From: Escherichia coli
GTDB taxonomy: Bacteria; Pseudomonadota; Gammaproteobacteria; Enterobacterales; Enterobacteriaceae
Length of the DNA: 64,000 nucleotides
Assembly (NCBI RefSeq): GCF_001677475.2
Contig: NZ_CP015229.1
Reading direction: 5' to 3' (one strand)
Part shown: positions 1 through 64,000 of the stretch, in pieces
Layout: each line of letters begins with the position of its first letter
Numbering within the stretch: position 1 is the first letter of the stretch
Made by a program: the position numbers and the translations under genes
The notes under the pieces: generated by a model
Told to the model about the DNA's origin: nothing
The model's input: only the letters and a program-made list of their open reading frames with translations
The model's database searches: none

Positions 1-513
1 CGATTCCCCTTTCAGCTTCGCTGCCGCGCTGTAGGTTAATGTGTTTACATGATAGCGGCTTTCGAGTTTACCGGACGGTCCGCCAATAATTGGTACGCAG
101 ATTAACTGCCGCGATTGCCCCGCCTGCGGTAAGTTTTCAACCAGTGCGCTCACCGCGCGACCCCAGGAAAAACCGACAATATCGCCAGGCTCCAGCAAGC
201 GATCCAGCAGTTGCGCGCCGTGTAACCCCATCATCGCCAGTTGAGTCTCTTCATCCTCATCATTTCCCGACACCACCACAACGTCTTTCAGGCCAAACTT
301 TTGCTTCAGTTGCTGCTCCAGCCAGAGATTTTCGTTGTAGTCATAGTTGATGGCGATGGTGACAATTCCCTGATCGCGGCCTCGTTTAAGCAAGCGGCTG
401 ATGGTGGTGCGGTAAATACCCAGTTCGCGCGCAATTTGCGCCTGCGTCATATCCTGTTCGTAATAGAGTTGGGCAATCTTCACAATCAAACGGATATCGT
501 CACTGTTTTCCAT
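1..513 (-). CDS. sorC: SorC-family transcriptional regulator, N-terminal part (gene runs off the left edge)
   Basis: Reverse-strand translation from ATG at 513 gives MENSDDIRLIVKIAQLYYEQDMTQAQIARELGIYRTTISRLLKRGRDQGIVTI..., a SorC/DeoR-type HTH; AGGAGG RBS upstream. Absent from the ORF track because there is no stop in the window. The sorC name is inferred from map position. Confidence 0.6.
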   Translation of the reverse strand, partial: MENSDDIRLIVKIAQLYYEQDMTQAQIARELGIYRTTISRLLKRGRDQGIVTIAINYDYNENLWLEQQLKQKFGLKDVVVVSGNDEDEETQLAMMGLHGAQLLDRLLEPGDIVGFSWGRAVSALVENLPQAGQSRQLICVPIIGGPSGKLESRYHVNTLTYSAAAKLKGES

Positions 514-860
514 TGCCGCCTCCTGGTTCTGCACATTTGTGCAAATACGCTTTCTCACCGCTTGATCTGATATAACCCCATCATGATGGCCTTTCAAAGC
601 GATTTTTCACTCTTTGCATGGGGAGAAATAGCGCTTTCTCTTGCACATTTGTTTCTCTGCGTAGTAGTCATCAGCACAGGTGTGCAGCGATTCGTAATAT
701 GTTGATTATCTTTATTTTGCCAGGCAAATTTGCATCGTACTTCCGGAGACACTTTTGTGATAAAAGGCGTGGCAGATCACATTTAATTTCGACGTTGCCG
801 CATAACCCTGTTTTTCCCCGCTAAGAGGTACGGTATATTCCGCGTTTTACAGGAGAATTT

Positions 861-1733
861 ATGCTGCCCGACTCATCAGTCCGTTTAAATAAATACATCA
901 GCGAAAGCGGAATTTGCTCACGCCGCGAAGCGGATCGCTATATCGAGCAAGGCAATGTGTTCCTTAATGGCAAGCGAGCCACCATTGGCGATCAGGTGAA
1001 ACCCGGCGACGTTGTGAAAGTAAACGGTCAGTTGATTGAGCCTCGGGAAGCCGAAGATTTGGTACTTATCGCCCTGAACAAGCCCGTCGGTATTGTCAGC
1101 ACCACCGAAGATGGCGAGCGCGATAACATTGTCGATTTCGTTAACCACAGCAAACGCGTGTTCCCGATTGGCCGCCTGGATAAAGACTCCCAGGGGCTGA
1201 TTTTCCTCACCAATCACGGCGATCTGGTGAATAAGATCCTCCGTGCGGGTAACGATCATGAGAAAGAGTATCTGGTGACGGTCGATAAACCGATTACCGA
1301 TGAATTTATTCGTGGTATGGGGGCGGGGGTGCCAATCCTCGGGACAGTGACTAAAAAGTGTAAAGTCAAAAAAGAAGCGCCGTTTGTCTTCCGCATTACC
1401 CTGGTGCAGGGGCTGAACCGTCAGATCCGTCGCATGTGCGAACACTTTGGTTACGAAGTGAAAAAGCTGGAACGTACGCGCATTATGAACGTCAGTTTAA
1501 GCGGCATTCCACTGGGTGAGTGGCGCGATTTAACTGACGATGAGTTAATCGACCTGTTTAAACTCATCGAAAATTCCTCTTCCGAGGCAAAACCTAAAGC
1601 GAAGGCCAAGCCGAAAACGGTAGGCATCAAACGTCCAGTCGTTAAGATGGAAAAAACGGCGGAAAAAGGCGGTCGCCCGGCAACCAACGGTAAGCGTTTT
1701 ACCTCGCCGGGGCGTAAAAAGAAGGGGCGCTGA
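861..1733 (+). CDS. rluF: 23S rRNA pseudouridine synthase RluF
   Basis: 290-aa ORF with N-terminal S4 domain and RluA/RsuA-type core ([10 protein letters not shown]); basic C-terminal tail; RBS aggag. Confidence 0.9.
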
Positions 1734-1779
1734 TTAACGCCTCAGACTGATGAAAACGTCCAAAAAGTGCTCGGACAGT

Positions 1780-1817
1780 CCCCTCGCCCCTTCGGGGAGA
1801 GGGTTAGGGTGAGGGGA
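1780..1817. repeat. GC-rich imperfect palindromic intergenic repeat
   Basis: cccctcgccccttcggggagagggttagggtgagggg between convergent rluF and yjbD; resembles small E. coli intergenic repeat families; may act as a terminator. Confidence 0.4.
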
Positions 1818-1865
1818 AGATTGTGTCCACACAGACGAGTGAAAATCTCAGGCGTTGATTGTTCA

Positions 1866-2138
1866 TTAGCGCCTGCCGCGCGTCGACGTATTTGCTGACC
1901 AGCTAAATGACGCTTCAGGATCCGGTTTATAAGCCTGCTTTTTCTTCAATTGGCGGGCTTTTTTCGCTTCAGCCTCACGCTCGACCATTAATTTATCGAT
2001 GTACTCTTTCTTAATGCTGTTGGTTTCGGAGTTGGTCAGTACGCGACCATGCGCAATCCGCGCCCGATCCAGCAGTGTTTTAAGTTCACGCTGCTCGCGT
2101 TCAGTCATCTCTTTTTGGGTAATACGCGGGAGTGCCAT
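1866..2138 (-). CDS. yjbD: DUF3811-family small protein YjbD
   Basis: 90-aa ORF in the conserved position between rluF and lysC; charged, lysine-rich. Confidence 0.75.
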   Translation of the reverse strand: MALPRITQKEMTEREQRELKTLLDRARIAHGRVLTNSETNSIKKEYIDKLMVEREAEAKKARQLKKKQAYKPDPEASFSWSANTSTRGRR

Positions 2139-2390
2139 GATGTTGCCCTCAGTGAGCCAGAGAGTTCAGTGTACGGGAATTCGTTTGCGAGCAGAACTGA
2201 TAATATTCATTTTGCCTTCTCTTAACTATTTATCTCTTTCGATAATTAATTAGAGATGCAGATAAAAAAATTAAAGGCAATTATTCTCCGATAAAGACGC
2301 TGGTTAACAGAGTACAGGCTCGTTTATTGATGAGCATAGTGACAAGAAAATCAATACGGCCCGAAATATAGCTTCCAGGCCATACAGTAT

Positions 2391-3740
2391 TTACTCAAAC
2401 AAATTAAAATGCAGCTTCTGCACCACCTGCTCGGCATCTTCGCCGGGCACCAGGAAGCACAGGTTATGGCTGGATGCGCCGTAACAAATCATGCGAATGT
2501 TGAACGGTTCCAGTACGCCGAATACCTCTTTGCCAACGCCGCAGGCTTTTGACAGGTCATTGCCAATCAACGCGACCAGTGCCAGACCTTCTTCCACCTC
2601 CACCCGGCACAGTGCGGAAAGCTCCATCAGCAGAGATTGCGTCAGCAACGTATCGCCAGTGGAGGTTGAACCGGTGGTATCAAGGGTTAATGCCACGCTC
2701 ACTTCTGACGTGGTGATTAAGTCTACCGAAATATTATGCCGCGCGAGGATGCCGAAAACTTCTGCGAGGAAGCCGCGAGAATGCAGCATATTCAGGCTGT
2801 GCAAAGTGAGCAGAGTCTGATTGCGACGAAGCGCCAGCGCGCGGAACAGCGGCGGATTTTCAGTTTTATTGCACACCAGCGTACCACCTGCGCGTGGGTC
2901 TTTGCTGGAGCCGACAAAGACCGGGATATCGCTGCGTACTGCGGGTAGCAACGTTGCCGGATGCAGTACTTTTGCACCAAAAGTTGCCATCTCTGCCGCT
3001 TCGGCAAACGCGATTTCATCAATGCGTTTTGCTGCGGAAACTACGCGTGGATCGGTGGTGTAGATGCCCGGGACGTCGGTCCAGATATCAACACGAGATG
3101 CGTGTAAAGCCTCCGCCAGCAAGGCTGCCGTATAATCGCTGCCGCCACGGCCAAGCGTCGTTGTACGACCTTTATTTTCGCTACCGATAAATCCCTGGGT
3201 GATCACTAAGCCTTCATTGAGGCGTGGGAGCAGCTGCAGAGCGGCCAGTTCCGCCAGCGCGGCTACATCTGGCTCTGCACGACCAAATCGGTCGTTGGTA
3301 CGCATCACTTTACGTACATCAAACCACTGTGCCTGAACATCGCGTTCGCGCAGGATCTCAACAAACAGCAGGGTCGACATCAGCTCGCCGTGGCTGACCA
3401 GTTCATCTGTCAGCGCCGGAGACGTTGCCAGCGCCGCTGCTTCTGCCAGAACAGTAATGTTCTCCAGCAGACGTTCAATCTCTTCACGGATAACGTTCGG
3501 GTAACGCAGACGTTCCAGAATGGCAAACTGGATGTTGCGGATAGCGTCGAGTTTTTCGAATCGCTCGCCAGGTTCCAGCCCTTCCGCTAAAGCGACCAGC
3601 AGATTAGTGATACCAGCAGAAGCCGAGAGGACTACTAAACGCACGTTGGCATCAGAAAGCACAATATCAGCGCTGCGGTTCATGGCGTCAAAATCAGCTA
3701 CGCTGGTACCGCCAAATTTGGAGACAACAATTTCAGACAT
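2391..3740 (-). CDS. lysC: Lysine-sensitive aspartokinase III
   Basis: 449-aa ORF starting MSEIVVSKFGGTSVADFDAM with C-terminal ACT regulatory domains. Confidence 0.95.
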   Translation of the reverse strand: MSEIVVSKFGGTSVADFDAMNRSADIVLSDANVRLVVLSASAGITNLLVALAEGLEPGERFEKLDAIRNIQFAILERLRYPNVIREEIERLLENITVLAEAAALATSPALTDELVSHGELMSTLLFVEILRERDVQAQWFDVRKVMRTNDRFGRAEPDVAALAELAALQLLPRLNEGLVITQGFIGSENKGRTTTLGRGGSDYTAALLAEALHASRVDIWTDVPGIYTTDPRVVSAAKRIDEIAFAEAAEMATFGAKVLHPATLLPAVRSDIPVFVGSSKDPRAGGTLVCNKTENPPLFRALALRRNQTLLTLHSLNMLHSRGFLAEVFGILARHNISVDLITTSEVSVALTLDTTGSTSTGDTLLTQSLLMELSALCRVEVEEGLALVALIGNDLSKACGVGKEVFGVLEPFNIRMICYGASSHNLCFLVPGEDAEQVVQKLHFNLFE

Positions 3741-4025
3741 AACTACCTCGTGTCAGGGGATCCATTTTCAGCCTTGGCACAAGGGAAGAGCGGAAGACGG
3801 GTGGGCGCAGAGCGATACTTCGCTACTATTTTCACCCAGAAGTGCTCCACCACTTGCGAAACGCCCGACTGCGAACGCTTCTGGTGACAACCCAGGGGAT
3901 TCAGCCCCTGTAGCCGATGATGAACGTGGCCAGCCGTTCAATCACCTCGGCGATGCACCCCCTCAGGTGTTATCACAGGACTGGCTCCTCCAACACCGTT
4001 ACTTGGGCAACGCGCCTCTTCTGGC
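3741..4025 (-). ncRNA. lysC 5' leader containing the lysine riboswitch (LYS element)
   Basis: Minus-strand leader reads ...GAGGCGCGUUGCCCAAGUAACGGUGUUGGAGGAGCCAGUCCUGUGAUAACACCUGAGGGGGUGCAUCGCCGAGGUGAUUGAACGG..., matching the recalled lysC lysine-riboswitch aptamer; boundaries approximate. Confidence 0.75.
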
Positions 4026-4264
4026 CTGCGCTAGCGCAGGTAGTACATTTATAAATAAAGGGTGAGCGGGGCGGTTGTCAACGATGGGGTCATGCGGATT
4101 TTTCATCCACTCCTGGCGGTCAGTAGTTCAGCTAATAAATGCTTCACTGCGCTAAGGGTTTACACTCAACATTACGCTAACGGCACTAAAACCATCACAT
4201 TTTTCTGTGACTGGCGCTACAATCTTCCAAAGTCACAATTCTCAAAATCAGAAGAGTATTGCTA

Positions 4265-5914
4265 ATGAAAAACATCAATCCAACGCAGACCGCTGCCTGG
4301 CAGGCACTACAGAAACACTTCGATGAAATGAAAGACGTTACGATCGCCGATCTTTTTGCTAAAGACGGCGATCGTTTTTCTAAGTTCTCCGCAACATTCG
4401 ACGATCAGATGCTGGTGGATTACTCCAAAAACCGCATCACTGAAGAGACGCTGGCGAAATTACAGGATCTGGCGAAAGAGTGCGATCTGGCGGGCGCGAT
4501 TAAGTCGATGTTCTCTGGCGAGAAGATCAACCGCACTGAAAACCGCGCCGTGCTGCACGTAGCGCTGCGTAATCGTAGCAATACCCCGATTCTGGTTGAT
4601 GGCAAAGACGTAATGCCAGAAGTCAACGCGGTGCTGGAGAAGATGAAAACCTTCTCGGAAGCGATTATTTCCGGTGAGTGGAAAGGTTATACCGGCAAAG
4701 CAATCACTGACGTAGTGAACATCGGGATCGGCGGTTCTGACCTCGGCCCATACATGGTGACCGAAGCACTGCGTCCGTACAAAAATCACCTGAACATGCA
4801 CTTTGTTTCTAACGTCGATGGCACCCACATCGCGGAAGTGCTGAAAAAAGTAAACCCGGAAACCACGCTGTTCCTGGTAGCATCTAAAACCTTCACCACT
4901 CAGGAAACCATGACCAACGCCCATAGTGCGCGTGACTGGTTCCTGAAAGCGGCAGGTGATGAAAAACACGTTGCGAAACATTTTGCGGCGCTCTCCACCA
5001 ATGCCAAAGCCGTTGGCGAGTTTGGTATTGATACTGCCAACATGTTCGAGTTCTGGGACTGGGTCGGCGGCCGTTACTCTTTGTGGTCAGCGATTGGCCT
5101 GTCGATTGTTCTCTCCATCGGCTTTGATAACTTCGTTGAACTGCTTTCTGGCGCACACGCGATGGACAAGCATTTCTCCACCACGCCTGCCGAGAAAAAC
5201 CTGCCTGTCCTGCTGGCGCTGATTGGCATCTGGTACAACAATTTCTTTGGCGCGGAAACTGAAGCGATTCTGCCGTATGACCAGTATATGCACCGTTTCG
5301 CGGCGTACTTCCAGCAGGGCAATATGGAGTCTAATGGTAAGTATGTTGACCGTAACGGTAACGTCGTGGATTACCAGACTGGTCCGATTATCTGGGGTGA
5401 ACCAGGTACTAACGGTCAGCACGCGTTCTACCAGCTGATCCACCAGGGAACTAAAATGGTACCGTGCGATTTCATCGCCCCGGCTATCACCCATAACCCG
5501 CTCTCTGATCACCACCAGAAACTGCTGTCTAACTTCTTTGCTCAGACCGAAGCGCTGGCGTTTGGTAAATCCCGCGAAGTGGTTGAGCAGGAATATCGCG
5601 ATCAGGGTAAAGATCCGGCAACGCTTGACTATGTAGTGCCGTTTAAAGTGTTCGAAGGTAACCGCCCGACCAACTCCATCCTGCTGCGCGAAATCACCCC
5701 GTTCAGCCTGGGGGCGTTGATTGCGCTGTATGAGCACAAAATCTTTACTCAGGGCGTGATCCTGAACATCTTCACCTTCGACCAGTGGGGCGTTGAGCTG
5801 GGTAAACAGCTGGCGAACCGTATTCTGCCGGAACTGAAAGATGACAAAGAAATCAGCAGCCACGATAGCTCGACCAATGGTCTGATTAACCGCTATAAAG
5901 CGTGGCGCGGTTAA
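4265..5914 (+). CDS. pgi: Glucose-6-phosphate isomerase
   Basis: 549 aa starting [24 protein letters not shown]; the ORF track's start at 4259 is a TTG two codons upstream. Confidence 0.95.
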
Positions 5915-5933
5915 TTTAAAAACCTTAATAACA

Positions 5934-5961
5934 ATGCCGACGTTATGTCGGCATTTTTTTA
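5934..5961 (+). terminator. Rho-independent terminator of pgi
   Basis: Hairpin atgccgacgttatgtcggcat followed by a T7 run. Confidence 0.8.
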
Positions 5962-6108
5962 TCAGATAAATCCCCTTGTCTGTGATTTAACGGAAATCAT
6001 ACCGTGAGGTTAATCCTAAAATAGATTTTTAATCGTTGTTTATTTCGGAAAATACGCAGATTAATTACTTTTGTTTTTATTTTAAGTTTATGATTTTTAT
6101 TGTTATTT

Positions 6109-6132
6109 AAATATAAGTTGAAACTTATATTT
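6109..6132. promoter_or_regulatory. Perfect dyad in the AT-rich yjbE upstream region (candidate operator)
   Basis: aaatataagtt-ga-aacttatattt, 11-bp perfect inverted arms, about 140 bp upstream of yjbE. Confidence 0.35.
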
Positions 6133-6268
6133 GATATTCATTCCAATTATCCTAAAACGCCATCGCTAATTCCCCGCGCCGTAATTCGCATGCTTTAGTT
6201 GTGTATACTCGATCCCGCCCGAAATGTTTTTGGGTAAATCTCCATTCATTCAATGAAGGGAAATTGTT

Positions 6269-6511
6269 ATGAAAAAAGTTCTGTATGGCATTTTTGCCAT
6301 ATCTGCGCTTGCGGCGACTTCTGCGTGGGCTGCACCTGTACAGGTGGGCGAAGCGGCAGGGTCGGCAGCAACGTCGGTTTCGGCGGGTAGTTCCTCCGCG
6401 ACCAGCGTCAGCACCGTAAGCTCGGCGGTGGGTGTCGCGCTCGCGGCAACCGGTGGCGGTGATGGTTCTAATACCGGGACCACAACAACCACAACCACCA
6501 GTACCCAGTAA
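6269..6511 (+). CDS. yjbE: Secreted Ser/Thr/Ala/Gly-rich low-complexity protein YjbE
   Basis: 80 aa with signal peptide (ALAATSAWA) and a Thr7 run; first gene of the yjbEFGH cluster. Confidence 0.75.
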
Positions 6512-6697
6512 TAAAGTATGTATCCCCAAAATAATTCGAGTTGCAGGAAGGCGACAAGCGAGTGAGTCCCCGGGAGCATAGATAACTATGTGACCGGGGT
6601 GAACGAGTGCGGTCACCGCATCTGCAGCTTGAAGTATGAAGGGGATTAACCATAACCACACTCCGGTGTGGTTATTCTGCCCCTCTGGAGAAGAGTC

Positions 6698-7333
6698 GTG
6701 AAGCGACCTGCACTCATTCTTATCTGTCTGCTATTACAGGCCTGTTCAGCCACGACTAAAGAGCTGGGCAATTCACTGTGGGACAGTCTGTTCGGCACGC
6801 CAGGCGTACAGCTGACGGATGATGATATTCAAAATATGCCCTACGCCAGCCAGTACATGCAGCTTAATGGCGGGCCGCAATTGTTTGTGGTGCTGGCCTT
6901 CGCTGAAGACGGACAACAAAAATGGGTCACTCAGGATCAGGCCACTCTCGTCACACAACATGGTCGTCTGGTGAAGACTTTGCTTGGTGGCGACAACCTG
7001 ATTGAAGTGAATAACCTTGCCACTGACCCGCTGATTAAACCCGCACAAATTGTTGATGGTGCAACATGGACGCGCACGATGGGCTGGACCGAGTACCAGC
7101 AGGTACGCTACGCCACCGCACGCTCAGTCTTCAAATGGGATGGCACCGATACCGTCAAAGTCGGCAGCGATGAAACCCCGGTTCGCGTGCTGGACGAAGA
7201 AGTCTCCACCGACCAGGCGCGCTGGCATAACCGCTATTGGATCGACAGCGAAGGGCAAATTCGCCAGTCGGAACAGTATCTCGGCGCGGATTATTTCCCG
7301 GTGAAAACCACTCTCATCAAGGCGGCAAAATAA
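6698..7333 (+). CDS. yjbF: Lipoprotein YjbF
   Basis: GTG start gives MKRPALILICLLLQAC with lipobox LQAC; RBS ggagaagag. The track ORF starts 10 codons upstream at 6668. Confidence 0.8.
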   Translation: MKRPALILICLLLQACSATTKELGNSLWDSLFGTPGVQLTDDDIQNMPYASQYMQLNGGPQLFVVLAFAEDGQQKWVTQDQATLVTQHGRLVKTLLGGDNLIEVNNLATDPLIKPAQIVDGATWTRTMGWTEYQQVRYATARSVFKWDGTDTVKVGSDETPVRVLDEEVSTDQARWHNRYWIDSEGQIRQSEQYLGADYFPVKTTLIKAAK

Positions 7334-8070
7334 TGATTAAACAAACTATTGTCGCGTTGCTTTTGAGTGTGGGAGCGTCATCGGTCTTCGCGGCAGGAAC
7401 CGTCAAGGTGTTCAGCAATGGCAGCAGTGAGGCCAAAACGCTAACGGGCGCAGAGCATTTAATCGATCTGGTAGGCCAACCGCGGCTGGCAAACAGCTGG
7501 TGGCCTGGTGCGGTGATTAGCGAAGAGCTGGCAACGGCGGCAGCATTGCGTCAGCAGCAGGCGTTGCTGACACGGCTGGCAGAACAGGGCGCAGATTCCA
7601 GCGCCGACGATGCCGCTGCGATTAACGCCTTACGCCAGCAAATTCAGGCGTTGAAAGTGACGGGCAGGCAAAAAATCAATTTTGATCCCGATATCGTCCG
7701 CGTTGCCGAACGCGGTAACCCGCCGTTGCAGGGCAACTACACGCTGTGGGTCGGACCACCGCCGTCCACGGTCACGCTGTTCGGGCTTATCAGCCGTCCT
7801 GGCAAGCAGTCATTCACTCCAGGTCGCGACGTGGCGAGCTATCTCTCTGACCAGAGCCTGCTCAGCGGTGCGGATCGCAGCTACGCATGGGTGGTTTACC
7901 CGGACGGACGCACGCAAAAAGCGCCGGTGGCTTACTGGAACAAGCGTCACGTAGAGCCGATGCCCGGCAGCATTATTTATGTTGGCCTCGCGGACTCCGT
8001 CTGGAGTGAGACGCCTGATGCCCTTAACGCCGACATTCTTCAGACTCTGACGCAGCGGATACCTCAATAA
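7333..8070 (+). CDS. yjbG: Periplasmic protein YjbG
   Basis: [20 protein letters not shown] signal peptide; ATG overlaps the yjbF stop (taATGa), indicating translational coupling. Confidence 0.8.
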
Positions 8071-10166
8071 TGAAAAAAAGACATCTGCTTAGCTTACTGG
8101 CGCTGGGCATTAGCACAGCTTGCTACGGCGAAACATATCCTGCGCCCATTGGTCCGTCGCAGTCGGATTTCGGTGGCGTAGGATTATTACAAACGCCCAC
8201 CGCGCGCATGGCGCGGGAAGGGGAGTTAAGCCTGAACTATCGAGATAACGATCAGTACCGTTATTACTCAGCTTCAGTGCAACTCTTCCCGTGGCTGGAA
8301 ACAACGCTGCGTTACACCGACGTGCGCACCCGGCAGTACAGCAGCGTCGAAGCGTTCTCTGGCGATCAAACGTATAAAGATAAAGCCTTCGATCTCAAAC
8401 TGCGTTTGTGGGAAGAGAGTTATTGGCTGCCGCAAGTGGCGGTTGGTGCGCGGGATATCGGCGGTACGGGGCTGTTTGATGCGGAATATCTTGTTGCCAG
8501 CAAAGCCTGGGGGCCGTTCGATTTTACACTCGGCCTGGGCTGGGGATATCTGGGCACCAGCGGTAACGTGAAAAATCCGCTCTGTTCAGCCAGTGATAAA
8601 TATTGCTATCGCGATAACAGCTACAAACAGGCGGGATCTATCGACGGTAGCCAGATGTTCCACGGTCCTGCCTCACTGTTTGGCGGCGTGGAATACCAGA
8701 CATCCTGGCAGCCGCTGCGCCTGAAACTGGAGTATGAAGGCAATAATTATCAGCAGGATTTTGCCGGGAAGCTGGAGCAAAAAAGTAAGTTTAACGTCGG
8801 GGCGATTTATCGCGTTACCGATTGGGCCGACGTTAACCTTAGCTATGAACGTGGCAACACCTTTATGTTTGGCGTCACGCTGCGCACCAACTTTAACGAT
8901 CTGCGCCCTTCTTACAACGATAACGCCCGCCCGCAATATCAACCGCAGCCGCAGGATGCCATTTTGCAGCATTCGGTGGTGGCGAATCAGTTAACGCTGT
9001 TGAAATACAATGCCGGACTTGCCGATCCGCAGATCCAGGCGAAAGGCGATACGCTGTATGTTACCGGCGAGCAGGTGAAATATCGTGATTCGCGTGAAGG
9101 GATCATCCGTGCTAATCGGATCGTGATGAACGATCTGCCGGATGGGATCAAAACGATCCGCATTACGGAAAACCGCCTTAACATGCCGCAGGTGACGACG
9201 GAAACCGATGTCGCCAGCCTGAAAAATCATCTCGCCGGAGAGCCGTTGGGCCACGAAACGACGCTGGCGCAAAAACGCGTCGAGCCAGTGGTTCCGAAGT
9301 CCACCGAGCAGGGCTGGTATATCGACAAATCACGCTATGATTTCCATATCGATCCGGTGCTGAACCAGTCGGTCGGTGGCCCGGAAAACTTTTACATGTA
9401 TCAGCTGGGCGTGATGGGAACGGCAGATTTGTGGCTGACGGACCATCTGCTGACCACCGGCAGCCTGTTTGCAAATCTTGCCAACAACTACGACAAGTTT
9501 AACTACACCAATCCGCCGCAGGACTCGCACTTACCGCGCGTTCGTACCCATGTGCGCGAGTATGTGCAGAACGATGTCTATGTGAATAACCTGCAAGCCA
9601 ACTACTTCCAGCATCTGGGCAACGGCTTCTACGGTCAGGTCTATGGAGGTTATCTCGAAACCATGTTTGGCGGTGCGGGGGCAGAAGTGTTGTATCGTCC
9701 GCTGGACAGCAACTGGGCGTTTGGTCTGGATGCCAACTACGTTAAACAGCGCGACTGGCGTAGTGCAAAAGATATGATGAAATTCACCGACTACAGCGTG
9801 AAAACCGGACATCTGACCGCCTACTGGACGCCATCTTTCGCTCAGGATGTGTTAGTGAAAGCCAGCGTCGGGCAGTATCTGGCAGGGGATAAAGGCGGCA
9901 CGCTGGAGATCGCTAAACGCTTTGACAGCGGCGTGGTGGTTGGCGGCTATGCCACGATCACCAACGTTTCGAAAGAGGAGTACGGCGAAGGGGACTTCAC
10001 CAAAGGCGTGTATGTCTCTGTACCGTTGGATCTCTTCTCGTCTGGCCCGACACGCAGCCGTGCGGCGATTGGCTGGACGCCGCTGACGCATGACGGTGGT
10101 CAGCAACTTGGGCGTAAGTTCCAGTTGTATGATATGACCAGCGACCGTAGCGTCAATTTCCGCTAA
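8070..10166 (+). CDS. yjbH: Outer-membrane beta-barrel-like protein YjbH
   Basis: 698 aa; ATG overlaps the yjbG stop; signal peptide with lipobox-like STAC; C-terminal F (NFR) typical of outer-membrane proteins. Confidence 0.8.
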
Positions 10167-10212
10167 GTCATGGGAAAGGTGCCAGTTTTCGCAATCACTG
10201 GCACCCTCATTC

Positions 10213-10461
10213 TTAATGGCCTGTTGAGCCATCAGGAACGCAGTTCACCCCCGGTTTGCGATCTGGTGTGTAAAGGCGAAAACATTCTGTCTTCCTGTCC
10301 GTCGATATCGGTTGCAGGTCTGGTTGCCTGAGCGACTGGGCCATCATTGGGCTGGAGACATTGCTTTGCGGTAGGTCGGCTTTATCAGCAGTACCGAACG
10401 GACCAGCATAAGCAGGAAGAACAGAGACTGATAACATCAAAGCAGCAAAATAAGGCTTCAT
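10213..10461 (-). CDS. yjbT: Small secreted protein YjbT
   Basis: MKPYFAALMLSVSVLPAYAG signal peptide preceded by aggtgg RBS; an alternative start 10 codons upstream (10491) has a poor RBS. Confidence 0.6.
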   Translation of the reverse strand: MKPYFAALMLSVSVLPAYAGPFGTADKADLPQSNVSSPMMAQSLRQPDLQPISTDRKTECFRLYTPDRKPGVNCVPDGSTGH

Positions 10462-10589
10462 TTTTACCACCTTTATCAGGTTACGTTTCATTTGTTCCAG
10501 AGGAACATTGTCGATTTTTCGCGCATTGCTGGTGGCTGGGAATCACCTGAATGGGTGATTTTTGCAGTACAGGCTATGGTGCGGTTTGT

Positions 10590-10665
10590 CTTGCCGGATG
10601 CGCCGCCAGGCGCGGCTTATCCGGCCTACGGGTAGGACGGATAAGGCGTTCACGCCGCATCCGGC
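10590..10665. repeat. REP/BIME cluster
   Basis: gccggatgcgccgccaggcgcggcttatccggcctac and gtaggacggataaggcgttcacgccgcatccggc. Confidence 0.85.
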
Positions 10666-10780
10666 GCTGGCGGGAGGCACCATCTAACACCAGGTTGAAC
10701 AAAACATACACAAAAAATATAGATCTCCGTCACATTTTTGCGTTATACAGGAAGCTCGCCACTGTGAAGGAGGTACTGCT

Positions 10781-11191
10781 ATGACGTCACTCTCTCGTCC
10801 GCGCGTGGAGTTTATCTCCACCATTTTGCAGACCGTACTCAATCTTGGCCTGTTGTGCCTCGGCCTGATTTTGGTTGTCTTCCTCGGCAAAGAAACGGTG
10901 CATCTGGCTGATGTGCTGTTCGCGCCAGAACAAACCAGCAAATATGAGCTGGTAGAAGGACTGGTGGTTTACTTTCTCTATTTCGAATTTATCGCGCTGA
11001 TTGTGAAGTACTTTCAGTCCGGTTTTCACTTCCCGCTACGTTACTTTGTCTATATTGGGATCACCGCCATTGTGCGCTTGATCATCGTCGATCATAAATC
11101 GCCACTGGATGTGTTGATCTACTCGGCTGCGATCCTGTTACTGGTAATCACCCTGTGGCTGTGTAATTCGAAACGGCTGAAGCGGGAGTAA
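10781..11191 (+). CDS. psiE: Phosphate-starvation-inducible inner membrane protein PsiE
   Basis: 136-aa multi-TM protein; strong RBS gaaggagg. Confidence 0.85.
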
Positions 11192-11234
11192 AAAGACAGC
11201 ACGCCGAACTGGCGCGGCGTGCTGGACAGGAAGA

Positions 11235-36184: not shown

Positions 36185-37264
36185 ATGCAAGCGGCAACTG
36201 TTGTGATTAACCGCCGCGCTCTGCGACACAACCTGCAACGTCTTCGTGAACTGGCTCCTGCCAGTAAAATGGTTGCGGTGGTGAAAGCGAACGCTTATGG
36301 TCACGGTCTTCTTGAGACCGCGCGAACGCTCCCCGATGCTGACGCCTTTGGCGTAGCCCGTCTCGAAGAAGCTCTGCGACTGCGTGCGGGGGGAATCACC
36401 AAACCTGTACTGTTACTCGAAGGCTTTTTTGATGCCAGAGATCTGCCGACGATTTCTGCGCAACATTTTCATACCGCTGTGCATAACGAAGAACAGCTTG
36501 CTGCGCTGGAAGAGGCTAGCCTGGACGAGCCGGTTACCGTCTGGATGAAACTCGATACGGGTATGCACCGTCTGGGCGTAAGGCCGGAACAGGCTGAGGC
36601 GTTTTATCATCGCCTGACACAGTGCAAAAACGTTCGTCAGCCGGTGAATATCGTCAGCCATTTTGCGCGCGCGGATGAACCAAAATGCGGCGCAACCGAG
36701 AAACAACTCGCTATCTTTAATACCTTTTGCGAAGGCAAACCTGGTCAACGTTCCATTGCCGCATCGGGTGGCATTTTACTCTGGCCACAGTCGCATTTTG
36801 ACTGGGTGCGCCCGGGCATTATTCTTTACGGTGTATCTCCGCTGGAAGATCGCTCCACCGGTGCCGATTTTGGCTGTCAGCCAGTGATGTCACTAACCTC
36901 CAGCCTGATTGCCGTGCGTGAGCATAAAGCCGGAGAACCTGTTGGTTATGGTGGAACCTGGGTAAGCGAACGTGATACCCGTCTTGGCGTAGTCGCGATG
37001 GGCTATGGCGATGGTTATCCGCGCGCCGCGCCGTCCGGTACGCCAGTGCTGGTGAACGGTCGCGAAGTGCCGATTGTCGGGCGCGTGGCGATGGATATGA
37101 TCTGCGTAGACTTAGGTCCACAGGCGCAGGATAAAGCCGGGGACCAGGTCATTTTGTGGGGTGAAGGTTTGCCCGTAGAACGTATCGCTGAAATGACAAA
37201 AGTGAGCGCTTACGAACTTATCACGCGCCTGACCTCAAGAGTCGCGATGAAATACGTGGATTAA
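36185..37264 (+). CDS. alr: Alanine racemase (biosynthetic)
   Basis: 359 aa with PLP-lysine motif [11 protein letters not shown]. Confidence 0.95.
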
Positions 37265-37290
37265 TCGTTCTGTAATATTTGATTGTCTGT

Positions 37291-37320
37291 GCCGGATGCG
37301 GCGTGAATGCCTTATCCGGC
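37291..37320. repeat. REP element
   Basis: gccggatgcggcgtgaatgccttatccggc. Confidence 0.85.
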
Positions 37321-37516
37321 CAATAAAATCTTACTAATTCAATAAGTTGATATTCTTTCATGCTCTTATAAAGGTCGTGCATCTGGCGGATGTACGTTTG
37401 TCATGAGTCTCACTCTGTTGCTAATTGCCGCTCGCCCCTGAACATCCTCTCGATCTTCGCCTTCTTCCGGTTTATTGTGTTTTAACCACCTGCCCGTAAA
37501 CCTGGAGAACCATCGC

Positions 37517-38710
37517 GTGTTTCAAAAAGTTGACGCCTACGCTGGCGACCCGATTCTTACGCTTATGGAGCGTTTTAAAGAAGACCCTCGCAGCGACAAA
37601 GTGAATTTAAGTATCGGTCTGTACTACAACGAAGACGGAATTATTCCACAACTGAAAGCCGTGGCGGAGGCGGAAGCGCGCCTGAATGCGCAGCCTCATG
37701 GCGCTTCGCTTTATTTACCGATGGAAGGGCTTAACAGCTATCGCCATGCCATTGCGCCGCTACTGTTTGGTGCGGACCATCCGGTACTGCAACAACAGCG
37801 CGTAGCAACCATTCAAACCCTTGGCGGCTCAGGGGCATTGAAAGTGGGCGCAGATTTCCTGAAACGCTACTTCCCGGAATCAGGCGTCTGGGTCAGCGAT
37901 CCTACCTGGGAAAACCACGTAGCAATATTCGCCGGGGCTGGATTCGAAGTAAGTACTTACCCCTGGTATGACGAAGCGACTAACGGCGTGCGCTTTAATG
38001 ACCTGTTGGCGACGCTGAAAACATTACCTGCCCGCAGTATTGTGTTGCTGCACCCATGTTGCCACAACCCAACGGGGGCCGATCTCACTAATGATCAGTG
38101 GGATGCGGTGATTGAAATTCTCAAAGCCCGCGAGCTTATCCCATTCCTTGATATTGCCTATCAAGGATTTGGTGCCGGTATGGAAGAGGATGCCTACGCC
38201 ATTCGCGCCATTGCCAGCGCTGGATTACCCGCTCTGGTGAGCAATTCGTTCTCGAAAATTTTCTCCCTTTACGGCGAGCGCGTCGGCGGACTTTCTGTTA
38301 TGTGTGAAGATGCCGAAGCCGCTGGCCGCGTACTGGGGCAATTGAAAGCAACAGTTCGCCGCAACTACTCCAGCCCGCCGAATTTTGGTGCGCAGGTGGT
38401 GGCTGCGGTGCTGAATGACGAGGCATTGAAAGCCAACTGGCTGGCGGAAGTAGAAGAGATGCGTACTCGCATTCTGGCGATGCGTCAGGAACTGGTGAAG
38501 GTATTGAGCACAGAGATACCAGAACGCAATTTCGATTATCTGCTTAATCAGCGCGGTATGTTCAGTTATACCGGTTTAAGTGCCGCTCAGGTTGACCGAC
38601 TACGTGAAGAATTTGGTGTCTATCTCATCGCCAGCGGTCGCATGTGTGTCGCCGGGTTAAATACGGCAAATGTACAACGTGTGGCAAAGGCGTTTGCTGC
38701 GGTGATGTAA
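37517..38710 (+). CDS. tyrB: Aromatic-amino-acid aminotransferase
   Basis: GTG start gives [37 protein letters not shown] (397 aa); PLP motif [16 protein letters not shown]. Confidence 0.93.
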
Positions 38711-38931
38711 TGCAGGAAAGCAGGCTGGAGTTACCCAGCCTGCAGTGAAATTAAACTGTCGTCGCTTTCACTCTTTCTTTGTAGATGATTTTTTTGATGC
38801 CATCGTTCTACGTGAGAGGTAATAAAACGTTGTTAGTTCTAACTTGTTAAGTTTATCCCAATGTTCTGGAGTGCTTTTCCCTGTTTTACCGTGTGGAGTA
38901 ATAATTTCTGCACATCTAACCATTATTAAAT

Positions 38932-39457
38932 TTAATAATAAGTATCGGGTTTGTTACGATAGAATTTTTCTATATCCTCAAGAATATGCTTTGCCTTATT
39001 GCCTGTGACTTTCTGAGATTCAATTATATCATCGTTAAATTCTAAAGTTAATGAGAACTCATTTTTTCCGCTTTGTGTAAGTTTAACATTATATTGCGTC
39101 GTAATTTTTAAATGAATATGTCCTGTAATGAGAATAATCACTTTTAGTTACCTCAGCAAAACAGCAAAGTGTGCAAATATACATACAATCTTTCTTACCC
39201 CTGATTTTGTTAACTAAATCAATAAATGCGTGAAAAAGTTTATTTGCAATAGAACTTGATGCTTCTTCTCCAGGTCTACAAAAATCTTTTGCAATTTTTA
39301 ACTGTGTTTCTATATATAAAAAGAGATCTTTGGCATAAGAGAAATCTTTATTATTTAGTGCATCTAGCTCAACAGGTAAAGATGTCGTTTTGTTGCTATT
39401 CACATATGATATATTCATATCATCATCTCCATCGGGAGTAATAAAATTAATCACCAT
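38932..39457 (-). pseudogene. AT-rich hypothetical gene apparently split by a frameshift (yjbS region)
   Basis: Two minus-strand ORFs in different frames overlap at 39089-39141: 39089-39457 (122 aa) and 38932-39141 (69 aa, MIILITGHIHLKITTQYN...). Together they look like one ancestral gene of about 190 aa. Confidence 0.45.
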
Positions 39458-39540
39458 TGTTGGGTAAGCGGCTGGTCAATCAGAAATCATCTTTATAAAC
39501 TTCGATTGTTTTTGTAATGCTGTATCATTAAGTTCATTAA

Positions 39541-40533
<993 letters not shown>

Positions 40534-40539
40534 CAGAGC

Positions 40540-40576
40540 GGGAGAGCGTGATGCTCTCCCGAATGCTGTTTTTTTA
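40540..40576 (+). terminator. Rho-independent terminator of aphA
   Basis: Hairpin gggagagcgtgatgctctccc followed by a T7 run. Confidence 0.8.
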
Positions 40577-40643
40577 ATCACACCTTTATCCTTTCGCTGT
40601 CTTGCTGCAAACTGATTAAGAGAGTTTTATCAAGGAGCAGCAC

Positions 40644-41060
40644 ATGTGGTATCAAAAGACGCTCACGCTTAGCGCCAAATCTCGTGGGTTTCATCTGGTA
40701 ACGGATGAAATTCTGAATCAGCTGGCTGATATGCCGCGCGTTAACATCGGCTTACTGCATCTGTTGCTGCAACATACCTCCGCCTCTCTGACACTTAATG
40801 AGAACTGCGATCCCACCGTACGCCACGACATGGAGCGTTTTTTCCTCCGCACCGTTCCCGACAACGGAAATTATGAGCATGACTATGAGGGAGCAGACGA
40901 TATGCCTTCTCATATCAAATCCTCAATGCTGGGAACATCGCTTGTATTGCCGGTGCATAAAGGGCGTATTCAGACCGGCACCTGGCAAGGCATCTGGCTG
41001 GGGGAACATCGCATCCACGGCGGATCGCGTCGCATCATCGCGACACTACAAGGGGAGTAA
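40644..41060 (+). CDS. yjbQ: UPF0047/YjbQ-family protein
   Basis: 138-aa conserved ORF ([23 protein letters not shown]...). Confidence 0.85.
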
Positions 41061-41063
41061 AAA

Positions 41064-41420
41064 ATGACCATTTCGGAGTTGCTACAATATTGCATGGCAA
41101 AACCAGGTGCAGAACAGAGCGTGCATAACGACTGGAAAGCGACGCAGATCAAAGTGGAAGATGTACTGTTTGCGATGGTGAAAGAAGTAGAAAATCGCCC
41201 CGCTGTTTCGCTGAAAACCAGCCCGGAGCTGGCGGAGCTGCTACGTCAGCAGCACAGCGATGTGCGTCCAAGCCGCCATCTGAATAAAGCGCACTGGAGC
41301 ACCGTGTATCTCGACGGTTCGCTGCCAGATTCGCAAATCTATTATCTGGTGGATGCGTCTTATCAGCAGGCGGTGAATTTGCTGCCGGAAGAAAAACGTA
41401 AATTGCTGGTGCAACTCTGA
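41064..41420 (+). CDS. yjbR: YjbR-family (MmcQ/YjbR-like) protein
   Basis: 118-aa ORF 3 bp after yjbQ. Confidence 0.8.
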   Translation: MTISELLQYCMAKPGAEQSVHNDWKATQIKVEDVLFAMVKEVENRPAVSLKTSPELAELLRQQHSDVRPSRHLNKAHWSTVYLDGSLPDSQIYYLVDASYQQAVNLLPEEKRKLLVQL

Positions 41421-41426
41421 AAGGAA

Positions 41427-41449
41427 AAGGCCGCTCAGAAAGCGGCCTT
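41427..41449. terminator. Bidirectional hairpin between convergent yjbR and uvrA
   Basis: aaggccgctcagaaagcggcctt. Confidence 0.6.
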
Positions 41450-41454
41450 AACGA

Positions 41455-44277
41455 TTACAGCATCGGCTTGAGGAAGCGTGCCGTATGCGAAGCTTCGCAC
41501 TCTGCGACGGTTTCTGGCGTACCGGAGACGAGGATCTCGCCGCCCCCACTGCCGCCTTCCGGTCCCAGGTCGACAATCCAGTCAGCGGTTTTGATCACGT
41601 CGAGATTGTGCTCAATCACCACAATGGTATTGCCCTGATCGCGCAGTTTATGCAGTACGTCGAGCAGTTGCTGAATATCGGCGAAGTGCAGACCGGTGGT
41701 CGGCTCGTCGAGAATATACAGCGTCTGCCCAGTGCCGCGTTTTGACAGCTCACGCGCCAGCTTCACGCGCTGGGCTTCACCACCAGAAAGCGTGGTTGCG
41801 GACTGCCCGAGGCGAATGTACGTCAGGCCAACGTCCATCAACGTTTGCAGCTTACGCGCCAGAGCTGGCACCGCATCAAAGAACTCACGCGCCTCTTCGA
41901 TGGTCATATCCAGCACTTCGTGGATGGTTTTGCCTTTGTACTTAATCTCCAGCGTTTCACGGTTATAGCGTTTGCCTTTGCACTGGTCGCACGGTACGTA
42001 GATATCCGGCAGGAAGTGCATCTCCACTTTGATCACACCGTCGCCCTGACAGGCTTCGCAGCGTCCGCCACGGACGTTAAAGCTGAAACGTCCTGGCGTA
42101 TAACCGCGCGCACGGGATTCCGGTACGCCCGCAAACAGTTCGCGCACAGGCGTAAACACGCCGGTATAGGTCGCCGGGTTAGAACGCGGAGTACGACCAA
42201 TTGGGCTTTGGTCGATATCGATCACTTTATCGAAATGCTCCAGCCCCTGAATATCGCGATACGGTGCCGGTTCGGCAATGGTCGCACCATTCAACTGGCG
42301 TTGGGCAATCGGGAACAGTGTGTCGTTAATCAGCGTCGATTTACCGGAACCTGAAACCCCTGTGATGCAGGTAAACAGACCGACTGGTAGCGTCAGCGTC
42401 ACGTCTTTCAGGTTATTACCGCGTGCGCCTGTCAGCTTCAGCACTTTTTCCGGATTCGCCGGAACGCGTTTCTTCGGCACCTCAATCTTGCGTTTACCGC
42501 TCATGTACTGCCCGGTCAACGACTCAGGCACCGCCATAATCGCTTCCAGTGGACCTTCCGCGACCACTTCACCGCCGTGAACACCCGCACCAGGACCGAT
42601 ATCGATCACATGGTCAGCGGCGCGAATCGCGTCTTCGTCGTGCTCCACCACAATCACGGTATTACCGAGATCGCGCAGATGGATAAGCGTACCCAACAGG
42701 CGCTCGTTATCGCGCTGGTGCAGGCCGATAGACGGCTCGTCCAGTACATACATTACGCCAACCAAGCCCGCACCAATCTGGCTCGCCAGACGAATACGCT
42801 GGGCTTCACCGCCAGAAAGTGTTTCTGCCGAGCGGGAAAGTGTCAGGTAATTCAGGCCGACGTTAACGAGGAATTTCAGGCGATCACCAATCTCTTTAAG
42901 GATTTTTTCCGCAATCTTCGCCCGCTGACCTGCGAGTTTGAGATTGTTGAAGAATTCCATCGCATGACCGATGCTCATGTCGGAGATAGCAGGTAGCGGC
43001 GTATTCTCGACATAAACGTGGCGCGCTTCCCGACGCAGACGCGTCCCTTCGCAGCTGGCGCACGGACGATTGCTGATAAACTTGGCTAATTCTTCACGTA
43101 CCGCACTGGATTCCGTCTCTTTATAACGGCGCTCCATATTGTGCAGCACGCCTTCGAACGGATGACGACGAATGGAGGTATCGCCACGATCGTTCATGTA
43201 TTTGAATTCAATATTTTCTTTGCCAGAACCGTACAACACCACTTTATGCACATTCGCGCTCAGGCTGCCCCACGGCGCTTCGACGTCGAACTTATAGTGA
43301 TCTGCCAGCGATTTCAGCATCTGGAAGTAATAGAAGTTGCGGCGATCCCAGCCTCGGATCGCACCACCTGCCAGCGACAGTTCCGGATTCTGGATCACGC
43401 GGTCAGGATCGAAATATTGCTGTACGCCAAGGCCGTCACAGGTCGGGCAGGCACCCGCCGGGTTGTTAAACGAAAACAGGCGTGGTTCCAGTTCACGCAT
43501 ACTGTAGCCGCAAATTGGGCAGGCGAAGTTGGCGGAAAATAGCAGCTCTTCCGCTTTTGGATCGTCCATATCGGCAACTACCGCGGTACCACCGGAAAGC
43601 TCCAGCGCGGTTTCAAACGACTCTGCCAGACGTTGGGTGAGATCGTCACGCACCTTGAAGCGATCAACCACCACTTCAATGGTATGTTTCTTTTGCAGCT
43701 CCAGTTTCGGCGGATCGGAAAGATCGCAGACTTCGCCATCAATACGAGCACGGATGTAACCCTGGCTTGCCAGGTTCTCCAGCGTTTTGGTGTGTTCGCC
43801 TTTGCGCTCTTTAATGATTGGCGCGAGCAGCATCAGACGCTTGCCTTCCGGCTGGGACAACACGTTATCCACCATCTGACTGACGGTTTGCGCCGCCAGC
43901 GGTACATCGTGGTCCGGGCAGCGCGGCTCACCAACGCGAGCGTACAGCAGACGCAAATAGTCGTGGATTTCGGTGATTGTCCCCACCGTAGAGCGCGGGT
44001 TATGAGACGTCGATTTCTGCTCAATTGAGATGGCAGGAGAAAGCCCCTCAATATGGTCGACGTCCGGCTTTTCCATCAGTGACAGAAACTGCCGCGCGTA
44101 GGCGGAAAGGGATTCAACGTAACGGCGCTGCCCTTCGGCATATAAGGTGTCGAAAGCGAGCGAGGATTTGCCAGAACCCGAAAGCCCAGTCACGACAATG
44201 AGCTTGTCGCGGGGGATAACGAGGTTGATGTTTTTGAGATTATGGGTGCGGGCGCCCCGAACTTCGATCTTATCCAT
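41455..44277 (-). CDS. uvrA: Excinuclease ABC subunit A
   Basis: 940 aa, [50 protein letters not shown], with two ABC ATPase modules and zinc fingers. Confidence 0.98.
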
Positions 44278-44362
44278 TCACCTTTCCCGGATTAAACGCT
44301 TTTTTGCCCGGTGGCATGGTGCTACCGGCGATCACAAACGGTTAATTATGACACAAATTAAC

Positions 44363-44378
44363 CTGAATGAATATACAG
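44363..44378. promoter_or_regulatory. LexA operator (SOS box) shared by the divergent uvrA and ssb promoters
   Basis: ctgaatgaatatacag (minus-strand CTGTATATTCATTCAG), CTGT-N8-ACAG. Confidence 0.9.
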
Positions 44379-44531
44379 TATTGGAATGCATTACCCGGAG
44401 TGTTGTGTAACAATGTCTGGCCAGGTTTGTTTCCCGGAACCGAGGTCACAACATAGTAAAAGCGCTATTGGTAATGGTACAATCGCGCGTTTACACTTAT
44501 TCAGAACGATTTTTTTTCAGGAGACACGAAC

Positions 44532-45068
44532 ATGGCCAGCAGAGGCGTAAACAAGGTTATTCTCGTTGGTAATCTGGGTCAGGACCCGGAAGTACGCTAC
44601 ATGCCAAATGGTGGCGCAGTTGCCAACATTACGCTGGCTACTTCCGAATCCTGGCGTGATAAAGCGACCGGCGAGATGAAAGAGCAGACTGAATGGCACC
44701 GCGTTGTGCTGTTCGGCAAACTGGCAGAAGTAGCCAGCGAATATCTGCGTAAAGGTTCTCAGGTTTATATCGAAGGTCAGCTGCGTACCCGCAAATGGAC
44801 CGATCAATCCGGTCAGGATCGCTACACCACAGAAGTCGTGGTGAACGTTGGCGGCACCATGCAGATGCTGGGTGGTCGTCAGGGTGGTGGCGCTCCTGCA
44901 GGTGGCAATATCGGTGGTGGTCAGCCGCAGGGCGGTTGGGGTCAGCCTCAGCAGCCGCAGGGCGGCAATCAGTTCAGCGGCGGCGCGCAGTCTCGCCCGC
45001 AGCAGTCCGCTCCGGCAGCACCGTCTAACGAGCCGCCGATGGACTTTGATGACGATATTCCCTTCTAA
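44532..45068 (+). CDS. ssb: Single-stranded DNA-binding protein
   Basis: 178 aa, [44 protein letters not shown]..., Gly/Gln-rich linker and acidic tip DFDDDIPF. Confidence 0.98.
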
Positions 45069-45118
45069 GAATCTGCGTCTTTGGTGTTGAGATCTCTCAA
45101 CGCGAAACATATGCGTAC

Positions 45119-45145
45119 AGGAGCCGAAAATGAATTTCGGCTCCT
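45119..45145. terminator. Hairpin between convergent ssb and the 193-aa orphan ORF
   Basis: aggagccgaaaatgaatttcggctcct; no strong U-tract. Confidence 0.5.
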
Positions 45146-45179
45146 GAAATAGTCAAGGATTGTTCCTCTCATTAATTTA

Positions 45180-45761
45180 TTATTCCGGGTTATACAAAAT
45201 ATTCAGTTTTGCACCTTGTACCAGTTTATATTCTTTATACTCTCTTTCTACTTCATGTCGCTCGGCTTTGTTTAACTGTGTGGTCAATTTTCTAAGGTTT
45301 TCAACAACAATAGCCATATTTAATTCTTCAGGAAGCGATCTTGTTTCACTCCATTTTTTTCCGTGTAAAAACCCGCCATGGTCTATATTAAAATGGGTTT
45401 CCTCTACACTGAATATTATTTTTGTGCCTAGCCCATCTTGTCTGATGGATACAGTTTGGCGTAAATAATCATTTTGAGAAATAAAATTTATATCTTTGGG
45501 GGTTCCATCAATATTGGACTCGAAAGAGGTTACTTCTGCCATGAGTTTAGATACTCGCTGAGAATTAAACTCGACTTTCCCATGCGTGATGAAATGAATA
45601 AGATCCTTCAAGAGATTTGTAAAACCATCAATCTTTTTATAAATAACTGCGTTTAATTTTGATGAATTTGCAAATTTTTTATCTGCTTTAACCAGGTCAT
45701 TCTGAAATTGCTCCAGTGTTATTTTATTTTGAGTTCCTATATTATTATTATATATCGTCAT
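45180..45761 (-). CDS. Hypothetical 193-aa protein, AT-rich orphan ORF convergent with ssb
   Basis: Strong RBS (aaaggagaagatcATG); no stops over 582 bp in AT-rich DNA; soluble, charged, no recognisable motif (MTIYNNNIGTQNKITLEQFQNDLVKADKKF...). Confidence 0.6.
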   Translation of the reverse strand: MTIYNNNIGTQNKITLEQFQNDLVKADKKFANSSKLNAVIYKKIDGFTNLLKDLIHFITHGKVEFNSQRVSKLMAEVTSFESNIDGTPKDINFISQNDYLRQTVSIRQDGLGTKIIFSVEETHFNIDHGGFLHGKKWSETRSLPEELNMAIVVENLRKLTTQLNKAERHEVEREYKEYKLVQGAKLNILYNPE

Positions 45762-46032
45762 GATCTTCTCCTTTATAATTTATTGAGAACATTACGTTGG
45801 ACGTTAGGTAGTACAATTTATTTGTTTTCATCCTAGCCTTAATCAAATTTTGAACTATCAAAAATTGCTCATTTGTATAAAATTCAGCAAGGAGGTGGCG
45901 AAGATAGTGAAGATGCTAAGCGTACAACACCTTCAAGCGTTGATTAAAAGAAAGTGCGATATGTGATGATAGGGCGGCCGAGGAAGCTATTCATCGACCG
46001 CTTGTGAAGGGATAAAAGTCAAGAAAGTGAAA

Positions 46033-46314
46033 TCAGGTCAAAATCATTGGCCATTGTGGCGGTGTCTGATTCATCTCTTCAATCATCACCGACTCGATGT
46101 TGTGCCAGATGGCGGTGATATCCGCCATTGTGATGCCAAGCAACCCCATTGCGAACCAGCAGGCGGAAACCACGCCCAGACCGCTGCTGATCACTGCAAG
46201 CCCGACATAATCAGACCGACGAAAACGGATGTTGAGCGTGCTGGCCAGAAACATCATTACGGCACTAAGAAGTTGCCAGCGAAGAAGAACCACGCCAGTG
46301 GTGAGGGTAGCCAT
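46033..46314 (-). CDS. yjcB: Small inner-membrane protein YjcB
   Basis: 93 aa from MATLTTGVVLLRWQLLSAVMMFLASTLNIRF, two predicted TM segments; RBS gagg. The track ORF is extended upstream. Confidence 0.75.
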   Translation of the reverse strand: MATLTTGVVLLRWQLLSAVMMFLASTLNIRFRRSDYVGLAVISSGLGVVSACWFAMGLLGITMADITAIWHNIESVMIEEMNQTPPQWPMILT

Positions 46315-46774
46315 CAAACAATTCCTCTGAAAAGAGCCGATGCCCTGGACAGCGCGGCGTTGTTCACGGGAGGCGTGGTACACTCTGGCTATCGCGGGGC
46401 TTGCAGGACACAAAAATGAAACACTCTGTTTGTTTCATTAATTTTGTGAACTATATCACAATTGATTGTTTGTTAGCCAGATTAGGCCGTGACTTTTATT
46501 GCTGTACAGATTATGTGGTTTTTCAGTGGCATTAAGGGCATATCTTCCCGCCGCCTCTGCATTCCTGTAGAAAATTAATTTGAATATCAATCAATTATTT
46601 TTATCCAGGTGACCATTAAAAAGGTATCAATTTCAAATCAGGCAAAAGTGCTATTTATACCGTAAGATTTATCTAAAGACGTCGGTAGTCAGGGTTTCAC
46701 CTTGCAATGACCGGGTATAAACAGGCAGGAAATTGATAGCAATGAGTCATCATGCATGACACCAATTACTGGCG

Positions 46775-48328
46775 TTGCCGGGCATTATCTTTTTAGTTCT
46801 CTTTCCCATCATTCTGTCGCTATGGATTGCCTTCCTTTGGGCAAAATCAGAAGTGAATAGTCAGCTCCAAACTTTTGCTCAACTGGCACTGGATAAATCC
46901 GAGCTGGTCATTCGCCAGGCAGATTTAGTGAGCGATGCTGCTGAACGCTATCAGGGGCAAGTTTGCACTCCAGCCCATCAAAAGCGAATGTTGAATATTA
47001 TTCGTGGCTATCTTTATATTAATGAATTGATCTATGCCCGTGATAACCATTTTTTATGCTCATCGCTGATAGCGCCTGTAAACGGCTATACGATTGCACC
47101 GGCCGATTATAAGCGTGAACCTAACGTTTCTATCTATTATTACCGCGATACGCCTTTTTTCTCTGGCTATAAAATGACCTATATGCAGCGGGGAAATTAT
47201 GTGGCGGTCATCAACCCTCTCTTCTGGAGTGAAGTGATGTCTGATGATCCGACATTGCAATGGGGTGTGTATGATACGGTAACGAAAACCTTTTTCTCGT
47301 TAAGCAACGAGGCCTCGGCAGCAACGTTTTCTCCGCTGATTCATTTGAATGATTTAACCGTACAAAGAAATGGCTATTTATATGCGACAGTTTATTCGAC
47401 AAAACGCCCAATTGCAGCCATTGTTGCGACTTCATATCAACGTCTTATAGCCCATTTTTATAATCATCTTATTTTTGCGTTACCCGCCGGTATTTTGGGG
47501 AGTCTTGTTCTGCTATTACTCTGGCTACGTATTCGACAAAACTATTTGTCTCCCAAACGTAAATTGCAACGCGCCCTCGAAAAACATCAACTTTGTCTTT
47601 ATTACCAGCCAATAATCGATATCAAAACAGAAAAATGTACTGGCGCTGAAGCGTTGTTACGTTGGCCTGGTGAGCAGGGGCAAGTAATGAATCCGGCAGA
47701 GTTTATTCCGCTGGCAGAAAAGGAGGGGATGATAGAACAGGTAACTGATTATGTTATTGATAATGTCTTCCGCGATCTGGGCGCGTACCTGGCAACACAT
47801 ACCGATCGCTATGTTTCTATTAACCTGTCGGCCTCCGATTTTCATACGTCACGGTTGATAGCGCGAATCAATCAGAAAACAGAGCAACATGCGGTGCGCC
47901 CGCAGCAAATTAAATTTGAAGTGACTGAACATGCATTTCTTGATGTCGACAAAATGACGCCGATTATTCTGGCTTTCCGCCAGGCTGGTTACGAAGTGGC
48001 AATTGATGATTTTGGTATTGGCTACTCTAACTTGCATAACCTTAAATCATTGAATGTCGATATTTTGAAAATCGATAAATCGTTTGTTGAGACGCTGACC
48101 ACCCATAAAACCAGTCATTTGATTGCGGAACATATCATCGAGCTGGCGCACAGCCTGGGATTAAAAACGATCGCTGAAGGCGTCGAAACTGAGGAACAGG
48201 TTAACTGGCTGCGCAAACGCGGCGTGCGCTATTGCCAGGGATGGTTCTTTGCGAAGGCGATGCCGCCGCAGGTGTTTATGCAATGGATGGAGCAATTACC
48301 CGCGCGGGAGTTAACGCGCGGGCAATAA
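46775..48328 (+). CDS. pdeC: Membrane-anchored c-di-GMP phosphodiesterase (CSS-motif sensor plus EAL domain), PdeC/YjcC-like
   Basis: N-terminal TM anchor, periplasmic CSS domain, second TM, C-terminal EAL domain (EALLRWP...[10 protein letters not shown]). Start is the track's TTG; an in-frame ATG at 46742 is followed by TGA at 46757. Confidence 0.85.
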
Positions 48329-48330
48329 AA

Positions 48331-48654
48331 CTACAGGCGGTGGCGATAATCGCTGGGAGTGCGATCAAACTGCCGACGGAAAACGCGGGAGAAGGTCTGC
48401 TGCGAGACATAACCCAGGTCCATTGCGATATCAAAAATCGGACGCTCGGTGGTGCGCAACTCAACGGCGGCCAGTAACAGGCGGCGTTGGCGAATGTAAT
48501 CACCAAGTGTCTGATGCGTCACCGTGCGGAACATCCGCTGTAAGTACCACTTTGAATAGCCTGATTTTTTTGCGACGACATCAATGTTAAGCGGCTGGTC
48601 AATATGCTCGTCAATCCATGCGATAAGATCCTGAATAATTTTCTGATGGGACAT
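48331..48654 (-). CDS. soxS: Superoxide-response AraC-family activator SoxS
   Basis: 107 aa, MSHQKIIQDLIAWIDEHIDQPLNIDVVAKKSGYSKWYLQRMFR. Confidence 0.97.
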   Translation of the reverse strand: MSHQKIIQDLIAWIDEHIDQPLNIDVVAKKSGYSKWYLQRMFRTVTHQTLGDYIRQRRLLLAAVELRTTERPIFDIAMDLGYVSQQTFSRVFRRQFDRTPSDYRHRL

Positions 48655-48710
48655 AAATCTGCCTCTTTTCAGTGTTCAGTTCGTTAATTCATCTGTTGGG
48701 GAGTATAATT

Positions 48711-48728
48711 CCTCAAGTTAACTTGAGG
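48711..48728. promoter_or_regulatory. SoxR operator within the soxS promoter
   Basis: Perfect palindrome cctcaagttaacttgagg between divergent soxS and soxR. Confidence 0.9.
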
Positions 48729-48739
48729 TAAAGCGATTT

Positions 48740-49204
48740 ATGGAAAAGAAATTACCCCGCATTAAAGCGCTGCTAACCCCCGGCGAAGTGGCAAAACGCA
48801 GCGGTGTGGCGGTATCGGCGCTGCATTTCTATGAAAGCAAAGGGTTGATTAGCAGTATCCGTAATAGTGGCAATCAGCGGCGATATAAACGTGATGTGTT
48901 GCGATATGTCGCAATTATCAAAATCGCTCAGCGTATTGGCATTCCTCTCGCGACCATTGGTGAAGCGTTTGGCGTATTGCCCGAAGGGCATACGTTAAGT
49001 GCGAAAGAGTGGAAACAGCTTTCGTCCCAATGGCGAGAAGAGTTAGATCGGCGCATTCATACCTTAGTGGCGCTGCGTGACGAACTGGACGGATGTATTG
49101 GTTGTGGCTGCCTTTCGCGCAGTGATTGCCCGTTGCGTAACCCGGGCGACCGCTTAGGAGAAGAAGGTACCGGCGCACGCTTGCTGGAAGATGAACAAAA
49201 CTAA
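48740..49204 (+). CDS. soxR: Redox-sensing MerR-family regulator SoxR
   Basis: 154 aa; MerR HTH; [2Fe-2S] cysteine cluster [16 protein letters not shown]. Confidence 0.97.
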
Positions 49205-49233
49205 AGCGCCACAAGGGCGCTTTAGTTTGTTTT
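49202..49233 (+). terminator. Terminator of soxR
   Basis: Hairpin taaagcgccacaagggcgcttta followed by a T-rich tract. Confidence 0.7.

Positions 49234-64000: not shown

Follow-up and report, generated by a model that had tools for sequence, protein, structure and literature searches.

The left edge of a 64-kb Escherichia coli window as the probable right-hand end of an L-sorbose operon segment, with a candidate SorC operator in the sorC/rluF spacer

The left edge of the window, the 64-kb stretch of Escherichia coli DNA analyzed here, most probably belongs to a chromosomal L-sorbose operon. Positions 1-825 are read as the right-hand end of a segment of about 6.3-6.4 kb, sorCDFBAME, located between pepE and rluF, in which bases 513-1 encode the N-terminal half of the regulator SorC. 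The probability of this reading is estimated at roughly 0.9. The window itself holds only 513 bp of sorC, and the rest of the operon is deduced from an identical public contig and from other genomes. The spacer between sorC and rluF contains three palindromic boxes of the form TTGCAC-N4-GTGCAA, which are probably the SorC operator, judging from their conservation.

On the minus strand, an open frame of 171 codons without interruption occupies window 1-513 and runs off the left edge. Based on the translation, Pfam and the match to PDB 2W48, it is the 5' part of sorC (codons 1-171 of 315), and the gene continues leftward beyond the window. The start codon is the ATG at 513-511, and a Shine-Dalgarno sequence, AGGAGG, is read directly from the sequence on the same strand at 519-524, 5 nt 5' of this ATG. 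Most other genera start sorC at an ATG that lies two codons upstream of the E. coli start. The apparent non-ATG starts of sorC in other genera (ACG, ATC, ATA) were rejected, as an in-frame ATG is present two codons upstream. On the plus strand, rluF (861-1733), recognized from its ORF and from the annotation of matching E. coli genomes, encodes the 23S rRNA pseudouridine synthase and is the core gene that flanks the sor segment. The divergent spacer at 514-860 is 347 bp long. The first-pass annotation had described a SorC-family regulator leaving the window divergently from rluF across a spacer of just this length, and both points are correct.

The Pfam family Sugar-bind (PF04198) matches SorC residues 58-170 at E=4e-29, covering profile positions 2-112 of 257. 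At the N-terminus, residues 11-52 match several helix-turn-helix models. The order of an N-terminal HTH followed by the PF04198 sugar-binding domain is seen in complete form in the contig ABOZJW010000006.1 and in E. coli LR-45. The window fragment is identical to Klebsiella pneumoniae SorC (PDB 2W48) at 147 of 171 residues (86%) and to the LR-45 orthologue at 170 of 171. In the DNA-binding domain, 54 of the first 55 residues are shared with K. pneumoniae SorC. The full-length LR-45 orthologue matches 2W48 at E=3e-183 and the Shigella flexneri "probable sor-operon regulator" (PDB 3EFB) at E=8e-177, and residues 51-171 of the window protein are identical to the latter. Weaker matches of the LR-45 orthologue are Bacillus subtilis DeoR (6e-40) and LsrR (5e-29), to which the identity of SorC is about 30-48%. 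The PDB title "sorbitol operon regulator" is a misnomer, as the operon meant is that of L-sorbose. Judged by its sequence, the window regulator is a true SorC orthologue, not another member of the family.

Searching with the window's exact RluF protein retrieved the public contig ABOZJW010000006.1 (assembly GCA_033753315.1), which shows 0 mismatches to window 1-11733 over the 11,733-bp overlap. Leftward, this contig carries sorC-sorD-sorF-sorB-sorA-sorM-sorE, followed by pepE, yjbB and metH. Its sorC is full length (315 aa). The other genes encode an SDR dehydrogenase (sorD, Pfam adh_short), EIIA-man (sorF), PTSIIB_sorb (sorB), EII-Sor (sorA), EIID-AGA (sorM) and a Zn-ADH-type reductase (sorE, ADH_N/ADH_zinc_N). 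The gene set at the locus is therefore that of a mannose-family PTS (IIA/IIB/IIC/IID) with an SDR dehydrogenase and a reductase, and the RefSeq names in E. coli LR-45, where the sor genes have the same order, agree. Each of the seven sor ORFs of the contig has its full length with no internal stop and shares 96-100% identity with its LR-45 counterpart. In this contig and in 24 other enterobacterial loci, sorC is the first gene and is co-oriented with sorDFBAME. The search for sorD, sorF and sorBAM by leftward extension, which had been proposed as a check, thus finds sorbose PTS, reductase and dehydrogenase genes. In the described pathway, the mannose-family PTS SorFBAM imports and phosphorylates L-sorbose, SorE reduces the product to glucitol-6-phosphate, and SorD oxidizes it to fructose-6-phosphate (PMC13410766, PMC12817954).

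In K-12 MG1655, pepE adjoins rluF directly across a 211-bp spacer, as the first-pass annotation had stated, and comparison at the junction shows that K-12 lacks the sor segment. Its expectation that some E. coli strains carry sorCDFBAME in this region is likewise borne out by the segment between pepE and rluF. The right-hand junction is at 825/826: by blastn and alignment, the first base homologous to K-12 is 826, which corresponds to position 4320 of the K-12 stretch and precedes the rluF ATG by 35 bp. On the pepE side, sor-positive genomes and K-12 are alike for ~88 bp upstream of pepE and diverge beyond. Sor-positive genomes have ~6.3 kb where K-12 has ~88 bp of unrelated sequence. A deletion scar within this K-12-specific sequence was considered and rejected, as its comparison with the sor segment gave only chance matches of at most 11 bp. 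If the spacer holds the SorC operator as proposed below, the DNA upstream of rluF in sor-positive strains would be sor regulatory sequence except for its last 35 bp, and the rluF promoter would therefore differ from that of K-12.

Of 5426 complete E. coli genomes, 2867 have the sorC fragment and 2865 (53%) the entire 6.4-kb segment, which was counted as present when at least 80% covered. From these two counts, sorC at this place is almost always accompanied by the full operon. Other E. coli sor segments match the window at 97-99% identity. A published survey reported the operon in >86% of genomes in all phylogroups except A (9.6%) and B1 (12.1%) (PMC12817954). For comparison outside the species, 27 enterobacterial loci with SorC were fetched. 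sorCDFBAME adjoins rluF-yjbD in six other genera (Pseudocitrobacter, Citrobacter, Klebsiella, Raoultella, Cedecea and an Enterobacter sp.), and pepE is found on the far side in the first four of them. For Cedecea and the Enterobacter sp., rluF-sorCDFBAME is seen, and the fetched stretch does not include pepE.

The best reading of this distribution is an ancestral syntenic operon that some E. coli lineages have lost or had replaced by recombination. The conserved position across genera and the absence of tRNA genes, mobility genes and junction repeats argue for such an operon against a mobile island. The alternative is that the segment came by horizontal transfer, as a genomic island that entered a pepE-rluF junction of ancestral, K-12-like form. 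Its patchiness in E. coli, found in 53% of complete genomes, is in line with acquisition, as are the ~88 bp of unrelated sequence at the K-12 site without a clean deletion scar, REP-like repeats at the pepE-side border, and the somewhat AT-richer spacer and sorB. However, the order rluF-sorCDFBAME-pepE is kept in Pseudocitrobacter, Citrobacter, Klebsiella and Raoultella. No tRNA gene was found in the sor segment, no integrase or transposase gene in its annotation and Pfam lists, and no direct or inverted repeat of at least 8 bp common to both of its junctions. The GC content of the segment, 0.511, is near that of the flanks, 0.52-0.54. That only phylogroups A and B1 depart from the high frequency is compatible with loss in these two groups (PMC12817954). 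Insertion of an island is therefore considered unlikely, though it is the strongest of the competing explanations. A strain-variable metabolic island had been proposed at this edge; the variability between strains stands, given the segment's presence in 2865 of 5426 genomes and absence from K-12, but a mobile island is not the best reading.

The presence of sorC does not by itself mean that the operon works. Shigella strains retain sor DNA and are yet sorbose-negative, as Lehmacher and Bockemuehl (2007) are cited to say in PMC2831201; from that account, gene presence is not a proof of function. The operon could likewise be decayed or non-functional in the strain of the window. The identity of SorC residues 51-171 to the S. 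flexneri protein of 3EFB goes in this direction, and no complete E. coli genome matches window 1-2400 above 98.6% over the full length. On the other hand, all seven sor genes are intact in the contig identical to the window, at 96-100% identity to LR-45. Decay in this strain is thus regarded as improbable.

In the spacer, the clearest box is O1 (529-544), TTGCACAAATGTGCAG on the sorC strand, which reads TTGCAC-AAAT-GTGCAG and has 0 mismatches to the box pattern. It is located between the putative promoter and the Shine-Dalgarno sequence and is a candidate high-affinity SorC operator. Its 14-bp core, TGCACA-NN-TGTGCA, is a perfect palindrome and recurs without change at -30/-31 relative to the start codon in 24 of the 27 enterobacterial loci. 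Box O2 (641-656), TTGCACATTTGTTTCT on the plus strand, has its centre 112 bp from that of O1. One arm is perfect (TTGCAC on the plus strand, corresponding to ...CAAATGTGCAA on the sorC strand), and the other is degenerate. The block at 636-651 over O2 is conserved in 14 of 16 columns, and the box is at -142/-143 in other genera too. Box O3 (672-687), CAGCACAGGTGTGCAG on the plus strand with the core GCAC-N4-GTGC, has 1 mismatch to the pattern. The centre of O3 is 31 bp from that of O2 and 143 bp from that of O1, and its core is found at -172 to -176 in 23 of 27 loci.

The positions of the boxes, -30/-31, -142/-143 and -173/-174 as counted from a start codon of the E. coli type, and their spacing are kept in 25 of the 27 enterobacterial loci, though the intervening sequence diverges. 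From O1 to O3, 24 loci have a spacing of 143 bp and one a spacing of 144 bp, and only the two Kluyvera loci differ. The 112- and 31-bp spacings are invariant from Escherichia to Pantoea. When up to 2 mismatches were allowed, TGCACANNTGTGCA gave 2 matches in the 64-kb window, both in the spacer; the chance expectation for such a 14-mer is ~4 in the whole window and ~0.02 in 347 bp. GCAC-N4-GTGC occurs 52 times in the 27 upstream regions of 300 bp, compared with 2 times in the other 415 kb of those loci. The boxes are also kept in four loci where sorC does not adjoin rluF, so that they belong to sor rather than to rluF. Homologues in Bacillota, 43-47% identical and with the same recognition helix, GIYRTTISR, have TTGCACAATTGTGC and a nearby GTGCAA-type half box upstream of their genes. 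No sor PTS genes were found in the neighborhoods of these homologues, and they therefore support only the link between the box and the DNA-binding domain. The location of the SorC operator in the 347-bp spacer, as the first-pass annotation had expected, is well supported by these sequence patterns.

The palindromes might instead be bound by another factor, such as a global regulator, with SorC binding elsewhere. The spacer does hold further conserved blocks without an assigned factor, at 561-582, 724-733 and 747-784. Against such a factor, the boxes accompany sorC even where rluF is not its neighbor, they precede the genes of Bacillota homologues that share the recognition helix, they hardly occur elsewhere in the loci, and they match the operator architecture of DeoR, a protein of the same family (PMC11229326). 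There is little chance that another factor accounts for them. A sigma-54 reading of the GCAC/GTGC boxes was rejected, since the GG-to-GC spacing is 9 nt, not 10. It is scarcely credible that the regulator is a different SorC-family member, of DeoR, LsrR or another sugar-operon type, controlling genes other than the sorbose PTS: NCBIfam has no SorC-specific model and gives only sub-threshold matches to DeoR (Bacillus type) and LsrR, which is why the RefSeq name is the generic "sugar-binding transcriptional regulator", and in Kluyvera a 70%-identical relative occupies the same position with a shikimate-dehydrogenase-like gene replacing the sor genes, but the 86% identity to the experimentally studied K. 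pneumoniae SorC, against ~30-48% for DeoR and LsrR, and the full sorDFBAME downstream of sorC in the identical contig decide for SorC.

Among the remaining blocks, GATGGGGTTATATCAGATCAAG on the sorC strand (561-582) is nearly invariant, with 18 of 22 columns conserved in 28 sequences. It includes a -10-like TATATC (574-569) and a GATC site and is, with low confidence, a putative core promoter and start region. A -35-like TTGAAA (592-597, minus strand), 17 bp upstream of TATATC and with its TTG mostly conserved, is also a low-confidence element, and another conserved block, AAAATCGCTTT, spans 596-606. TTGAAA (597-592), the 17-bp spacing and TATATC (574-569) are proposed, tentatively and with some doubt, as a weak promoter with a start near 562. 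TATATC is without the conserved final T. Scans of the spacer for consensus sigma-70 promoters and terminators, in the window and two other species, found nothing, and the proposed promoter is therefore called by eye and weak. The absence of a consensus promoter fits an activator-dependent promoter. With a start near 562, O1 is at about +25, O2 at about -86 and O3 at about -117. An alternative -10, GATAAT (710-705), would go with a start near 698. An Rfam scan of the whole window gave no RNA family in 1-860.

Farther from sorC, a perfect 10-bp palindrome, GCAAATTTGC (724-733), is partly conserved (GCAAyTTTG). An O4-like box at 747-762, TATCACAAAAGTGTCT on the sorC strand, has an invariant core, CAC-AAAA-GTG (750-759, 10 of 10 columns), and is conserved also at loci where sorC does not adjoin rluF. 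It is a candidate for either a variant of the SorC box or the site of another factor. The adjacent AAATGTGATCTGCCACGCCTTT (763-784, sorC strand) contains an invariant TGTGATC (775-781). Its left half equals the CRP consensus half-site, and its right half is poor, with 3 of 5 core mismatches. It is a weak candidate for a CRP site or a further half box of the AAATGTG type; as a CRP site it is only weak because of the poor right half and its position ~210 bp upstream of the putative start.

The operon is described as sorbose-induced, with SorC repressing it without sorbose and activating it with sorbose, in the summary that PMC12817954 gives of Woehrl (1990). The likeliest mechanism is a switch drawn from the arrangement of the boxes. 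A SorC tetramer may bridge O1 and O2/O3, and the weak promoter (about 569-597) would then be enclosed in a repression loop. Binding of the inducer would release the contact with O1. SorC would stay held at O2/O3, upstream of the -35 region, and might then help RNA polymerase. The fixed 112- and 31-bp spacings argue for a constraint on distance, and we infer looping at sor only from this conserved spacing. The phasing of such a loop is ambiguous, because neither the O1-O2 nor the O1-O3 distance is a whole multiple of 10.5 bp.

We lean, with modest confidence, toward a SorC operator of the form TTGCAC-N4-GTGCAA that has one perfect copy in the presumed leader and a phase-locked pair upstream, the box itself being conserved as far as the Bacillota homologues. 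This would be the first definition of the operator and would imply a loop-to-activator switch that sets it apart from DeoR and CggR, whose operators are contiguous. The searchable literature yielded no published operator for SorC. According to a paper of 2010, a site had been identified within the family, CggR aside, only for DeoR (PMC2943609).

The E. coli sor operon has already been mapped, cloned, surveyed and functionally studied, and its recognition at the left edge of the window is a correct and ordinary finding. It has been published before that the operon lies near metH/pepE, that K-12 lacks it and that E. coli lineages carry it unevenly, and links of sor to fitness and virulence were studied in 2025-2026 (PMC12817954, PMC13410766). 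What the analysis provides is a firm annotation of the window's left edge, evidence for an ancestral syntenic operon lost in some lineages as opposed to a mobile element, and a concrete prediction of SorC operator boxes, which are not described in searchable papers.

The closest known systems are other sor operons. That of K. pneumoniae has the same gene order and domain content as E. coli sorCDFBAME. Its SorC (2W48) is 86-87% identical, with about 13% protein divergence and a virtually identical DNA-binding domain, and the Klebsiella species examined have the same boxes upstream of sorC. E. coli CFT073 carries the operon as c4981-c4987 at the same pepE-rluF locus, and the window differs from it only allelically. 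A fragment of CFT073 that spans the stretch from sorE up to the last base ahead of rluF enables DH5alpha, a K-12 derivative, to grow on sorbose (PMC2831201). The published cloning primer maps to window 834-861, and the cloned fragment therefore includes the whole spacer.

At the level of the operator, B. subtilis DeoR is the nearest case. DeoR belongs to the SorC family, and the two proteins share 48% identity in the DNA-binding domain (PMC11229326). Its operator, ATTGAACAAAATTTCAAT..., uses a 16-bp 6-4-6 palindrome, as do the SorC boxes, and the arms of its left half-operator, TTGAAC-AAAA-TTTCAA, which was defined by experiment, differ from those of the SorC box at one position (TTGAAC against TTGCAC) (PMC11229326). 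The DeoR arginines with reported base contacts align with R35 and R40 of SorC. For both proteins, a tetramer is expected to contact two sites. The layout is different: the half-operators of DeoR are contiguous, 39 bp in total and overlapping the -35, whereas the sor boxes, with spacings of 31 and 112 bp, lie on either side of the putative promoter. The half-operators of DeoR and CggR are separated by ~two helical turns, a distance that the sor boxes, at 31 and 112 bp, do not show. DeoR only represses; for SorC, by contrast, a dual role is reported.

The protein family of AraC is unrelated to SorC. AraC is nevertheless a dual regulator with promoter-distal and promoter-proximal sites at a fixed distance, as is proposed here for SorC. 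In the AraC-type switch, the inducer turns a repression loop into an upstream activator complex, and the likeness to the switch that SorC may operate is one of working principle only.

Upstream of rluF, homology between the window and K-12, which has no sor segment (sorCDFBAME, the L-sorbose operon), is limited to the last 35 bp (window 826-860). Therefore, judging from the sequence, the rluF promoter in sor-positive strains must lie within sor-linked sequence, which is not the same as the promoter region of K-12. The opposite border, between pepE and sorE, is seen at positions 8500-8800 of the LR-45 locus (L001), where the repeats GCCTGATGCGCTACGCTTA... and TGTAGGCCGAATAAGGC... are found at the pepE-side edge of the sor segment. 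These repeats are REP/BIME-like, judged by comparison with REP consensus sequences.

Among complete RefSeq E. coli genomes, no match to window 1-2400 over its full length exceeded 98.6% identity. The draft assembly GCA_033753315.1 is identical to the window over 11.7 kb. Residues 51-171 of SorC encoded in the window are identical to the Shigella flexneri protein of PDB entry 3EFB. The window may come from a Shigella, or from an E. coli lineage of which few complete genomes are available.

Other differences from K-12 were observed further into the window. Downstream of pgi, window 5916-6611 differs from both K-12 and LR-45 by small indels. An additional ~143 bp is present in K-12 after the position corresponding to window 5915, and positions 6542-6611 (~70 bp) are extra sequence in the window. 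The Rfam element STnc430 (window 5923-6072) is located in this region downstream of pgi. Rfam matches, taken at the gathering threshold, are also found at window 3832-4028, 15551-15621, 49197-49337, and 56589-56660. One of them is the lysine riboswitch that precedes lysC; the others are two naRNA4 elements, which derive from REP sequences, and sraL. Between ssb and yjcB, ~100 bp of K-12 is replaced by an AT-rich segment of 965 bp (window 45067-46031), whose GC content is 0.35 versus 0.50 for the window. It contains an ORF of 193 aa on the minus strand (45180-45761), annotated as "hypothetical protein", for which no Pfam family was found. Only 22 of the 5426 complete E. coli genomes carry this segment, 20 of them at only 80-90% identity.

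SorC homologues from Bacillota are 43-47% identical to SorC and have the same recognition helix. Boxes of the TTGCACAATTGTGC type are present upstream of them (L028, ~7820-7850; L029, ~7950-7985; L030, ~7890-7925). No sorbose PTS genes were found near these homologues at the three loci. In Kluyvera (L024, 7965-9757; L025), the interval between rluF and pepE contains a SorC-like regulator (70% identity) and, next after it in place of sorDFBAME, a gene that resembles shikimate dehydrogenase genes. The Kluyvera regulator has the same GCAC-N4-GTGC boxes, the candidate SorC operator, at -29 and -130 relative to the start codon.

Follow-up and report, generated by a model that had tools for sequence, protein, structure and literature searches.

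The lysine riboswitch in the lysC leader of an Escherichia coli genome: aptamer, expression platform and conservation

The window analysed here is a stretch of 64,000 nucleotides of Escherichia coli DNA (contig NZ_CP015229.1), in which the minus-strand gene lysC has the plus-strand gene pgi as its divergent neighbour. A preliminary description, made from the letters alone, had placed a lysine riboswitch in the minus-strand 5' UTR of lysC, at 3741-4025. The question raised by this locus is whether that leader carries a real and intact riboswitch and through which outputs such a switch would act on the gene. The lysC leader is a real, intact and ordinary E. coli lysine riboswitch; the element is already known and nothing new is claimed for it.

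The regulated gene, lysC (2391-3740, minus strand), is an open reading frame of 449 amino acids for the lysine-sensitive aspartokinase 3. Its identity, as it had been named beforehand, is confirmed by the NCBIfam equivalog NF006570, with a score of 766.9 bits (cut-off 455). In Ghosh et al. 2024 (PMC10946432) the lysC mRNA is numbered from its start site, with G309 at the AUG, G349, U354-357, A364 and RNase E Site1 at 250-253. This numbering fixes the transcription start (+1, a G) at position 4046 on the minus strand: with +1 = 4046 the base given for every named published position agrees with the sequence, and UCUU is found at 250-253. An RNA position is therefore 4047 minus the window coordinate, and the lysC AUG occupies RNA 307-309 (3738-3740, minus strand), at the published G309 pause and Rho termination site (PMC10946432). 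Read from the sequence with the start site given, the probable lysC promoter consists of a -35 hexamer TTGACA (4076-4081, minus strand) and a weak -10 hexamer TTATTT (4053-4058, minus strand), 17 nt from the -35; GTTGACA is kept at the same place in the Enterobacterales relatives. The poor -10 hexamer explains why a consensus promoter scan missed the lysC promoter. A leader-peptide attenuator was also considered for this leader and rejected: the sole minus-strand open reading frame within it (3768-3941, TTG start, 57 amino acids) overlaps the aptamer helices described below and is taken as spurious.

We scanned the window with the covariance models of all Rfam families. The Lysine family (RF00168) matches at 3832-4028 on the minus strand, with 99.5 bits, where the gathering score is 30. 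The match is untruncated and spans model positions 1-182 of 182; its E-value is 5.7e-26 in a 12-kb search (window 1-12000) and 3.1e-25 in the whole 64-kb window. A scan with this family was the check proposed in the preliminary description, and a very strong full-length match on the predicted strand bears its claim out. A search with three conserved core blocks combined into one pattern (AGAGGCGC...CGCCGA...TGTCAC) gives a single match in the window, and none of 100 shuffled versions contains it. The site belongs to the 5' UTR of the gene: the 3' strand of P1 ends 95 nt upstream of the lysC AUG, on the same strand. The span 3741-4025 runs from one base 5' of P1 (5' strand at 4018-4024) to the base before the lysC ATG (3738-3740), and with these limits it covers both the aptamer and the expression platform. 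The Rfam match extends 3 nt further at its 5' end, and the transcription start (4046) lies 21 nt beyond the span; a structured RNA was recognisable from the raw sequence with nearly exact boundaries. Nothing was found that contradicts the identification as a lysine riboswitch.

Other RNA families are also found in the window. The enterobacterial sRNA STnc430 (5923-6072, minus strand, 77.7 bits in Rfam) lies just past the pgi stop codon on the opposite strand, and its terminal G+C-rich hairpin could serve as a pgi terminator too. The Hfq-binding sRNA sraL (49197-49337, minus strand, 153.3 bits) and two copies of the nucleoid-associated RNA naRNA4 (15551-15621 and 56589-56660, plus strand, 62.2 and 73.8 bits) score above their gathering scores.

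The structure of the aptamer (RF00168, 3832-4028, minus strand) was obtained by mapping the Rfam structure onto the E. coli sequence. All helices are on the minus strand: P1 is formed by 4018-4024 with 3836-3842, P2 by 4005-4013 with 3950-3958 and 3991-3998 with 3965-3972, P3 by 3935-3946 with 3916-3926, P4 by 3905-3915 with 3889-3898, and P5 by 3883-3887 with 3847-3851. In total 50 pairs were counted in 6 helix segments, which build the five-helix P1-P5 junction. For comparison, relatives were gathered by scanning one genome per species with the core-block pattern, which gave at least 120 stretches. An aspartokinase homologue lies downstream in 18 among the matches listed. The comparison is based on 14 of these, a small set: 9 Enterobacterales or close relatives and 5 other Gammaproteobacteria, which together with E. 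coli make an alignment of 15 sequences.

Across these 15 lysC-linked sequences, standard pairs are found in 88.9% of the cells, compared with 41-48% in controls whose 3' partners had been slid along by 1-3 columns. There are 26 pairs in which both sides change, against 12-19 in the slid controls and a mean of 19.4 after shuffling, and the observed covariation score of the aptamer was reached by 0 of 500 shuffles. The covariation is carried by P2, P3 and P4; P1 hardly changes and P5 does not change at all, which makes both uninformative in this respect. The core blocks AGAGGCGC, CGCCGA, CUGUCAC and GGUGGAG.GCUUCU are all present in the window and invariant across the 15 sequences, which for the first three is partly by construction, since these blocks served to fetch the relatives. 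The purine-rich internal loop of P2 (A25, G27, A29, A66, G67-G70) and the junction J5/1 lie outside the search pattern and are invariant too.

The loops of P2 and P3 contain complementary bases: GCCAG in L2 (RNA 62-66; 3981-3985, minus strand) and CUGGC in L3 (RNA 114-118; 3929-3933, minus strand). The complementarity is kept in relatives with unrelated sequences (UCUAUA/UAUAGA, GACUAUA/UAUAGUC and CACUAUU/AAUAGUG), and the longest complementary run between L2 and L3 has a mean length of 6.0 within a sequence and 4.9 between sequences, although this is a crude measure. This covarying complementarity fits the loop-loop (kissing) contact known for the lysine riboswitch class, which the two loops would form here. 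The P5 loop (3852-3882, minus strand) is an insertion hot spot, with inserts of about 18 to 140 nt. In E. coli it has 18 extra nt compared with the Rfam consensus, and compared with E. coli it is longer by about 25 nt in Enterobacter sp. (L059), about 65 nt in Klebsiella sp. (L063) and about 120 nt in Pantoea sp. IMH (L088).

The lysC-pgi intergenic region (3741-4264) is identical to that of K-12 MG1655 at 524 of 524 bp, and the published riboswitch experiments therefore apply directly here. The lysC coding sequence differs from that of K-12 at 19 of 1350 nt, so the host strain is not K-12. Direct and selective binding of L-lysine and lysine-dependent repression have been published for the K-12 sequence (PMC10946432); as MG1655 is the strain in which the riboswitch was characterised, the element was rightly described beforehand as a known one. 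Among complete E. coli genomes, the lysC leader region is matched in 5425 of 5426 (one genome has no match), and each of these 5425 carries the 306-nt leader at 99% identity or more. One of the leader-region matches is on a record classed as a plasmid. It had also been suggested that the element is easily missed in a protein-centred annotation. This holds in part: the PGAP-annotated RefSeq E. coli genomes that were examined have a 'riboswitch' feature at exactly 3832-4028, whereas the feature table of the K-12 record NC_000913.3 has none in the lysC leader (4233234-4233757; L123), so users of that reference record could overlook the element. In E. coli EECO1006, a blood isolate (NZ_CP090319.1; L122, 3215-4083), an IS1 element is inserted just after the aptamer, behind about RNA 213, and separates it from the expression platform and lysC. 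This insertion should uncouple lysC from the riboswitch.

The reading of the leader as a chance or decayed aptamer-like sequence, which no longer works as a switch, has a vanishingly small probability. We found no point that supports it. Against it stand the E-value of 5.7e-26 across the full model, the conserved core blocks, every one of which is intact and invariant across relatives, and the fact that the leader is the same as the experimentally active K-12 leader and at least 99% conserved across 5425 genomes. The full-length Rfam match, the covariation of the aptamer and the identity with K-12 refute this reading. The best explanation as a whole, in which we have very high confidence, is that the 306-nt 5' UTR of the aspartokinase III mRNA contains the E. 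coli lysC lysine riboswitch and that this acts in cis as an OFF switch.

The expression platform lies between the aptamer and the start codon. Its first element is a small hairpin (RNA 219-239; 3808-3828, minus strand), which is present in every fold and is enclosed by the anti-sequester helix; its arms (CGUAG...CUACG/CUGCG) are recognisable in relatives. A C/U-rich switching strand follows (RNA 244-268; 3779-3803, minus strand), which pairs with RNA 190-214 (3833-3857), that is, with the 3' strand of P5, the junction J5/1 and the 3' strand of P1. The switching strand contains RNase E Site1, UCUU (RNA 250-253; 3794-3797, minus strand; position from PMC10946432), and it adjoins, on the 3' side, the centre (about 240) of the published rut region (PMC10946432). 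The agreement of Site1, rut and G309 with the published landmarks is at the level of the sequence only: UCUU stands in a C/U-rich stretch poor in G, and G309 falls on the last base of the AUG. Further downstream, the fold predicts a helix that sequesters the Shine-Dalgarno region, between RNA 263-275 (CCUUGUGCCAAGG) and RNA 290-301 (CCUGACACGAGG) (3746-3784, minus strand); it covers the Shine-Dalgarno bases GAGG (RNA 298-301; 3746-3749, minus strand). Two blocks of the platform, GCUCUUCCCUUGUGCCAAGGCUGA and CCUGACACGAGGU, hardly vary among the Enterobacterales.

The minimum-free-energy fold of the leader includes the anti-P1 or anti-sequester helix (190-214 with 244-268). The probable exact register of this helix, 196-203 with 256-263 and 210-214 with 244-248, keeps 9-12 of 12 pairs in nine relatives and 7 of 12 in the most divergent one, and Acerihabitans has a two-sided change, from GGAGC/GCUCU to GGGGC/GCCCC. 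For the sequester helix, nine relatives retain 9-11 of its 11 pairs, and Acerihabitans has C-G in place of a U-G pair. Most of this conservation of the platform helices comes from positions that do not vary, so that these 10 sequences offer few truly compensatory changes. Both helices use RNA 263-268 and they are therefore mutually exclusive. The sequester helix is predicted when the 3' part of the aptamer is made unavailable for pairing; the fold that contains it then has -20.0 kcal/mol, 3.4 less stable than an alternative of -23.4 kcal/mol in which the Shine-Dalgarno sequence pairs with the early coding sequence. Since this optimum lacks the sequestering helix, the OFF structure is not proved by folding energies taken by themselves. 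In a fold of a shorter segment on its own, the sequester helix and a shorter anti-P1 register occur together, and in the minimum-free-energy register Site1 (250-253) lies in an internal loop and not in a continuous duplex. Two other candidates were rejected. The anti-P1 register 196-205 with 249-258 and 209-214 with 240-245, obtained by folding RNA 196-325 alone, keeps only 11-15 of 15 pairs, with 201-253 broken in four sequences; on inspection of the sequences, the pairs of a mini-hairpin CCUUG-UGC-CAAGG (263-275) break in P. stewartii, Enterobacter L059 and Acerihabitans. The identity of the aptamer, its helices, the loop-loop contact, the two competing helices and the sequence identity with K-12 are established in this analysis.

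The features of the platform match the published lysC model (PMC10946432). In that model, the lysine-free lysC leader forms an anti-sequestering (anti-P1) stem, which permits translation and keeps the RNase E sites and the rut region covered, while lysine binding leads to the formation of P1, to sequestration of the Shine-Dalgarno sequence and to cleavage by RNase E at Site1 and Site2 (PMC10946432). Rho terminates with NusG at the G309 pause, and in the published assays both were needed for the G309 product (PMC10946432). The lysine dependence, the RNase E cleavage and the Rho termination are taken from these experiments on the identical K-12 leader (PMC10946432), and the same behaviour would be expected here. 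Without lysine, RNA 190-214 would pair with RNA 244-268 and prevent the formation of P1; this helix would occupy CCUUGUG, leaving the Shine-Dalgarno sequence free and lysC translated, and would bury the region where RNase E and Rho enter. Lysine bound to the five-helix aptamer would lock P1 and the junction and release RNA 244-268. The stretch CCUUGUG...GG (263-275) could then pair with CC..UG.CACGAGG (290-301) and hide the Shine-Dalgarno sequence, and the single-stranded C/U-rich segment would be exposed to RNase E at Site1 (UCUU, 250-253). The same exposed segment would be open to Rho, with termination at the G309 pause. Read in this way, the lysC riboswitch is a classic example of a single RNA switch with three outputs: translation, RNase E decay and Rho termination.

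Concerning the output, two other readings were weighed. A switch of the Bacillus type (L box) would act through a lysine-induced intrinsic transcription terminator in the leader, as may be suggested by the aptamer, which is in the same Rfam family as that of the B. subtilis lysC leader, and by the fact that B. subtilis riboswitches mostly use intrinsic terminators (PMC10946432). A terminator scan of the lysC strand of the leader (3741-4046, minus strand) found no G+C-rich stem followed by a U run, and the sole minus-strand terminator-like site in the scan, at 4281-4295, is upstream of the promoter. The platform has instead a conserved helix over the Shine-Dalgarno sequence, and we consider such a terminator switch highly unlikely. 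The other reading keeps the same riboswitch and takes Rho-dependent premature termination, at a rut region exposed by lysine, as its main output in the cell, with the translation block and RNase E as secondary effects. The authors of the published work suggest that Rho outweighs RNase E for mRNA levels (PMC10946432), and the C-rich, G-poor segment at about RNA 240-265 is nearly invariant in Enterobacterales, but the conserved helix that covers the Shine-Dalgarno sequence argues for selection on translation control. A leading role of Rho is thus possible, though we hold it to be the less probable case. As the same structural switch drives all three outputs, it would refine and not replace the explanation preferred here, the cis-acting lysine OFF switch.

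Upstream of the aptamer the leader has a further hairpin, CCUGCGC-UA-GCGCAGG (RNA 7-22; 4025-4040, minus strand), with a predicted energy of -9.3 kcal/mol. It abuts P1, lies outside the Rfam model, and has a perfect stem near the 5' end of the mRNA. Of 10 Enterobacterales lysC leaders, 8 have a hairpin at this place; its sequence varies between them, with compensatory changes that keep the pairing (CCUGUGC/GCACAGG and CUUGCGCAC/GUGCGCAAG are two of the forms). We tentatively suggest that it might be a functional third module, which either blocks the 5'-end-dependent attack of RNase E or stacks on P1 and tunes the lysine threshold; this is a speculative proposal. If the hairpin does block the 5' end, decay would start only at the internal sites that are gated by the riboswitch.

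Compared with known systems, the closest is the lysC riboswitch of E. coli K-12 MG1655 (Caron et al. 2012, as cited in PMC10946432), which is the same element: all published landmarks fit, and there is no difference between the two leaders. The leaders from Enterobacter, Klebsiella, Pantoea, Serratia, Acerihabitans and Rosenbergiella (L059, L063, L088, L069, L078, L095, L051 and L067) have the aptamer and the blocks GCUCUUCCCUUGUGCCAAGGCUGA and CCUGACACGAGGU in common with the window. Most of the other Enterobacterales lysC leaders also have the 5' hairpin, and the platform of Rosenbergiella is the most divergent. They differ in the P5 loop, with insertions of very different length, in a variable hairpin between the two platform blocks, and in the distance from the Shine-Dalgarno sequence to the start codon. 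An E. coli-like platform is also present in a contig from a soil metagenome bin labelled 'Proteobacteria bacterium' (JAGTSE010000062.1; L119), whose LysC shares 90% identity with the E. coli protein; upstream of P1 this contig has a different sequence, without the 5' hairpin. Despite the vague label, this is probably an enterobacterial contig. In distant Gammaproteobacteria the platform is different, and a CUCUGCUUAU strand, read from the sequences, again faces a AUAAGGAGAG Shine-Dalgarno region.

The lysC leader of Bacillus subtilis (L box or LYS element) contains the same five-helix lysine-binding aptamer of RF00168. The gene behind this L box leader is also that of an aspartokinase. The two systems differ in their platforms: riboswitches of Bacillus generally use an intrinsic terminator (PMC10946432), whereas the E. 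coli lysC leader has none and combines sequestration of the Shine-Dalgarno sequence with RNase E and Rho. Within E. coli, thiC, thiM, ribB and btuB are likewise translational OFF switches, in which the ligand also lowers the mRNA through Rho and/or RNase E (PMC10946432), but they have other ligands and other aptamers. In thiC and ribB, as in lysC, the Rho or RNase E site is exposed directly by the RNA structure, whereas in thiM and btuB, unlike lysC, mRNA is lost only as a consequence of blocked translation (PMC10946432).

Follow-up and report, generated by a model that had tools for sequence, protein, structure and literature searches.

The yjbEFGH operon of Escherichia coli is a known Rcs-regulated exopolysaccharide operon and a paralogue of gfcABCD, and the region analysed here is this operon. 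Several of its features are already in print, namely the operon itself, its Ser/Thr-rich first gene, the gene overlaps with a suggested translational coupling, a point made by Larson et al. 2021 (PMC8592465), and the idea of glycosylation. Regulation by Rcs is likewise taken from the literature. The YjbH protein has a double-barrel architecture (PMC9603273), and YjbE and GfcA were termed 'entirely uncharacterized' in 2024. At the transcript level, PMC8208086, citing Ferrieres 2007, reports yjbE mRNA in excess of yjbFGH mRNA. In a Salmonella lptG variant yjbE alone of the operon was significantly up, and in K-12 all four genes were co-induced, with equal fold changes of yjbE and yjbF. Such an equality of fold change is compatible with equal as well as with unequal absolute levels. 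Intercistronic stem-loops set the stoichiometry of gene expression in further operons such as papBA and malEFG. No entry for yjbE was found in two published 3'-end/operon data sets.

The window, a stretch of 64,000 nucleotides of E. coli DNA, carries the gene order pgi-yjbEFGH-yjbT, and its features are collected in Table 1. The four co-oriented genes matched the Pfam families PF11106, PF11102, PF20616 plus PF06251, and PF06082 in that order, and the yjbEFGH annotation is identical in K-12. The products of yjbF and yjbG matched the structures of YmcC/GfcB (PDB 2IN5, E 3.8e-43) and GfcC (PDB 3P42, E 6.4e-54), respectively. Searches with the YjbE and YjbF proteins yielded only fragments, frameshifted variants and close orthologues and did not reach distant families. 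The GTG at 6698, preceded by GGAG, is the conserved start of yjbF, as GTG was found at every locus where the position is held, with TTG as the single exception. The in-frame GTG at 6668, which would make the conserved hairpin described below coding, was rejected as the start, since neither frame nor length of this stretch is conserved and REP-like insertions break into it. Upstream of yjbE the ops/JUMPstart motif GGCGGTAG was not found, nor was an RcsAB box within 3 mismatches of a consensus near yjbE. Judged from its sequence and fold, the hairpin beyond yjbH is the probable end of the operon, facing the convergent yjbT.

Table 1. Features of the yjbEFGH locus, in positions of the window.
Feature	Position	Strand	Evidence or sequence
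yjbE CDS	6269..6511	+	ORF list; PF11106; yjbE annotation in K-12 and further genomes
Thr7 run, residues 71-77	6479..6499	+	ACC ACA ACA ACC ACA ACC ACC
Full-length ERIC/IRU repeat, 127 nt, imperfect palindrome, co-transcribed, between yjbE and yjbF	6520..6646	+	Fold, multi-copy, primer match
72-nt ERIC core absent from K-12, EC958 and E. whittamii	6540..6611	+	Alignment
Hairpin of the earlier note, GUGACCG...CGGUCAC	6590..6616	+	Alternative local stem within the ERIC
Conserved intercistronic hairpin	6652..6675	+	10-bp stem AUAACCACAC/GUGUGGUUAU, UCCG (UNCG-type) loop, then UCUGCC
yjbF ribosome-binding region	6687..6700	+	GGAG 6687-6690, spacer 7 nt, GTG start 6698
yjbF CDS, GfcB-like lipoprotein, lipobox LQAC	6698..7333	+	PF11102; PDB 2IN5
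yjbG CDS, GfcC-like periplasmic protein	7333..8070	+	PF20616 + PF06251; PDB 3P42
yjbH CDS, GfcD-like outer-membrane beta-barrel protein	8070..10166	+	PF06082, 889.5 bits
GC-rich 9-bp hairpin 3' of yjbH, GGUGCCAGU...ACUGGCACC	10178..10205	.	Fold

An earlier note on this DNA had placed a hairpin at about 6588-6617 and suggested that it sets the stoichiometry of YjbE against the downstream proteins. A 7-bp stem between the two genes can indeed form (6590-6596 with 6610-6616), which speaks for a dedicated attenuator that sets YjbE against YjbFGH, but it is weak (dG -13.3, z -1.45), 15 of 200 shuffles fold equally well, and it is missing from both the MFE and the centroid fold of the intergenic region. 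Instead, the segment 6520-6646 folds as one long imperfect palindrome with a dG of -63.8 and a z of -8.15, which none of 200 shuffles equalled. This segment aligns with the pgk-fbaA intergenic copy of a repeat also found at other loci, with a median of 4 megablast places per E. coli genome, and the ERIC1R and ERIC2 primers each agree with its core at 18 of 22 positions, adjacent and in the correct orientation. Across it, V_AS5, Ysr49, isrH and CssrA appeared as sub-threshold Rfam matches. With coverage of 80% or more of a probe across the ERIC core as the measure, the full copy at this locus was present in only 373 of the 5,426 complete E. coli genomes. When two short-form E. coli, K-12 and EC958, were aligned, both lacked the same internal 72 nt and with them one arm of the 6590-6616 stem; E. 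whittamii has lost this arm as well. In a spread sample, 27 of 29 entries at the locus covered 87-88% in two pieces, and most E. coli entries were 72-73 nt shorter. Internal deletions of this kind are said to have been described for ERICs by Wilson and Sharp in 2006. The insertion as a whole is missing from 65 other species that retain the operon, where the spacer is 60-65 nt long, and outside Escherichia an ERIC at the same TA site was found in one Citrobacter only (L032). By reading of the sequences, the empty spacers have the form ...TTTAAyyaTAACC in these 65 species and the filled sites of Escherichia and the Citrobacter the form G-TA-TCCCC...GGGGAT-TA-ACC, as for an insertion at TA that carries terminal inverted repeats.

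The ERIC is a lineage-specific insertion that is internally deleted in most E. coli, and the 6588-6617 hairpin is an internal suboptimal stem of it and no dedicated regulator. Because most strains do not have this stem, the attenuator proposal is for the most part refuted, and we consider it extremely improbable. The stem of the earlier note stands as a possible local fold, while its role as a setter of stoichiometry is not supported, the stem being internal to a repeat and short of one arm in K-12 and EC958. This check keeps a mobile repeat from passing as a regulatory hairpin. The repeat itself might act in another way, where it is carried at full length, by making the mRNA segment on its 5' or its 3' side more or less stable, and the ratio of yjbE to yjbFGH would then differ between full-length, short and ERIC-less lineages. 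The great stability of the palindrome in the transcribed orientation, its beginning just 8 nt past the yjbE stop codon and the natural three-state polymorphism are in line with such a modifier. As PMC2229807 summarises De Gregorio 2005, Yersinia ERICs are reported to alter mRNA stability in an orientation-dependent manner, with the ribosome exposing an RNase E site, and this provides a precedent. However, most E. coli have lost the core, which suggests that it is dispensable, and we regard an effect of this kind as possible but rather doubtful. The three natural alleles (none, truncated and full) could help to show how an ERIC affects operon polarity; CFSAN004176 and O145:H28 RM13514 are examples of strains with the full ERIC, K-12 has the short form and Salmonella has none.

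Comparison of the spacers across species indicates that the 60-65-nt spacer is the ancestral state and that a second hairpin, at 6652-6675, is the ancestral element. This hairpin lies 12 nt upstream of the yjbF Shine-Dalgarno sequence and is present in the computed folds of the intergenic region. Alignment over 65 species revealed 23 of its 24 columns to be invariant, with a mean pairwise identity of 0.993, against 0.61 and 0.76 for its flanks and 0.74 for the first 60 nt of yjbF. Among 63 sequences nine stem pairs are without any variation, so that covariation lends the structure no support. The sole variable position is position 2 of the loop, which may be U, C, A or G, as expected for a UNCG RNA tetraloop, and the asymmetry of the conserved U-CG indicates that the constraint on the hairpin is strand-specific. 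It is single-copy in 5,420 of 5,426 E. coli genomes and in 120 of 120 metagenome contigs it is confined to the yjbE-yjbF spacer. In lineage L092, with a YjbF just 46% identical, it is retained together with a U7 tract. The feature of the spacer that is truly under selection is this single-copy, genus-spanning, sequence-invariant UNCG hairpin, and it is a likelier candidate than the 6588-6617 stem for the site of control between yjbE and the genes for export. The general idea of a yjbE-yjbF hairpin that sets the ratio fits the 6652-6675 structure and the reported mRNA excess, while it fails at 6588-6617.

In other species the stem is followed by UUUU(G/C). In E. coli the full stem has UCUGCC behind it, and if a 6-bp core is taken as the stem the tail reads UUAUUCUG, a poor U tract. 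The terminator scan did not call the hairpin, and with a d'Aubenton-Carafa-type formula its score was negative in every register, compared with +11.5 for the pgi terminator. No Rfam family was found over 6652-6675. We propose that the hairpin is a leaky terminator or a 3' stabiliser, which would explain the reported excess of yjbE mRNA. In the proposed mechanism, a short yjbE transcript would end at the hairpin or have its 3' end protected by it, a fraction of transcription would read through it into yjbFGH, and the yjbE message would thereby exceed the yjbFGH message. Taken jointly, we find it likely that the locus is best explained as the known yjbEFGH operon with a constrained YjbE, coupled F, G and H genes, an ERIC insertion, and the ancestral hairpin as a leaky terminator or 3' protector.

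A plain terminator is not expected to be invariant in sequence, and something more specific may therefore be involved. A protein or sRNA could recognise the conserved hairpin as a sequence-specific RNA site and so regulate either the translation of yjbF or read-through into yjbFGH. A stem that stays invariant even where YjbF has diverged to 46% identity, its position 12 nt from the yjbF Shine-Dalgarno sequence and its weak terminator score all agree with this. On the other hand, no candidate partner and no Rfam family was identified for the hairpin, and in 118-nt variants of the spacer REP-like insertions lie between hairpin and Shine-Dalgarno sequence, which opposes a fixed geometry between the two; we judge such a site to be unlikely. 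The palindrome at 6653-6674 might also act as double-stranded DNA, as the operator of a dimeric regulator or as part of an internal yjbFGH promoter. It is a perfect and unvarying 9+9 inverted repeat without compensatory changes, and such invariance is commoner for protein-DNA sites than for terminators. However, the central 4 nt are kept asymmetrically as U-N-C-G with position 2 free, the signature of an RNA tetraloop, a T-rich tract comes after it on no strand but the coding one, and our scan of the + strand from 5850 to 10500 called no sigma-70-like promoter, making action as DNA very unlikely. The leaky terminator or 3' stabiliser remains the reading that we prefer for the hairpin.

YjbE is a protein of 80 amino acids with a Sec-type signal peptide (residues 1-21, AWA|A) followed by a mature peptide of 59 residues starting with APVQ. 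Ser, Thr, Gly and Ala account for 76% of the mature peptide, or 88% when Val is counted, and the full-length match to PF11106 (113.6 bits against a cut-off of 27.9) covers residues 1-79 of the 79 profile positions. The AF2 model has a mean pLDDT of 48 with no confident fold, and no PDB relative of YjbE was found. The description of YjbE in the earlier note as a signal peptide plus low-complexity repeats with a Thr7 run agrees with this composition, the model and the PDB search, although the C-terminus quoted there lacked the final Q. In spite of its low complexity, YjbE has an almost invariant length of 80-83 residues among orthologues, and the Thr run is exactly 7 in 78 of 83. At most of the Thr7 positions all four Thr codons are in use among 73 species, indicating that the constraint acts on the YjbE protein. 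As judged from this codon usage, the sequence of YjbE, with its exact Thr7 tail, is strongly constrained at the protein level. Retention of exactly seven threonines despite synonymous codon change indicates that YjbE is a specific peptide rather than a variable mucin-like spacer; it is precisely conserved and not a generic low-complexity sequence.

The earlier note likened YjbE to a glycosylation substrate, and the Ser/Thr richness of the protein, together with its signal peptide, could make it an O-glycosylated carrier whose Ser/Thr tract bears O-antigen or another glycan and which is exported by YjbFGH. Glycosylation has already been suggested in print for GfcA (Larson et al. 2021, PMC8592465), which has the same layout and a similar tail, ...GDGGSHNTSTTTSTTR, the resemblance of the two proteins resting on a MAFFT alignment of biased sequences. 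Nevertheless, no glycosyltransferase or oligosaccharyltransferase domain was found in the operon, whose four products match the YjbE, YjbF, GfcC and YjbH families only, and typical mucin-like glycosylation tracts are variable, unlike the near-invariant length and Thr7 run of YjbE. A carrier role for YjbE is accordingly quite unlikely. Such a transferase might also come from outside the operon. A different combination would join the invariant UNCG hairpin, as a sequence-specific RNA switch read by a protein or sRNA and metering read-through from a strongly expressed yjbE into yjbFGH, to a YjbE that is no glycan carrier but an unfolded substrate or plug of a FapF-like N-terminal barrel of YjbH. 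We put this forward as speculative and give it a low probability; if true, the invariant hairpin and the invariant YjbE tail would be two halves of an unrecognised dosage device.

Downstream of the spacer, the stop and start codons overlap by 1 nt in TAATG at both the yjbF/yjbG (7331-7335) and the yjbG/yjbH (8068-8072) junction, as the earlier note had stated. The exact yjbF/yjbG junction of the window had no match in 5,426 complete E. coli genomes. K-12 and CFSAN004176 have CAA in place of TAA, which gives a 4-nt ATGA overlap and a YjbF of 212 residues, and YjbF has 211 residues in the window because of this private CAA>TAA change at 7331. Overlaps of 1 or 4 nt were found at about 71 of 79 F-G and about 68 of 78 G-H junctions in a set of 80 species of Enterobacteriaceae, and the gfc operon has overlaps of 4 nt (gfcB-C) and 1 nt (gfcC-D). 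The near-universal overlaps in the family and their presence in gfc make the claimed translational coupling plausible, and we conclude that they probably couple translation of the three genes. Coupling of this kind would hold F, G and H in fixed proportion.

The locus shares features with several described systems. As in thr-type leader-peptide attenuators, a run of Thr codons stands shortly before a terminator-like hairpin, and the Thr codons of the window contain AACCACA, a sequence that also occurs in the hairpin 5' arm. Attenuation by a Thr-codon leader peptide was rejected, as the alternative pairing through AACCACA is not conserved among 73 species because the Thr codons vary synonymously. 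In addition, YjbE differs from a leader peptide in being a conserved secreted protein of 80 residues, and the spacing between yjbE and the hairpin, 21 nt otherwise, is about 140 nt where the ERIC is inserted. Like other ERIC/IRU repeats (Sharples & Lloyd 1990; Hulton et al. 1991), the repeat between yjbE and yjbF is a multi-copy imperfect palindrome of 127 nt; it stands between genes of one transcription unit and has TA at either junction. Nothing essential distinguishes it from copies such as that of pgk-fbaA, and the yjbE-yjbF copy is an ordinary one.

Similar to intercistronic stem-loops such as that of the R. cellulolyticum cip-cel operon (PMC10311766), the conserved hairpin is a stable structure right after a highly needed first gene, with the machinery genes next, and in both cases the upstream mRNA segment is reported at a higher level. 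The yjbE-yjbF hairpin differs in being invariant in sequence across genera with no covariation, and it would act by termination or by protection from 3' exonucleases. The closest relative is gfcABCD (ymcDCBA), a part of the group 4 capsule operon of E. coli, which has the same gene order and families: a first gene for a small Thr-rich protein with a signal peptide is followed by GfcB/YjbF, GfcC/YjbG and GfcD/YjbH. The gfcA-gfcB spacer also contains a GC-rich hairpin and then U-rich sequence, although this hairpin is unrelated in sequence to the yjbE-yjbF one, and yjbEFGH has no adjacent wza/wzb/wzc paralogues. GfcA differs from YjbE in its length of 101 residues and its longer hydrophobic core; it had no Pfam match, PF11106 included, and BLAST of YjbE against GfcA found no significant similarity. 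Together, the hairpin and the conserved YjbE provide concrete handles on the role of the first gene in operons of the gfcABCD/yjbEFGH type.

The gene order at about 4.2-12.7 kb is pgi, yjbE, yjbF, yjbG, yjbH, yjbT (minus strand), psiE and xylE, in agreement with the annotated K-12 locus and with all but one of the 5,426 complete E. coli genomes. All four products matched their families far above the cut-offs: YjbE to PF11106, YjbF to PF11102 (YjbF/GfcB), YjbG to PF20616 and PF06251 (GfcC N- and C-terminal domains) and YjbH to PF06082 (YjbH). Solved paralogue structures correspond to YjbF (2IN5, YmcC/GfcB) and YjbG (3P42, GfcC). The system is already known: yjbEFGH is described in the literature as an Rcs-induced operon required for an exopolysaccharide other than colanic acid, and as a paralogue of gfcABCD, part of the group 4 capsule operon. 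A GC-rich 9-bp hairpin directly 3' of yjbH, opposite the convergent yjbT, is probably a shared terminator, which the terminator scan did not call because of its 10-nt loop. The pgi-yjbE intergenic region carries a match to Rfam STnc430 (RF02053) of 77.7 bits against a gathering score of 47 (E 6.9e-12), overlapping the pgi terminator hairpin. Exact ops-like octamers GGCGGTAG occur three times in the window, with about one per strand expected by chance, and none lies close to yjbE.

Coordinates of the features at and around the yjbEFGH operon
Feature	Position in window	Detail
STnc430 match	5923-6072	minus strand
pgi terminator hairpin	5933-5955	
yjbE ORF	6269-6511	80 aa
Thr7 run of YjbE	6479-6499	residues 71-77
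ERIC/IRU repeat	6520-6646	127 nt
Segment absent from the short ERIC	6540-6611	72 nt
Stem GUGACCG/CGGUCAC	6590-6596/6610-6616	
Conserved hairpin	6652-6675	10 bp
Invariant block TAACCACAC-T[N]CG-GTGTGGTTA-TT	6653-6677	23/24 positions invariant in 65 distinct species
yjbF stop TAA; yjbG start ATG	7331-7333; 7333	
yjbG stop TAA; yjbH start ATG	8068-8070; 8070	
Probable shared terminator hairpin	10178-10205	
ops-like octamers	32327, 32848, 62343	plus strand

Between yjbE and yjbF, the earlier note had placed a hairpin at about 6588-6617 and had suggested that it could set the stoichiometry of YjbE against the downstream machinery. The stem can form (-13.3 kcal/mol, z = -1.45) and is not used in the fold of its 201-nt context, which consists of a single long imperfect palindrome (dG -63.8, z -8.15) and a second, separate hairpin. 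The palindrome, which encloses the proposed stem, is identified as an ERIC/IRU repeat and an ordinary member of that known family by its length, its alignment to the copy in the pgk-fbaA spacer, its several matching places per E. coli genome, the fit of its centre to the standard ERIC-PCR primers ERIC1R and ERIC2 (18/22 each, adjacent and correctly oriented) and sub-threshold Rfam matches. These matches, over 6520-6695, are to V_AS5 (Vibrio), Ysr49 (Yersinia), isrH (Salmonella) and CssrA (Shigella) via ERIC-like sequence, which suggests that parts of these sRNA families derive from ERICs.

A probe spanning the full ERIC was covered in just 373 of the 5,426 complete E. coli genomes, including O145:H28 strains and CFSAN004176. 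K-12, EC958 and E. whittamii lack the 72 nt that hold the 5' arm of the stem, 27 of 29 rows at the locus from a spread sample of the remaining E. coli genomes are likewise 72-73 nt shorter, and in 65 other species the spacer is 60-65 nt with no insertion. Because it is missing from most strains and species that have the operon, such a structure cannot be what sets the stoichiometry in general, and the proposed role is not supported. Citrobacter sp. Res13-Sevr-PEB04-36 (L032, 2323-2449; yjbF start codon TTG) has a full-length ERIC, 85% identical to the one in the window, inserted at the same TA of the spacer; the site would be a hot spot, unless the insertion is old and was lost on many occasions. 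The repeat begins 8 nt past the yjbE stop codon, which would bring its base within reach of a ribosome terminating there. In the strains that carry it, it could modulate mRNA stability, by analogy with co-transcribed ERICs in Yersinia, for which a review reports such an effect (PMC2229807).

The second hairpin is the conserved element of the spacer. In 65 distinct species, gathered through protein similarity and not through the motif, 23 of its 24 positions never change, and mean pairwise identity is 0.993 for the 24-nt hairpin block, 0.61 and 0.76 for the spacer 5' and 3' of it, 0.74 for the first 60 nt of yjbF and 0.85 for the last 60 nt of yjbE. Of the 5,426 E. coli genomes, 5,420 have a single copy of the hairpin, and a metagenome scan for the motif returned 120 contigs, in every one of which YjbE precedes the motif and/or YjbF follows it, encoded on the same strand. 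The nine core pairs show no variation at all, hence no covariation in the stem; only the second base of the loop differs between sequences (U 87, C 29, A 3, G 1 in the 120 contigs), and a UNCG tetraloop leaves exactly this position free. The fixed U-CG of the loop is not self-complementary, and a T-rich tract follows on the coding strand, reading UUUU(G/C) in most species, U7 in the metagenomic lineage L092 (ERZ500997 NODE-41) and UUCU in E. coli. This loop asymmetry and the tract point to an RNA hairpin rather than a DNA operator. In L092 (134-460), the identical stem with a UGCG loop and its U7 tract looks like a canonical terminator. In the window, the terminator scan did not call the conserved hairpin, and a simple terminator score was negative for it and clearly positive for the pgi terminator, from which we expect leaky termination and/or 3' protection, not strong termination. 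The invariance of the stem sequence may mean a specific partner. About a dozen Citrobacter/Enterobacter/Lelliottia species, with carriers including Pseudenterobacter (loci L006-L008, L011, L012, L026, L036, L037, L040-L042; spacers 107-122 nt), have, in place of an ERIC, an insertion of about 55 nt between the conserved hairpin and the yjbF Shine-Dalgarno, REP-like by our own reading (GTAGGCCGGGTAAGCG...CACCCGGCA); mobile-repeat insertion sites thus flank the hairpin on both sides.

YjbE proved to be, as previously described, a signal peptide followed by a low-complexity peptide with a run of seven threonines. Residues 1-21 read as a typical Sec signal peptide, in which MKK is followed by a hydrophobic core and AWA/A, and S/T/G/A make up 76% of the 59-aa mature chain, or 88% counting V. 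AlphaFold2 with the orthologue alignment gave a mean pLDDT of 48, the only helices being that of the signal and a weak one at residues 48-60, and a PDB search for relatives found no related chain. The 83 orthologues compared, drawn from about 80 Enterobacteriaceae species, are 80-83 aa long; 78 of them have a run of exactly seven threonines and the remaining five read TTTTTSTTT, and the C-terminal tail, with Q or R as last residue, is nearly invariant. Because all four Thr codons occur at most of the seven positions across species, selection acts on the protein. In L092, where YjbF is 46% and YjbE about 47% identical, the YjbE body has diverged, yet the tail is kept. Glycosylation tracts of the variable mucin-like type are usually not this tightly conserved; YjbE seems unlike them, and a specific modification would still be compatible. 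In two E. coli-like metagenome contigs (L163, about 6180-6450; L195, about 6480-6730), all that is left of yjbE is a few Thr codons at its end, preceded by unrelated sequence, whereas the short ERIC, hairpin and yjbF are intact. This looks like an insertion or deletion allele without YjbE.

The stop and start codons at both yjbF-yjbG and yjbG-yjbH overlap in the window. This is the rule across 80 species collected through YjbF similarity, with overlaps (-4 or -1) at about 71/79 and 68/78 junctions, respectively, and a 0-2 nt separation at 6 and 9. A private C>T at 7331 changes the last yjbF codon from CAA (Gln) to TAA, giving a YjbF of 211 aa and the junction TAATG; K-12 and CFSAN004176 have CAA, a YjbF of 212 aa and the 4-nt overlap ATGA. 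The TAA allele had no exact match in the 5,426 complete E. coli genomes. Overlaps of 1-4 bp, present also in homologous operons, led to a proposal of coupling (Larson et al. 2021, PMC8592465). The conserved overlaps make translational coupling of yjbF/G/H plausible, which partly supports the earlier suggestion.

We propose that transcription would start upstream of yjbE under Rcs control, and that a fraction of transcripts may stop at the UNCG hairpin or be trimmed back to it. The outcome would be a short protected yjbE mRNA, with the remainder reading through into yjbFGH, whose translation would then be linked via the overlaps. Such a scheme fits the reported excess of yjbE over yjbFGH mRNA, ascribed to stability differences (Ferrieres 2007, as cited in PMC8208086), the finding that only yjbE of the operon was significant in a Salmonella lptG variant (PMC8208086), and the joint induction of the four genes in K-12 described in the literature.

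Overall, the observation in the earlier note is confirmed in part. Its interpretation receives partial support as regards the protein and the coupling, and none as regards the specific hairpin. Only two features, the invariant hairpin and the invariant Thr7 tail, might merit experiments. The note's comparison of YjbE to a glycosylation substrate or matrix peptide parallels the published idea for GfcA, the first small protein of the gfc operon, as a protein rich in Ser/Thr that undergoes modification and leaves through the barrel protein (Larson et al. 2021, PMC8592465). The family matches of the four yjbEFGH products include no transferase, the N-terminal barrel of YjbH/GfcD is said to resemble FapF, an exporter of amyloid subunits (PMC9603273), and IS1 inserted between yjbE and yjbF is described as activating an Rcs-type phenotype. 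Together these allow a reading, to which we assign a low probability, in which YjbE itself would be unfolded and serve YjbH as substrate or partner. GfcA and YjbE can be aligned collinearly, an alignment without statistical support, through the signal, an S/T-rich stretch and an AVGVA-type hydrophobic core to the GfcA end ...GDGGSHNTSTTTSTTR. The gfc operon likewise has overlapping junctions (gfcB-gfcC by 4 nt, gfcC-gfcD by 1 nt), and its gfcA-gfcB spacer also contains a GC-rich hairpin, after which the sequence is U-rich.

Follow-up and report, generated by a model that had tools for sequence, protein, structure and literature searches.

A Rare AT-Rich Cassette with a Hyper-Diverged Orphan Gene at the ssb-yjcB Junction of Escherichia coli

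Introduction

The junction between yjcB and ssb in the E. coli chromosome is a known site of insertion. It was listed as integration hotspot #39 by Hochhauser, Millman and Sorek in 2023, being occupied in 38 of 1,292 genomes and having no tRNA (PMC10121019, S1 Table). The occupants are typically elements of the GInt/Tn6571 family (PMC10121019), and a 'yjcB-ssb defense island' carrying Detocs and a dGTPase has also been described (PMC11728103). Sites with three genes or fewer were scored as 'empty' in the hotspot survey (PMC10121019), and a cassette of one gene would therefore have escaped assessment.

The same junction holds different cargo in different strains. In E. coli Y5 (L008, 1-11738), two adjacent integrase genes, DRT3 (drt3a/b) and Hachiman (HamA and a helicase) were found, in an island inserted at the 3' end of ssb with the K-12 spacer kept on the yjcB side. 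In strain 2014C-3075 (L009, 12363-20378), the junction is taken by an 8-kb non-defence island of transporter and catabolic genes, present in 13 of 5,426 genomes, which encodes a C4-dicarboxylate transporter, a fumarylacetoacetate hydrolase-family protein, a DHDPS-family protein, a LacI regulator, an MFS transporter and a carbohydrate porin. In Salmonella, SPI-4 occupies the corresponding syntenic position, next to ssb. Like the cassette reported here, SPI-4 is horizontally acquired DNA at the ssb side; unlike the cassette, it is an adhesin and type I secretion island of about 24 kb, and its sequence is unrelated to the gene discussed below. The SPI-4 block was reported to comprise ssb1, a JUMPstart RNA, siiA-F and a gene of a 'family of unknown function' (PMC10048834). 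With a metabolic island of 8 kb and SPI-4 at this site as well, the junction alone is weak evidence for a defence function.

A 398-bp probe of the K-12 junction was contiguous in 4,970 of the 5,426 complete E. coli genomes. The probe matched 5,865 places against 5,426 records, which suggests that the junction is split by insertion in approximately 440 genomes.

The window analysed here is a stretch of 64,000 nucleotides of E. coli DNA (NZ_CP015229.1), in which the ssb-yjcB junction is occupied by an AT-rich cassette with a single open reading frame (ORF). The cassette and the defence islands of hotspot #39 share the junction, a strain-variable presence and a foreign base composition. The islands are 10-20 kb in length, carry integrases and are inserted at the 3' end of ssb, so that the spacer of K-12 survives next to yjcB, whereas the cassette measures 964 bp, has one gene and no integrase or repeats, has replaced the spacer and matches no defence model. 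It thus lies at the location that defines the hotspot, and neither a mobile element nor a defence neighbour accompanies it. No recognised defence gene was found beside it; the neighbours were ssb and yjcB in every carrier examined.

An earlier note on this DNA had singled out the ORF as a small foreign-looking insert beside a DNA-repair gene, a common place for uncharacterised defence or stress genes. The setting was right in so far as the junction is hotspot #39; for the protein itself, no convincing PADLOC match, no defence neighbours and no fold were obtained. The proximity of a DNA-repair gene appears irrelevant, as what counts is the 3' end of ssb as an integration site. The hotspot had been published before, and the protein was on record as 'hypothetical'. 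The new elements of the present analysis are the boundaries of the cassette, how often it occurs, the structure of its alleles and its localised hyper-divergence.

The Cassette and Its Gene

In an alignment with K-12, homology breaks off exactly at the ssb stop codon and returns exactly at the yjcB stop codon. The K-12 counterpart of the cassette is an unrelated spacer of 98 bp, which is fully replaced here and which holds a hairpin resembling a bidirectional terminator. The gene order is uvrA (41455-44277, minus strand), ssb (plus), the ORF (minus), yjcB (minus), pdeC and soxS. The features of the junction are the following.

44532-45068, plus strand: ssb, a core gene bounding the hotspot, with the ORF convergent to it
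45069-46032: AT-rich cassette of 964 bp, the whole ssb-yjcB spacer, GC 0.35
45069-45179: left flank of the cassette, conserved, 92.7-96.4% identity across alleles
45087-45102 and 45118-45146: two left-flank hairpins, one of them with a perfect 12-bp inverted repeat as its stem, RNA fold z = -4.1
45180-45761, minus strand: orphan ORF, 193 codons plus stop, 22.3 kDa, pI 7.9, soluble
45768-45773, minus strand: Shine-Dalgarno sequence AAGGAG, 6 nt 5' of the ATG of the ORF, read from the sequence
45774-45877, minus strand: region 5' of the ORF (5'UTR or putative promoter), moderately variable, 10-12 differences per ~100 bp
45878-46032: right flank of the cassette, nearly invariant, 0-3 differences per 100 bp across alleles
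45974-46001: right-flank hairpin just 3' of yjcB, without a U-tract
46033-46314, minus strand: yjcB, a core gene bounding the hotspot, upstream of the ORF and on the same strand

The start codon of the ORF is the ATG at 45759-45761 (minus strand). The earlier note had described a 193-aa minus-strand ORF, convergent to ssb, with a strong ribosome-binding site and in DNA far richer in AT than its surroundings. These points were confirmed by the AAGGAG sequence 6 nt from the ATG and by a GC content of 0.328 (GC3 0.284) versus 0.503 for the entire window, 0.554 for uvrA, 0.579 for ssb and 0.532 for yjcB. The description of the protein as soluble and free of motifs also held, given the pI of 7.9, the lack of a hydrophobic segment (Kyte-Doolittle means over 19 residues reach 0.38 at most) and the lack of a Pfam or NCBIfam match. 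Databases already contain the exact protein under the name 'hypothetical protein [Escherichia coli]'.

One alternative is that there is no gene at all, that is, that the ORF is a chance frame in an AT-rich spacer or that the real feature is an RNA or is encoded on the opposite strand. Neither a homologue beyond E. coli nor a promoter match was seen, and an antisense frame of 102 codons is found at 45160-45468. The longest stop-free run in the segment, however, is 199 codons, a length that was not reached in any of 2,000 shuffles (mean 67, maximum 167), and the frame, the start region and the Shine-Dalgarno sequence are kept across diverged alleles. The antisense frame would be broken by 1-bp and 2-bp indels of other alleles, and a search of Rfam returned nothing below E = 0.56. 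The chance-frame reading is hence already largely refuted, and we give the absence of a gene hardly any credence. A frame that stays open in stop-prone DNA across substantial divergence, together with a constrained core (see below), identifies the ORF as a real gene. It is a genuine protein-coding accessory gene that is restricted to E. coli.

Other AT-rich pockets are present in the window. They hold two further ORFs, one of 340 aa (30686-31708, plus strand, GC ~0.29-0.37) and one of 122 aa (39089-39457, minus strand, GC ~0.31), and NCBIfam gave no match for either. The ORF of 122 aa is flanked upstream by an ORF of 411 aa and downstream by one of 317 aa. There are also two AT-rich pentapeptide-repeat genes, at 21068-22648 (plus) and 53067-54359 (minus). 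One of these encodes a SopA-family protein (NF007264, 1,145 bits), and the position of the other is annotated in Y5 as espX5, a type III secretion system (T3SS) effector pentapeptide repeat protein.

Transcription Signals and Other Elements of the Cassette

With its two hairpins, the left flank (45069-45179) is likely a terminator region shared by ssb and the ORF. A terminator scan made no call in this flank because a U-run is lacking there. On the other side of the gene, a consensus scan upstream of the ORF found no sigma-70-like promoter, so that a promoter of the ORF's own was not recovered, and the region 5' of the ORF showed no significant RNA structure. As the stretch separating yjcB from the ORF has no evident terminator or promoter, the ORF may be transcribed together with yjcB. 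A sequence this rich in AT makes silencing by H-NS likely.

A mobile origin of the cassette was considered in two forms. The cassette is without an integrase, a tRNA, flanking direct repeats, or attachment or target-site repeats. An insertion sequence, a MITE or a mobile cassette was rejected because there is no target-site duplication, there are no convincing terminal repeats and each genome has one copy. A remnant of a GInt or other island was rejected as well, since the cassette including its flanks occurs nowhere else in the 5,426 genomes, even in a distant blastn mode. An imperfect inverted repeat of 22 nt, 73% complementary, was found at 45190-45211 and 45859-45880. It brackets the hyper-diverged segment (45178-45877) almost exactly; it is probably a product of chance in AT-rich DNA.

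The only ORF of the cassette that is conserved across alleles is the one of 193 aa, and no second gene was found. A strong AAGGAGG in the right flank is followed by a plus-strand frame of 19 codons (45907-45966, from GTG 45907 to TGA; MKMLSVQHLQALIKRKCDM), the whole site covering 45889-45966. This small ORF was rejected on account of its poor spacing, as AAGGAGG is followed by GTG 45907 only after 11 nt and by ATG 45913 after 17 nt, and because the frame is lost through 1-bp deletions in other alleles. A toxin-antitoxin or toxin-immunity pair was not found: there is a single ORF, and no small frame was seen in the 271-bp upstream spacer apart from this unconserved one of 19 codons on the opposite strand. 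The minus-strand transcript of the AAGGAGG site reads CACCUCCUU, an anti-Shine-Dalgarno-like sequence resembling the 3' end of 16S rRNA. Sequestration of the ribosome-binding site of the ORF by CACCUCCUU was also rejected, as the leader folds were not significant (z = -0.7 and -1.4) and did not pair it with that site.

Homology and Structure Searches

The search for relatives extended over very large protein collections. Among 5.8 billion proteins, a single-sequence query and a profile query recovered six clusters, all of them E. coli 'hypothetical protein' entries. An exhaustive phmmer search of 1.84 billion representatives returned 2 matches only. Neither Pfam nor NCBIfam has a match to the ORF, the best PHROGs match had E = 0.052, and no PDB sequence was matched by phmmer or by profile. 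In PADLOC (PADLOC-DB v2), the protein of the window had no family at E <= 1, and when three further alleles were searched, the sole match was PbeC in one of them (E = 0.011, 12 bits). In the literature library searched, no paper cites the accessions of the protein.

Two AlphaFold (AF2) models of the protein were of low confidence (pLDDT 46-48). Both agree on the order of secondary-structure elements, and no fold could be assigned from them. An NTF2-like or cystatin-like alpha+beta fold was considered, for which models of this quality allow no confident match. In the core of the protein, a pair of helices is predicted to precede an antiparallel sheet with four or five strands. Of the sensitive homology and fold searches suggested in the earlier note, the former yielded relatives from E. 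coli only, and the models were too poor for a fold. Because structure prediction was poor, the idea of a binding protein, discussed below, has no structural support.

Two functional alternatives arise at this point. According to the first, the ORF would encode a small protein that binds nucleic acid or acts as a regulator and is functionally linked to yjcB, for example with a beta-beta-beta-beta-alpha fold of the PUR/Whirly/PC4 kind, and yjcB and the ORF would form an operon. We judge this proposal unlikely. The second would relate the ORF to effectors or chaperones of type III secretion, with a likeness to the N-terminal domain of PipB2, a Salmonella effector. One model matched this domain (PDB 2LEZ) at 11% identity and a pLDDT of 48, yet the match was not reproduced by the second model, and at the sequence level neither EspX5 nor any PDB chain resembled the protein. 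The N-terminal composition resembles a secretion signal in the window allele only, where the S/T/N/I/P/Q fraction is 0.56, with 0.32 and 0.24 in the others. Given no similarity to EspX5 and an unconserved N-terminal composition, the T3SS effector idea was rejected, and a relation to effectors or chaperones is considered very unlikely.

Distribution among Genomes

The cassette was found in 22 of 5,426 complete E. coli genomes (0.4%), and megablast and sensitive blastn gave the same set. Every carrier has a single chromosomal copy, located at the ssb-yjcB junction. The closest cassette among complete genomes is 97.8% identical and comes from GF4-3 (guinea fowl); the remaining carriers are ~87-88% identical over the cassette. 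Two metagenome copies (JGI 20-mer search) and three short assembly contigs are also E. coli, with the cassette at the same locus.

No relative of the ORF was detected by tblastn in 72,556 plasmids and 50,697 phage records, nor in IMG/VR. Among 100,044 GTDB species representatives, searched with peptide patterns and with a 20-mer from the conserved flank, two chance archaeal matches and no relatives were seen. The survey of presence and absence at the junction that the earlier note had called for accordingly shows a rare cassette, always at this place and in single copy. The note's view of an AT-rich orphan as an accessory insert is supported by the 22 carriers and the unrelated K-12 spacer. 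A conserved housekeeping gene of the Enterobacteriaceae, which the earlier note had named as the finding that would speak against its reading, was not what was seen, as the 22 carriers, the lack of a GTDB match and a GC of 0.33 indicate.

The uvrA gene of the window (41455-44277) is at most 98.5% identical to that of any of the 5,426 complete RefSeq E. coli genomes, its best matches being possum and koala isolates. Since the exact cassette is also found in no complete genome, the window comes from an under-sampled E. coli lineage.

Allele Classes and Divergence of the Gene

The alleles fall into three classes. The first is the window/GF4-3 type with 193 aa, the second is the S51 type with 158 aa and a GTG start, and the third is the N3/L004 type, which also has 158 aa when counted from GTG and is called at 173-186 aa via an in-frame repeat expansion or an upstream ATG. 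The AAGGAG sequence is kept in the S51-type allele and is weaker (AAGGAA) in the N3/L004 type. Nucleotide divergence between alleles of the ORF is ~16%, and the frame stays open: the 158-codon frame is intact in 21 of the 22 complete genomes, across all three classes, between which dS is 0.14-0.31, and the 158-aa form is open in both the S51 and the N3/L004 types, which differ by dS ~0.15. The protein divides into three parts.

45627-45761, minus strand: N-terminal part, residues 1-45, hypervariable, 25-41 differences per 100 bp between allele classes
45288-45626, minus strand: core, residues 46-158, most residues invariant across all alleles
45183-45287, minus strand: C-terminal helical tail, residues 159-193, in the window-type allele only

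The rates of substitution for these parts and for the neighbouring genes are as follows.

First 41 aligned codons: dS 0.13-0.37, omega 1.2-1.6 in five comparisons, none significantly different from 1
117-codon core: dS 0.14-0.27 (window allele against the others 0.23-0.27), omega 0.38-0.52
Whole ORF between classes: dS 0.14-0.37, omega 0.6-0.8
Neighbours uvrA, ssb, yjcB and pdeC: dS 0.03-0.15, omega 0.006-0.16

In the N-terminal part, the window allele differs from the other two classes by dN 0.43-0.52 and dS 0.28-0.37. The indels in this part preserve the frame; they include the loss of 12 bp and the growth of a 15-bp repeat by 45 bp. The repeat unit, which encodes (Q)FNSI, is tandemly expanded in the N3/L004 class, with three extra copies in L004 (3926-4447). 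Constraint on the core, an alpha/beta part of ~110 aa, is moderate and only marginally significant (p = 0.03-0.08, two pairs tested). The C-terminal tail varies even within the window-type class. The S51 allele has lost 1 bp near 45285, so that its protein stops at residue 158, and all other non-window alleles share the terminus ...NLPHS with S51; the same ending in the N3/L004-type proteins suggests that they share this deletion.

Three alleles are disrupted, those of GPEC1446, L015 and L023. In E. coli GPEC1446 (L012, 2125-2822), an IS1A interrupts the orphan gene near its start, within the 5' end, and truncates the product to 147 aa. L015 (2837-3318) and L023 have N-terminal frameshifts at the repeat, and a 105-aa product from an internal start remains. 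The gene is thus dispensable, weakly constrained overall and quick to change at its ends.

The divergence is strongly localised. Between the window and the other classes, 0-6 differences per 100 bp were counted in ssb, yjcB and the adjoining spacers, as opposed to 6-41 in the ORF, with the peak over the first ~60 codons (45578-45777). In total, the ORF has 107-115 differences in 582 bp, versus 4-8 in 266 bp of the non-coding flanks of the cassette (Fisher p ~1e-12 to 1e-14), and is therefore 5-10 times more diverged than these flanks. Between carriers, ssb shows dS 0.05-0.07 and dN 0. Because the ORF lies so far above its flanks, relaxed constraint alone is insufficient as a cause. With about ten alleles analysed, the contrast needs older alleles (maintained by balancing selection or brought in by recombinational import), accelerated change of the ORF, or unusually strong constraint on the flanks, any of which may apply. 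The low divergence of the flanks could reflect constraint on a terminator instead of older ORF alleles.

These data bear on the strongest alternative, in which the ORF is a decaying relic of ancient insertion cargo that persists by drift and is being replaced by the compact K-12-type junction through recombination. Decay of this kind agrees with the overall omega of 0.6-0.8 and the carrier frequency of 0.4%, with the C-terminus truncated in most alleles, with the IS1 insertion and the frameshifted alleles, and with the GTG start and weakened Shine-Dalgarno sequence of some alleles and the lack of a detected promoter. However, a neutral frame at 33% GC would fill with stops, which is at odds with the 158-codon frame in 21 of 22 genomes. 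The N-terminal indels are multiples of three, and omega of the core (~0.4-0.5) is below that of the N-terminal part (~1.2-1.6). Moreover, neutral decay cannot leave an ORF so much more diverged than the adjacent non-coding flanks. Such a relic is a serious possibility, to which we would assign a minority share.

Proposed Function and Spread

The explanation that we favour is that selection acts on the ORF as a genuine accessory orphan gene, although a dispensable one, and that the cassette which carries it at hotspot #39 is non-mobile; this is very probably correct. Points that weaken the part on selection are the overall omega of 0.6-0.8, the marginal p values of the core, the three disrupted alleles and the absence of the tail from most alleles. 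With no integrase, no repeats and no second copy, spread from strain to strain would proceed only by homologous recombination through the flanking core genes.

What the selected gene does is a more tentative matter. The site, the rarity, the evolutionary pattern and the small, soluble, motif-free protein together point to a possible role in inter-genomic conflict, in which the ORF would encode a non-enzymatic binding protein with a variable N-terminus that sets specificity. The variable N-terminal helices would then determine the target and the conserved core would serve as a scaffold. Candidate roles are a stand-alone factor against phages or mobile elements, or an orphan immunity-type protein. 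The orphan immunity-type proteins of polymorphic toxin systems include NTF2-like immunity families; they differ from the present case in that no toxin gene or fragment adjoins the ORF and no immunity family of Pfam or NCBIfam matches it. The proposal of a conflict role is further weakened by the lack of a PADLOC match, of defence neighbours and of a mobile-element backbone, and by the metabolic cargo at the same junction. We consider this role doubtful when judged for itself, and the full statement, a selected accessory gene with a conflict role, falls somewhat short of an even chance.

A more ambitious version may also be formulated. The ORF would represent a new stand-alone, non-enzymatic conflict family, whose ancient alleles are held at hotspot #39 by balancing or diversifying selection, whose specificity resides in the N-terminus and whose spread is free of mobile elements. 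This version, taken in all its parts, seems improbable.

Conclusions

The ORF is one among many uncharacterised accessory orphan genes of E. coli. If it is a relic, the range of occupants of the ssb-yjcB junction is documented, and the ORF can be taken off candidate lists. A hyper-diverged coding region between near-identical non-coding flanks makes the cassette a small and testable example of how fast evolution in E. coli can be confined to one segment. If the conflict function is true, the ORF adds a protein family without detectable relatives, and defence hotspots would also hold tiny cargo, free of mobile elements, of a kind that pipelines based on islands discard.

Follow-up and report, generated by a model that had tools for sequence, protein, structure and literature searches.

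The window analysed here is a 64,000-nt stretch of the Escherichia coli contig NZ_CP015229.1 (RefSeq assembly GCF_001677475.2). In it, pdeC (yjcC), whose product is a membrane-bound, redox-controlled c-di-GMP phosphodiesterase, sits between yjcB and the convergent soxS gene, followed by soxR, matching the gene order of K-12. The features of the locus are the following:

46722..46730, plus strand: Shine-Dalgarno-like element CAGGCAGGA, with an anti-SD duplex of -6.5 kcal/mol, 11 nt before the ATG at 46742; identical in K-12 and VCSW7
46742..46744, plus strand: ancestral pdeC start ATG, homologous to the annotated K-12 start (528-aa PdeC); Met1 is invariant in 20 orthologues
46756..46860, plus strand: out-of-frame ORF of 34 codons, whose ATG is made by the same C>T change as the premature stop and overlaps that stop as ATGA; K-12 has GCACGAC at this place and no ATG
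46757..46759, plus strand: premature stop TGA in place of Arg6 (CGA), from C>T at 46757; the following base is C (UGA-C)
46775..48328, plus strand: what is left of the pdeC reading frame, open from TTG through to the usual stop (517 codons) and encoding every domain intact; the TTG is Leu12 of the full protein
46778..46840, plus strand: TM1, an uncleaved N-terminal membrane anchor, residues 13-33 (hydropathy windows; PMC5897775 for K-12)
46859..47470, plus strand: periplasmic CSS domain (Pfam PF12792, residues 29-232 of the 517-aa ORF, E 4.8e-52)
47558..48256, plus strand: cytoplasmic EAL phosphodiesterase domain (Pfam PF00563, residues 262-494 of the 517-aa ORF, E 2e-70)

Numbered as in the 528-aa protein, the sequence has Cys75, the Cys106-Ser-Ser motif and the EAL motif at position 303 (GAEALLRW), and hydropathy analysis revealed hydrophobic peaks at ~9-33 and 240-262, corresponding to two transmembrane segments that flank the CSS domain. 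In PdeC of K-12, the first of these was shown to stay uncleaved as an integral part of the protein and to act as a topogenic segment (PMC5897775). The gene thus harbours the characteristic traits of a PdeC orthologue, namely a CSS domain with two conserved cysteines, a catalytic EAL domain, two transmembrane segments and the yjcB-pdeC-soxS-soxR locus. The trait that it lacks is an uninterrupted frame from the conserved start of the family, which is broken by the TGA at codon 6.

The neighbourhood also harbours an insertion of ~870 bp between ssb and yjcB (45069-46032). It contains a 193-aa ORF on the minus strand (45180-45761), MTIYNNNIGTQNK..., for which no Pfam, PADLOC, PHROG or NCBIfam match was obtained. 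This ORF is present in 22 of 5,426 complete E. coli genomes, with 97.8% identity in one of them (GF4-3, from guinea fowl), 90.8% in another and 86.5-87.9% in the remaining 20. Strain NDM6 carries Avs4 and an AbiGi-family gene upstream of yjcB, which makes the ssb-yjcB junction a candidate hotspot; the cargo of such a hotspot may be variable and possibly defence-related.

From position 46742, the codons of the window are ATG AGT CAT CAT GCA TGA CAC CAA TTA CTG GCG TTG CCG, and in this strain the ATG opens only a five-codon mini-ORF, MSHHA. An earlier note on this DNA had described an in-frame ATG at 46742, a TGA as its sixth codon (46757-46759) and an ORF resuming from TTG 46775, and every coordinate proved exact. 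Its expectation that the K-12 protein begins at the upstream ATG agrees with the MG1655 annotation, in which the 1587-nt pdeC gene (528 aa) opens with the homologous ATG and has CGA as its sixth codon. The closest complete genome, VCSW7, which is 99.0% identical over 401 bp at the pdeC start, also has CGA at codon 6. In the alignment, the TGA of the window is separated from the CGA of K-12 and VCSW7 by a single C>T transition at 46757, and the in-frame stop falls where intact orthologues and the nearest relatives (K-12, VCSW7 and the two sister contigs L007 and L008 described below) have a sense codon. The comparison with K-12 and other strains therefore bears out the N-terminal nonsense change that the note had suspected in this strain: the TGA is not found in K-12, CGA is present in K-12, VCSW7 and a sister strain, and the tail containing Arg6 is conserved across genera.

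Two other differences were observed in this region. The R4H substitution (CGT to CAT, 46752-46754), common to the window and VCSW7, creates another ATG in a different frame, which opens a 14-codon ORF shortly before the nonsense codon. In the leader, at 46694, the window reads GGGTTTCACC and K-12, VCSW7, L007 and L008 read GGGTTTTCACC, with one T more; the E. coli sequence L006 also has three Ts, and the site is polymorphic. A promoter scan of positions 46300-46900 gave no sigma-70 consensus match and a single hairpin, around the TTG (CTGGC-GTT-GCCGG, 46769-46781), which is at chance level (0.8 expected).

We aligned 20 orthologues from about ten enterobacterial genera (overall identity 59-98%), including four further Escherichia species or clades, Citrobacter, Salmonella, Enterobacter, Kosakonia, Leclercia, Yokenella, Scandinavium, Pseudescherichia and others, to establish which start codon is genuine. 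The short N-terminal tail is found in all 20, with Met1 and Leu10 invariant and Arg6 present in 18 of them. Residue 12, encoded by the TTG in the window, is Leu in the Escherichia orthologues and Phe, Val, Ile, Leu or Gly elsewhere, and it is Phe (TTT) in the B2-type E. coli L006. The anti-SD duplex computed before TTG 46775 reaches only -1.5 kcal/mol. Functional work on PdeC numbers its residues consistently with the 528-aa form and hence with the ATG start (PMC5897775). The conservation of the tail, the position of the Shine-Dalgarno element and the variability of residue 12 identify the upstream ATG as the genuine start of pdeC; TTG 46775 does not serve as an alternative in nature. That the TTG should be the real pdeC start in all E. 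coli, the upstream ATG being an annotation artefact and the TGA harmless, is highly improbable. We found no N-terminal sequencing of PdeC in the literature examined, but the amino acids of the 11-codon tail are conserved between genera whose proteins share 60-67% identity overall, codon 12 of L006 is not a start codon, and the Shine-Dalgarno element precedes the ATG and not the TTG.

The distribution of the TGA allele was analysed among the 5,426 complete RefSeq E. coli genomes using a 55-mer centred on the T, such that each 28-base megablast word had to include that base. This search identified no true carrier among these genomes. Its sole match, NDM6, was rejected as a second carrier, since it reflects a 4-bp deletion in a region where the neighbouring genes are all annotated as frameshifted. 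In this genome (NZ_CP083869.1), labelled 'complete' in RefSeq, the frameshift annotation extends to yjcB, pdeC, soxS and soxR and is probably due to uncorrected long-read indel errors. A control 55-mer with C matched 4,241 genomes of the same set; the unmatched genomes probably carry nearby variants that break the seed, as in the B2-type L006 (CGT at codon 4 and TTT at codon 12). Rebuilding the T query on a K-12/B2 background yielded zero matches among the complete genomes. The lineage of the window has no close complete relative, its best match being 98.8% identical over 6.9 kb.

Sixteen contigs on record encode the very same 517-aa product. Two representatives, one from SRR25942434 (seen in 8 samples) and one from a different run, ERR3309126, match the window with 100% identity over 7,554 nt, TGA included. 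A single-base substitution is the commonest type of sequencing error, and the allele is unique with respect to the 5,426 complete genomes. However, the same base with 100% identical 7.5-kb flanks is found in independent assemblies, from SRR25942434 and seven other samples and from ERR3309126. Because independent runs share the T with identical flanks, we reject a sequencing or assembly error in a strain that really has CGA as next to impossible.

The restored protein, consisting of MSHHARHQLLAL followed by the same 516 residues, also exists, as MBS9132792.1 of the sister strain GCA_018428245.1 and on a Logan contig. L007, the contig of MBS9132792.1, and the other sister contig, L008, have CGA at codon 6 together with the same rare 193-aa insertion; within pdeC, two sites separate them from the window, namely 46757, where they have C, and a synonymous site (47641). 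As the protein of the sister strain is otherwise identical, CGA is ancestral for this very allele; the direction of the change is from C to T, and the TGA is confined to one clone. L007 and the window differ by 79 substitutions over 21.6 kb (0.37% divergence), and the nonsense change can be considered recent relative to this divergence of the two sub-lineages. The 1.55-kb pdeC frame harbours no second disabling change, which also led us to read the mutation as recent. Elsewhere in the window, about 40 substitutions relative to L007 are clustered in 650 bp (55376-56019), over a background of approximately one per 500 bp. This dense patch falls within the gene of a sodium:solute symporter of the SSF family and resembles a short tract of recombination.

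With regard to translation, ribosomes would start at ATG 46742, which has its own Shine-Dalgarno element, make MSHHA and terminate at the TGA. Most of them would then be lost from the pdeC frame, being either recycled or restarted at the wrong-frame ATG of the ATGA overlap, and the rest of pdeC, though intact, would be translated poorly or not at all. Its untranslated 1.5-kb body would be open to Rho-dependent polarity. Residual protein might arise by insertion of Trp at the leaky UGA, giving full-length PdeC with an R6W substitution, or, if ribosomes restart weakly at UUG 46775, as a 517-aa protein devoid of the 11-residue cytoplasmic tail. In native E. coli gene pairs, a gap of +14 nt cuts re-initiation by 40-80%, with strong variation from gene to gene, and the -4 overlap (ATGA) is the commonest spacing of neighbouring genes (PMC10666635).

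Because the TTG lacks a Shine-Dalgarno element, stands beyond a 15-nt gap and has a competing overlapping ATG in another frame, the evidence favours inactivation or strong knock-down over re-initiation at the TTG, the note having left both outcomes open; sequence alone cannot decide between them. We thus consider, with a probability of about 0.72, that the clone carries a recent, clone-specific nonsense mutation in pdeC that causes the loss or a strong reduction of PdeC. The fully intact downstream frame fits a young pseudogene and equally fits a gene still used via the TTG.

The latter situation would imply that re-initiation or de novo initiation at UUG 46775 keeps the gene functional, yielding sufficient amounts of a 517-aa PdeC that lacks residues 1-11 and retains TM1, CSS, TM2 and EAL. 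The in-frame UUG lies 15 nt past the stop, and all the downstream parts are intact. Internal restarts after early nonsense mutations are classical in lacI, including one at a Leu UUG codon. At gaps such as these 15 nt, the extent of re-initiation in E. coli differs from one gene to another, and re-initiation across 14-15 nt persists in some gene pairs (PMC10666635). TM2 has a strongly positive cytoplasmic flank, and TM2 with the EAL domain inserts correctly without TM1 (PMC5897775), so the topology might survive the loss of the tail. Nevertheless, UUG is a weak initiator without Shine-Dalgarno complementarity at this site, and the ATGA created by the mutation is a better-placed restart in the wrong frame, whose ribosomes would cross the UUG. 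The deleted tail includes Arg6, which is nearly invariant and, in this lineage, the principal positive charge ahead of TM1, and the UUG is not conserved, since B2 E. coli have Phe12 and other genera other residues. The locus thus offers an in-frame initiator shortly after the stop, and neither a Shine-Dalgarno element nor an overlap in the correct frame. Altogether, we regard a functional gene restarted at the UUG as unlikely.

Production of full-length PdeC(R6W) would require tRNA-Trp to read through the TGA often enough, and a rise of this process in cold or starvation would make expression condition-dependent. The C that follows the stop reportedly makes a poor termination context, as Poole et al. 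are said to have described in 1995. TGA, the leakiest stop codon of E. coli, is mostly decoded as Trp, and the read-through of premature TGAs in K-12 attains the per-cent range, with more at low temperature or upon nutrient depletion (PMC11126739). Residual activity of this kind could suffice physiologically for a weakly expressed protein. However, usual read-through amounts to a few per cent at best, and the high values come from K-12, in which RF2 is unusually weak (PMC11126739), while the strain of the window is wild. We found no stimulatory structure downstream of the TGA (fold z-score of -0.17 relative to shuffled sequence) and no suppressor tRNA within the window. The ancestral codon is a plain Arg codon, and nothing suggests selection for recoding. 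We therefore consider read-through at a sufficient level to be quite improbable. Selenocysteine insertion or another programmed recoding was also rejected, given that the UGA is confined to one clone, that CGA is ancestral and that the fold z-score is -0.17.

A more elaborate proposal is that the clone turned PdeC into a conditional enzyme, with read-through (Trp6), UUG12 restart or both rising in cold or starvation, the nonsense codon acting as a translational dimmer for which selection took place in a successful clone. If this were true, PdeC would be made mainly under the conditions in which curli and cellulose biofilms are built. We deem such a scenario very improbable.

Under the favoured loss or strong reduction of PdeC, the effect on the strain would be small. 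A delta-pdeC mutant of K-12 AR3110 forms slightly larger and flatter macrocolonies with more matrix in the deeper layers and unchanged CsgD (PMC5897775), and by analogy a mild shift is expected, with the deep layers of the biofilm richer in curli and cellulose matrix. The codon-6 stop of pdeC does not reveal a new mechanism, and its value is mainly practical. With it, the variable c-di-GMP network of E. coli gains a further disabling allele of natural origin. The TGA strain and its CGA sister form a nearly isogenic pair supplied by nature, in which PdeC function and restart or read-through at an early UGA can be tested. Pipelines that accept the 517-aa ORF from the TTG would report a seemingly normal PdeC in spite of the stop at codon 6.

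Cimdins-Ahne et al. (2023, PMC10459773) reported point mutations of natural origin in yjcC/pdeC of commensal and uropathogenic E. coli, which lower phosphodiesterase activity or eliminate it. The published alleles include C1552T, a stop that removes the last 11 residues, and a frameshift at 1433, and they were discussed in relation to stronger rdar biofilm expression (PMC10459773). The database cluster also contains C-terminal frameshift forms of 523, 573 and 496 aa. The 517-aa proteins P0003, P0004, P0008, P0011, P0013 and P0015 were rejected as instances of the N-terminal form, as all of them begin with MSHRARHQLLAF and are truncated at the other end, the C-terminus (...MQWMG). The same is seen in L006 (GCA_018158615.1, 3001-4554), another 517-aa form of PdeC with a normal N-terminus, MSHRARHQLLAF..., CGA at codon 6 and the ending ...MQWMG. 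This form is probably B2-type, and it appears to be the published C1552T variant of reduced activity. The TTG-ORF and the C-terminal truncation are both 517 aa long by coincidence, which may mislead comparisons based on length.

Compared with K-12 PdeC (Herbst et al. 2018, PMC5897775), the gene of the window is orthologous and at the same locus, with 96.5% nucleotide identity over the 401-bp start region, the same TM1-CSS-TM2-EAL layout and conservation of Cys75, Cys106 and the EAL motif. In contrast with K-12, its codon 6 is a stop, so that normal decoding cannot yield the 528-aa protein, and its lineage also has R4H. The geometry of the site, an early stop followed by an in-frame UUG within 15 nt, resembles that of the lacI restart proteins and of termination-reinitiation coupling (PMC10666635), so that a restart product without the N-terminus is conceivable. 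The pdeC site, however, lacks a Shine-Dalgarno element, and its best-placed restart (ATGA) is out of frame. As for the alleles of PMC10459773, the change is a natural point mutation in the same gene, a C>T that makes a stop, but it affects codon 6 whereas theirs lie at the C-terminus. The codon-6 stop is thus an ordinary strain-specific nonsense allele, which represents a new position for a known kind of pdeC variation.
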